This document shows positions 1-51,088 of a stretch of DNA of 51,088 bases, one piece after another (the stretch's first letter is position 1; the number at the start of each line of letters is the position of its first letter). The notes beneath the pieces are model-generated. The model was not told where the DNA came from, searched no databases, and worked only from the letters and a program-made list of their open reading frames with translations. Position numbers and translations under genes: made by a program. Source of the stretch: a virus. Taxonomy: Duplodnaviria; Caudoviricetes. Where the stretch lies: the IMG/VR virus record IMGVR_UViG_3300020045_016223, positions 1 through 51,088 of that record. One strand, written 5' to 3'.

Positions 1-142
1 ACTTGCTTTATAGATTCAGGAATTTTAATTGATAGGCTGTTAAAAAGAATAGATAAGCCAATAAGCCTATGAACTATATCAACATCACTCTTGTGTTCTA
101 CCATTTTTCTTCATTCACTCTCTGCCTCCATTATTGTCAAGA

Positions 143-364
143 TTACCATTCTTTTCTTTCTAGCAAGTCTTGAATGGCCTCAAGCTCAATAATTGCGCAT
201 CTTAAATGACCTTCTAAGTATTCAAAGTTTGTTTTTCTTCTACCCATGTCTGAAAATTGTGGGACGTTCCCAACTTCGCAATGTGCTAAGTCAATACAAT
301 GTTTTAAAGTTTCGTGATGCGCTTCTATTAGCTCCTCAACGCTCATAGACATCTCTTCAGTCAT
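143..364 (-). CDS. Hypothetical early protein
   Basis: 73-aa ORF overlapping its upstream neighbour in a tightly packed leftward operon. Confidence 0.6.
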   Translation of the reverse strand: MTEEMSMSVEELIEAHHETLKHCIDLAHCEVGNVPQFSDMGRRKTNFEYLEGHLRCAIIELEAIQDLLERKEW

Positions 365-551
365 CTTTCATTATACCAGCTATGTAGTTTATAGGGAGAA
401 ACACAAGTAGAAACATAAATATATCAATTAAACATGATGGTTCTCTTAATTCAGGCTTATCCCATGCTATAATATAGATGCCCTTGAAGAAAAACCAAGA
501 AACCATAGATAGCGGAATTACAAAAAATAAAAACTTAATCCAATTTATCAT
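357..551 (-). CDS. Small membrane protein (2 hydrophobic segments)
   Basis: 64 aa with two hydrophobic stretches; overlaps both neighbours. Confidence 0.6.
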   Translation of the reverse strand: MINWIKFLFFVIPLSMVSWFFFKGIYIIAWDKPELREPSCLIDIFMFLLVFLPINYIAGIMKDD

Positions 552-789
552 TTGTTATTTCTCGCATTTGAATGTTTTCGTCACAACAGAAGTCTATAAC
601 TTTCTTAAGCGATTTTCTATTGGCGTCTTTAAGTCTAACTTGATCATATTCTGATAAATTATCTAAAAACCAATCTTTTAATCCCTTATCCAGAGAAATA
701 TTAATTATTTTCGATAAATTATATAATTCCATGGTAGTTAGATGTTCAAAACAACTCATTATTTCCATACTTTTTTTATTTTCTGACAT
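535..789 (-). CDS. Hypothetical protein
   Basis: 84-aa ORF with AGGAGG RBS (reverse of cctcct 796-801). Confidence 0.7.
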   Translation of the reverse strand: MSENKKSMEIMSCFEHLTTMELYNLSKIINISLDKGLKDWFLDNLSEYDQVRLKDANRKSLKKVIDFCCDENIQMREITNDKLD

Positions 790-814
790 ATTGATCCTCC
801 TGTTCTTTAATTAT

Positions 815-900
815 ATAAGAGGACAATAAAGTCTTTTTCAGGCCAGAAAAGATCATTTAGCTTTAATGATACGTATGAAACCCTATTATTGTCCTCTTAT
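815..900. other. Intergenic multi-stem structure closed by a perfect 15-bp inverted repeat
   Basis: ATAAGAGGACAATAA (815-829) / TTATTGTCCTCTTAT (886-900), enclosing smaller hairpins at 832-852 and 852-870. Confidence 0.6.
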
Positions 901-932
901 CCATCCACTGGCGATCAACCCAGTTTCAAGTT

Positions 933-1529
933 CTAATATTTAATCACTACGTAACCGTAACCGTAACCGGAACCGTTACCGGAACCGTCACCGGAACCGT
1001 AACCGGAACCGTAACCGGAACCGTCACCGGAACCGGAACCGGAACCGGAACCATTACCGTAACCGGAACCGTCACCGGAACCGTAACCGGAACCGTCACC
1101 GGAACCGTAACCGTAACCGGAACCGTAACCGGAACCGTAACCGGAACCGGAACCGTCACCGGAACCGTCACCGGAACCGTTACCGGAACCGTCATCGGAA
1201 CCGTCATCGGAACCGTTACCGGAATATGACCATATTGGTACTTCCTTTATTGATTTTCTGGCCTCTTCACTACATTCTATAATTTCAATAGCATCTAGTA
1301 TTTTAATTAATTCAACCTCAACTGGGAATTTGCAATTTTCAGGCTTACTTACTCCATGTTTTGATATCTGAGATATAGAGGCAGCACCATCCCAACGCCA
1401 TAAACGACGTACATTTCTCATTGTTAATTGTCTACCATCTGCACCTTCTTGTTTTTCTAATGTTCCCACGAAAATACCTGATCTATCACCTCTAACTAAA
1501 ACATATTTACCTATCATAATTTTTCTCAT
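933..1529 (-). CDS. Phage protein (DUF6948-like N-domain) with long Gly-Ser/Tyr/Asp/Asn repeat tail
   Basis: YVLVRGDRSGIFVG...VRRLWRWDGAASISQI...EIIECSEEARKSI resembles a widespread phage family; C-terminal ~90 aa are G-X dipeptides. Confidence 0.75.
   Translation of the reverse strand: MRKIMIGKYVLVRGDRSGIFVGTLEKQEGADGRQLTMRNVRRLWRWDGAASISQISKHGVSKPENCKFPVEVELIKILDAIEIIECSEEARKSIKEVPIWSYSGNGSDDGSDDGSGNGSGDGSGDGSGSGYGSGYGSGYGYGSGDGSGYGSGDGSGYGNGSGSGSGSGDGSGYGSGYGSGDGSGNGSGYGYGYVVIKY
949..1224 (-). repeat. Coding hexamer tandem array (mostly GGT-TCC/TAC/GAC/AAC)
   Basis: Plus strand reads as continuous ggaacc/gtaacc/gtcacc/gttacc units. Confidence 0.95.
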
Positions 1530-1549
1530 CCTTATTAAAATAGAATATA

Positions 1550-1990
1550 TTATCTGATTTTCCTTAAATTTCTATCCACTGATGATAGCGTTAAAATAAG
1601 GTCTTTAATCTTTTCCTCACTAATTCCTTTTTCTTCAAGAAACTTTGCTTGGTTTTCAAAAATTTGCTCTAACTTTTCAGAAAACTCAAGTCCTTTTTTT
1701 GTTCTCTTGATTTGACTGGAACGTCTATCATATTTGTTTGGCTCTTGTACAAGATATCCGTTTTCAACGAGCTTTCGTAAATTGTATGATACATTCGAAC
1801 CAAGATAATAATCTTGAGCTGTTAATTCTCCAACAGTTAGTATTTTATCTCCTATATTGTAGATCACAACAGCTTGCACACTATTTATGTCTTTTATATT
1901 AAGTTTATTAATTTCAAGTTTTAGCACATCTAAGAACAAACGGTGGATATTTTCAAGCATAGTGATTGCATTATAATAATTGTCTTTCAT
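1550..1990 (-). CDS. ldtR: MarR-family winged-HTH regulator, LdtR-like
   Basis: HRLFLDVLK..DINSVQA..YNIG..LTVGEL..YYLGSNVSYNLRKLV..GY..DRRS matches the alphaproteobacterial LdtR signature as I recall it. Confidence 0.85.
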   Translation of the reverse strand: MKDNYYNAITMLENIHRLFLDVLKLEINKLNIKDINSVQAVVIYNIGDKILTVGELTAQDYYLGSNVSYNLRKLVENGYLVQEPNKYDRRSSQIKRTKKGLEFSEKLEQIFENQAKFLEEKGISEEKIKDLILTLSSVDRNLRKIR

Positions 1991-2015
1991 TTTATTTTCT
2001 CTCTGTATATGTTGT

Positions 2016-3005
2016 TTAATTAACTTTTAATTTTTCAAAAACTTCATTTGGTTCATTTGTTTCTAATCTTAATTTGTTATATTCATTATGGTAATCTTTT
2101 ACATTCATATCCTCCAATTTAGTTAAGTTGTAATCAGATAAAATTTTATTTAACCTCTCGGTCGTAAGAATCCTACTCATAAAAGCAGCCTGTTTCTCAT
2201 CTATCAGACTTGTGTCTTTCTTCGCTGCCTCTTCATTTTTTGTTTTTTCCTTGATAAGGATATTAATAGCTGCTGTATAGACATCTATTGACATATCCTC
2301 TATATTGCTCAATCTTTGTTGTTGTTGTTCAGAAGCCCACAACAATATTTTTCTTAATCTCTCAGGATCATCGTTTAAAAGTTCTTTAAGGTAATTGACC
2401 CTCTCTTTATCAATCTTAGGAGACTTATAAGAAGGTTTAGAGTAAACTTTTTCTGTATCATTTTTGGAAAGCATATTGTCATTGTCTTCTTGAGACATGC
2501 CTAATGTTCCAGAACGGGCATAGCGTCTAGCAAAACTAATAGCTCCTCCCGTAGATTGTCCCCAACTGCTTCCAGCCATTTTTTCAACCAATATCTCCAT
2601 AGAATCACTAATAAATTGTCCAGATTTATGTCCTATCCATGTAGTAATTGTTTGTTTTGGAACACTTATTTTATGTAATTTAATTACATCTTGTGGTGTT
2701 TTTAATTCATGATATTCATATAACTGACTGTTTTTGTTGTATACTTTTTCTGTTGTTTCAATTACCTGAATTTCTTTTACTTCTTTTGTTACTTCAACTA
2801 TTTCCATAGCACCTGGAATTTGCAATACACAAAGCCCATGTTCTGCCAATAATTCTTTAGATAATTCTATATATTGGTTTAAATCTGCATATTTATAATT
2901 ATTTTTGTATCCAGCCTTATCTTTTTTTGCAGTTTCAATTTTTCCTTGCAGTTGTGATAATGCACAGAAAAGGTCGCCTAATTCTTCTGATCTTTGAATT
3001 GTCAT
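2016..3005 (-). CDS. erf: ERF-family ssDNA-annealing recombinase
   Basis: ALSQLQG..KKD...YKYADL and QSTGGAISFARRY motifs; HKSGQFI resembles the ERF HxSGE/Q motif. Confidence 0.85.
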   Translation of the reverse strand: MTIQRSEELGDLFCALSQLQGKIETAKKDKAGYKNNYKYADLNQYIELSKELLAEHGLCVLQIPGAMEIVEVTKEVKEIQVIETTEKVYNKNSQLYEYHELKTPQDVIKLHKISVPKQTITTWIGHKSGQFISDSMEILVEKMAGSSWGQSTGGAISFARRYARSGTLGMSQEDNDNMLSKNDTEKVYSKPSYKSPKIDKERVNYLKELLNDDPERLRKILLWASEQQQQRLSNIEDMSIDVYTAAINILIKEKTKNEEAAKKDTSLIDEKQAAFMSRILTTERLNKILSDYNLTKLEDMNVKDYHNEYNKLRLETNEPNEVFEKLKVN

Positions 3006-3532
3006 TAAACCCTCCTGTATGGTTTATATCCGTTCATTTCATTGTACCTTCCTTCATTATACAATTCTTGTTGGTCTTGCCTGACAATTTCCTGAAAGGC
3101 TTGAACGCCAGAAAATGATTTCATTTTTTCAAATTTGTCATTAGAATCTTCTTTTTCCTTTAGTTTCTCATTAAGGTAAGAACTGTCAATTGAGTGCCAT
3201 CCTTTTAATGTAGGCCCATATTCAGGCTGTATATCTAAAGGACGCCACATTTGGACAACAACAGTCTCTTTTCTATCGTTAACAATGGAATATGCTCCCC
3301 ATAGGCTAAACGGAACCCATCCACCTATTTCGCTATCCCACATACGCTTTTTGTAAAGAGGCTCTTCTCCTGATATTACCTGTAATTCAGTCTCTTCTTC
3401 ATTTTTTGCAATAGCCTTCATTAAATTTCGGTTTATTCCTTCTATATTTCCACCCTTTATCTCTTGCCACATCTTTGCAAGGTCTCTTTCAGCAAAACTC
3501 TCGTACATCAAATTTGTTTGCTTATCTACCAT
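3005..3532 (-). CDS. Hypothetical protein
   Basis: 175 aa, AAGGAG RBS, stop overlaps the erf start (TAATG). Confidence 0.75.
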   Translation of the reverse strand: MVDKQTNLMYESFAERDLAKMWQEIKGGNIEGINRNLMKAIAKNEEETELQVISGEEPLYKKRMWDSEIGGWVPFSLWGAYSIVNDRKETVVVQMWRPLDIQPEYGPTLKGWHSIDSSYLNEKLKEKEDSNDKFEKMKSFSGVQAFQEIVRQDQQELYNEGRYNEMNGYKPYRRV

Positions 3533-3578
3533 TTAACATCTCCTTTTAAATTAATTAACAACAAAATTGTTTTGTTTT

Positions 3579-3872
3579 TTATATAACCTGACAAAGTTCA
3601 TAACCTCCGTCAACCATTATATGCTTCCTAAAACAATGAGCCCCATTCTCTGATTGCAAATAATAAAAAGTTCTTTCAGGAGTTTTGATCATGATAAAAG
3701 GCATATACACATTAGGCATTACATGTATTTCAACATTTGTTTCAAAACAATGATCTATAAGCTTCTTTATAGCTTCTGACTTATGTTTAGAAACAACACT
3801 CTCTTTCTCTCCATCTGGTTTGACACTAAACCCCCATAAGAATTTATTTTGTCCTGAAAAATAACTGTTCAT
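3579..3872 (-). CDS. Hypothetical protein, first gene of the leftward operon
   Basis: 97 aa, AAGGAG RBS. Confidence 0.7.
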   Translation of the reverse strand: MNSYFSGQNKFLWGFSVKPDGEKESVVSKHKSEAIKKLIDHCFETNVEIHVMPNVYMPFIMIKTPERTFYYLQSENGAHCFRKHIMVDGGYELCQVI

Positions 3873-4069
3873 ATTAATCTCCTTACATTTGTTATGTTTT
3901 TTTCCATCATTTGCTTACAAAATTATATAAACATACCTTAATTGATCTTGTCAACCAAAATTTATCATTTTCATCATTTTTTACCACAACACATCAAATT
4001 TATTGACAAATGACTGAAAAACTGCCAATTTCTCTATAAATAATAAAAATTAGAAGTGAAAAATTAAAA
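3873..4069. promoter_or_regulatory. Divergent early control region
   Basis: TTGACA on the minus strand (3949-3954) and on the plus strand (4003-4008) between divergent operons; ATCATTT repeated at 3905, 3964, 3973. Confidence 0.55.
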
Positions 4070-4297
4070 ATGGAAAATAAAGAAAAAAAATTTCTTACAA
4101 TTATGGAAGCTGCTGATTTAATGGGGATTAATAGGGGTACACTTCGAACATGGATAAAAAAAGATCAAAACATAAAAAAAAACAATCTTCCAATACCCAC
4201 AGATTTTATATGTCCTCCTTATGGATTTATGGGAAATAGAACTCGATTCTTACGAGAAGATATTGAGAAGTTTATCAAAGACACAATGAAACATTAA
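4070..4297 (+). CDS. Excisionase/Cro-like HTH DNA-binding protein
   Basis: FLTIMEAADLMGINRGTLRTWIK...TRFLREDIEKFI (MerR/Xis-type HTH). Confidence 0.8.
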   Translation: MENKEKKFLTIMEAADLMGINRGTLRTWIKKDQNIKKNNLPIPTDFICPPYGFMGNRTRFLREDIEKFIKDTMKH

Positions 4298-4476
4298 TGA
4301 AAGATAAAAAGATGGATTGGACACAGACACTTACATTTATAGGAACAACTATAGCAAGCGTCTTCGGATTTTTCTTGATAATTAGAGATGATATTAAGAA
4401 GATGGATGAAAAATGGGAAAGGCTATTTAGCCTATTTGTACAGGACAAGATAGACGCCTCAAAGAAATGGAAATAA
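4297..4476 (+). CDS. Small single-pass membrane protein, paralogue 1 (59 aa, not in ORF track)
   Basis: MKDKKMDWTQTLTFIGTTIASVFGFFLIIRDDIKKMDEKWERLF...; TAATG coupling to the HTH gene. Confidence 0.7.
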   Translation: MKDKKMDWTQTLTFIGTTIASVFGFFLIIRDDIKKMDEKWERLFSLFVQDKIDASKKWK

Positions 4477-4478
4477 AG

Positions 4479-4679
4479 ATGGAATGGATGCAAGTATATA
4501 CGATTATCGGAACTACATTAGGTGGCACATTAGCTTCTTTACTATTCTTTTATGTGATAACAGCTAAACGTATGGATCGTATGGAAACGTTTCATCGTGA
4601 AGATATGAAAATTATTATGGATAGCACATGGGAAATACTTGAAAAGATATTGCTGAAAGAACAAGGTAAGGAAGGATAG
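4479..4679 (+). CDS. Small single-pass membrane protein, paralogue 2
   Basis: MEWMQVYTIIGTTL..TM..MDSTWE; start placed by similarity to paralogue 1. Confidence 0.7.
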   Translation: MEWMQVYTIIGTTLGGTLASLLFFYVITAKRMDRMETFHREDMKIIMDSTWEILEKILLKEQGKEG

Positions 4680-4683
4680 ATAG

Positions 4684-4971
4684 ATGGAGCTAGAATGGTT
4701 TCAGTTTTTATTAATTATAGTGACAATTTTAGGATGCACTTGTGCTGTTAATATAAGCACTACGGAAAAAATTAATCATTCGCTATGGTTTTATCATGAA
4801 AATATGAAATCTAATGGAACATTTATGATAGATCGTTATCGTAAAGATGCTATAGAGTACAAAGAATATATGAACCAACTGAATGACAAATGGAACATAT
4901 TGCTCGAAAACAATGAGGAATTGAGAACATTGTTCGAAGATATAGTGAAAAAAGAACAAAGCCAAAAATAG
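4684..4971 (+). CDS. Small single-pass membrane protein, paralogue 3
   Basis: MELEWFQFLLIIVTILG..TM..LNDKWN, coiled-coil-like tail. Confidence 0.7.
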   Translation: MELEWFQFLLIIVTILGCTCAVNISTTEKINHSLWFYHENMKSNGTFMIDRYRKDAIEYKEYMNQLNDKWNILLENNEELRTLFEDIVKKEQSQK

Positions 4972-5011
4972 CCATGTCAAAATCACATTGACTGCATGTT
5001 AAAAAGACATG

Positions 5012-5049
5012 AAAAACCCCTTCCTTTTTTACCGAGAAGGGGTTTTTTT
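5012..5049. terminator. Intrinsic terminator, probably bidirectional
   Basis: AAAAACCCCTTC / GAAGGGGTTTTT stem with A-run and T-run flanks. Confidence 0.75.
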
Positions 5050-5297
5050 AACATCACGCTGACTAAGAGAGTTATAATGAGATTTTATGAGATGCGGGTG
5101 ACAGAAGGACAAAGATAAAAATGTATACTGCCACCCTAACAAATGCAAGAAGATGATTTTCAACTTCTTCTGCATCATCTTTATAAAATCTTTGGAATTT
5201 TCTGTCAACAAAATAAATCTCTTGACTTGAGACAATGCGCCTATCAATATCATCACAAACTATCAGGGGAAACAAATATTTAGAAATTGTTCTAGAT

Positions 5298-5327
5298 AAA
5301 AAAATGCCCCCGATGAAGGGGGCATTT
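5298..5327 (-). terminator. Intrinsic terminator, minus strand
   Basis: AAATGCCCCC/GGGGGCATTT stem; A-run 5298-5304 gives a U-tail on the minus strand. Confidence 0.75.
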
Positions 5328-5413
5328 CTGAGAACAATATGAAAAAAAACAAGAATGCGTTACTTGTCACATCTTAAAAAACAGGTAACTAATTCACCTA
5401 CCATGGAGAATGT
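5298..5413 (-). ncRNA. Candidate ~115-nt antisense RNA upstream of the initiator gene
   Basis: Minus-strand TTGCAT(5448-5443)-17 bp-TATATT(5425-5420) promoter followed by a GC-rich terminator hairpin (5302-5327) with U7 tail. Confidence 0.5.
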
Positions 5414-5506
5414 ATTCAAAATATATCTCCCAAAAATAATAAATGCAAGTGTTTTTTTTCATGAATGTTCTTAGAAAGCTTTTTAACTTTTTAAGAGTAA
5501 TGTTTT

Positions 5507-7348
5507 ATGGAAAAATTGAATTCAATTAATAGTAAAAATTTAGACAATAAATCATCAAGAAGCTGGGATGTCCATGTTGCTGAAATAACAGGGAATCTTA
5601 ATGCCGCCCTCCTCTATGGACAAATAGCCCATCATCACAAAAACATGGGTGACTTTTCTAAATCCAATGAAGAATTAGCCCAAGAATTAAATTTTTCCCT
5701 CAGAACTTTTAGAAGAACCAAGAACTTATTGATTAATAATGGATTTATTTCTATACGTAATGGGAATAAAAACAAGACCATTTACTCAATTGTAAAAAAA
5801 CTTGACTACTGTCAAGAATCCTATAGAAGATATGATATAAACTATTGTTTGATCAATAAGGATATAAACGCAGGGATTTTATTATCTCAGTTGATTTATT
5901 GTCATGAACATTTCTTTCAGAAAGGTCATATTGAATTCTTCAAGACCAATGAATGCCTTATGGAAGAATTATTTTTATCTATCAAAGAGCTTAAGAATGC
6001 AAAAAAGAAACTCATCAAAAATGGTTTCATCATGACAGGCATAGGGCAATACGGCCGTACTTATTACAAGATCAACATGGAGAAAATAAACAAGGCAGTC
6101 AGAGTTATTTCAGTTGGTGCAAAACCAGCCGCGCAGGTGTTGCAAAAGGGACTACGCAACATGGCCAAAACCAGCCGCGCAACATGGCCAAAAGGGACTG
6201 CGCAACATGGCCAAAAGGGACTGCGCAACATGGCCAAAAGGGACCACATAATAAATAAGGAATATATAACTAATATCTATCTAGGTAACGAGCTTACAAA
6301 AACAACTGATACCGATTGTGAGTCAGGCTTAGATAGACAGATAAAAGAAAAAGAATTTATGAATGAACAGCCAACGAAAGGGCAATGCCATCCTGAAAAG
6401 CCTAAGAGGCTCATAGAGGAGCCTTCGAGGGAGTTGGCGGCACATTCGGTACCTAAAGTCAAAAAACAATCTGTGGGGCTTCCTAATGCGCGCACAGAGG
6501 GTAAACAACTAGAAACAAAAGGAGATAAAAAAATGGAACCGTTAATTATGGAAGACAAGGAAGAAGTCATAAAAATGATCGAGATATGGAATGAAACCAT
6601 TAAGAAGGATAAGGTTAATGCTTTATCGCTGAAACCAGAATTTAAAGAAAATATGATGGAAACCTTCGAAAGTAAGTTTGATAACTCATTTGATACATGG
6701 AAAGAATATTGTAAACATATCTCGTTAGATGAATTTTTCATGGGTAAAAAGGCAGGTAACAACGGATTTTTCGCTATAAACCTAACGTGGGCTTTAAAGG
6801 ATGAATCCATCAACACGATCCTCCTAAGGATAATGGATAGCAAACAATCAAATACTATGCCGACAGATATAACCCCCTCCAAAGATTTTCTTATTAATGA
6901 GGCTTTGTCATCATCGGAAGATGAATGGTTGAAGAGATTAAAGGTAGTCTTGATAGATTATTTTTATAATGCACGCAAACATGATGGGATGAAATCTTAT
7001 CAATCATACCTCAGAGGTGCTAAATTTGAAGTGTCCGTAATTAACGGACATTTCGAAGGCGGTAAGAAAAATTTAACCATCAAAACATCTTTTAATGCTT
7101 TTAACGGTTTGCTTCCTTATCATTCATTGATGGCAAAAGCATTTCAAGACTTTGAGAAAGTTACGATCTTCGGAGGAGAATCCGATCGTTTAGGCAATTC
7201 TTTGTACATGGAAAGAAAATCAACGAATGTCCGAGAGCCCCTACATATTTGGGATAGTCTATGTATCGAGCATGGCATCCAAACGATTGTTGCTATAGGA
7301 CAAAAAACAATAGAGGATTCTTGTAAATTTGCCATGGGGATAAGGTGA
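5507..7348 (+). CDS. Replication initiator (lambda O-like) with two tandem N-terminal winged-HTH domains
   Basis: Duplicated 'NAA/GLL..QI/L....F.K[ST]NE.L..EL..S.......L.[NK]GFI' domains; internal iterons; replication-protein-like 'NLTWALK' region. Confidence 0.75.
   Translation: MEKLNSINSKNLDNKSSRSWDVHVAEITGNLNAALLYGQIAHHHKNMGDFSKSNEELAQELNFSLRTFRRTKNLLINNGFISIRNGNKNKTIYSIVKKLDYCQESYRRYDINYCLINKDINAGILLSQLIYCHEHFFQKGHIEFFKTNECLMEELFLSIKELKNAKKKLIKNGFIMTGIGQYGRTYYKINMEKINKAVRVISVGAKPAAQVLQKGLRNMAKTSRATWPKGTAQHGQKGLRNMAKRDHIINKEYITNIYLGNELTKTTDTDCESGLDRQIKEKEFMNEQPTKGQCHPEKPKRLIEEPSRELAAHSVPKVKKQSVGLPNARTEGKQLETKGDKKMEPLIMEDKEEVIKMIEIWNETIKKDKVNALSLKPEFKENMMETFESKFDNSFDTWKEYCKHISLDEFFMGKKAGNNGFFAINLTWALKDESINTILLRIMDSKQSNTMPTDITPSKDFLINEALSSSEDEWLKRLKVVLIDYFYNARKHDGMKSYQSYLRGAKFEVSVINGHFEGGKKNLTIKTSFNAFNGLLPYHSLMAKAFQDFEKVTIFGGESDRLGNSLYMERKSTNVREPLHIWDSLCIEHGIQTIVAIGQKTIEDSCKFAMGIR
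6118..6285 (+). promoter_or_regulatory. Probable replication origin: ~5.5 x 23-bp iterons plus AT-rich tract
   Basis: AACATGGCCAAAA starts at 6158, 6181, 6204, 6227 (period 23; consensus GCGCAACATGGCCAAAAGGGACT), degenerate copy upstream, AT-rich tract 6248-6285. Confidence 0.85.
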
Positions 7349-7357
7349 AGGAAATAA

Positions 7358-7395
7358 AAGCCCCTTTCCTGACTGAATAACAAAGAAAGGGGCTT
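7358..7395. terminator. Hairpin between convergent rep and RNA ligase genes
   Basis: AAGCCCCTTTC / GAAAGGGGCTT. Confidence 0.65.
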
Positions 7396-7507
7396 GAAGT
7401 GGTGCTTAAGTTTTTTAATCTTAAGTTCCACGGGGTACCATATACAGAGAGCTATGGTAGCGACAAATTAGCACACCTATCGTATCCCTACAAGAGATTA
7501 ATCATAA

Positions 7508-8179
7508 TTAATCTTTGGTTTTCACTTCAATATCCATTATTTTTCCTTTTTCAAAATCTTCTGTCTTTATTTTACATATCACACGTCTGTGAAGTGAATC
7601 AAAAAGAGGAATTGCGGTCTTTCCTATCATCCCTTCGGCTTTAATTGATCCATCCCCAAGAATTGACCTAAATCCATTTTTTGTAACGTGACAAGCTTCA
7701 TTTAAATTGCTAATAGGTAATATAGGAACCACATCAAATCCTAAATTTTTGCAAATTTCTTCTAAGTCAGAACGTTTTAACCAAAATTTACCTGAAACCA
7801 AAATATCAAAGACAATAAACTTTTCTGTGTCACTATACTTTCCACCACGTAACTTATCTTTTTCTCCTGCTTGAATTTTCCCGCCATATCCCTCACCAAA
7901 GATAACGACATCTTTATCTCCAAATATTTCTTGAAGCTTTTCCATTGAAATAATATCAAAAATATAATGTTCAATAGCTTTTGGAACTTCAGCATTTTCA
8001 GTACGGCCGCCAAGTTCAAGGCAATTTCCTTTCAAGATTCTAATATTGGTGCCATCAATTTTTTCTGTAAATTCCCACTCTCTTATTATTGAATAAATTT
8101 GGTTTTTATATCTATTTGTATTGACTTTGAATGTCTTTTCATCACGATTAAATACAGTCTCAATTTTTGGGTATAACAT
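7508..8179 (-). CDS. ATP-dependent RNA ligase (Rnl2-like adenylyltransferase domain)
   Basis: YPKI; motif I TEKIDGTN; FGEGYG; FIVFDI; AEGMI; KIK. Start placed at MLYPKI behind a GAGG RBS. Confidence 0.85.
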   Translation of the reverse strand: MLYPKIETVFNRDEKTFKVNTNRYKNQIYSIIREWEFTEKIDGTNIRILKGNCLELGGRTENAEVPKAIEHYIFDIISMEKLQEIFGDKDVVIFGEGYGGKIQAGEKDKLRGGKYSDTEKFIVFDILVSGKFWLKRSDLEEICKNLGFDVVPILPISNLNEACHVTKNGFRSILGDGSIKAEGMIGKTAIPLFDSLHRRVICKIKTEDFEKGKIMDIEVKTKD

Positions 8180-8299
8180 TTTAATCCTCATCGCTTTGTT
8201 TTTATATAACCAATCTTTTATATCTTTAGGAAGTCTATCATATTGTATGTATCCTCAGTCATTACAGATTGTTTTTTGATGTTAGGTACCGGATATACT

Positions 8300-8536
8300 T
8301 CAAACTCCCTTTTTTCTCCTCTCCTCGCAAACTTGATCAAGATTTTCTGCTATAGTAAAAAGTACGCGTATAATATCATCCAATTTATTAGATTGATAAT
8401 TAATTAATCCTCTTAACATCTTTGTTTCCTTATCTTGAGGTGAAATATTGTTTGGCAGCTCTCCAACCCAAACTAAATGATCAAAATTTCTTTCTCTTAT
8501 GTTCGTTATAAACTCTTTTACATTTTCTATTTTCAT
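8300..8536 (-). CDS. Hypothetical protein
   Basis: 78 aa behind the conserved ACATACGGAGAGAAAAG leader. Confidence 0.75.
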   Translation of the reverse strand: MKIENVKEFITNIRERNFDHLVWVGELPNNISPQDKETKMLRGLINYQSNKLDDIIRVLFTIAENLDQVCEERRKKGV

Positions 8537-8630
8537 CTTTTCTCTCCGTATGTTGGTTGTTTCTCTCTCACTCTCTATAGATAACTCATTTAAATTATTT
8601 TTGCAATACTTTTTTTAAAAAATATTAAAT
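8534..8630 (-). promoter_or_regulatory. Promoter-plus-leader cassette, copy 1
   Basis: AAAAAAAGTATTGCAAAAATAATTTAA..GTTAT...ACATACGGAGAGAAAAGATG; near-identical copy at 10695-10794 (+). Confidence 0.75.
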
Positions 8631-8725
8631 ATATTTATAAATCTTCAATTCCCCTACAAATTCCATACCTTAGAGGGGATAAAAAAAATCTTCCAAAGTT
8701 AGACAAAATATTTTAACTTAATTTT

Positions 8726-9139
8726 ATGAAAAATTTATTTATAACTATCCCATACCCCCCATCCGTTAATCGGATATATCATAACAGAATCATCACTAAA
8801 GATTTATGTGCAAAAAATCATCTAAGAGGAAGGGGGCTTACTAAAGAAGCTAAAGCCTATAAAACGTACGTCTCTAACCTCTTACACTACTCCTTTCTTA
8901 ATTCAAAATTCGGGGATGAAAATGTCAAGGTAACTATCTTAGACAATCCAGCTAATAGACGAGGAGATAGCCATAATGGCCTAAAAATCGTGTTCGATGC
9001 CATGCAGCTCTCAGGAATCATTAATAACGACAAACAAATCGTTGCTTATGAAGTCATCCCAGGAGCTATAAAAAAACCTCCCGTATGGTGTCTTAAGATA
9101 GAACCCTACACATTACCACTAGAAGCAAAAGAACTATGA
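8726..9139 (+). CDS. rusA: RusA-like Holliday junction resolvase
   Basis: PYPPSVN; RRGDSHNGLKIVFDAM; GIINNDKQI. Confidence 0.8.
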   Translation: MKNLFITIPYPPSVNRIYHNRIITKDLCAKNHLRGRGLTKEAKAYKTYVSNLLHYSFLNSKFGDENVKVTILDNPANRRGDSHNGLKIVFDAMQLSGIINNDKQIVAYEVIPGAIKKPPVWCLKIEPYTLPLEAKEL

Positions 9140-9828
9140 GCAAAACTTCCTTTATCCCCGATCTTATTCCTTATAATGAAATGCATCATTTTCTCAAGGA
9201 AAAATTTAACATTACGCATGAGGAACTCAGATATTGGATAAAAATGAGCCTAACTTTTATTAAAGATAAATTTTATGATATTGATGAGGATATCACCCTT
9301 TATATGGAAGATTCTGTACAGAATGATGTGTATTTATTGTTTCCTTATGTAAGTGATCTGCCAGATATAAATAGTGCTTATCAACTTTCTGAAAATGAGT
9401 TTTTTTATCCAGAATATTGCTTTTATAGCAAACAAGCAGTACTCCAATTCAAACCATCTTATCATTTACGCTTTGTCTATCAAAAAGACCTAACAGGAAA
9501 AAGAAATTGGAATGATTATAGAATTGGGTCAAGAGATTCTCCACTTTCTAAAATTTTATTAAAGGCTAATGAACATGGAATGTTGAGATTCTATGATTAT
9601 TCTATTGATGAATTTACCAGAAATGCTACGCCGTCCCAAAAATGGTGTCAAAGCTTTGAAGGAGAAGAATATATAAAAAGTCCTGAAAGCTTCTTTCTTC
9701 TTTGTGACATCCTCAATGTCGAAAGAGTGTTTCTAGGAAAAAATAAGGAACTCTGCCTAAATGAACTTGGTATAAAACCTCTGGACCTTCCCAAAAATGT
9801 TATTAACCTTAAAAAGAAAAAGGATTAA
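9136..9828 (+). CDS. Hypothetical protein
   Basis: 230-aa ORF, ATGA overlap with rusA. Confidence 0.75.
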   Translation: MSKTSFIPDLIPYNEMHHFLKEKFNITHEELRYWIKMSLTFIKDKFYDIDEDITLYMEDSVQNDVYLLFPYVSDLPDINSAYQLSENEFFYPEYCFYSKQAVLQFKPSYHLRFVYQKDLTGKRNWNDYRIGSRDSPLSKILLKANEHGMLRFYDYSIDEFTRNATPSQKWCQSFEGEEYIKSPESFFLLCDILNVERVFLGKNKELCLNELGIKPLDLPKNVINLKKKKD

Positions 9829-9831
9829 GAA

Positions 9832-10215
9832 ATGAAAGACACAACCCGAAAAAAACAAACAAAAGATCAAAATCTCCAAGAAAGAATAGATAAACTCCTA
9901 GTCATCTTCAATGCCCCTGAGACATCATGCATCTTTTGGAAGGTAAATGAACCACATGCACACCTTATGGGTATACGTCCCGTAAAAAGAACTACCGTAG
10001 AGGTCGTTAACCCTAATGGATTTAATCCTTATGACAAAAAAATTGAAGAAAACTTGTTTAAATGCTTTAAAATATTTATTTTAGATAGTAAAGACAAGCT
10101 TATAGTGACAGATGAAGAAATAAAGAATAAGCAAGAAATAGAAAAGAATGGTATTATTTACATCAAGAACAATGATTTAGTTTATATTTTTGATGCTGTG
10201 AGGAAATCAACATGA
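9832..10215 (+). CDS. Hypothetical protein
   Basis: 127-aa ORF within the operon. Confidence 0.7.
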   Translation: MKDTTRKKQTKDQNLQERIDKLLVIFNAPETSCIFWKVNEPHAHLMGIRPVKRTTVEVVNPNGFNPYDKKIEENLFKCFKIFILDSKDKLIVTDEEIKNKQEIEKNGIIYIKNNDLVYIFDAVRKST

Positions 10216-10670
10216 AATCTGAAGAGAAAAAGACTTTATCTAATGGAAATATTCCACGTGGAAAAAGAGAAGTCGGAGAGCGTAATAAAAGAACAAGGTT
10301 GATGGAGATTATAGGAGAAGAAAACTATAATGCCATTTGTAAAATGCACATGGAGACAGCCCTTTATTGTGAAGATCAAAAGCTGAGAGCAAGCGCACAA
10401 GCATTTCTTATAGAGAGGATGGAGCCTAAGCCTTCCCCCATACCTCACAAAACCTATATCAATCTTCCTCTATTAGCTATGGATTCTATGGATAATATTA
10501 AAGAGAATGAAAAGATTCTACTTAAACACGTTTGTGGAGGGCATATATCTATAGAAGAAGGGGAGAAGCTATTCTCTATGACAGAACAAGCCCGCAAGAC
10601 CTATGAGACTACTGAAATAGCAAAAATGCTTAGAGAAATGGATGATCGTATGAGGGAAAATGGTCTATAG
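10212..10670 (+). CDS. Putative terminase small subunit (DUF5681-like N-terminus)
   Basis: SNGNIPRGKREVGERNKRT resembles SGNPxGRPxGxRNK; AQAFLIERMEPKP; lies upstream of TerL. Confidence 0.5.
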   Translation: MKSEEKKTLSNGNIPRGKREVGERNKRTRLMEIIGEENYNAICKMHMETALYCEDQKLRASAQAFLIERMEPKPSPIPHKTYINLPLLAMDSMDNIKENEKILLKHVCGGHISIEEGEKLFSMTEQARKTYETTEIAKMLREMDDRMRENGL

Positions 10671-10694
10671 CATTGATTTTGTTTGCTTAATGTT

Positions 10695-10794
10695 TTTTAA
10701 CATTTTTTTAAAAAAAGTATTGTAAAAATAATTTAAGCGTGTTATAAATAAGATGTTAGGTGAGTTAACAACAGACATACGGAGAGAAAAGATG
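10695..10794 (+). promoter_or_regulatory. Promoter-plus-leader cassette, copy 2
   Basis: TTGTAA-17 bp-TATAAA, then ACATACGGAGAGAAAAGATG. Confidence 0.75.
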
Positions 10795-10998
10795 GATAAA
10801 GTTTTTGTGGTCATGGATATAGAATCAGTTTTTTTAGCGGTTTATTCTTCAAGAGAAAAAGCACAACAGTTCGTTGATAGAATGAGAGGGACATATTTAG
10901 GGAATGCGTTAATTGTTGAAGAAACACCGATTGATGATTTTTCAATGTTTGAGCCTTTTACAGACGAACAATTACTTAAAGCTCTTTCAAAGATTTGA
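10792..10998 (+). CDS. Small phage protein
   Basis: Start re-assigned to MDKVFVV behind GGAG; 'VYSSREKAQ' is typical of small phage early proteins. Confidence 0.75.
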   Translation: MDKVFVVMDIESVFLAVYSSREKAQQFVDRMRGTYLGNALIVEETPIDDFSMFEPFTDEQLLKALSKI

Positions 10999-11033
10999 AT
11001 CAATAAATTAACCACAACATACGGAGAGAGAAG

Positions 11034-11234
11034 ATGATTAAATTTTATGAAACTTTAGAATCTGGTCATGATGTGTTGATTGGTTCTTTCCATACGTGGG
11101 AAGAGGCAGATGAAGCATTAGAAGACTACAAAATAAATAATCCTAAAAACAAAGCTTATATTATTGGGTGCGCCTTTCGTTCTAAAGAGTATTTGTTATC
11201 AATTGGCGCGTTCGAATTAGAAAATGACAATTAA
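11034..11234 (+). CDS. Small phage protein
   Basis: Preceded by a third ACATACGGAGAGA leader. Confidence 0.75.
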   Translation: MIKFYETLESGHDVLIGSFHTWEEADEALEDYKINNPKNKAYIIGCAFRSKEYLLSIGAFELENDN

Positions 11235-11236
11235 AA

Positions 11237-11410
11237 ATGGAAGAAGTAAAAAAAAGAATTTCTCAACTTATGTTGTTGGGATTTTTTTCATCAATAATAA
11301 TTGGTTGGCTAATTAATTGTCAAGATTACGGGTTTGCAGCATTTTTATTTTGCACTTTTCTTTTTTGCATTCTTGTTGTTCTTGTTGGTGCTGTTATTTA
11401 TAAGGAATAA
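11237..11410 (+). CDS. 57-aa two-TM membrane protein (not in ORF track)
   Basis: MEEVKKRISQLMLLGFFSSIIIGWLINCQDYGFAAFLFCTFLFCILVVLVGAVIYKE fills the gap exactly. Confidence 0.6.
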   Translation: MEEVKKRISQLMLLGFFSSIIIGWLINCQDYGFAAFLFCTFLFCILVVLVGAVIYKE

Positions 11411-11415
11411 ATAAA

Positions 11416-11628
11416 ATGTCTAAATTGTATGTGGTGCTTGGTTTAAAATATCCGCCAAAAAATTTTGATGTTTTTGCAAACATTACATTAAGATCGGAAG
11501 GGCCAATTGAGATTGTCCAATTTATCTGTGAAAATAAGGAAAAAGTTGAAGAAATTAAAAAATCATACATAGATATAACAAGTGTCTATGAAATAGACGC
11601 AAAATTAATCAACATAGATGAGAGTTGA
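11416..11628 (+). CDS. Hypothetical protein
   Basis: 70 aa, AAGGA RBS. Confidence 0.65.
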   Translation: MSKLYVVLGLKYPPKNFDVFANITLRSEGPIEIVQFICENKEKVEEIKKSYIDITSVYEIDAKLINIDES

Positions 11629-11652
11629 AATGAGTATAGAGGAGAGCAAAAA

Positions 11653-11883
11653 ATGATAATGAATTACGAAAAATTTAAAAAAGATTTTCCTACGTTAAGT
11701 AAATATGGATTATATTTCAAAAAAATTGACGAAATGAAGGAAGAGGGAACTTATGACCCAAATCGTATTACAGATATACAGAATCTTTTTTCTGACATTG
11801 ATAATATAAGAGACGAGTTGGAGCGTTTAGATGACTTGGAGCGTTTAGATGACAGAAAAGATAATAGAGAAGATTTGAAATGA
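11653..11883 (+). CDS. Hypothetical protein with an 18-bp in-frame duplication
   Basis: AGGAG RBS; TTGGAGCGTTTAGATGAC x2 at 11818-11853 (LERLDD x2). Confidence 0.7.
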   Translation: MIMNYEKFKKDFPTLSKYGLYFKKIDEMKEEGTYDPNRITDIQNLFSDIDNIRDELERLDDLERLDDRKDNREDLK

Positions 11884-12311
11884 GCAGTGATAAGATGGAT
11901 GAAAGTCTAACAAATATTTTTTCAGGAAGTTCACGGCATAATGTTGTTAAGATTAGACCTTTTACGAACAAAAAGATTTATCTCCAAATATGTATTGGAA
12001 GTAGCATAGCGCGAGAGCTAGAGTGGATGGATGGGGACTTCATAGATGTTGAATTTAATCCAAAAAAAAACATTGTGTTGCTAAAAAATATAAATAAAAT
12101 TAAAGATGAATATTCAGAATATTGGCCTATTAAAAAGTATATTTTTAGAAGAATAAACAAAAGTTATTCATACTCTGTTAATTTACCTTATGTTTGTTTT
12201 AATAATGAAAATATAAAAAACAAAGTAGTAGATCATGAGATCATAGAAGAAAACGGGAATAAGTTTCTAAAGATTTATTTGAGTGGGAAAGAAGATGAAA
12301 ATAAGCAATGA
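11880..12311 (+). CDS. Possible AbrB/MraZ-fold DNA-binding protein
   Basis: ICIGSSIARELEWMDGDFIDVEF resembles the swapped-hairpin motif IPxxxRxxLxxxxGD. Confidence 0.45.
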   Translation: MSSDKMDESLTNIFSGSSRHNVVKIRPFTNKKIYLQICIGSSIARELEWMDGDFIDVEFNPKKNIVLLKNINKIKDEYSEYWPIKKYIFRRINKSYSYSVNLPYVCFNNENIKNKVVDHEIIEENGNKFLKIYLSGKEDENKQ

Positions 12312-12561
12312 AGAAGGTCAAGGGTCTTTTATTTGGTCTCAATCAAAAGTTAGGACGCTATTAACATGTTTTGACACAATCTGTGATAAAGAGCGGTACG
12401 AAGATATTTTAGCTGCCATTTTAATATTTTATGTGCAGAAGCACAAGGAATGTGAATCTAAAAATATTAGTGTTGAATTCCATGCAGAACAATTAAAAGA
12501 TAACTTTCTTAGTCTTAGAAAAGAAATGGATGAGGATCAAGAAAATGAACCAATCCTATAA
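12295..12561 (+). CDS. Hypothetical protein
   Basis: ORF overlapping the previous gene; ATG at 12295 preferred. Confidence 0.6.
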   Translation: MKISNEEGQGSFIWSQSKVRTLLTCFDTICDKERYEDILAAILIFYVQKHKECESKNISVEFHAEQLKDNFLSLRKEMDEDQENEPIL

Positions 12562-12579
12562 TGATATTTCTTCTAATCT

Positions 12580-12969
12580 TTATTTGGTTTTTGATTTACC
12601 TTCTTGAATCTCGCTTATGGGAAGGAGCCATTGGTTTTTAAGAGCAAGCTGCTTATATTTTGTTATATCCCCTCCTATTAAAATCTTTTCCTTATTGTGG
12701 CAAAATAAAATCTCTAACTCATTGATTTTGTCACTGCATATCTTTATCATATCTGCTTCTGAAATTTCTCTATACGTAAGAGTATTTTTATAATCGTTGT
12801 CGTGTAAGTGCATGTTATAACTTTGATTAACATAAATGTATTTAATGTGTTTCACCCATTCATTCTCTTTCTCTCCTTTAATTGAATATACGAATACTTT
12901 TCCAAGATATACTTGCTGTACCATCCATACTCCAATGATATAGTCTGTACTCTTTACCTTGATGATCAT
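12580..12969 (-). CDS. Hypothetical protein (opposite-strand moron)
   Basis: Open frame with ATG (MIIKVK) behind AGGA. Confidence 0.65.
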   Translation of the reverse strand: MIIKVKSTDYIIGVWMVQQVYLGKVFVYSIKGEKENEWVKHIKYIYVNQSYNMHLHDNDYKNTLTYREISEADMIKICSDKINELEILFCHNKEKILIGGDITKYKQLALKNQWLLPISEIQEGKSKTK

Positions 12970-13053
12970 GCTTGCTTTCCTAATGTTAATTTGCAATTTT
13001 AATAAAATTTGTGATAAAACACTCTGTAATGCAATACAAATTTACAAAATGAC

Positions 13054-14271
13054 GTGAATTTACAGTCTTTTAAAAAAATACATAGAAGTTTCTCAGATAG
13101 GCTAGACATTTACAATCCTAAAATAGAACAAAGGTTTGTTGATGAAGCCGCTCTGTATTCCTCATCTCTTCATGCCTTTGTTAAGGGTGCTTGGCCAATT
13201 ATAGAAGGAGGACGGGAATTTGTAGATGGATGGCATATTCAGGCTATCTGTGAGCATTTAGAAGCCGTTTATAGAGGAGAAATAAAAATGCTCCTTATTA
13301 ACGAACCGCCACGTTGCATGAAATCAACGGCATTTCCTGTATCTATGCCAGCTTGGATATGGACACGTGAACCATCTTTTCAATTCCTATTCTTATCCTA
13401 TGTTGCAAGGCTAACTATAAGAGACAGCGTAAAATGTCGCCGTATTATCAACTCAAAATGGTATCAGGAAAGATGGGGTCATACATTTCAACTTCTAGGA
13501 GATGTTAACTCAAAGATTAGGTTTGATAACAACAAGACAGGCTATCGAATTGCTACATCTATTGGAGGAGCAGGAACGGGAGAGGGAGGGGATATTATCG
13601 GGATAGATGACCCTAATGACGCTGGTGAGACAGAATCAGATGTTATCAGGGAATCAACAAATGAATGGTGCGACCATGTTTTATCAACGCGTTTAAACAA
13701 TCCAAAAACAGGAAGGATTGTTGTCGTTCAACAAAGATTACATTCACAAGATTATTCGGGACATATTTTATCTAAGGAAATCCCAGAACTTGTCCATCTT
13801 TGCTTACCTATGGAGTTTGAGAGGTCGCGTAGGTGCATAACTGTCCCACTTCCTAGTACAAATGGAAAGCCTTGGAAAGACCCACGCTTGAATGATGGTG
13901 ATTTGTTATGGCCTGAACGATTCGGGGCTGAACAAGTCGAAACCTTAAAAAAGTCAATGAATAGTGAGTATGTCATTGCAGGACAGCTTCAACAACGCCC
14001 TTCTCCCGCTAAAGGAGGAATTCTTAAAAAGGATTGGTTCCAATGGTGGAAAGAGCCATCTCCCCCCCAATGTGAATTTGTCCTTCAATCATGGGATACG
14101 GCTTTAAGCACAAAAGCAAATGCTTGTTATAGTTGTTGTACCACTTGGGGAGTTTTTAAAGATAAATACGATGTATCTCACGCTATCTTGCTTGATACAT
14201 GGCATGGCAGGGTAGAATATCCTGATTTGCGTAGAATGGCGACAAGGTTAGCCCGATATGATTCTCATTGA
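13054..14271 (+). CDS. terL: Terminase large subunit, N-terminal part (ATPase plus start of nuclease)
   Basis: GWHI..ICEHLE, INEPPRCMKS (Walker A), IGIDDP (Walker B), VQQRLH, QLQQRP, QSWDTA. Confidence 0.92.
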   Translation: MNLQSFKKIHRSFSDRLDIYNPKIEQRFVDEAALYSSSLHAFVKGAWPIIEGGREFVDGWHIQAICEHLEAVYRGEIKMLLINEPPRCMKSTAFPVSMPAWIWTREPSFQFLFLSYVARLTIRDSVKCRRIINSKWYQERWGHTFQLLGDVNSKIRFDNNKTGYRIATSIGGAGTGEGGDIIGIDDPNDAGETESDVIRESTNEWCDHVLSTRLNNPKTGRIVVVQQRLHSQDYSGHILSKEIPELVHLCLPMEFERSRRCITVPLPSTNGKPWKDPRLNDGDLLWPERFGAEQVETLKKSMNSEYVIAGQLQQRPSPAKGGILKKDWFQWWKEPSPPQCEFVLQSWDTALSTKANACYSCCTTWGVFKDKYDVSHAILLDTWHGRVEYPDLRRMATRLARYDSH

Positions 14272-14638
14272 AGCAAAAGCAAATGGATTGTCTCTCATAC
14301 AGGATTTAAACCGTGCAGGATTAATAGTTAACCGTTTTGACCCTGTTAAACATGGAGGGGGAGACAAAACAGTTAGGGCACGTCTTATGAGCCATGTATT
14401 AGAAGCTGGTAGGGTATGGGTTCCTGCTAAACCTCCACATTATACATCCCTACGTAATTATGCTGATGTTTTTGTAGATGCGTGCACATCATTCCCTAAT
14501 GACGTGGATTCACGGGATTATGTAGATAGCATGAGCCAAGCTATTATAAAGCTTATGTCGTCAGGACTTATAGGCAATCCTGATGACGCAGAATTAAGTT
14601 TAAGGTATAATAGGTGGGAAGGTGAGAAATTCTATTAA
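14258..14638 (+). CDS. terL: Terminase large subunit, C-terminal nuclease part in the +1 frame
   Basis: (PD)MILIEAKANGLSLIQDL, DKTVRA, GRVWVP, FPN...DYVDSMSQA. Confidence 0.88.
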   Translation: MILIEAKANGLSLIQDLNRAGLIVNRFDPVKHGGGDKTVRARLMSHVLEAGRVWVPAKPPHYTSLRNYADVFVDACTSFPNDVDSRDYVDSMSQAIIKLMSSGLIGNPDDAELSLRYNRWEGEKFY

Positions 14639-14641
14639 GGG

Positions 14642-15109
14642 GTGAACATTATGAGTAAATTTGTAGAACGGTTGTTAAAAATAACAATCATATTTTTGAT
14701 TTTTATTGGAATGTTTATATATTTTTCCTGTGGTAGTTCATCAGGATGTGAAAACAACTTGACAACTTCTCGTGAAGATCAAACAACACAACATTATTTG
14801 AGCGATTCTCAGGAAGATGCAATAGCAAAACAGCAGGAGCTTTTTGATTTTTATCATAAACAAAAGAATTTAACGAATGAGAATGAAACATTACATGAAA
14901 TTATAAATGCACAACCGATAGAGATTGAAGACAAAGAACGTCAGATAAAAATACAAGAGAAACAGGTGCAAGCACCAATAGAGCGTGCAAAAGTAGATGT
15001 CTCAACGGTTAAAAAGGCAGAGGAGGTAGGACAACAAGTAGCAAAAGAGACTACACGCGTTGTCCATCAGGTCAATAGAGAAGCAAAACGAATCTTAAAG
15101 AAATTTTAG
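14642..15109 (+). CDS. Membrane-anchored or secreted coiled-coil protein
   Basis: Hydrophobic N-terminal segment followed by a Gln/Glu/Lys-rich helical region. Confidence 0.6.
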   Translation: MNIMSKFVERLLKITIIFLIFIGMFIYFSCGSSSGCENNLTTSREDQTTQHYLSDSQEDAIAKQQELFDFYHKQKNLTNENETLHEIINAQPIEIEDKERQIKIQEKQVQAPIERAKVDVSTVKKAEEVGQQVAKETTRVVHQVNREAKRILKKF

Positions 15110-15390
15110 GATTTTTCAATCTCCATTATATTTGGTTCATAAAAACTAATGATATCTGTTAACCTTATTGTTAAATCTGGATTGTTTGTATTTGGCTCTT
15201 GATGTTCACATGATCTATTAAATTCTTTTCTCCACTCATCTAAATTTAATCCATCGAAAGTAAAATTAACTGTCCATATATATACTGGCGGACAAGAATA
15301 TACAATTTTTTCAATCATCTCAAATTCGGTATCATTTGGCATTCCTGATATAAAACTTAAAAACTCCTCTTTTGTTATTTTTTTTGACAT
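15106..15390 (-). CDS. Hypothetical protein (opposite-strand moron)
   Basis: 94 aa, AAGGA RBS. Confidence 0.65.
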   Translation of the reverse strand: MSKKITKEEFLSFISGMPNDTEFEMIEKIVYSCPPVYIWTVNFTFDGLNLDEWRKEFNRSCEHQEPNTNNPDLTIRLTDIISFYEPNIMEIEKS

Positions 15391-15400
15391 TGTTTTTCCT

Positions 15401-16045
15401 TCAATGAAAAGTAGGCTTAGTCTCTATTTCCTTGTAGCATTCAACAACTTTAAATATTCTTCGTAGGCTCTCAAATTCATCTGAGACAATAAAAGATAGT
15501 CTTTCAGATATGCTATTAATGAACTCATTATTAAGATATCTTTTATTTAAAATAAAATTAACTATTGTTGTGTAGTAATAAAATAAATTATTAAGAATCA
15601 TTATTATGAAACAATAGTCATTTCCTGATATTTCTATATTTATTTCTGTATTTAGGTCGTAAGAATTAATTGTTTCTAATAGTTTATCAGATTGTTTTAA
15701 TGCGAGTGATAAATGTGCGAGTGCTTCTGTGCAAAAATCGATGATTAATTTATGTCTTGGGTCATGATGATCAATATGATCCTCATAAATTTCATATATT
15801 TTATATAATTCAGCAAATAATAGAGCAAGATCGCTTCCGCAACTGGCTGAAATATTATTTATAAGTTTAGTATAATTAATGAATGATTCAAGTCTATAGT
15901 AATCTAGAGAGTCTTGATTTGTATTATTTGTAATGTAAAGAGAAGGAAATTTATGTGCCATTGCATAAATATTTCCTCCAAATAATTGCTTTTCCGATTC
16001 CATTTTTAGTTGAGTTCCAAGTGTATCTTCAAATGTTTTAGTCAT
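15401..16045 (-). CDS. Hypothetical helical protein (very AT-rich moron)
   Basis: 214-aa open frame divergent from the portal gene. Confidence 0.7.
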   Translation of the reverse strand: MTKTFEDTLGTQLKMESEKQLFGGNIYAMAHKFPSLYITNNTNQDSLDYYRLESFINYTKLINNISASCGSDLALLFAELYKIYEIYEDHIDHHDPRHKLIIDFCTEALAHLSLALKQSDKLLETINSYDLNTEINIEISGNDYCFIIMILNNLFYYYTTIVNFILNKRYLNNEFINSISERLSFIVSDEFESLRRIFKVVECYKEIETKPTFH

Positions 16046-16173
16046 CTTACAATGCTTTTCTTATGTTCCTATCTTATGATAGGCAATAAATTTGTCATTA
16101 GTAAACTATTTTCTATTTCTAAATTAGTAAAATTTGTATATAATTTTATATATTTACATTTTGAGATGACGCC

Positions 16174-18495
16174 ATGCCAGACGAATTCAAAGAAGATCAT
16201 CTATATCAACTCCCATCTATCCTTGATCAAATCAACATTGAGGATATCTCTTTTAATGAGGATGATGAAGCAGTCGAGCAATTCATCCAACCTAACTTTT
16301 CAGGCCATAATGAAAACCTAGCAGAAAAACTTCCAGACAGTGTTTTAAACAAAATTTCCTCCAGATTAATTGATGATATAGAAAATGACATCATTTCCCG
16401 TAAGGATTGGGAAGATGGGCTCGTTGATATATTGAAGCAACTTGGCATCAAGGTTGATAAGAGAACTTTTCCATTTGAGGGGGCAAGCGGTATCTATTCC
16501 CCTATTGTCATGAGGACAGTTGTTGAATTTTATGTCAGTGCTGTCCCTGAGCTTCTTCCTTTAGAGGGGCCTATAAAACAACTCATTATAGGGCAAGTGA
16601 CAAAAGAGCTGGAAGAAATCGCAAATCGCGTAGAAACATGGTCAAATATTTATTTTACCAAAGAAGCTCCTGAGTATTACTCAGATTTCAAAAAAATGCT
16701 CATGTGGCTAGGGGTTATCGGAGATACAGTTAGAAAAACATATTTTGATCCTATTCTGAAACGTCCTACTTCTAAATTCATTTTTCCTCAAGATTTTATC
16801 GTAAAATACGGCACAACAGACCTTGAAACATGCGACCGCATGACTGAAGTCATTCAACGTAACAAAATAGATATGGCACGATATAAGCAACTCGGTATCT
16901 ATCGTGATATTGATTTGCTTTCCGATGATGAAGATGATGAGACAAGCCTTAAAAAAACCATCAATTATGTAGAAGGGATAACAGTCCCTAACTATGAAGA
17001 GTCAGACACCTATACACTTTATGAGTCACATGTTTATCTTGATATTGAAGAATTAAAAAACAATGAAACTTCAGAATCAGATGTCAATGAAGATTTAGAA
17101 AAGAGCAACTACCGTCCATACATTGTAACAATTGATAAGAAAACAACAAAAATCCTTGCTATCTACAGGAATTGGGAAGAAAAAGACAATGATTTTGAGC
17201 GTCTAGATATATTCACTAATTATGTTTACATGGAAGGTCTTGGGTTCTATGGCTTTGGTGCTGCACATCTTATCGGAGGACTTGCAGAAGGTTCTACGAT
17301 GCTATTGCGGCAAACAATAGATGGACAGACTCTATCAAACTTTCCTGGTGGTTTGCGTGTTAAAGGAACGCGTGCCGTTGATAATAACCTAAAAGTAGGC
17401 CCTACAGAGTTTATAGAGATAGATACAGGCGGCCAACGTATCCAAGACGCTATTATGTTGATGCCTTATAAGGAACCATCTCCTTATATTAATGAATTGC
17501 GTAAGGAGCTAGAAGCTGCTGCATCCGGTGTTATGGGAGCAGCAAACTCACAAATAGCTGACTTTAACCCAAATGTTCCAGTTGGAACAACATACGCTCT
17601 CCTGGGTCTTCTTTATAAGGTACAAAGCACGGTCATTCGCGGTATCAGGGATTCTATGTCAAAGGAATTCAAAATATTCTACCGCTTGTTTTCAAAACAT
17701 CTTCCTGATGTTGCTTATGATTTTGATGGTGCTGGTATCTCATCCCAAATAAGTTCACATGATTTTATTGAAAATGTCCATATTGTTCCGATAGCTGATC
17801 CGCACGTCACATCAGAAGTGCAAAGGCTTATAAGAAGCCAGTTAATCGTAGATTCCGCAAATCAGTCCCCAGACCTTCATAATCGGTATGAAGCATACAG
17901 GATGCTTTATCAATCTATGAAGCTGTCAGAATCCCAAATAAATGAATTATTGCCGCCGCCAAGCGAGACTATTCCTCTCGGCCCTGTAGAAGAAAACCAA
18001 AATTTAATAAAAGGTAAACCTGTTGTCGCATTTATTGAGCAAGATCACGCCTCTCATAATATAATCCATAGTTTGATAGAAAATGATCCTAATTCTCCGC
18101 CTGAAGTTATAGCAGCAACAATGGCACATAAAGCTGAACACACTGCTTTTGAATTCCGATTGAAAATTGAAAATATGATAGGATTTCAGCTACCGGAAAA
18201 TCCTTCAGATGTTCCTATAGAAGTACAAAACCAAATTGCAATGATGGTAGCCCAAGCCATTATGCAACAACAACAGCAACAGCAACAAGAAGCTCCTCCG
18301 CCTCCTCTTGATCCTGCTCTTGTTATGTTGGAAGAAGTCAAGGTGAAGGACAAGGGCATTGATGAAAAAGCAAAAGCTGACCAGCTAAAAGCAGAAACAG
18401 AATCATTTAAAGCCCAACTTAATTACGAAGCAGAGATGAAAAAAATTGAATTGGGTGAGAAAGAATTAGAATTAAAAGCAGCAGGTATTATTTAA
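16174..18495 (+). CDS. Portal protein
   Basis: 773 aa after TerL; SRKDWE, PFEGASG, GLGFYGFG..HLIGGL, LRQ.ID..TLSN.PGG, MPYKEPS; Gln-rich helical barrel. Confidence 0.9.
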   Translation: MPDEFKEDHLYQLPSILDQINIEDISFNEDDEAVEQFIQPNFSGHNENLAEKLPDSVLNKISSRLIDDIENDIISRKDWEDGLVDILKQLGIKVDKRTFPFEGASGIYSPIVMRTVVEFYVSAVPELLPLEGPIKQLIIGQVTKELEEIANRVETWSNIYFTKEAPEYYSDFKKMLMWLGVIGDTVRKTYFDPILKRPTSKFIFPQDFIVKYGTTDLETCDRMTEVIQRNKIDMARYKQLGIYRDIDLLSDDEDDETSLKKTINYVEGITVPNYEESDTYTLYESHVYLDIEELKNNETSESDVNEDLEKSNYRPYIVTIDKKTTKILAIYRNWEEKDNDFERLDIFTNYVYMEGLGFYGFGAAHLIGGLAEGSTMLLRQTIDGQTLSNFPGGLRVKGTRAVDNNLKVGPTEFIEIDTGGQRIQDAIMLMPYKEPSPYINELRKELEAAASGVMGAANSQIADFNPNVPVGTTYALLGLLYKVQSTVIRGIRDSMSKEFKIFYRLFSKHLPDVAYDFDGAGISSQISSHDFIENVHIVPIADPHVTSEVQRLIRSQLIVDSANQSPDLHNRYEAYRMLYQSMKLSESQINELLPPPSETIPLGPVEENQNLIKGKPVVAFIEQDHASHNIIHSLIENDPNSPPEVIAATMAHKAEHTAFEFRLKIENMIGFQLPENPSDVPIEVQNQIAMMVAQAIMQQQQQQQQEAPPPPLDPALVMLEEVKVKDKGIDEKAKADQLKAETESFKAQLNYEAEMKKIELGEKELELKAAGII

Positions 18496-18606
18496 GACCT
18501 AAAATTTTAGATAAATTTGTGAGATAATAACTAATGTATACGGGTATATACCACCATGTTTGAATGTTCGACATGGAATTAACGTTAATTAATAGGGAAA
18601 TAGAAA

Positions 18607-18945
18607 ATGAGTAAGCATCATAAAAAGCGGGAAGGCGATTTGCATGGTAGAGACGTTGGGCTGATTGGTGAACGTCATGAGAAAGTAGCAGGTTATGAAA
18701 GTCCTATGTGGGAAGCTGTAAACAAGATGATTGAAGGACACATGCCTACAACTAATCTTTGTACTGTAGCAGCCGCAGGTAGTAATCATGGTGGCAATCA
18801 TAGAAGTGTAGAACGTGAACAAAGCCGAATGGTAGAAGGAAAGCACGAATTACATAGTGGTCGCATGAAGAATGATGAGCCTCCTCGTCATAAAAAGCAT
18901 TTTGCTGCTGGTGGTGTTGGTAAGGTAAGAAAAGGCCAATATTAA
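18607..18945 (+). CDS. Small basic His-rich protein with FAAGG motif
   Basis: 112 aa after the portal, followed by a terminator. Confidence 0.7.
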   Translation: MSKHHKKREGDLHGRDVGLIGERHEKVAGYESPMWEAVNKMIEGHMPTTNLCTVAAAGSNHGGNHRSVEREQSRMVEGKHELHSGRMKNDEPPRHKKHFAAGGVGKVRKGQY

Positions 18946-18949
18946 AAAT

Positions 18950-18996
18950 GAAATAGGGAGGAGCTATCAAATCTTTCCCTATTTCTATCGTTTTTT
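18950..18996 (+). terminator. Intrinsic terminator
   Basis: GAAATAGGGA / TCCCTATTTC stem followed by a T-rich tail. Confidence 0.65.
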
Positions 18997-19084
18997 ATCA
19001 TGAAAAATTATGTTTGACAACAATGTAAAATTTATTTAAAAATAAAGATTGTATTTTAAACATATTTTATCATAAGGAATAAAA

Positions 19085-19318
19085 ATGAGTCTCGTAAAAT
19101 TTAAAGACGCTATTGTTAATCCACTCAAAACAACCATTGAACAACATAAAGCTGTTACCCTTGCTCAATTTAGCTCCCGCGATGATCTAACAAAACAATG
19201 GGATCGTGCAGAAGGCATGTCAATGTCTCTTAATCATATCGAAAGTGTTTATTCCAAGTTTGAGAATGAAAAACCTGTTGAGCAGGAACAGGTTGTAGAA
19301 ATACTCCCACCTCAATAA
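19085..19318 (+). CDS. Small head-module protein
   Basis: 77 aa, AAGGA RBS, TTGACA at 19014. Confidence 0.7.
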   Translation: MSLVKFKDAIVNPLKTTIEQHKAVTLAQFSSRDDLTKQWDRAEGMSMSLNHIESVYSKFENEKPVEQEQVVEILPPQ

Positions 19319-19328
19319 GGATAGATTA

Positions 19329-19751
19329 ATGCGTTTATTAGAAGGTGCAACTATTACAAATGATGTGATCCGAGAAATTTTGGGAGAAAAACACCCTATT
19401 GCTCTTGGTTGGCAAGTCTTAATAGAAACTTATGATTTAGGAGATAATTTTGTTAATGCGGATGGTTCAAAAAGCCTTTTTGAACGTCCTGACATAGCAA
19501 AAGACCGTGATCCATTTCAAATGGGTGTAGGTAAAGTCCTCATGGTCGGAAGTGCGGCTTTTAGGGGGTCTAAATATGTATTTTGGGACATTATCCCTGA
19601 AGAAGGAGATTATGTTTCATTTTATAAATATGAAGGTACGCAAGCCGTTCACGACAGAACGAATATTCAATATTTTCAAGATTATAATATCATAAGTATT
19701 ATTCCTGAGCCTTCTTTATCCGCATGTTACCATAATTTTAGAGGTATTTAA
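19329..19751 (+). CDS. groES: Divergent GroES-like co-chaperonin
   Basis: P..LGWQVLI / long mobile loop / GKVLMVGSAAF / EEGDYVSFYKYEG follow the GroES pattern PL.DRV.V...G.V.AVG...GD.V.F..Y.G. Confidence 0.75.
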   Translation: MRLLEGATITNDVIREILGEKHPIALGWQVLIETYDLGDNFVNADGSKSLFERPDIAKDRDPFQMGVGKVLMVGSAAFRGSKYVFWDIIPEEGDYVSFYKYEGTQAVHDRTNIQYFQDYNIISIIPEPSLSACYHNFRGI

Positions 19752-19762
19752 GGAGCTGTTAA

Positions 19763-20878
19763 GTGAGCGATAAAGATATCGGAAATGCAACTACACAAAC
19801 AATGTATGAGTTGGCAACAAAACCTACTTTTGTAGACAGAAGTGAAGATATTGAGCAGCAAATATCATGGGAAATTGCAGGTGAGGAAGAGACAACGCAA
19901 TTTCCCCCCAATCAGGAAGAAGTAAAAGAAGAAATCTCCCCTCATGAAGAGGAGCAAGATATTGCTGAAAAAACACAATCCATTCCTGAATCTGATGATG
20001 AAGCAACAGAAGAATCAGAAAAAAAGAAGAAAAAGAATAGAATATCTGAAAAGAGCAGAATTGCTCAACTTACCCGTGAATTAAGGCAAGCACAATCTGT
20101 AGCGCATGACGTTCTTTCACGTAATCAATTTCTAGAATCGAAAATATCCCAAAAAGAAAAAGAATCTTTCACAACTCAAGAAAATTATCTTACAGCCCAA
20201 AAGGAAAGAGTTAAAAAATATCTCACTGATGCCATTGAGGAGGGTGATCCGTCCAAGATTGCCGAAGCCAATGATCTACTCAGTCAATATAACACTGAAA
20301 TCCTGATCAATAAGCAAAAACAAATTGTTCAAACAGAAATTCCCCAACAAAGGTCATATACCCAATCTTCTTATGAAGAGCCTATAGAAATTCCTTATGA
20401 AGAAACGGGCAAAGAATGGATGGAAAAAAACTCTTGGGCTAATCCACAATCTCCCCATTTTGACAAAGAAATGTATGAAGAAGCAGATAATTATTCTATA
20501 CGGCTCGCCCGTAAATATAAATTAGAAGGAAGAGGAGATGAAGTCGGAACAGAGGATTTTTTCAATGAAATCACAGACTACATCAAAGATTCTTATGATA
20601 TTTCAACAACTCCTCAAGCTTCTAATTCTAAGCCACAATCAAGGGATAGAATGCAAATGAAGACTGATAAATCACCACCTGTAGGTTCTGTAACCCGTCA
20701 AACTCCTATTAATCAACCATCATCAAAATCTAGAGATATTGTCCTTACACCCGAACAAAAAGAAATAGCTTATTCTTTACGTGGTTTTGTAAGAGACCCT
20801 AAAACAGGGCAAAAAGTTCAAGACAATAGAACTCTTGAAGAAATTTATAAACATAACCTCATGAAAGGAAATGGATAA
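19763..20878 (+). CDS. Putative capsid scaffolding protein
   Basis: Acidic N-terminus, RIAQLT coiled coil, W...NSW, C-terminal VLTPEQKEIA; head-module position. Confidence 0.7.
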   Translation: MSDKDIGNATTQTMYELATKPTFVDRSEDIEQQISWEIAGEEETTQFPPNQEEVKEEISPHEEEQDIAEKTQSIPESDDEATEESEKKKKKNRISEKSRIAQLTRELRQAQSVAHDVLSRNQFLESKISQKEKESFTTQENYLTAQKERVKKYLTDAIEEGDPSKIAEANDLLSQYNTEILINKQKQIVQTEIPQQRSYTQSSYEEPIEIPYEETGKEWMEKNSWANPQSPHFDKEMYEEADNYSIRLARKYKLEGRGDEVGTEDFFNEITDYIKDSYDISTTPQASNSKPQSRDRMQMKTDKSPPVGSVTRQTPINQPSSKSRDIVLTPEQKEIAYSLRGFVRDPKTGQKVQDNRTLEEIYKHNLMKGNG

Positions 20879-21426
20879 TGGCACGCCCGAAAAATACAGA
20901 TAATATTGAATCTTCCGTTTTTCCTGATGGATATCAAATGAATGCATGGAATGATGATAGGTCTGTTGGTATTGCTGCAGAGAGGAGCCGATTAGATGAT
21001 AGGCGTCCTGAAACGCATTATAAAAGACATAAAGGAAGACTATCATTTCCAATGCATGAAATTCCATCCGACATGCAATATATCTTTGCCACCCATACAT
21101 TATTAAATGAGCCTCAAGGTGATAATCTTCAGGAATTATATGAAGATGGATATGATTTTGTAAAAAAAAGTGCTCATCCAAGCCAAGTAGGCCCTGAACT
21201 AACCACATACTCAGATGACCGTATCCGAAAGGGTGCGTGTGTTGTTATGAAAAAACCAAAGCATCTTTGGGTTGCTGACCAGAAAGCCAATGAGGAAGAA
21301 AGCACGAGAAAACAAAAAGATGTTTTAGCTTGTACAGATTATTTTGGATCACCAGCAGGTCAACCACGTTTTGTAGTTGAAAATAGTGGGTCTTATACAC
21401 CAAGTTACAGCGACAAAAGAGGTTAA
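20878..21426 (+). CDS. Head-module protein of unknown function
   Basis: TAATG-coupled to the scaffold gene. Confidence 0.7.
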   Translation: MARPKNTDNIESSVFPDGYQMNAWNDDRSVGIAAERSRLDDRRPETHYKRHKGRLSFPMHEIPSDMQYIFATHTLLNEPQGDNLQELYEDGYDFVKKSAHPSQVGPELTTYSDDRIRKGACVVMKKPKHLWVADQKANEEESTRKQKDVLACTDYFGSPAGQPRFVVENSGSYTPSYSDKRG

Positions 21427-21431
21427 TATAT

Positions 21432-23075
21432 ATGTTTCCTAAAATTATTCTATTTGGTAATGAAAACCGAACTAAAATGCTGGAAGGCATCAACATCCTG
21501 GCTAACTCTGTTAAATCTACCTTAGGTCCACAAGGAAGAAATGTTGTTATAGCAGTTAAAAATAAACCAATCCGTTTCACGAAAGATGGTGTTTCTGTTG
21601 CCAAAGAAGTTTGTTTGGAAGATGCAGTGCAAGAGACAGGGGTCAATATCATAAAAGAAGTTGCCCTTAATACATGCGATACGGTAGGAGATGGAACTAC
21701 AACAGCCACCGTTATTGCACAAAATATTATTAGCCAAGGAACATCTTATTTAGAAAATGGTCATAATCCTATGGATTTGAAGAGAGGTATAGATATCTCT
21801 ATTGAATTCGTAGAAAAATATTTGCGTGAGAAGTCCATTGATGTTTCTACAGATGAAGAAGTCATTAACATTGCAAAAATTGCTTGTAATGGAGATAGGG
21901 AGCTTGGAGAGCTTATTGCCAGTACATTTAAGAAAGTTGGGAAAGAGGGTGTAATAACTTTAGAAGAATCTTCTTCCGGTAAAACAGAAGTAACGATGAC
22001 AGAAGGACTTCAACTTGATAAAGGGTTTATTTCTCCTTATTTCGTAACAAATCCAGCTAAAATGGTCTGTGAATTGGAGAATCCATATATCCTTGTGTAT
22101 GACAAGAAAATATCTACTCTTCAACCTATGTTTCCTCTTCTTGACTCTATCGTTTCTTCTAATGATTCCTTATTGATTATTGCCGAAGATGTAGACTCTG
22201 AAGCGTTGGCCAGTCTTGTTATTAACCATAAAAAGAATGGGTTTAAGATTGCAGCTATTAAAAGTCCATCTTTTGGATTGCAAAAAGTAGATTTGATTTC
22301 TGATCTTTCGGTTATGACAGGTTCTAAAATGGCTTCCGAGGATATGGGAATAAAATTGGAAGGCATACGAAAAGATATGCTCGGACGCGCTAAAAAAATC
22401 ATCATTAGTGCTGAAAAAACAATAGTTGTTGGGGGATATGGTGACCAAAAAGAAATTCAAGAAAGATGTGAATATCTAAGGAATGAAATTGAATCTTGTG
22501 ATAATCCACAGATGAAAAACCATCTCCAAGAAAGGCTTGCAAGGCTTACAAATGGGGTAGCCGTTGTTAAAGTAGGTGGAATCAGTGATTTTGACATAAA
22601 AGAACGTAAAGACCGTGTTGAAGATGCTATTCATGCAACAAGAGCAGCCTTACAAGAAGGTATATTGCCTGGTGGTGGTATTGCCTTATTGAATGCTTCT
22701 AATCATTTAAACTCTTTAGATTGTGAACATAATCCAAAGATAGCGCATGGTATTTATTTAATTGAAACCGCTTTGAAAGCTCCTTGGAACCAAATCCTTG
22801 AAAATGCAGGGCTAATTCCTGAAGAAATATATGAAGGTCTTGACAGACACGCTGAAAATTCATTTCGATTAGGATATGATGCTTTAAACTTCCAATACGT
22901 TAATATGATTGATGCTGGAATTATTGACCCTACCAAAGTCGTTATCACTGCCTTTAAAGATGCTGCTTCTATCGCAGGATTACTATTAACGACAGAAGTT
23001 GCTCTTATCGAAGAGAATGAAATTACTCTTGATACAGTACAAGGCTCATCTAGCTCAATTAAGGTGAGAGTTTGA
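21432..23075 (+). CDS. groEL: Chaperonin GroEL (Cpn60), phage-encoded
   Basis: STLGPQGRNV, TKDGVSVAKE, GDGTTTATV, GFISPYF, IIAEDV, LQERLARL..GVAV, KDRVEDA, PGGG, GIIDPTKV; no GGM tail. Confidence 0.97.
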   Translation: MFPKIILFGNENRTKMLEGINILANSVKSTLGPQGRNVVIAVKNKPIRFTKDGVSVAKEVCLEDAVQETGVNIIKEVALNTCDTVGDGTTTATVIAQNIISQGTSYLENGHNPMDLKRGIDISIEFVEKYLREKSIDVSTDEEVINIAKIACNGDRELGELIASTFKKVGKEGVITLEESSSGKTEVTMTEGLQLDKGFISPYFVTNPAKMVCELENPYILVYDKKISTLQPMFPLLDSIVSSNDSLLIIAEDVDSEALASLVINHKKNGFKIAAIKSPSFGLQKVDLISDLSVMTGSKMASEDMGIKLEGIRKDMLGRAKKIIISAEKTIVVGGYGDQKEIQERCEYLRNEIESCDNPQMKNHLQERLARLTNGVAVVKVGGISDFDIKERKDRVEDAIHATRAALQEGILPGGGIALLNASNHLNSLDCEHNPKIAHGIYLIETALKAPWNQILENAGLIPEEIYEGLDRHAENSFRLGYDALNFQYVNMIDAGIIDPTKVVITAFKDAASIAGLLLTTEVALIEENEITLDTVQGSSSSIKVRV

Positions 23076-23244
23076 AATACAATCTTTTTGATAAGGTCAT
23101 ATACACTTCATTTATTTTTCTTATGGTTGTATTTGCAATACACCTATGCATGTTTGTTACAGATTGTGTAGAAGGCCTATCAGAACCATTAGTTCTTCAT
23201 TGGACTTGTTTTTAAAGATGATGACATCCTGAAAGAAAGAAAAA

Positions 23245-23340
23245 ATGATCACGCTTGGCAATATGTTGTTATTTTTGATTGTGATAGTGTCTGCTTGTTG
23301 GTTAGCCATAGAAATATTTAAAAAAATATCTAAAAATTGA
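23245..23340 (+). CDS. 31-aa hydrophobic peptide (not in ORF track)
   Basis: MITLGNMLLFLIVIVSACWLAIEIFKKISKN: one TM helix plus a basic tail. Confidence 0.4.
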   Translation: MITLGNMLLFLIVIVSACWLAIEIFKKISKN

Positions 23341-23496
23341 TATCCAACTGATGTTAAATTAATTTCAAACAGAGAATTAGGCTATTTTATCGCTGCTACT
23401 AAAATGATGTGTCATTTTTAATCTCTTCATGTCATATTTCCTGATACTACATGTTTCCCTTCAAAAAATCTAAAAATATAATAGGGAGTATTCAAT

Positions 23497-24021
23497 ATGA
23501 TTAAACAAGCCTTACTCATAATTATAACTATGACTTTCTCATTTTATAGCTTAATGGCGATAGAGATAGAGGAGGATGGAAAAACTGTGCCTACCTCTCA
23601 ACCATTTGTCAGGAAGACCATGATCTATACATTCAATGAAGAAGGAAAAATGATAGGAAGGGAAGGTGAATCATTCCAAAGCGATGAAATTTTTTTAGAA
23701 ATAGATTCGTTACTAAAGGAAGAGTCAAGAATTCAATCTAAACTTGCGTCTATAAGATCGCAACGCACTGTTCAAGATAGGAGTGATGATCCTGCAACCT
23801 TATTGGTAACGACTCCTGTAATATGTTGTTATCCATGTTGTATCCTATGGTCACTTCTTTCAGAGTGCTTTGCTAAAGAGCATGACATGAAGAATCTCAT
23901 GAATGAGGAAGTAGAGAACAAAATCAAATTAAGGGAACTTGATCAACAAATCAGAAGGTTGATGAAGGATATTTATTTGCGCACAGGCCGCCAGCATCCC
24001 AAGATGCGCATTTCTTCATAA
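23497..24021 (+). CDS. Secreted protein with signal peptide and Cys-rich hydrophobic motif (moron)
   Basis: MIKQALLIIITMTFSFYSLMA-IE signal; VICCYPCCILWSLLSECF between coiled coils; GGGAG RBS. Confidence 0.75.
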   Translation: MIKQALLIIITMTFSFYSLMAIEIEEDGKTVPTSQPFVRKTMIYTFNEEGKMIGREGESFQSDEIFLEIDSLLKEESRIQSKLASIRSQRTVQDRSDDPATLLVTTPVICCYPCCILWSLLSECFAKEHDMKNLMNEEVENKIKLRELDQQIRRLMKDIYLRTGRQHPKMRISS

Positions 24022-24113
24022 ATATATGATTGATGCACCATCTTCGTTTATTCTTCTTTTTTACCCTATTAAATAAAATTTTAATAAAATTGTATTTTCT
24101 GTCTTATTACCCA

Positions 24114-24284
24114 TAAAATTTTATGATAATGTACATATATCAACTTACGGTTCTATCCGTTAGTTCGTCCCTTCGGGTTGACGCCATAGGAATATTAGGA
24201 AAAGAGCCTAATTATTCCTCTTTCGCGCATTAGGTGCGCAAAATCCCTCTTTTATACAATTTAATAATTTTTCAGGAGTTTAAC
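24114..24284 (+). promoter_or_regulatory. Promoter and structured 5' leader of the capsid operon
   Basis: GATAAT (24125-24130), then four hairpins, then the CAGGAG RBS. Confidence 0.55.
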
Positions 24285-24890
24285 ATGACTTATGGCGTCA
24301 ATGCGCCGTTAGGCTTGCAAGCTGCAACATATGGTAGCTCTGCGCCTTGGTCTGGCGGTTTTCAAGTATTCAATATCACACCAAATTACGGTACGTCCCT
24401 ATTTCTTGGTGACTTAGTAACTTTCACAAATGGACAACTTGTCCGATATACACCAGGTCAATCGGCTACCGCTGCTCCCTGTGGTGTTTTCTGGGGATGT
24501 ACTTTTACAGACCCTACGGGTGTAGTTCAAATTCAAAAATATTGGCCAGCAGCACAAGCGGTCAAGACAGGTACGTATCCGCTTGCAAATGTAATTACCG
24601 ACACAAATACCATCTTTTCAATTCAATCGAGTGCTGCATTTGCATGGTCTAACTTGGATAAGAATTTTGACGTTACGTTTGCAACGGCAGGTAATCCATT
24701 AACCGGAGAATCAGGAATGATGTTGGATTATACGACTGTTGCAGCAACCGCTACGCTTCCTCTGCATGTTATCGCTTTTGACACAGTTCCAGGAAATGTT
24801 CCAACCCCAGGGGGAACAAGTGTGGCTTATGCGAATGTCCTCGTGAAGCTTAATAATACAACCATCAACGCCGGATCAACAGGAGTATAA
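24285..24890 (+). CDS. Capsid decoration/auxiliary protein
   Basis: Start re-assigned to MTYGVNAPLGL behind AGGAG; beta-rich, LFLGDLV and GVFWGC.FTD; immediately upstream of the MCP. Confidence 0.75.
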   Translation: MTYGVNAPLGLQAATYGSSAPWSGGFQVFNITPNYGTSLFLGDLVTFTNGQLVRYTPGQSATAAPCGVFWGCTFTDPTGVVQIQKYWPAAQAVKTGTYPLANVITDTNTIFSIQSSAAFAWSNLDKNFDVTFATAGNPLTGESGMMLDYTTVAATATLPLHVIAFDTVPGNVPTPGGTSVAYANVLVKLNNTTINAGSTGV

Positions 24891-24893
24891 CTA

Positions 24894-26079
24894 ATGGCGA
24901 TTATTACATTACAATCAATTCAGAATTTGCTTCGGCCTGGTCTGGCCGCAGTATTCGGAGACTACTTGGTCTATCCTGACCAGTGGAAAGAAATATTCAC
25001 AAGCCACGTTTCAAACAAAGCAGTTGAGTATGAAGTTGAAATGAGACTTTTACCTATGGCTCAATTTAAGCCGGACGGTGGAGCAGTTCAATACGGTGAT
25101 ATGGCACAAGCTTATACTACCTCTTATTTCCACAGAAACTTTGGTATCGGGTTAATTTCCAAGATTGTGAATTTTTTCACAATCAAAACGGCTCCGTTAT
25201 ACGGCAACGTATAAATTGAAACTGGGTGAACTCAGGGAACATCCCATAGGGACAATCCTGAGCCAAGCCGTCGAAAGACGGAAGGTGCAACGACTAGATC
25301 GAAAGATCGTAGAGCCAAGCGGCTCGAAGCGCCCAGCACCCTACAGGGGTGAAGATATAGTCTCCTCTCACAAGCAATTGTGAGCAGTCCGAAAGGGCGG
25401 GTTAGAAGTCGCGATTCTAACTGAAGATAAGGTTCAGATTACGGCCAATACTATTCGTGACAACCTTTACAAGGATTCTTGGCCACGTGCTACCGAATCC
25501 GGTAAGGACTCTATGCGTCAAGCTAAAAATATTGAAGGCGCAAACGTTCTTAACCAAGGGTTCAATGTTTCGTACCCGGTGAGCGACGGTCAGCCTTTGT
25601 TTTCAACGCAACATCCCGTTCAGGGAAACACTGTGCCAAACACATTCGCATTGCCGACACAGCTCAATGAGACTTCTTTGCAAGATGCATTGATTGGAAT
25701 CCAGAAGTTCTTGAACGTTGCCGGACTTCGTATTGCTCTTCAGTCTGAAAAGTTGATTGTTCCTCCCGAACTTCAGTTCACGGCAAATGTTCTCTTAGAA
25801 AGCAAATATCGTACATCAACAGCTAATAACGATATTTCTGCAATCTATAATTTGAGTAGTGTTCCAATGGGATATCGCGTTAACCAATTCCTCACGTCAC
25901 CTTCAGCCTGGTTCCTTAATACAAATGAAAGTAATGGTTATAAATACTATGAAAGGGATCCATTAACTATTGATATGTTTACAGATACAACTACTCGTAA
26001 CTTAAACGTTACTTTCGTAGAACGGTATTCATTTGGTTGTTCTAATTGGCGTGCAGGTTTTGCATCAGCAGGAGTATAA
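24894..26079 (+). CDS. Major capsid protein, spliced: exon 1 24894-25152, exon 2 25433-26079 (301 aa)
   Basis: Joining gives ...YFHRNFGIG-F-QITANTIRDNLY...; L.PGL.A.FG, DGQPLFS..HP, LIVPPELQF, ERYSFG motifs; 259+647=906 nt, in frame. Confidence 0.92.
25153..25432 (+). ncRNA. Group I self-splicing intron, 280 nt, no homing endonuclease
   Basis: Exon ends in U, intron ends in G; P AACTCAGGGAA, Q AATCCTGAGCC, R GTGCAACGACTA, S AAGATATAGTCT; P3 CTGGGTG/CGCCCAG; GNRA-capped P2 and P9. Confidence 0.95.
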
Positions 26080-26082
26080 ATC

Positions 26083-27522
26083 ATGAGCATAAGTACACCA
26101 TCACAAGGTTCCCATTTTTCAGATGGCGTGCGGACTGGCCCTATTCTTGGGTCAAGCTACACACCTGGGGCAAATGTTTTGACGCCATCTGTGATGGTGT
26201 CTTCACCTACTGATCAATTGCCACCAGGCGTTTTTAACACTCCCATGTCGTTGCTGGATATAATTCCTGCACCTGTAAGTGCTACAAGCATAGCTGCTGC
26301 ACAAACACCTGTATTTGCCGAATACTTAAATCTTGTTACTTTAAGTGGCATTGGAATTAACGTTATTACCTATAATGGCATTCCTAATGTCATTCAACTT
26401 GATTGCGCTAGAAATATTACCATTACAGGTCATGCCGGAACAACGAGCCAGATTTTTACCATATTTGGGTGGGATCAATATGGCATACCTATGGTTGAGC
26501 AAATTACAGGACCTGCCGGAGCTACATTGGCTAGAGGCAATAAGGCATTCATGTATGTCCAAGCTGTTTATGTAGCTGCGGGAACGGTAGCAAACGTTTC
26601 TGTCGGTGTTGGAAATACGTATGGCCTTCCTTATCTAGTTCCTAGCATAAATTATGGTGGTGCTGTTTATTGGAATGGATTTAGTGACATCGTAGATGCA
26701 TCTGAAGATGAAATGAGATTAGGAAACGATCCTATAACAACAGTTAATGGCCAATCAATCGTAACAGTATCCCTTGCGGGTGCTTCTCCTGCTTTTACGG
26801 CTTCATATTTCGTTGTTGGCCAATGGATAAAGTTATTTAACATTCCTACTTTTCAAGGTATTACGGCTGCACAGTATAATATTGATGCTCAAATCGTCGC
26901 TTTGGATGTTGTCAACAATACATTGACATACAAAACAAATGGCGTAGCCACGGGAGCAGGAACCGGAGGAGGAGCTACTGTAGATTTGCTTCCTTTCAGT
27001 GGTCTTGTTACAGGAGATCAAAGGATAGCAAGTAATGTTACAGGTGATGTAAGAGGAACTTATACGCCACTTCCTGGTACTTTTTCTGTAAATAATGATA
27101 GTTTTTCTGATGCTAATGGATTTAGTCGATTAACAATTAACTTCTATAATGCAAGTGGTGATGCCAGGAATTATAACAATGCTTCTAATGGTATTGTCAA
27201 TCTGAATGCTAACCCAATCACAACAACAAATGGATCGTCTGTTGTATCTATATACGCACCTAATCATCAATTTATAAACGGAGAAAATGTAACAATTTCG
27301 GGAGCAGTTACTACAAATGGTATTGCTGCTGCTGCGTTGAATATTAAAGCACCTGTTACAATTGTTGATCAGAACAACTTTACGTATGTATCAACTGGTG
27401 TGGCGACAAGTTCAGGTCAGGGAGGTGGAAGTATTGTGAAGATGAGTCCGCGTTATGGGAACTTGTATCAGACAGCAACAGGACGTTTTGGGGTTCCACA
27501 GCACTCTATTGATTTGTTCTAA
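26083..27522 (+). CDS. Virion structural protein with two inserted beta modules
   Basis: HFSDGV N-terminus, LDCARNITI, GWDQYG..MVEQI, TGDVRGTY; directly after the MCP. Confidence 0.8.
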   Translation: MSISTPSQGSHFSDGVRTGPILGSSYTPGANVLTPSVMVSSPTDQLPPGVFNTPMSLLDIIPAPVSATSIAAAQTPVFAEYLNLVTLSGIGINVITYNGIPNVIQLDCARNITITGHAGTTSQIFTIFGWDQYGIPMVEQITGPAGATLARGNKAFMYVQAVYVAAGTVANVSVGVGNTYGLPYLVPSINYGGAVYWNGFSDIVDASEDEMRLGNDPITTVNGQSIVTVSLAGASPAFTASYFVVGQWIKLFNIPTFQGITAAQYNIDAQIVALDVVNNTLTYKTNGVATGAGTGGGATVDLLPFSGLVTGDQRIASNVTGDVRGTYTPLPGTFSVNNDSFSDANGFSRLTINFYNASGDARNYNNASNGIVNLNANPITTTNGSSVVSIYAPNHQFINGENVTISGAVTTNGIAAAALNIKAPVTIVDQNNFTYVSTGVATSSGQGGGSIVKMSPRYGNLYQTATGRFGVPQHSIDLF

Positions 27523-27543
27523 TTTGTTGTAAGGGGAACGAAA

Positions 27544-28473
27544 ATGGCAAGGTTAATAAGTTTATCTTTTCTCGAGTCAGACACACAATTGTTGGCGTCA
27601 GAAGTGAGTGGGCCTTCAAATATTCCGGTTATCCTTGCCAATTCCGCTTCTTATCCATTTGTATTCCCAAATATGGCAAGAAGCATAACTATGTCCTCGC
27701 CGGACAACAATGATTTTGATTTTTTAATTTCTGGAACAGATCAATTCGGGAATTCCATAAATGAAATTATGCAAGGTCCAAACAACAATACGGTTACATC
27801 AGTCAACCAGTATAATACAATTGTGTCTATCTATAGTCTTATAACGGATTATACGAATCTCAGCATTGGAAGTGGTGATACCGGAACATTCCAGTGGATA
27901 AAATTCAATACATTCAATATCAATCCAAATATAACGATTGCTGCGGAAGTTGTTGGGACTATTGCGTATAGCATTAACCAGACAATAGATAGCCTTGGCG
28001 GTTATGTAACAACAGGCCCATTTTTCAGGTATGTACAACCTTCTGCTCCTGTTCTTCTTGGTCACAGTCCGCTTCAGACAACGAATGGATCGTCAGTTGT
28101 TACTGTTCTTGTTCATTCTACGACAGGTCTTACAACAGGTGATATTGTTATGATTGGAGGAGCAGAAGCAACAGGTGGAATTGCTCCGAATGCATTGAAT
28201 ATTAGAGCTGCTATTACTGTTCTGTCAGACATAACATTTAGTTACGTAGCAGGTGCAGTATCTAATGCAAATGATATAGGTGGTGGGACAACCGTAACTT
28301 ATACCTTTCCACCTATTCCTGTTTCTTTCCCTGTCACTGCCAATCTTACAAATGCAACTACCAATCAAATCTATGCACTAAATTCTCCTGTTACCGCATT
28401 GCAGGGTGTTGTGAATTCATCAAGTGCTGGTGGCTCATTGAAAATAAACTTCTTACAACAGGGAATCATCTAA
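27544..28473 (+). CDS. Virion structural protein with one inserted beta module
   Basis: Beta-rich; GTDQFG..INE resembles the previous gene; ends LQQGII. Confidence 0.75.
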   Translation: MARLISLSFLESDTQLLASEVSGPSNIPVILANSASYPFVFPNMARSITMSSPDNNDFDFLISGTDQFGNSINEIMQGPNNNTVTSVNQYNTIVSIYSLITDYTNLSIGSGDTGTFQWIKFNTFNINPNITIAAEVVGTIAYSINQTIDSLGGYVTTGPFFRYVQPSAPVLLGHSPLQTTNGSSVVTVLVHSTTGLTTGDIVMIGGAEATGGIAPNALNIRAAITVLSDITFSYVAGAVSNANDIGGGTTVTYTFPPIPVSFPVTANLTNATTNQIYALNSPVTALQGVVNSSSAGGSLKINFLQQGII

Positions 28474-28667
28474 TGGCTAAGGATAAATCCGCTAAATGGA
28501 TATCAGATGCAATCAAGCATCCTGGGAGTTTACATAAAGCTTTAAAAGTTCCTGCTGGTCAAAAAATTCCAGAAAAAAAATTAGAGAAAGCTGAACATAG
28601 CAAGAATCCATCTTTGAGGAAAAAAGCTGTTTTAGCAGAAACTTTAAAAGGTTTTAGAAAAAAGTAG
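28473..28667 (+). CDS. Small basic phage protein
   Basis: KWISDAIKHPGSLHKALKVPAGQKIP; TAATG-coupled. Confidence 0.75.
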   Translation: MAKDKSAKWISDAIKHPGSLHKALKVPAGQKIPEKKLEKAEHSKNPSLRKKAVLAETLKGFRKK

Positions 28668-28676
28668 GATAATGTT

Positions 28677-29732
28677 GTGGCATATAGTCAAACTTTTAAT
28701 TTCGGACAGACTACCCTTGTTGAATCCTTTGTAAAGGACTCATTCGAGTTATGTGGCATCTCCGGTTCCGATATTTCAGGTTTGCAAAGCGATTCAGCTC
28801 TTTTAAGTCTTAATTTCCTTCTTTCTGATTGGGCTAATAAAGGGCTTAATTTATTTACAGAGCAAAAAGCTATGATCCAGCTTAAGGTTGGACAGCCAAA
28901 TTATCCTCTTAATTCCTATACAATCAAAGTGACGGAAGTTACAGCAAGCAATAATACGGTACTATCCGGTGGCGTTGCCTTTTCAAGTTCCGGTGGAAAT
29001 GCTGCAAATGCTTTTAATGGTTCTCCAAACTCTGCAAACCCATGTACGCAAACTTCCCCAAACGGATATATTTCCTATACATATCCGCAAGGGAATACGC
29101 CTTCTGTTTATTATATTGGCGTTCAATCCAATGTAAGTACAAACTATAATCTTGTATTTGAATATTCCTATGATGGAAATGTTTGGATGAGTAGCCTTGA
29201 TATCGGTTCTAAATATTATCCTGTGGGACAAATTATTTGGGCTGCTGTTAATTCTCCTGTTAGTGCGCAATCCATCAGAATTAGGGAAACAGGTGGGGCA
29301 ACCCTAAGTGTTCAACAAATCTATTTTTCTATGCCTTCTTTTAGTCGAATATTGACGCCTATTTCCCGTGAGGAATGGACATCCTATCCAAATAAGCAAA
29401 CCCAAGCTACGCCTTCTAGTTATTATCTAGATCGTCAAATTGTTCCTGCTTTGAATTTATGGCCTACACCGGATAACAGCTATCAAACTTTAGTATTTAA
29501 TCAGCAAATAGCAATCATGGATGTAACTTCCCTAAACCAAAATATATTCATACCTCAAAGATTTATGAATGCTTGTCGTTTTGGATTGGCATACGAAATG
29601 GCATTAAAATTTGCAATTGATAAAGCAGATAGGCTGTCTCTCCTTTCTACGGATGCTTATAAATGGGCTGCATTAGAAGATGAGGAAAAGGTTCCCGTGC
29701 GCATTCAACCAAATATGTATTCATATACGTGA
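28677..29732 (+). CDS. Head-tail adaptor/neck protein with an internal beta-sandwich domain
   Basis: SLNFLLSDWANKGLNL, ISREEW...PNK...PS.YY.DRQ..P.L.LWPTPD, IPQRF...GLAY..A. Confidence 0.75.
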   Translation: MAYSQTFNFGQTTLVESFVKDSFELCGISGSDISGLQSDSALLSLNFLLSDWANKGLNLFTEQKAMIQLKVGQPNYPLNSYTIKVTEVTASNNTVLSGGVAFSSSGGNAANAFNGSPNSANPCTQTSPNGYISYTYPQGNTPSVYYIGVQSNVSTNYNLVFEYSYDGNVWMSSLDIGSKYYPVGQIIWAAVNSPVSAQSIRIRETGGATLSVQQIYFSMPSFSRILTPISREEWTSYPNKQTQATPSSYYLDRQIVPALNLWPTPDNSYQTLVFNQQIAIMDVTSLNQNIFIPQRFMNACRFGLAYEMALKFAIDKADRLSLLSTDAYKWAALEDEEKVPVRIQPNMYSYT

Positions 29733-29743
29733 GGATATAGAAA

Positions 29744-30166
29744 ATGTTTCCACACGGTAGATGGGTAAAGATAGATGAACAAAATCCTGATGCGGTTGCG
29801 CGTTGTGATCGGTCAGGACAACTTTGTAACTATAACGATCTTGTAAAGCAAATGGATTATAGGGGACTGGGTTTAGTATGGACAGGTCTTTACGTTAATA
29901 AATATTTCTTAGATGAGCCGAATCCCCAGAGTTTAAACCCGGTTATACGACCTGATCCGCCCCCTTTGCAACATCCAAGGCCATGGCAAACAACACAAGC
30001 TGTATGGCCTACGCAATCATTACCTTGGAATACACAAACTACTGATTGCATGAATTCATCTACTACATGCCAGACCCTATCATATCCTATATGGGCTTCA
30101 TGGGGAGATTGGGAAGGACAAGTAGGGCAAGTAGGACAAGCAACGCCAGAAACAGGAGATAATTAA
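29744..30166 (+). CDS. Small neck-region protein
   Basis: AVARCDRSG...WTGL.V...DEPNPQ...DP.P...PRP. Confidence 0.7.
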   Translation: MFPHGRWVKIDEQNPDAVARCDRSGQLCNYNDLVKQMDYRGLGLVWTGLYVNKYFLDEPNPQSLNPVIRPDPPPLQHPRPWQTTQAVWPTQSLPWNTQTTDCMNSSTTCQTLSYPIWASWGDWEGQVGQVGQATPETGDN

Positions 30167-31959
30167 TGGCGACAACACCTCCAATGTTTACAACAGGTAT
30201 TTCTACTTTATCACCCGCTTCAACGTATCCTGACTTATTGTTAATGAATAATGCAGGTCAAGGGCTTAACAATACGCCATCTCAGGTACAAGACGGTCTG
30301 GGAAACAGAACCAATATGACTATCAGCGCAAATTATATCAATTTTGATAGGAGTGTTTCTCAGTTTCAACTTGATGGTGTTGCTTTAACGGCAAGTGCAG
30401 CAACTCTTAATAACATTACTGATGTGGCAAATGGCCAATATATTTTAGTGTCATCTAATTCTCAATTGCCAAATGCATCTACACTTTCTGCAACTAATGG
30501 GATTTCTTTAACATCAAGTGCCGGAAATATAACCATACAACCTACTGTTAATTCTCCTTTATCTGAAATTCAACAATTGGTTGGTGGACCAAATGGCATT
30601 CTTGTTTATGAGAATGATGCACCTTTTGGAACAGTTAACCTTATCAGTGATGCAACCATTAATATCGTAAATCCTGATGGTACGACTGGAAACCCAACAT
30701 TTAATGTCGTTACTGATACAAACCGTCAACGCGTAAATGTCCAGCTTAACGGCGTATATCAAAGCCAAAAATCTCAGATAAACTTTATCCCAGGCCCCGG
30801 TTCCGGCATTAATGTTGTTGATAACCCAAGTTCAAACAGGACAGATATCACGATATCGGGAACTCCAGGAAGTGCATTTAGTTTTGTAGCAGCAGTGTAT
30901 GCGACAACAACGGCAAACTTAACCTCTACATATAACAATGGTGTATCAGGTGTAGGCGCAACTTTAACGTCTACAGTGGATGGCGCATTTACGACAGACG
31001 GAATAACTCCTATACAAAATGAAGTTATCCTTGTCAAAGACCAAACGACACCTGCTCAAAATGGTATCTATATATTGACAACAGCAGGTGACATTGCAAC
31101 TCCATGGGTTTTAACGCGTGCTAACTATTTTGACCAACCTTCCGAAATCAAGCCAGGTGATATCGTTATCGTCCTTCATGGTAACATATACCAATATACA
31201 GGATGGGTTGAGACCGCAAAGGTTACTACAGTTGGAACAGACCCAATAAACTTCGTTACATTCGGTGTTACAGGTACCGTTACAAGCGTTTCCGGTACGG
31301 CAGGACAGATTGATGTCGTCAATGGCACAACAACTCCTATTATTTCTATTGACCCTGCTTACGTAGGGCAAGCCTCTATAACAACCTTGGGAATAGTCGA
31401 TACGGGCACATGGAATGCTGATTTAATTGATGTTCCCTATGGTGGGACTGGCATCAATTCAACAACTGCGTATGGTGTTCTCTGTGGTGGTACTACAGCT
31501 ACTAACCCTCTTCAAAATGTAGGAACAGGTGTCGTTGGGGAAGTATTGACTTCTTCTGGTCCTGGTGCTCTTCCACAATGGCTATCACCTGGGGCAGCAT
31601 CTTTTAATAATGCTGTACACCAGGTTGGTCATAGTCTCGTTGTCGGTAATGTAATTAGGATTAATAATGTCGGACATTATGTCGTTGCACAGGCCAATAA
31701 TGTAGCCAATGCAACAAGCGTTGTCGGTATAGTTGTTGAAATCATAGATGCCGATAACTTTGTTTATCAATTTGGAGGAATCGTAACGGTTCTAAGTGCC
31801 CTTACAGTTGGTGATCCTTATTTCCTCGATCCTGCGGTTGCAGGGGGTTATACATCTACAGTCCCAACTACACCAGGAGAAGTTGTTTTGCCTTTATTTT
31901 TTGCTTTAACAGCTGTAGAGGCATTATGGCAACCCGCTTCTGCGACCCTATTGGCTTAA
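30166..31959 (+). CDS. Tail fibre/spike-like protein 1
   Basis: Thr/Gly/Asn-rich; shares ILVKDQT..A.NGIY and VPYGGTG modules with neighbours. Confidence 0.75.
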   Translation: MATTPPMFTTGISTLSPASTYPDLLLMNNAGQGLNNTPSQVQDGLGNRTNMTISANYINFDRSVSQFQLDGVALTASAATLNNITDVANGQYILVSSNSQLPNASTLSATNGISLTSSAGNITIQPTVNSPLSEIQQLVGGPNGILVYENDAPFGTVNLISDATINIVNPDGTTGNPTFNVVTDTNRQRVNVQLNGVYQSQKSQINFIPGPGSGINVVDNPSSNRTDITISGTPGSAFSFVAAVYATTTANLTSTYNNGVSGVGATLTSTVDGAFTTDGITPIQNEVILVKDQTTPAQNGIYILTTAGDIATPWVLTRANYFDQPSEIKPGDIVIVLHGNIYQYTGWVETAKVTTVGTDPINFVTFGVTGTVTSVSGTAGQIDVVNGTTTPIISIDPAYVGQASITTLGIVDTGTWNADLIDVPYGGTGINSTTAYGVLCGGTTATNPLQNVGTGVVGEVLTSSGPGALPQWLSPGAASFNNAVHQVGHSLVVGNVIRINNVGHYVVAQANNVANATSVVGIVVEIIDADNFVYQFGGIVTVLSALTVGDPYFLDPAVAGGYTSTVPTTPGEVVLPLFFALTAVEALWQPASATLLA

Positions 31960-31971
31960 GGAGAATATATA

Positions 31972-33354
31972 ATGGGAACAAACGTAAACACGACAGTCGT
32001 AAATAGGTTAAATGGTGGCCCTGGTAGCCAGGGATATGCGGCTTTAGGAGATGGAAGTGCATTTGTCCAACTGAGTGAAGATGGCATAAATCCTTCCAGC
32101 ATTATTTTTGGAAAATGGGAATCTACACCCGTAGATATCGAATACGGTGGAACTAATGCTAATACGGCTCCCCAAGCACTGACAAATCTTGGTGCGTTGC
32201 CTATTGCAGGTGGAACCATGACAGGCCAACTTATTTTGAATTCTACTCCCATTGCCCCTCTTGCAGCAGTTACAAAGCAATATGCAGATGCAATTTCCGC
32301 TGGTCTAAATTTTAAACAACCTTGTTATGCTGCTACAACAGGTAACCTAAATGCGACATACGATAACGGTACTTCCGGCGTAGGGGCTACATTGACGAAT
32401 GCTGGTGTTAATGCGGCTTTCACCTTGGACGGAACTTCTCCCCCCTTAAACTCAAGAATTTTAGTTAAAGACCAAACAACGCAAGCAGATAATGGAATTT
32501 ATATTTTAACTATAGTCGGAGACGGCTCAACCCCATGGGTTTTAACCAGAACGACAGATTACAATACAGTTGCTCAAATTTACCCTGGAAACTTTATCCT
32601 TATCACGGCAGGGATAGCTAATCAAAATTCAGGATGGATACAGGTAAATATTGTTTCCACTATCGGAACTGACCCGATTGCATTTGCAGAATATGGAGCA
32701 TCCGGTACCGTAACAGATGTCTTGGGTACGGCAGGTAAAATTGTAGTCACAAATGGAACAACAACCCCAACAGTTAGCATTGACCCAACATATATAGGGC
32801 AAGATTCTATAACAAATGTTGGAACAATTGATAGAGGTACATGGCAAGGAAATACCGTTGATGTTCTATATGGTGGAACAGGTGGAAGCATATTTGGACA
32901 ATACAGCGTAATATGTGGTGGCTCAACGTTAGATGACAATTTTCAATATGTAAACCCAGGAATTGCCGGGCAGGTATTTACATCTTCTGGCGCAGGTGCA
33001 CTTCCAACTTGGCAAGACCCCACAGGGCCAAAATGGATTGATCAGACATCTACCTCAGTCACTATGGCTGTTGATACAAACTATGTAGCGGATAATATCG
33101 CTCTTGTAACTCTTACATTGCCTGCAATAGTTCCTTTTGGTTCTACATTCCAGGTTACAGGAAAAGGGTCTGGTGGATGGAAAATTTCCCAGGCAGCAGG
33201 GCAGACGATAAATTTTGGAAATGCGCCAACAACAACAGGTACAAGCGGTTATCTAGCAAGTACCAACCGTTTCGATTCAGTAACATTAGTATGCGTAACA
33301 GCTAATACAGAATTTGTTGTTTATGCTCCTGTAGGTAATATTATTGTTAACTAA
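31972..33354 (+). CDS. Tail fibre-like protein 2
   Basis: LPIAGGTMTG.L.L...P....AVTKQYAD fibre motif; shared modules. Confidence 0.8.
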   Translation: MGTNVNTTVVNRLNGGPGSQGYAALGDGSAFVQLSEDGINPSSIIFGKWESTPVDIEYGGTNANTAPQALTNLGALPIAGGTMTGQLILNSTPIAPLAAVTKQYADAISAGLNFKQPCYAATTGNLNATYDNGTSGVGATLTNAGVNAAFTLDGTSPPLNSRILVKDQTTQADNGIYILTIVGDGSTPWVLTRTTDYNTVAQIYPGNFILITAGIANQNSGWIQVNIVSTIGTDPIAFAEYGASGTVTDVLGTAGKIVVTNGTTTPTVSIDPTYIGQDSITNVGTIDRGTWQGNTVDVLYGGTGGSIFGQYSVICGGSTLDDNFQYVNPGIAGQVFTSSGAGALPTWQDPTGPKWIDQTSTSVTMAVDTNYVADNIALVTLTLPAIVPFGSTFQVTGKGSGGWKISQAAGQTINFGNAPTTTGTSGYLASTNRFDSVTLVCVTANTEFVVYAPVGNIIVN

Positions 33355-33380
33355 TATCTAAAATTTTAGGAGAATTTTAA

Positions 33381-34160
33381 GTGTCTACGAATAATGCTAT
33401 TAATTCCCCGCTTCCCACATCACTTGCATTGGGTGGAACGAATGCCGCATTGACGGCATCAAATGGCGGCATATTTTATAGCACGGCATCTGCCGGAGCT
33501 ATCCTATCCGGTACGGCTACAGCAAACCAAGTACTTCTATCCGGTTCTTCAACAACACCTGCTTGGTCAACTGCTACTTATCCCGCTACCACTACTATTA
33601 ACCAACTTCTATATTCCTCTGCTGCAAATGTCATTGGTGGCGTAGCAACGGCAAACAATGGTTCATTGGTCACAAGCAATACAGGAGTTCCTTCTATACA
33701 GACATTGACTGCTGGTCAAATCCTTATTGGTACGACAGGGGCGGCACCAACAGCAACTACTTTGACGGCAGGAACAGGTATTTCTATATCAAGCACCAGT
33801 GGTTCTATCACAATTTCTTCAAGTGCCGCTTCATCTAATTGGGTAAATCAAACAAGCACTTCCGTTACCATGACCGTTAACACGAGTTATTTTGCAAATA
33901 ATGCAGCCCTTGTGACACTCACACTTCCGGCTGTTTGCGCCCAAGGCACAGAATTTACCATTGCAGGTGTAGGGGCAGGTGGATGGAAAGTTGCGCAAGC
34001 AGCAAGTCAATTTATTAATTTTGGAAACGTTGTCACAACAACGGGGACAGGTGGTTATTTGGCAAGCACAAACCAGTATGACGTTGTGTATCTTGTTTGC
34101 ACCGCCGCAAATACTCAGTTCTCCGTTTTGGGTTCTGTTGGAAATTTAACTTATGTGTGA
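33381..34160 (+). CDS. Short fibre paralogue A
   Basis: NNAINSPLPTSLALGGTN N-terminus; C-terminal domain paralogous to that of 31972. Confidence 0.8.
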   Translation: MSTNNAINSPLPTSLALGGTNAALTASNGGIFYSTASAGAILSGTATANQVLLSGSSTTPAWSTATYPATTTINQLLYSSAANVIGGVATANNGSLVTSNTGVPSIQTLTAGQILIGTTGAAPTATTLTAGTGISISSTSGSITISSSAASSNWVNQTSTSVTMTVNTSYFANNAALVTLTLPAVCAQGTEFTIAGVGAGGWKVAQAASQFINFGNVVTTTGTGGYLASTNQYDVVYLVCTAANTQFSVLGSVGNLTYV

Positions 34161-34167
34161 GGTTTAA

Positions 34168-35166
34168 ATGACTCAAAATAATGCAATTAACTCCCCCCTT
34201 CCCACATCGCTTGCGTTAGGTGGAACGAATGCCACATTGACGGCTTCGAATGGCGGACTATTTTATAGTACGGCATCTGCCGGAGCTATCCTGTCCGGTA
34301 CGGCAACCTCACAACAGATAGTCCTGTCAGGTTCTTCATCTGCACCTTCATGGTCTACTGCCACTTATCCATCTACTACTACGGCAAATCAGCTTTTATA
34401 TTCCTCGTCCAACAATGTTGTTGGTGGTTTATCTACAACTGGTAGCGCATGTTTGATTACAAACAGTTCCGGTGTTCCTTCCTGGTCATCATCTATGACC
34501 AACGGACAGGTAATTATAGGAAGTACAAGTGGCACCCCAACCGCAGCTACTTTAACAGCAGGAACTAATGTAACGATTACAAATGGCCCAGGTAGCATTA
34601 CGATAAATTCAACAGCAGGTGGTTCTGGAAATTGGGTGTGGATTGCGACACAGACGGCTTCATCCAGTGCATCTTTGAATTTTAATAGCCAATTCAGCTC
34701 AACTTATATTGCATATCATATTGTTTTGGTCAATATCTTACCTGCAAGTGCTTCAGCTAATTTATGGTTAAGGTTAGGTACAGGAGCAGGTCCAACATAT
34801 ATATCAACAGGTTATATATATCAGCTTTGCGATATTAATAATAATGGATCAAGTAATGCTTATCCAGGTTATGGAGGAACTGCTTTCAATCAGGTATTGC
34901 TTACGTATGCTAATGGTAATGGTATCAGCACATCAGCAACCTATGGTGGCGTATGTGGGTCTGTTGACTTATTTATAACTTCAGGATCATCTGTTGTTGG
35001 TAACGGTATAAGCAATATGTCCTATGAGTCATATAGTAATACTTCACATTATGCAAATACGACATCTACTTTCCAACAGCCAGCAGCCAATTTCACATCT
35101 GTTCAATTATTGATGAGTACCGGAAATATAGCATCCGGTTCAGCTTATTTGTATGGGTTAACTTAA
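34168..35166 (+). CDS. Short fibre paralogue B
   Basis: Same N-terminus; TASSSASLNF...SGSAYLYG tip domain. Confidence 0.8.
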   Translation: MTQNNAINSPLPTSLALGGTNATLTASNGGLFYSTASAGAILSGTATSQQIVLSGSSSAPSWSTATYPSTTTANQLLYSSSNNVVGGLSTTGSACLITNSSGVPSWSSSMTNGQVIIGSTSGTPTAATLTAGTNVTITNGPGSITINSTAGGSGNWVWIATQTASSSASLNFNSQFSSTYIAYHIVLVNILPASASANLWLRLGTGAGPTYISTGYIYQLCDINNNGSSNAYPGYGGTAFNQVLLTYANGNGISTSATYGGVCGSVDLFITSGSSVVGNGISNMSYESYSNTSHYANTTSTFQQPAANFTSVQLLMSTGNIASGSAYLYGLT

Positions 35167-35215
35167 TTTATTATAGGTTTGGGTCGTATGGTAGCTACCA
35201 AAAATGTGAGGTTAA

Positions 35216-36223
35216 ATGGCTACAAATAATATCACAAACTCCCCCCTTCCCACATCGCTTGCGTTAGGTGGAACGAATGCCGCATTGACGGCCTCAAATG
35301 GGGGCATATTTTATAGCACGGCATCTGCGGGGGCTATTCTATCTGGAACGGCTACGGCAAACCAAATGCTTCAATCAGGAGCTTCTGGTGCCCCTTCTTG
35401 GTCAACCGCTACCTATCCTGCTACGACAACGGCTAACCAACTTCTCTATTCCTCGTCCAACAATGTTGTTGGTGGTTTATCTACAACTGGTAGCGCATGT
35501 TTGGTTACAAACAGTTCCGGTGTTCCTTCCTGGTCATCATCTATGACCAACGGACAGGTAATTATAGGAAGCACAAGTGGCACCCCAACCGCAGCTACTT
35601 TAACAGCAGGAACCAATGTAACGATTACAAATGGTCCAGGTAGCATTACGATAAATTCGACAGCAGGTGGTTCTGGAAATTGGGTATGGATTGCGACACA
35701 GACGGCTTCCTCTAGTGCATCTTTGAATTTTGATAACCAATTTAGTTCAACTTATATTGCTTACCGCCTTGTTTTAAAAAACATTTTGCCAGTAAGTGCT
35801 TCAACTAACTTATTGTTAAGGTTAGGTACAGGAGCAGGTCCAACATATATATCAACAGGTTATATATATCAGATATTAGAAGTTTCTAGAAATTCATTAG
35901 ATCAATTTAATCCTTCTTATAAAGGATATACAGGGACGGGTTTTAGTGGCGCACTAATTACATATAACAATAATGGTGGAATTATCAATAACTCAACTTA
36001 TGGTGGCGTGTGTGGAACTATTGATTTATTTGTTACTGCGGGATCATCTCAAGTGGCTAATGGTATCAGCAAAATGTCTTATAAAGGAGCTTCACCCGCA
36101 GATTATGTAAGTACAAACTGTTTTTTCCAGCAACCGTCAGCTAGTTTTACGTCTGTTCAATTATTGATGCTTACCGGAAATATAGTCTCCGGTTCAGCTT
36201 ATTTGTATGGGTTAACTGCTTAA
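35216..36223 (+). CDS. Short fibre paralogue C
   Basis: Near-identical DNA to B over the shaft; divergent tip loops. Confidence 0.8.
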   Translation: MATNNITNSPLPTSLALGGTNAALTASNGGIFYSTASAGAILSGTATANQMLQSGASGAPSWSTATYPATTTANQLLYSSSNNVVGGLSTTGSACLVTNSSGVPSWSSSMTNGQVIIGSTSGTPTAATLTAGTNVTITNGPGSITINSTAGGSGNWVWIATQTASSSASLNFDNQFSSTYIAYRLVLKNILPVSASTNLLLRLGTGAGPTYISTGYIYQILEVSRNSLDQFNPSYKGYTGTGFSGALITYNNNGGIINNSTYGGVCGTIDLFVTAGSSQVANGISKMSYKGASPADYVSTNCFFQQPSASFTSVQLLMLTGNIVSGSAYLYGLTA

Positions 36224-36274
36224 TTTTAAAAAACATTTGAGATATTAAAACTATTTATCCTATATGAGGTTTAG

Positions 36275-37270
36275 GTGATTATAACCAATGCTATTAATTC
36301 CCCGCTTCCCACATCACTTGCATTAGGTGGAACGAATGCCGCATTGACGGCATCAAATGGCGGTATATTTTATAGCACGGCATCTGCAGGGGCTATTCTA
36401 TCTGGAACGGCTACGGCAAACCAAACACTTATGTCAGGAGCTTCAACATCACCCACTTGGTCAACTGCCACTTATCTTCCGACAACTACAGCTAATCAAC
36501 TTCTCTATTCTTCAGGAACTAATGCGATTGGTGAGTTAGCAACTGATAATAGTGCTTGTTTGGTTTCTGACACTGAACTCCTCCCTATTATTACCTCCTA
36601 TCCTGTGTGGTCATTACCAATGCAAGATGGACAAATTATAATAGGTGGAACAAGTGGAAGGCCAGAGCCATTCAATTTAACCTCAAATTCAACACTGACA
36701 ATTACAAATGGCTCAGGAAGTATTACAATAGATTCCCACATGGCAATGTTGACAGCTTCAAACAGTGCTTCCTTGAATTTTGATAACGTTTTTAGTCCAA
36801 ATTATGTATCCTACCGTATGGTTTTAAAGAATATATTTCCTCATAATTCTTTCGCAAATTTATATTTAAGATTTGGTACTGGTACAACAAACCCAAATTA
36901 TATATCATCAGGGTATACATATCAACTTTTGGATGTTTCAAATAATGGAGCAAATGTTACTTACCCAGGTTATACAGGGTCTACTTTTAGCCAAGCATTG
37001 CTTACGTATGCTGCTAATCAAGGAATTTCTAATTTAATACCTTATGATGGGGTTTGTGGATATATTGATTTATTTGTTACTTCGGGTACATCAAATGTAG
37101 CAAGTGGCATAAGTAGGTTATCTTATGAATCGGCAAACAATGTTGTACGTTATGTTAATACAACTTGTGCTTTTCAGCTTCCAGAAGACAATTATACTTC
37201 TGTACAATTGTTAATGAGTGATGGACTTATTTACTCTGGAACAGCTTATTTATATGGTTTTTCAACCTAA
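36275..37270 (+). CDS. Short fibre paralogue D
   Basis: Same N-terminus and tip fold, more diverged shaft. Confidence 0.8.
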   Translation: MIITNAINSPLPTSLALGGTNAALTASNGGIFYSTASAGAILSGTATANQTLMSGASTSPTWSTATYLPTTTANQLLYSSGTNAIGELATDNSACLVSDTELLPIITSYPVWSLPMQDGQIIIGGTSGRPEPFNLTSNSTLTITNGSGSITIDSHMAMLTASNSASLNFDNVFSPNYVSYRMVLKNIFPHNSFANLYLRFGTGTTNPNYISSGYTYQLLDVSNNGANVTYPGYTGSTFSQALLTYAANQGISNLIPYDGVCGYIDLFVTSGTSNVASGISRLSYESANNVVRYVNTTCAFQLPEDNYTSVQLLMSDGLIYSGTAYLYGFST

Positions 37271-37296
37271 TACATAAAATTTTAGGATAATTTTAG

Positions 37297-38202
37297 ATGT
37301 CTTTCATCCTCACATATAACACTCTTTATGAAAAGACGGTAAGCTATCTTGAGAGGCTTGATGAAACTGTTACCCATGATTTTGATGCTTGGGTAAAATT
37401 TGCGCATGACCGTATCGGAAGGGATTCCAATACACAATTGTTTGAAGTGTACATATCAGGCACCTTTACGCCAGGTATATCCGTTATCCCAAAACCTGCC
37501 CGTTGGCAAAATACCATTACTTTCAATTATGGAACAGGCGCAAACATTGTAACATTAGGTAATAATCCTTTATCTACAGATGGTGCTACATCTACCGTCA
37601 CCGTTACGATTCCTTCTACCGTTGGATTAGTTAACGGACAGACAGTTATCATATCAGGAGCAACAGGAGGAGGAGGACTCACACCATCGCAACTAAATGT
37701 AGCTTCTCCTATTACAATTATCAGTGGAACGATATTCACATATTCTGCAAGTGCTGATTCTACAAGCATAGCAACTATCGGTGGATCGGCTATTACGGCA
37801 TCTTTTCCAAACAATAATGTCTATACACCTATCTTATTGCGATCATTTGAATATGCGCGATCATTTTGGCCTAATCAATCTTTGACAAATCCACCAAAAT
37901 TTTATGCTGATTATGGATATTACAATTGGTTGATTTCTCCAACGCCAGACCAAAATTATCCTTTTGTTTTAGGATATTTGGAAACACCTCAAGTCATTGA
38001 TGAGACTTATCAATCAAATTACCTGACTGAATTCATGCCGGAAGTCTTGTTAAAAGCTGTCCTTCTAGAAGCGATGCTTGACCTAAAGAACGATGAGAGA
38101 ATTCCTGTTATAGAAGCTGAATATGTAAAAGCTATTTCTTCCTGGAATGCAAAAGATAAATTACGAAAAATTGACCGTTATGTATCAAGAGAGGCTGATT
38201 AA
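37297..38202 (+). CDS. Tail adaptor protein with one inserted beta module
   Basis: TY..L...YLER.D, KPARW, LLR.FEY.R..WP...PKFYADY.Y..WL..PTPD, LKNDERIP; insert at 37555-37809. Confidence 0.8.
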   Translation: MSFILTYNTLYEKTVSYLERLDETVTHDFDAWVKFAHDRIGRDSNTQLFEVYISGTFTPGISVIPKPARWQNTITFNYGTGANIVTLGNNPLSTDGATSTVTVTIPSTVGLVNGQTVIISGATGGGGLTPSQLNVASPITIISGTIFTYSASADSTSIATIGGSAITASFPNNNVYTPILLRSFEYARSFWPNQSLTNPPKFYADYGYYNWLISPTPDQNYPFVLGYLETPQVIDETYQSNYLTEFMPEVLLKAVLLEAMLDLKNDERIPVIEAEYVKAISSWNAKDKLRKIDRYVSREAD

Positions 38203-38204
38203 TT

Positions 38205-40307
38205 ATGAGTTATACAAATATATTCGGTGGAAACAACATCAACACATCTTTTCCATCCTACATACGTTATGACCTTACTGCTGATTTGCAATTAAATTGG
38301 GCGTCATCCTTTGTTGATACCGCACCAGGAACCAATAACGTAACCGCTCAGATCAATGATCTAAATCCAATAGTTGTTGGTTTAACGGTAACGCTTGCGG
38401 ATGCAACTCTTATATCCGTTGGACAAACAATCCAGTTTAATAATATCGGTGCAAATAATATAACAATCAATGATTTTAGTGGGAATGAACTTTCTATAAT
38501 TCCTACTATTGATGGAAACCAATATATATTTTATCTACGTGATAATTCAACACAAGCAGGAATATGGGGAATTACCCATCTTGGTGCAGGAACTACTTCC
38601 GCCGATGCAAGTATATTGGCTGGACTTGGAACGATTTCTCTTAATAGTGAAATCAATACAAATTTTCCAGGAAAGACGATTGGGTCAAACTATCAAGTTC
38701 TATCAAGTGATCGAGCCTCTATCCTCGTTTGGACGGGGGGTGCAGGAACAATCACACTGCCTACCCAACTTGCAGGATTTTATATCGCTGTCAATAACGA
38801 AGGGACTGGCGTTGTTACGATTGCTACACCGGATGCCACAACGATTGATGGACAAGTTTCTTTTCAATTAAATCCTTCAGAATCATCTTATTTTATCGGT
38901 GTTGGTGTTGGTGGAAATTGGAACACGCTGGGGTTCGGTGTCGAGTCATTTTTTCAAGTAAATGTTTTATCACCTATTAATTTAGCACCAGTCAATCCAT
39001 CAATTACCTTAACAAACAGCCAAGCATCCAGACTTGTCCATCAATATACGGGAAATTTAGCCAACAATGTAACGGTCTATTATCCTGCTGCCGCAGGACA
39101 ATGGTATATTTGGAACAATACGACAGGAGCATTTACCGTAACAGCACAATTGGCAGGTCCTACAGGAAATCCAGTCCTAATTCCGCAAGGAGAAAAAGTA
39201 ATCCTCTATTCAGATGGAACCAGCATATATAATACACCGACAATTTCAACTGCTGCAATTTTTCCTGATGGGACTGTTGGCTCTCCTGGCATAAACTTTG
39301 TTTCTGACAATACGACAGGTTTTTATAAACCAGCCACTCCACCTGCCGGAGTTGTTAACTATTCAGCCGCAGGTACGGCAAGTTTATCCTTTGGTGGTGC
39401 AGCCGCAGGATATGGATTGGGAATTTTAGGAGGTCTAGAATCAAGATATTATGAAGCATCTAATAATAACTATGTAGGTTTCAAAGCAGGTAATTTAGCA
39501 GGAAATACAATATGGACACTTCCTTTAACAGACTCAGTAGGAACTCAAGCACTTGTTTCAAATGGTGCAGGTATACTTAATTGGCAGACAACAGTTACAA
39601 ACGTTATAGGTACTGCAAATGAAATTACTGTCACTAATCCTACAACAACTCCTACAATTTCAATTTCAAATACGTATATAGGTCAACCTTCTATAACAAC
39701 ATTAGGAACAATTGGAACGGGTATCTGGAATGGTACGCCCATTACGGTTCCTTATGGTGGAACAGGTATAAATACAACGACAGCATTTGGCGTTCTCTGT
39801 GGTGGTACCACGGCAACAAATCCCCTCCAGAATGCAGGTTCGGGACTCTCAAACCAGATATTGGTATCAAATGGTGTGAATGCGTTACCGACTTGGCAAG
39901 CCATACAAACATCAGTTCTTCCTGCTGCTACCAAAGCTACTCAAATAACAGGTACAACAAATGCAAATTATACAAATCCTGCCGTTCAACAGTTTCATAA
40001 TTCAGCAGCTAAAGCATGGGTAAGATTTCTTGGAGCCGATGGAACAATAAGAAGTTCTTATAATGTAGCATCGGTAACAAGAAATAGTGTTGGAAATTAT
40101 ACAATTACATTTACTATTCCTTTCGCTGATTCTTTTTATAGTTGTTTTGCTCTAACTGAACAACAAGTTGGAATTTCTAATTTTTCATTGGTTATAAGAG
40201 ATTTTCGAACTCTTACCACCACTCAATCTCGTTTGCAAACATATGATGCAATTTTTGCTGCTATTGATGCAAATGTTGTTAATGCTCTTTTTTTTGGATT
40301 ACAATAA
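38205..40307 (+). CDS. Tail fibre/spike protein
   Basis: FPDGTVGSPGINF.SD..TG fibre motif, VPYGGTG module, AKAWV.F...SYNV.SV.....G.Y.I.F tip. Confidence 0.75.
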   Translation: MSYTNIFGGNNINTSFPSYIRYDLTADLQLNWASSFVDTAPGTNNVTAQINDLNPIVVGLTVTLADATLISVGQTIQFNNIGANNITINDFSGNELSIIPTIDGNQYIFYLRDNSTQAGIWGITHLGAGTTSADASILAGLGTISLNSEINTNFPGKTIGSNYQVLSSDRASILVWTGGAGTITLPTQLAGFYIAVNNEGTGVVTIATPDATTIDGQVSFQLNPSESSYFIGVGVGGNWNTLGFGVESFFQVNVLSPINLAPVNPSITLTNSQASRLVHQYTGNLANNVTVYYPAAAGQWYIWNNTTGAFTVTAQLAGPTGNPVLIPQGEKVILYSDGTSIYNTPTISTAAIFPDGTVGSPGINFVSDNTTGFYKPATPPAGVVNYSAAGTASLSFGGAAAGYGLGILGGLESRYYEASNNNYVGFKAGNLAGNTIWTLPLTDSVGTQALVSNGAGILNWQTTVTNVIGTANEITVTNPTTTPTISISNTYIGQPSITTLGTIGTGIWNGTPITVPYGGTGINTTTAFGVLCGGTTATNPLQNAGSGLSNQILVSNGVNALPTWQAIQTSVLPAATKATQITGTTNANYTNPAVQQFHNSAAKAWVRFLGADGTIRSSYNVASVTRNSVGNYTITFTIPFADSFYSCFALTEQQVGISNFSLVIRDFRTLTTTQSRLQTYDAIFAAIDANVVNALFFGLQ

Positions 40308-42649
40308 TGGCCGCAGATCATATCATAGATTTTCTGTTTCCTGCACCCGGTATACAAAGGGATGGTACCCAATTTGACTCAAAACAATGCATTGATGGTC
40401 AATGGGTAAGATTCTATAAAGGTCGTCCTAAGAAAATCGGAGGCAGTATGCTTCTTGATCCAGGTGGGCTTGAGATCATTAGGAACGTTTATAATGTTGA
40501 TCAACAAAAAGATGTAACAGATTGCTATTTAGGACGCGCTTCAACCCTATCTGTTTGCCCTATCTCAAATGGTATTGCCAACCCTGAATTTGACCGTACA
40601 CCCTCAGGTTTTGTCGCTGATCCTAATAACAATTGGACATTTGACCGATATACGGTTTTAGGAGATACCAATTCTATTGTTCTTCTTCCAAATGCAATCT
40701 TTACAACGGCTACATCAGCAAATGTCACCGTTACTGTCCCATCAACAGCTAATCTCACAACAGGGCAATATGTAACGATTTCAGGGGCAACAGATACGAA
40801 TGGTATTACTGCTGCTCAATTGAATATTTCTGCGCAAATAACTGTGAATGCAGGACAACCAACCTTTACGTATGCTTCTGGCGGTACCGCTACTTCAACA
40901 GGATATGGTGGTGGAAATAATATTACTTACCTTCCTAACTTGGCAAACAATCCTATCGCAACAACAAACGGTTCAAATACGATAACTGTAACTGTCCCAT
41001 CGACAGTAAATTTGAGAGTTGGTGAAACCATAACGATTTCAGGATCGGCTGCTGTCAATAACATAACGGCATCTCAAATAAATATTACAGCCGTCATAGC
41101 TTCTATCCCATCCGCTACGACATTCACTTATTTAACTGTTGGCCCACCTGCCGCTAATGCAACAGGATCAGGCGGTGGAACGGGCGTCACTTTAATGACT
41201 TCTAATACGACAAACTATATCATCGCCCATGCAGCACCGAATGTCCTTGATATTAACAATGAAACCCAAACTTTGATTTATTGGGGAGATACCAAATCTA
41301 CAAATCCTTTGGTTCCTATATCTGTTTCAAATCCCGTTGCTTCAGGTGGAATTGTTGTCTTATATCCTTATTTTTTCAAATATGGAAATGATGGGGTTGT
41401 AACAGCAACCTTAAATCCTGGTGGAAATTGGTCAGATGCAATAAGTTTTCCGATAACCAATACAAAGATTATAAAAGGACTGAGAACAAGGGGAGGAGGG
41501 AATCCACCTGCCGGATTATTTTGGACTTTAAATTCATTGATAAGGGCAAATTTTATAGGGGGAGACGCCTTATTTAGTTTTGACACAATCCAGGACGATA
41601 TTTCTGTTCTTTCCCAAAATTGTATTGTTACGCAAAAACAGGTTTTTTACTGGATAGGTAATAACCAATTTTATTTTTATAATGGTGTTGTTGACATATT
41701 GATTAATGAAACAAACAGAGAATATTTTTTTAATAATTTAAATTATAAATATAAAAATAAGGTTTGGGGAGAATATAAAGAAAAATATCAGGAAATATGG
41801 TGGTATTGGCCTAAATACCCAAATACAGAATGCTCTGATGCTATCGTATACAATATCCTTGGAAAATTCTGGTTTGATACCGTTCATGGACGAAGTGCAG
41901 GGACAACTATTGGAGAAGATAAATATCCAATTGAAGCGGACTCTGTAGGAATATTAAACAGGTTCAATCATTCGCCTATAGTTATTAATCTTGCCAATAA
42001 TCCTTTAACAACGACAATTAACCAAAACATTGTAACCGTTACCATTCCGACAGTTACAACCTTACGTTCAGGAATGCTGGTAACCATCATAGGAGCAACT
42101 GAATTCAATGGGTTACGTGCCGATCAATTGAACCTTGCTTCCGTTCCTATCACTGTTCGAAATAGTACTTCTTTTAGTTATTTAGTTAGTTCAAATGCGA
42201 CAGGAACAGGAAGCGGAGGAGGCGCAGGTGTTTCCTATAGTTATCCAAACCTGAATTATGGTTTATGGCAAGAAGAAACGGGAACGGATATGGTTCTCTA
42301 TGGACAATCTTATGCCATTGATTCTTATTTTGAGACCAATAAAATGACCTGGTTTGAAAAAGCACCTACAGATGACCGTGAGATGCGCATTAGGCGTATT
42401 GAACAAGATTTTATTCAATCAGGTACTATGACAGTAGTCGTCAATACACAGGACTTTCCACAAGGCCCTGTTTCAAGTTCTAATATCTATCCTTTTCTCC
42501 CATCCCAACCAGTTGTTGTCTTGGACAAAACAGACATGAACAATATGGGACGCATCGTAAGCTTTAAGTTTAGAAGCAATGTTTCAGGAGGTGATTATTT
42601 AATGGGTAAAACCATTCTTAACTTTGCCCCAGGAGATGTAAGGCCATGA
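40307..42649 (+). CDS. Tail nozzle/stabilisation protein (tubular protein B-like) with three inserted beta modules
   Basis: PGIQRDGT..D....DGQWVRF..GRPKKIGG, FYWIG..FY.YNG, EIWW.WP, RIEQDF.QSG, FRSNV.GGDY.MG. Confidence 0.8.
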   Translation: MAADHIIDFLFPAPGIQRDGTQFDSKQCIDGQWVRFYKGRPKKIGGSMLLDPGGLEIIRNVYNVDQQKDVTDCYLGRASTLSVCPISNGIANPEFDRTPSGFVADPNNNWTFDRYTVLGDTNSIVLLPNAIFTTATSANVTVTVPSTANLTTGQYVTISGATDTNGITAAQLNISAQITVNAGQPTFTYASGGTATSTGYGGGNNITYLPNLANNPIATTNGSNTITVTVPSTVNLRVGETITISGSAAVNNITASQINITAVIASIPSATTFTYLTVGPPAANATGSGGGTGVTLMTSNTTNYIIAHAAPNVLDINNETQTLIYWGDTKSTNPLVPISVSNPVASGGIVVLYPYFFKYGNDGVVTATLNPGGNWSDAISFPITNTKIIKGLRTRGGGNPPAGLFWTLNSLIRANFIGGDALFSFDTIQDDISVLSQNCIVTQKQVFYWIGNNQFYFYNGVVDILINETNREYFFNNLNYKYKNKVWGEYKEKYQEIWWYWPKYPNTECSDAIVYNILGKFWFDTVHGRSAGTTIGEDKYPIEADSVGILNRFNHSPIVINLANNPLTTTINQNIVTVTIPTVTTLRSGMLVTIIGATEFNGLRADQLNLASVPITVRNSTSFSYLVSSNATGTGSGGGAGVSYSYPNLNYGLWQEETGTDMVLYGQSYAIDSYFETNKMTWFEKAPTDDREMRIRRIEQDFIQSGTMTVVVNTQDFPQGPVSSSNIYPFLPSQPVVVLDKTDMNNMGRIVSFKFRSNVSGGDYLMGKTILNFAPGDVRP

Positions 42650-42867
42650 CAAACATTGTTATACCTAGAAATATAGATTTTGTGACATGGGCTGCGAATT
42701 TATATATAGATTTGCCAAATTTAAATATCCCATTGGCAATGAGTGAAGAAACTTGGAAACAATGGGCGCAGACAATACTTCTTGAAAATGAACTTGTTAA
42801 TGTGCCATTGCCAGATAATTTTACGGATTGGCAGAATTGGGCTGATTATTTTGTGAATAACGTGTAA
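42646..42867 (+). CDS. Small Trp-rich tail protein
   Basis: WAA...W..WA...P.PD.F.DWQ.WA; ATGA overlap. Confidence 0.7.
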   Translation: MTNIVIPRNIDFVTWAANLYIDLPNLNIPLAMSEETWKQWAQTILLENELVNVPLPDNFTDWQNWADYFVNNV

Positions 42868-42898
42868 AATTTTAATAAATATTTACGGAGTATAGACC

Positions 42899-44656
42899 AT
42901 GCAGAATTTACCACCCCAATTAACACCACAATCTCAATCCCCAATGCAAATGTCCGCTATGGGCGGACAGATGGATGGATATAACCAAATGCCGGAGAAT
43001 GGTGAAGAACCTCAGAAAATTATAGCTCATTTTGGATTAGATGAGCTTCAAGATTTAGATCAATTTTTATTAAAAACATTACAGGAAATATATAAAACTA
43101 ATTTGCCGGAAGATATTTTGTTTGATCCTGAGACCGGATTAAGAAATTACACACCTCTCGATACAATCTTAAAAGAACCTGAAATTTACGAAGCTCTTTC
43201 ATCTATTTTTTCTCAATCCCATCAAAAATTTGCTATGGGAGGAGAAGTTAATGAACCTGGAAGGCCAATTGATCCTGAATTAGAAAAACTAAGGTTAGAA
43301 GGTCGTCATGGGGATATAGAATTAGCAATTATTACACCGTTTTTATTGAAAACATTTTCTAAATGGGCAGGAAGAGAACCTGACATTAATCCAGAAACAG
43401 GATTGCCTGAATTTGGAATTTTCGGAAATATATTTAAATCAATCCTTAGAGTAGGTGCAACAATTGTAGGTGGTTTCTTCGGAGGACCCATGGGTGCTGC
43501 TTTAGGAGCAGGACTTGCTACTAAATTAACAGGTGGTTCATGGGGTCAATCATTAGGTGCAGGTGCCATGGGTGGATTAGGTGCCGGTATCTTTGGTGGT
43601 TTTGGTGGCGGAGCTAGTGGAAGCGGTGCAGGAGGATTTTTAGGAAGACTTCCAGGAATAGGAAATCTTTTTGGCGGAATGAGCGGTGGTTCTGGTGGTG
43701 GATTTTTAGGAAATCTCCCAGGAATAGGGAATCTTTTTGGTGGCATGGGTGGCGGTCTCCCTCAAGGTGTAGTTGGTGCAAATACCATAGGAAGGATGCT
43801 TCCTGCAAGTGCTTTTGGACAGAATTTGGGTCAAGTAGGTCTGCAAGCAGCAGGACAATCAGGTGGTGGAGGATTTTTAGGAAACATGCTTGGCGGATTA
43901 GGTATGGGTGGCGGAGCTGGTGGTTCTGGCGGTGGATTTTTAGGAAGTCTTGGTGGTCTAATCGGCAAAGGATTGCCATTAATTGGATCAGGATTATTAA
44001 TGGCTAAAGGCAACAAAGACGAACAAAGAGGAATAAGGGAACACCAACAGGCACTTGAAGCCAAGGAACAAAGAGAAAAAGCTGAAAATGAAGCTATGCG
44101 AGAACGTATGGGATTCAATGCAAAGTTAAATCCGATAGAGCCTTATAGGAGACGCCAAATTAATCCTGATATTACTCAGGAACAATATTCACGGGGAGTT
44201 GCTCCTTCGTATTTTGAATATTATGCCGAAGGTGGTGCTATCCGAGGAGATGGTAAAGGGCAAGAAGATAATATTCCAAAAAAAATAAAAGAAAATAGTT
44301 TTATCATAGATGCTTCAACTGTTTCTGATATTGGAGATGGTTCAAGTGATGCAGGTATTAAAGAACTTGATAGATATTTCGGAGAAATTCCTTCTTATGG
44401 AAAACAACATGAAGCCAAAGGTGGATATATAGATGCTCTGGTTTCAAATCAGGAATATGCAGTATCTCCAGAAAAAGTAACAGCTATTGGACATGGTTCA
44501 AATAAAAAAGGAGCAGAAGTCCTAAAGAAGTTTGTTACAGAAATCCGTAAACGAAAAAGAACTTCTGGCAATAAACTTCCACCAAAAGTTAAACCTATTG
44601 GGGGTTATTTAAAAAATATGGGTCATTCTAAAATTAAATCTATTGGCAGATATTAA
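42899..44656 (+). CDS. Putative ejection/internal virion protein 1
   Basis: GRHGD.ELA, INPETGLPEF, long Gly-rich hydrophobic region, G.G.G.ED.IP domain, A-x-GG motifs. Confidence 0.7.
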   Translation: MQNLPPQLTPQSQSPMQMSAMGGQMDGYNQMPENGEEPQKIIAHFGLDELQDLDQFLLKTLQEIYKTNLPEDILFDPETGLRNYTPLDTILKEPEIYEALSSIFSQSHQKFAMGGEVNEPGRPIDPELEKLRLEGRHGDIELAIITPFLLKTFSKWAGREPDINPETGLPEFGIFGNIFKSILRVGATIVGGFFGGPMGAALGAGLATKLTGGSWGQSLGAGAMGGLGAGIFGGFGGGASGSGAGGFLGRLPGIGNLFGGMSGGSGGGFLGNLPGIGNLFGGMGGGLPQGVVGANTIGRMLPASAFGQNLGQVGLQAAGQSGGGGFLGNMLGGLGMGGGAGGSGGGFLGSLGGLIGKGLPLIGSGLLMAKGNKDEQRGIREHQQALEAKEQREKAENEAMRERMGFNAKLNPIEPYRRRQINPDITQEQYSRGVAPSYFEYYAEGGAIRGDGKGQEDNIPKKIKENSFIIDASTVSDIGDGSSDAGIKELDRYFGEIPSYGKQHEAKGGYIDALVSNQEYAVSPEKVTAIGHGSNKKGAEVLKKFVTEIRKRKRTSGNKLPPKVKPIGGYLKNMGHSKIKSIGRY

Positions 44657-44693
44657 AAAGCATCAATAGGAATGCTGCTTAAGGAGATAAATC

Positions 44694-46739
44694 ATGGTTG
44701 ATCTAACATTAGGAAACTCACCTGAATGGTATGGTGGTGCAACAGGTATTGTAAAAAATCAAAATGAAAGAGCAAGAAATTTAGGTGCTGAACCATATAA
44801 AACTTTTCTTGGAGAAAAGCTTGCACCTTTTTCAAATCTTCAAAACCAATCATTTGATTTAGCTCAAAGATATGCACAACCTTCTCCCTACTATGGACAA
44901 GCCCAAGGTGCAATTCAAGGTGCATTGAGTAGAAATGTCGGAACAGAAATAGCACCTTATCTGCAAAGTGCAACGACGGCACCTGGGGAACGGGAAATTG
45001 GACAATTTTTCAATCCATATCAGCAACAAGTTGTAGAAAATATAGGGAGATATGGTTCCAGAAACTTAATGGAAAATATTTTGCCAGGTATCCAAAATAG
45101 ATTTATATCATCCGGTCAATATGGTTCGACAGGACAGCAGAATTTAACAAATAGGGCTATTAGGGATACGCAGGAAGGTATTTCCCAAGCACAGGCATCT
45201 GCATTGCATGGAGGATATAACACAGCCCTTCAATCAGCTTTAGGGCAACAGGAAAGACAATTACAAGCCGGACAATTAGCTGGGACAACAGCCGGAAGAG
45301 ATGCAGAAAGACAAATTTTAGGAGGAGAAGCCCTTCAAAATCTTGCAGGGGCAGAACAAACCCATGGATTAAGGGGTGTAGGAGTTTTAAGCCAATTAGG
45401 AGGTCAACAACAACAACAACAACAAAATGCTCATAATATTGCTGTTCAGGATTTTATGGCCGAAAAAAGGCATCCATACGAGCAATTGAAATATGAGCAT
45501 GAATTAGCAAGAGGGCTTCCTGTAACCTCACAGGTATATAGTCAAAATATTCAAAGTGTACAACCTCCACAACCACAAGCAAGCCCATATACGCAAATGG
45601 GTGGGTTGTTAGCAGGAGTTACAGGAGCGATGAACCAAAGGCAAGGATATGCTCATGGAGGGGAAGTCAAGAAACTATCCCATCATCGACATTATGCAGA
45701 AGGTGGTTCCCTTTCCCCTATTCAACAAGGAGCGAATGCTGCAATTGATACAACGGAACTCAGGGCGATGAGGGATCAGGCGCAAAGCCTATCAAGACCG
45801 CAAGTTGACCCGTTTTGGGCTTCTATTTCTCGTGCCGGATTTAATATGGCGGCCAATAGGCAACCTGGTGTTCTTGCAAAATTAGGGGAAGCTGGAAATG
45901 CTGGTTTAGATGAATATCATTCTCAATTAGCCAATCAAGATAAACGTGGAATTGAAAGTTCCAATATCATGAATATGATTGATACCACAAGACGTTTGCA
46001 GGCTGAAAACAATAGAAAACATCAATTAAAATTGGAAAAATTTGGACAACAGCAAAAAGAATTTGGGATGACACATTCTATTAATGCAGGAACATTGGGG
46101 TTAGCCCGTCAAAAATATGAGGATGAAAAAAAACAAGCACTATCTTCGGCTTCATCAGGAATAAGTCCTGAATATGAAAAAGCAAGATCAAAAGAAGAAG
46201 CAAAACTTGATGTTAAAAGATCAGAAGATATCAGGGAAAATGCTGCAAAACAATATCAAGGAATCAAAAGAATTGACCAAATATTAGATAATTTGGATGA
46301 AGCTCAGTTAGGCCCAGGGTTTGATGCGAGAAAATATATTTCAAATGCAGCTCAATCATTAGGTATTGATATTCCATATCTTGGTAATCCTACATCTATG
46401 TTAGAGGTCAAAAAAGGTTTAACTCAATTTGCCATGGAATCAGCGAAAGATTTTTCTGTAAGACCAACAAATTTTGAATTAGATACTGCTATGAAAGGTC
46501 TTCCTCAAACATTTGACTCTCCTGATGCCGTAAGGAAAGTATTACTTTCTATGAAAGTATTTAAAGAATTTGGAGCCCAACAGGATGCTTTTAAAGATAA
46601 ATGGGAACAAAAATTTGGTTCTATTAGAAAAAAAGATTCTAATGGAATGAGTTTTGAAAAATCTTATAGACAATATGCTGATAGAAAAATATGGCCTAAA
46701 TTAAAATATTTAAACAAAAAGTATGAAGTAAAAGTATGA
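44694..46739 (+). CDS. Putative ejection/internal virion protein 2
   Basis: Gln/Ala/Gly-rich, FFNPYQQQV, two YA-x-GG motifs mid-protein. Confidence 0.7.
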   Translation: MVDLTLGNSPEWYGGATGIVKNQNERARNLGAEPYKTFLGEKLAPFSNLQNQSFDLAQRYAQPSPYYGQAQGAIQGALSRNVGTEIAPYLQSATTAPGEREIGQFFNPYQQQVVENIGRYGSRNLMENILPGIQNRFISSGQYGSTGQQNLTNRAIRDTQEGISQAQASALHGGYNTALQSALGQQERQLQAGQLAGTTAGRDAERQILGGEALQNLAGAEQTHGLRGVGVLSQLGGQQQQQQQNAHNIAVQDFMAEKRHPYEQLKYEHELARGLPVTSQVYSQNIQSVQPPQPQASPYTQMGGLLAGVTGAMNQRQGYAHGGEVKKLSHHRHYAEGGSLSPIQQGANAAIDTTELRAMRDQAQSLSRPQVDPFWASISRAGFNMAANRQPGVLAKLGEAGNAGLDEYHSQLANQDKRGIESSNIMNMIDTTRRLQAENNRKHQLKLEKFGQQQKEFGMTHSINAGTLGLARQKYEDEKKQALSSASSGISPEYEKARSKEEAKLDVKRSEDIRENAAKQYQGIKRIDQILDNLDEAQLGPGFDARKYISNAAQSLGIDIPYLGNPTSMLEVKKGLTQFAMESAKDFSVRPTNFELDTAMKGLPQTFDSPDAVRKVLLSMKVFKEFGAQQDAFKDKWEQKFGSIRKKDSNGMSFEKSYRQYADRKIWPKLKYLNKKYEVKV

Positions 46740-48793
46740 AACAAGAAAAAAAAGTCGGATTAGTTTCTAGGGCTGCAAATGCTGCAAAAAAAGAGGCATT
46801 GGAGTTACCTGAATTCATAGGTAATTTGCCAGAAAATACAATTGGTGCGGCTGCTCGATATCTTATTAAAAAATTTGGGCCTGAAAAAGCATCTAAAATG
46901 ATTGAAAGTTTAGAAGAAACATCCGAAAAATTGCCATCTAGTCAACTAGGAGAAGTTGGTAAAAAAACAGGGTTTATTAAAAACATATCAAAAGCAGAAA
47001 CATATAAAGAAAAGGTAGCAGAGAACTTAGGAAAAGGTTTTGTTGACATCCTTTCAGGAGGTGGAGCTTTAAAGACACTTTCATCTTTACCAAGAATAAT
47101 TTCTTCAATAGGTGGCCTTCTTGCTCAGTCTTTTGCGCAGCCAAAAATTGAGAAAGCATTTCCAAACTCACCTATATTACAAACCGGAGCTAATATCGCA
47201 AGTGGTATAGGAGGTGCTGTATTAGGATCAAAATTATCGAAAACAATTACAAAACCAAAAAATATAGAATTACCGAAAGGAACTGCCGGACAATTAGCTT
47301 CCCTAGGATCAGAAAGATCAGATATATTATTAGCGAAGCAATTAGATTTATCAAAAAAAGATTATAAATCAGCTAAATTATTACAAAATATACAAAAAAA
47401 ACAACATCAAGAAATTATTGATAAGCTTACACCTAAAGATAAAACGAAAGGTTCTGAGGTTGTTAAAGCTATAGATGAATCTTTTGAAAAGATGAAAAAA
47501 ATAAGAAGGGAACAATATCAAACCTCCAAAGATAAAATATTTAGTAATTATCAAGGTGAAGCACCTGATGTTAATCCTATATTTGATTTTATTGACCAAA
47601 TAAGATCTGAAGCATCACAAGGAGGTAAAATTGATAAAGTTTTAGGAGATGTTGCCAATAAAATTTATAAGAACAAGGATAGTTTAATAAATTTAAATAG
47701 CACAAAAAGTGATATCCAGTCACTCACACAAGGTTTAGGGAAAACAGAATTGCATTTAAGTAACCAAGAAGCAGCTTTAATTAATATGGTTGCACATAAA
47801 TTAGAAAAAGCTATTGAAAAAACTGTTCCTGAAATCGGTGAAATGAATGCTATTTATAAAACCCAAACGGATCAATTACAAAATCTGCAAAAAGGAGTAG
47901 TAGGAAAATCTGTTAAAGCAGCCGCAAATAAACCATCTGAAATTTTTAAAAATATATTTGAGAAGACTGATCCAGAAAAAATATCTGAATTTAAATCAGT
48001 CATTCCTGAAGATTTATATGAAAAAGCGGCTGAACAATATTTAGGGGATGTATTGAAAAAAAGCTTAGGTAAATCTAGCCGAAATCAACAAAATTTATCT
48101 AATAAATTTTATAATATCAGAAGTAATTTCGAAAATAATAAGGATCAACTAGATGCAACATTGCCCGAAAAATATAAAAATATTATGGATGAAGCCATTG
48201 AGAACATTAAAATCTCTGAGAGAGGAGTTCCTAGGAATGACTTTACAATTCAAAGCAATAGAAATGTAGCAGTTGGTGATGAAGCAAAAGGATTAGGTGT
48301 TGCAAAAAATTATTTAGGTAAATCCATACCGTCATTAATTGGGGCTGGCACAGGATATGTTGTGGGAGGGCCTTATGGTGCTCTTGCTGGTGCCGCAGTA
48401 GGTACAGGAGCATCTCAAATAGGGAATGCAATAAAAACTAAAGCTTTGCGCAATGAAATGTTAACAGGTCTTTCACCTACTCAACAGATTGGTCAATCTA
48501 TAGTTAATGCAACTCCCCAACTAACACAACAAGCCACGCTTGGAAAATCTTTAACAAATGAGATGCCTTATCAACAATTAGAAAAGAAACAAGAACCAAT
48601 CGAAGAACAACTTCCTCAAAAAGAAATTGAGCAACAAGTTCAAAACCAAGAAATCCCAATCCAAGAAGATGATTATGAAAGGGACATGGAAGATTATTTC
48701 CAATCATTAAAAAAACCAACAACAACAGAAAATGAAGATGATTATGAAAAGGATATGGAGGATTATTTCCAATCCTTAGGCAAAAAGAAGTGA
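46736..48793 (+). CDS. Putative ejection/internal virion protein 3
   Basis: Lys-rich helical, two Gly/Ala hydrophobic segments, C-terminal EDDYE.DMEDYFQSL x2. Confidence 0.65.
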   Translation: MKQEKKVGLVSRAANAAKKEALELPEFIGNLPENTIGAAARYLIKKFGPEKASKMIESLEETSEKLPSSQLGEVGKKTGFIKNISKAETYKEKVAENLGKGFVDILSGGGALKTLSSLPRIISSIGGLLAQSFAQPKIEKAFPNSPILQTGANIASGIGGAVLGSKLSKTITKPKNIELPKGTAGQLASLGSERSDILLAKQLDLSKKDYKSAKLLQNIQKKQHQEIIDKLTPKDKTKGSEVVKAIDESFEKMKKIRREQYQTSKDKIFSNYQGEAPDVNPIFDFIDQIRSEASQGGKIDKVLGDVANKIYKNKDSLINLNSTKSDIQSLTQGLGKTELHLSNQEAALINMVAHKLEKAIEKTVPEIGEMNAIYKTQTDQLQNLQKGVVGKSVKAAANKPSEIFKNIFEKTDPEKISEFKSVIPEDLYEKAAEQYLGDVLKKSLGKSSRNQQNLSNKFYNIRSNFENNKDQLDATLPEKYKNIMDEAIENIKISERGVPRNDFTIQSNRNVAVGDEAKGLGVAKNYLGKSIPSLIGAGTGYVVGGPYGALAGAAVGTGASQIGNAIKTKALRNEMLTGLSPTQQIGQSIVNATPQLTQQATLGKSLTNEMPYQQLEKKQEPIEEQLPQKEIEQQVQNQEIPIQEDDYERDMEDYFQSLKKPTTTENEDDYEKDMEDYFQSLGKKK

Positions 48794-48924
48794 TCAAAAA
48801 AACATTTGTCCTGTTTTTTAAAAAAGATAATTGGAAGGATATTTGCCGTGGTGTTGCCTTATTTATTTGTTCTATCCTCTATATTTTTGTGATGATCATG
48901 CTGATAAAATCATTGCTTCTGTGA
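48790..48924 (+). CDS. 44-aa single-TM peptide (not in ORF track)
   Basis: GTGA overlap with the previous stop; GVALFICSILYIFVMIMLIKSLLL. Confidence 0.4.
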   Translation: MIKKTFVLFFKKDNWKDICRGVALFICSILYIFVMIMLIKSLLL

Positions 48925-49053
48925 TGATCATATTAACAATAGATAGTTTTTCTCGATCTAAAAAATAAATATATATAAAACTTTCATAAAATAGTATATA
49001 ATAATGTCGTACGGTCTTATAGATTTATAATTATTGATGCAAGGAGACTTAAC

Positions 49054-49308
49054 ATGTTCAATTTTGATTATCGTTCAGTAACGATTAATGCAGTTACTAT
49101 AGCTACTACTTTATTAATTTTGTTTTGTGGTGTTTTATTGTCAGGATGCGCTGTATCCGGTTGTGGAAACCCAATAAGCCATAATAATGTTGACAGCAAT
49201 GATTATATCAATGAACAAAATACGGTTACAGTTATTGCTCCTGATCATAAACTACGAGAACAAGTTAAGAAAGAAAAATTTACAGCTAAATATAAAAGGC
49301 AAATTTAA
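49054..49308 (+). CDS. Putative lipoprotein
   Basis: Hydrophobic leader ending in an LSGC lipobox; AAGGAG RBS. Confidence 0.65.
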   Translation: MFNFDYRSVTINAVTIATTLLILFCGVLLSGCAVSGCGNPISHNNVDSNDYINEQNTVTVIAPDHKLREQVKKEKFTAKYKRQI

Positions 49309-49358
49309 TATAAATATTATTTTATAAAGAAAAATAGACTAAACTTTATATTGGATAC

Positions 49359-49418
49359 AATGAGTGGCTTATTTCTTTTTTTGCGTTTAAACCATTTAAA
49401 CATAATAAGCCACTCATT
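49359..49418. terminator. Long hairpin at the end of the late region
   Basis: AATGAGTGGCTTATT (49359-49373) / AATAAGCCACTCATT (49404-49418) with inner GTTTAAA/TTTAAAC stem. Confidence 0.55.
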
Positions 49419-49571
49419 ATATGAGAATAGTTAGCACAATGGTTGTATTCTAACAGAACCTACCTAAAAATTTACTAAAAAAGTTCTGTTTTGGAGTTGG
49501 AAGAGGATGCATATCCATCTTAATTTCTCCCAATTCATCATAGATGGCTTTCATTCCTAATTTTATTTCAT

Positions 49572-50141
49572 CTATTTCTCTAGCAATAAAAGAATTGCTC
49601 CTGTTGCTGCAATATTCGTAGGAGTCATCACATTTGAACCCTTTAAAAACCTTCCAAAGGCTTCAATACCTTTAGGGGCATATTTAAGTCCTTGTGCTGC
49701 GGTTCCTAATCCTAACCCTACTGGAAGGCTTCCTAAAGCCCTTCCTACAGCTTCAGAAGTTCTTTCCGAAGGATTGCGGGGAGTAGTATAGCCACCTGTT
49801 AATGTATCAATTCCTTTTGCTACTTCCTCTCCAAGAGCTGGAATTTCTTTCATCCCTAGTGCTTTTGCTCCAACATTTAAACCTGCACGGACAGGTGTTG
49901 CCAAAAAATCCAAAGCATCAATGCCGCCGACTACGGCATTACGGGCTCCTCTTGCAAGTCCCCTTTTAGCATAATCTATAAATCCTTCTTCTTGTTGTTC
50001 TTCAAGAGATTTTTCGTTTTTTAGCTTTCCTCGTCTTTCAAGTTCCGCTTGAGCCAATTGAGGCGTAATACCTGAAGAAATGCTATTATTTCCACGGCGT
50101 CTCATTAGTTCGGCGCGAGCCATTTCAGGAGTAATAGCCAT
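49572..50141 (-). pseudogene. Apparently truncated N-terminal fragment of an ejection-type protein
   Basis: ITP..A.AEL.RR x2, then a Gly/Ala-rich segment that ends abruptly. Confidence 0.5.
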
Positions 50142-50642
50142 TTATTGTATTCCTGCAATTTTCATCAATTCTTCATCCGACATAGAGCTTAAATCCTCTC
50201 CTTTAGGGCTTAAACCAGATTCTATTCCTTCGAGGAAATCTTGTGGTGTATTCGGAAATTTTTCTCCTTTTTCCTCATATTCTAATTTTGCATCTGCATA
50301 TTGATTGAAAGCATCTTCGGCATCAATGGCATTAATAAGGTTAGAAAGCACCGATAAAAAATTATCCCTTCCGAAATCGGGAACGTATGCTGTTTTTTTC
50401 CACTGATTGCCTTTTAAATAATGGGTAACTAAAAAGTGTTCGGGATAAACTCTGCGCTCTCTTGTCTTTTTTCCCGCTTCATCGTGAAAGGTAGTAGTTC
50501 CGCCTTCAGCAGCAGGTTCTTTTTTCTCTGCTGCCTCATTGATCTTGTTTGTTTCTTCTTCAGACTTCTGAAGCCGTTCAGCGATAGTTGCCAGTTCGGG
50601 GAACTGTGCAAAAATTGCTTCGGGTGTTTTTGGTTTAGTCAT
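50142..50642 (-). CDS. Hypothetical, probably chimeric ORF
   Basis: C-terminus (AFNQYADAK...DLSSMSDEELMKIAG) resembles an ejection-protein end; N-terminus looks unrelated. Confidence 0.45.
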   Translation of the reverse strand: MTKPKTPEAIFAQFPELATIAERLQKSEEETNKINEAAEKKEPAAEGGTTTFHDEAGKKTRERRVYPEHFLVTHYLKGNQWKKTAYVPDFGRDNFLSVLSNLINAIDAEDAFNQYADAKLEYEEKGEKFPNTPQDFLEGIESGLSPKGEDLSSMSDEELMKIAGIQ

Positions 50643-50660
50643 TTTTTTTCTCCGTTTTTA

Positions 50661-51002
50661 TTAATTAGGTAATGCTATTCTGCGTGTTGGTACTACTCGT
50701 ATAAATTCGTGATCTATGGCGGGGGTTTGTGTGATCTGAATAAGTCCGCTGAATCCTTTGGTGTTTCCGTACAGATTAAAATTTGCATACGACAGTGAAT
50801 CGGCTGTTGTCATTGCTTCGGTATCGGAAACAATCTGCAAATCGGCAGGAACAGTTTTAGAAACAAGAAAATAATATTCGTTATAAGCAGCAATGTTGAA
50901 TGAAGCAGCGGCATCCTGTATGCGCACGGCTTCAAAATGATAATGCGTATAACCGAGTTCGGCCATGCGCTGCTTAATAAGTTCTATAACTGATTCCAAC
51001 AT
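50661..51002 (-). CDS. Hypothetical beta-rich protein, probably from a different element
   Basis: 113-aa ORF; visibly more G/C-rich DNA than the adjacent phage late genes. Confidence 0.55.
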   Translation of the reverse strand: MLESVIELIKQRMAELGYTHYHFEAVRIQDAAASFNIAAYNEYYFLVSKTVPADLQIVSDTEAMTTADSLSYANFNLYGNTKGFSGLIQITQTPAIDHEFIRVVPTRRIALPN

Positions 51003-51088
51003 TATTCTTCAAAATAAACTTTTGCTTTACCCTTTAAAATTACATTAAGCGTGTACGGGTAAAGTGATGCGCTTAATGTTCCGTCCAG

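Follow-up and report, generated by a model that had tools for sequence, protein, structure and literature searches.

The stretch of DNA analysed here (the window, 51,088 bases) is the whole record of an uncultured phage, rated ~98% complete, whose portal and adaptor matches are phage SU10 families and whose major capsid gene is in two pieces: two co-directed open reading frames, 24894..25214 (106 aa) and 25513..26079 (188 aa), flank a 280-nt ORF-less intron (25153..25432, + strand). The ATG of exon 1 is preceded by AGGAG. Removing the intron, which is inserted in phase 1 of codon 87 (that is, after the first base), generates a 906-nt frame of 301 aa: ...ATCGGGT is joined to TTCAGATT..., the protein reads FHRNFGIG-F-QITANTIR across the junction, and the peptide that spans the splice junction in the predicted 301-aa product is NFGIGFQITANTIR. 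Left in the message, the intron leads the frame to a TAA at 25212-25214, which overlaps the 3' end of helix P2 and terminates the product at 106 aa, the truncated protein that an earlier note on this DNA had foreseen. The individual elements are collected in Table 1.

Table 1. Elements of the interrupted capsid gene and its intron (window coordinates)
Feature	Position	Strand	Remarks
Exon 1, major capsid gene	24894..25152	+	codons 1-86 and first base of codon 87
P1 5' strand	25146..25152	+	last 7 exon nt AUCGGGU, ending in the splice-site U
Group I intron	25153..25432	+	subgroup IA-like architecture; RF00028, covariation, composition
Extra 9-bp hairpin, loop UUUU	25163..25184	+	GATTGTGAA/TTCACAATC, arms 25163-25171 / 25176-25184
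Guide sequence GCUCCGU	25191..25197	+	G25191 opposite U25152; 4/7 fit to L014 exon
P2 (UAUACG / CGUAUA, GCAA loop)	25198..25213	+	all 6 pairs changed on both sides
P3 5' strand	25222..25228	+	pairs with 25330-25336; 98.1% of cells paired, 3 double-changed pairs
P4	25232-25237 / 25256-25261	+	block 25232..25261; encloses short P5
P5 (short)	25242-25245 / 25249-25252	+	inside P4
P6a hairpin, GAAA loop	25268..25281	+	100% paired; 4 double-changed pairs
P7 5' strand GACUA	25292..25296	+	invariant in 15/15 copies
P7.1	25297-25300 / 25305-25308	+	98.3% paired; 3 double-changed pairs
P7.2	25312-25316 / 25321-25325	+	94.7% paired; 4 double-changed pairs
P3 3' strand	25330..25336	+	pairs with 25222-25228
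P8 hairpin	25337..25351	+	83.8% paired; zero double changes
P7 3' strand UAGUC	25358..25362	+	pairs with 25292-25296
P9	25367-25373 / 25378-25384	+	100% paired; 5 double changes
P9.1	25387-25390 / 25395-25398	+	58% paired; weak support on the MAFFT alignment
P9.2	25401-25407 / 25415-25421	+	47% paired; weak support on the MAFFT alignment
Terminal intron G (omega G)	25432..25432	+	same aligned column ends the L014, L074 and L062 copies
Exon 2, major capsid gene	25433..26079	+	last two bases of codon 87 to stop; PF10124, phrog_371

Exon 2 alone matches PF10124, the Mu-like gpT major head subunit, in Pfam (38.6 bits against a cut-off of 20.1) and the major head protein family phrog_371 in PHROGs (E = 1.5e-10). 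A search with exon 2 returned 6,522 proteins at E <= 0.001, and most of the 120 matches listed are 300-302 aa long; homologues are 93% identical over exon 2 and carry precomputed PF25209 and PF10124 assignments. Intron-less homologues are also 301 aa in length and colinear with the spliced frame. Aligned with 15 homologues, the spliced product is 94.4% to 56% identical to them and free of gaps over the full length in nine cases; the junction block, ...HRNFGIGFQITANTIRDNLYK..., which is among the best-conserved parts of this alignment, has a gap in none. The splice junctions consequently stand exactly where the earlier note had placed them: taking out 280 nt yields the 301-aa frame, and nothing is missing or superfluous at the join. 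(A search by sequence retrieved no solved structure for the intron-less homologue P0001.)

No second match to a major-head family was found in PHROGs among the 40 other window ORFs scanned, and, as far as sequence families can tell, the record has no recognisable major capsid gene apart from the interrupted one. Since unspliced RNA gives only a 106-aa fragment, virion production would depend on splicing, much as the earlier note had proposed for all capsid synthesis. As to the host, a search of genome contigs brought up only two distant relatives, in a Saccharibacteria MAG (54%) and an unclassified MAG (43%), too little for naming one.

The intron itself is readily recognised. In an Rfam scan the group I model RF00028 matches 25159-25384 (+) with 94.0 bits (E = 5e-23), the gathering threshold being 50; the match is full-length (model positions 1-253 of 253), recurs in the genome search, and is the sole Rfam family to reach the gathering level in the window. 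The region has a folding energy of -106.9 kcal/mol (z = -5.6; 0/100 shuffles as good), and its GC content, 47.9%, is set off from that of the exons (41.4%) and of the window as a whole (36.7%). The sole ORF internal to the intron, a 55-aa frame that overlaps the core, has no Pfam match. A group I intron is expected to interrupt its gene after a U that lies opposite a guide G, and to end in G: T25152 is the last exon base and pairs with G25191, and G25432 is the last base of the intron. The earlier note, in claiming an ORF-less group I intron and naming the Rfam model as one means of checking it, had specified this pairing and the terminal G, together with a core that includes P7 GACTA/TAGTC (25292-25296 / 25358-25362) and an extra hairpin looped out of P1 (25163-25184); all of these are present, and the classification is borne out by the model search.

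Comparative evidence for the fold comes from a MAFFT alignment of 15 copies of the intron lineage (the window's included), with the helices placed on the window sequence. From P2 to P9.2, 87.5% of 951 cells form standard pairs, and 36 of 65 pairs have changed on both sides; no shuffled control (0/500) reaches any of the five measures, and sliding the partners by 1-3 columns leaves only 31-43% pairing. P3, P4, P6a, P7.1, P7.2 and P9 are each ~95-100% paired, with 3-5 double-changed pairs. P7.1 and P7.2, which are placed between P7 and the 3' strand of P3, both covary. This peripheral pair is typical of subgroup IA, and the assignment of the intron as IA-like (presumably "IA2-like") derives from these two helices rather than from a subgroup model. 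P7.1 and P7.2 are named among group I classifying features in the available part of a review (Hausner, Hafez and Edgell 2014, PMC3984707).

P1 is short: AUCGGGU and GCUCCGU pair at six of seven positions (4 bp, a C:C mismatch, 2 bp). No convincing P10 pairing was found. A guanosine-initiated self-splicing reaction would be predicted from the sequence: the late transcript would fold, with the exon's AUCGGGU paired to the guide GCUCCGU; free guanosine would attack after U25152; the freed exon 1 would attack after G25432; and ligation of the exons would generate the message for the 301-aa capsid protein.

How widespread is this arrangement? Among 59 IMG/VR loci encoding a related capsid protein, 55 provide an uninterrupted match across both of the intron sites discussed below, three (L019, L058, L059) are cut by a contig end, and one (L014) is interrupted; the intron-less alleles that the earlier note had proposed to look for in relatives thus make up most of the set. 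Only L014 among these related loci contains an Rfam group I intron (94.6 bits). Of the 14 other copies in the alignment it is the nearest to the window's: its core is 85.3% identical (<=80.7% for the other 13) and its 3' domain 83.3% (<=68.9% for the other 13), and the two fall with the C72C1 and L079b copies, taken up below, into one tree clade with support 1.0. The L014 intron is inserted at codon 62/63, which in coding-sequence terms is 72 nt upstream of the window's site. Going by P1 pairing and by homologous intron ends, we place it between the first and second bases of codon 63; a shift of one base is in frame as well, and neither choice restores Gly63, which is present in 16/16 intron-less relatives examined.

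(A technical note: three pattern searches added little. A 3'-junction pattern gave 19 IMG/VR stretches, none with a capsid relative or an intron match; as further alleles at the window's site they were rejected as chance matches. A P3-P4 pattern gave four IMG/VR stretches, one of them the L014 contig and the other three with other group I-like sequences and without a related capsid gene. A 31-nt P7-P9 pattern, too narrow for the purpose, recovered only the L014 contig from metagenomes.)

Proteins disclose more interrupted alleles. With the 106-aa unspliced product as query, eight proteins were retrieved, five of which (P0121, P0124, P0125, P0126 and P0127) are 110 aa long, are 72-99% identical to the window's exon 1, and continue past ...NFGIG into the tail LISGPFAQ(K/Q)CANANRVNSGNLLAA or something very close to it. 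The L014 intron, when translated, gives this tail from GPFAQQC on except for one residue; therefore an intron is present in all five clusters at the site used in the window (site 2, after codon 86). To judge from the translated tails, their intron resembles that of L014, with a longer P5 and without the hairpin in the P1 loop. P0121 has the other intron variant in spite of being 99% identical to the window in exon 1. Two further proteins, P0128 (72 aa) and P0026 (240 aa), are L014-type pieces, and other short forms fit the exon-2 fragments of interrupted genes: the 216-aa P0020, P0025 and P0029 begin MVQITANT, and the 188-aa P0032 and P0034 begin MRQAKN, like the window's own 188-aa exon-2 ORF. 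As a separate observation, the 247-aa forms P0004 and P0021 start at Met54; they might reflect a third interruption or merely short contigs.

The 9-bp hairpin in the P1 loop has no counterpart in any of these sequences. Allowing up to 3 mismatches, the window has it only once; it is absent from all 14 other aligned intron copies and from the five site-2 clusters (judged from their translated intron tails only). It looks like a small insertion private to the window's variant of the intron. That distribution (0/14 copies, 0/5 cluster tails) lends no support to the suggestion, made in the earlier note, that the hairpin is the scar of a lost endonuclease.

Contigs from DNA and RNA libraries bear on the integrity of the locus and, indirectly, on splicing. 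In DNA run X1, which may be the source sample, contigs 25058-25208 and 25203-25455 cross both intron borders with 0-1 differences. DNA run X2 contains an intron-less allele with ~98% exon identity: its contig skips 25145-25432 and has eight different letters where exon 1 would have its final 8 bases. The RNA-library run X16 contains an exon-1 contig ~88% identical to the window and, with it, two contigs that part company at the 5' splice site. One crosses the border to the intron, differing at 2 of 203 nt; the other is joined exactly 25152|25433 and goes on into exon 2 at ~89% identity. The border and joined contigs agree in their start (25134), in the 10 unmatched letters upstream of it, and in the end of exon 1. 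This pair fits, as a hint, the pre-mRNA and the spliced mRNA of one strain at the predicted junction. An intron-less strain, contaminating DNA or strain mixing could also account for the joined contig, which is only a hint of splicing because intron-less DNA alleles exist, X2 being an instance. (Accumulation of the excised intron in another RNA run, X15, was considered and rejected: one intron-internal contig, 25169-25336, with 0 differences, is too little to build on.)

Might the intron have been stitched into this contig from another phage during assembly? Samples of this kind often contain related introns, so that the thought is not frivolous. Independent contigs of X1, however, span both borders (with the reservation that they may stem from the source sample itself), a second strain has the 5' border bridged in X16, and the exon-1 proteins of five other clusters enter the intron at the same codon. 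An artefact of assembly is accordingly exceedingly improbable. A dead insertion, that is, an intron that does not splice or needs a helper, lodged in a capsid pseudogene of a defective phage, deserves slightly more thought and is still very unlikely. The record yields neither a maturase nor an endonuclease, P1 is weak, and splicing is a prediction; against this, the match to the group I model is full-length and the covarying core intact, both exons are intact and specify a spliced protein up to 94% identical to intron-less homologues, the genome is rated ~98% complete, and a diverged relative retains the intron with 99% identity, a joined form being present in an RNA library.

Should one, instead, think of the intron as a control element? 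The earlier note had imagined splicing as a GTP/Mg-sensitive late checkpoint. In its more general form, with splicing sensitive to GTP, Mg2+ or translation gating late capsid synthesis, the idea has its attractions: capsid production would have to pass through splicing, with 106 aa to show for failure, and a 2007 study by Sandegren and Sjoberg, going by its title, reportedly linked the splicing of T4 introns to translation and the growth state of the host. There is also a suggestive detail of sequence: the window (TAA) and L014 (TGA) both have a stop in frame where P2 ends on its 3' side, in the same alignment columns when compared by eye. The position of the stop is not conserved, however: in the five site-2 clusters the frame stays open across P2-P4 and closes in the loop of P5, and a conserved P2-end stop as a device for keeping ribosomes off the core was rejected on that account. 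The sequence also has no sign of a ligand-sensing domain. Of the related capsid genes, 55/59 do without any intron, and so does the X2 allele, with its ~98% exon identity; an element so distributed is dispensable and sporadic, and therefore not a conserved regulator. The distribution offers no support for the checkpoint of the earlier note, and a regulatory role in general is improbable.

The intron is best read, on comparative sequence grounds, as a selfish, laterally moving element and not as a regulator, because it is absent from most relatives, because near-identical copies reside in diverged capsid genes (in X16 a 99%-identical intron sits in exons that are only ~88% identical), and because its closest relative is at another site. 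It would persist by being removed from RNA efficiently enough. We consider it highly probable, taking these points together, that the 280 nt of 25153-25432 constitute an ORF-less group I intron of IA architecture, selfish and moving laterally, in a Mu gpT-like capsid gene.

How would such an element move? No homing endonuclease family was found in the window's ORFs (64 scanned with Pfam, 40 with PHROGs), and the intron has no endonuclease gene inside it such as a homing intron would have. Since it lacks that gene, it would have to spread by recombination between co-infecting relatives, with an endonuclease provided in trans, or through reverse splicing, all of them routes described in the available text of the review (PMC3984707).

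The two insertion sites invite a more specific proposal. The set with the intron after codon 86 comprises the window and at least 5 other exon-1 clusters, the codon-62/63 set L014 and P0128/P0026. Differences between intron copies are concentrated in the first dozen bases, which hold the guide; the window and L014 guides each fit their own exon at 6/7 positions and the other's at 4/7 (in the fixed register), and at guide positions +1, where L014 has A, and +5 the changes follow the exon. Own and foreign exons are separated in this way only in the fixed register (U opposite G) and not by free duplex folding, which gives the window exon -5.0 kcal/mol with its own guide and -6.0 with that of L014. 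Differences that cluster at the guide, with each guide fitting its own exon, are the pattern that reverse splicing would leave. It is therefore conceivable, though we put it forward tentatively and as the less probable case, that this group of phages records how a group I intron without an ORF was redirected to a second site in the same protein-coding gene, through reverse splicing followed by fixation in DNA. If true, and taken with the 99%-identical introns in ~88%-identical exons, it would mean endonuclease-free intron mobility among the late structural genes of phages.

A parallel exists in ribosomal genes. In the available text of Hausner, Hafez and Edgell (PMC3984707), related rDNA group I introns at two positions are held to be circumstantial evidence for reverse splicing. 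The likeness is that of closely related introns at two sites of one gene, each site complementary to the guide of its own intron; the differences from that system, as far as the same text describes it, are that the window and L014 introns reside in a protein-coding phage gene, with no reverse transcriptase in sight, and that at the L014 site the surrounding exon has changed too, Gly63 having been replaced.

The lineage extends well beyond these capsid genes. A core pattern search turned up 20 stretches on 15 viral contigs, with introns scoring 72-83 bits (RF00028), in or next to the late structural genes of high-GC uncultured phages (L061-L080). They occupy phrog_267 major head genes (L073, L076, L079, L080), often as two copies ~806 nt apart, and tail sheath genes (L061, L062, L072; phrog_165, phrog_23), and in L074 the intron lies just upstream of a tail tube gene (PF10618). 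Eleven of the high-GC copies are 74.5-80.7% identical to the window's in the core, the outlier being L079b with 61.6%. They share with the window's intron the P7.1/P7.2 architecture and the location in late structural genes. They differ in residing in other host genes, often in paired copies, and in having nuclease-like ORFs nearby (LAGLIDADG-, GIY-YIG- (below the cut-off) or EndoVII/HNH-like), none of which applies to the window.

In a collection of phage genomes the top-ranked match to the intron, 72% identical, is in phage C72C1 (OQ984150.1). There, two CDS, each labelled major head protein, are separated by an RF00028 hit of 81.8 bits; the feature table returned for this genome has no intron feature. 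C72C1 thus resembles the window in a split major head gene and, as already noted, in the tree clade of its intron; its capsid protein, in contrast, is unrelated to the window's, the tblastn match having only E = 0.21 and being on the opposite strand.

Capsid genes as targets of group I introns are not new. Mycobacteriophage LittleE has one in its capsid gene (Pope et al. 2013, PMC3706429); in the part of that report available, it is ~820 bp long, has a LAGLIDADG-like frame, and its splicing was established by RT-PCR and N-terminal sequencing. The same text describes a related 265-bp ORF-less intron in the minor tail gene of phage BAKA, and mentions the lactococcal phage Tuc2009 alongside capsid-gene introns (PMC3706429). 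On this account the resemblances to the window's intron are considerable: a capsid gene of a tailed phage, a U before the 5' splice site and a terminal G, and related introns scattered across late structural genes, one of them ORF-less, in only some relatives (PMC3706429). The contrasts are those of an ~820-bp intron with an ORF and a 280-nt one without, of splicing that is predicted in the window's case, and of capsid families and hosts that differ (PMC3706429).

In crAss-like phages of the Delta and Zeta groups, group I introns interrupt the genes for the major capsid protein and other core proteins (Yutin et al. 2021, PMC7886860). Here too a metagenomic phage has its major capsid gene split by group I introns; in the available text, however, those were found by way of intron-encoded domains, are often several to a gene, and belong to gut phages of 145-192 kb, whereas the window has a single ORF-less intron in a 51-kb phage with portal and adaptor of SU10 families (PMC7886860). 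Jumbo gut phages, according to the accessible part of another report (PMC12880540), average 18.5 small introns per genome.

The generalisation, offered in the earlier note, that phage introns lie mostly in genes of DNA metabolism is fair for the classical cases; for capsid genes, however, group I introns are in print (in the available portions of PMC3706429 and PMC7886860). Capsid-gene group I introns being already known, the window's is a further, well-defined member, and capsid genes with one small intron have ceased to be surprising. The useful yield is, rather, a comparative set: one intron at two sites with matching guides, and two variants of it at one site, in which the divergence of introns and the divergence of exons do not track each other. 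It constitutes a compact system for asking how group I introns without an endonuclease move between phages. A more mundane gain concerns annotation: the capsid gene of the window and of several relatives represented in public protein collections is now entered as two or three fragments (106/110, 188/216 or 240 aa), and recognising the intron restores a single capsid gene of 301 aa.

An intron-less allele of the capsid gene is present in a DNA sequencing run (X2): its exons are ~98% identical to those of the window, and the last 8 bases ahead of the intron's position (window 25145-25152), where its guide sequence binds, are spelled with other letters. These substitutions are silent (the residues G-I-G-F are kept), and their clustering at the guide-binding site is what co-conversion or site immunity would be expected to produce. 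An RNA library (run X15) yields a 168-nt contig that is identical to the intron interior (window 25169-25336), with no exon sequence alongside it in that run; this could reflect a stable excised intron or merely thin coverage.

The same intron lineage is found in other phages. The phrog_267 capsid gene of high-GC phages carries two such introns at a spacing of ~806 nt (L076, 1375-2407; the pattern is also that of loci L063-L068, L070, L071, L077 and L079), with LAGLIDADG-like ORFs upstream of the first. L079 has an additional match to RF00028, the Rfam group I model, at 2543-2757 (72 bits). In Phage C72C1 (OQ984150.1) the locus 1153-2354, for which the deposited annotation gives two "major head protein" CDS, contains a group I intron that scores 81.8 bits with RF00028; three small "hypothetical" CDS are annotated over the intron on the opposite strand, and the feature table as returned holds no intron entry.

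What kind of virion does the Mu gpT-like capsid protein belong to in the window phage? Because the portal and adaptor-like proteins match families named for phage SU10 (the portal match being below cut-off), the gene content suggests a podovirus-type virion combined with that capsid protein. At window 34168-37270 and 30166-33354, neighbouring genes resemble one another in runs, probably through duplication of tail or surface proteins: two ORFs in such runs (332 and 335 aa) match phrog_14820 and are followed by a 331-aa ORF of similar size without a family match, and two others (597 and 460 aa) have tail-fibre/decoration-like families in common.

Annotated features of the window and the families they match
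Feature	Window position	Strand	Match
Portal and two adaptor-like proteins	16174-18495, 28677-29732, 37297-38202		PF23899, PF24175
GroEL-type chaperonin, phage-encoded	21432-23075		phrog_5725, E = 1.7e-145; Pfam Cpn60_TCP1, 223.6 bits
RNA ligase family protein	7508-8191	(-)	PF09414, 55.9 bits; phrog_548
Large terminase, first of two frames	13054-14271		phrog_38, positions 267-602
Large terminase, second of two frames	14258-14638		phrog_38, positions 610-707

The large terminase (window 13054-14638) occupies two frames that overlap each other, the second reading ...EWRQG*PDMILIEAKANG..., with a TAG immediately upstream. Rfam has no match in this region; candidate explanations for the split are a frameshift, an indel from assembly, and recoding. 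Downstream of the chaperonin gene, with a few genes in between, comes the capsid gene.
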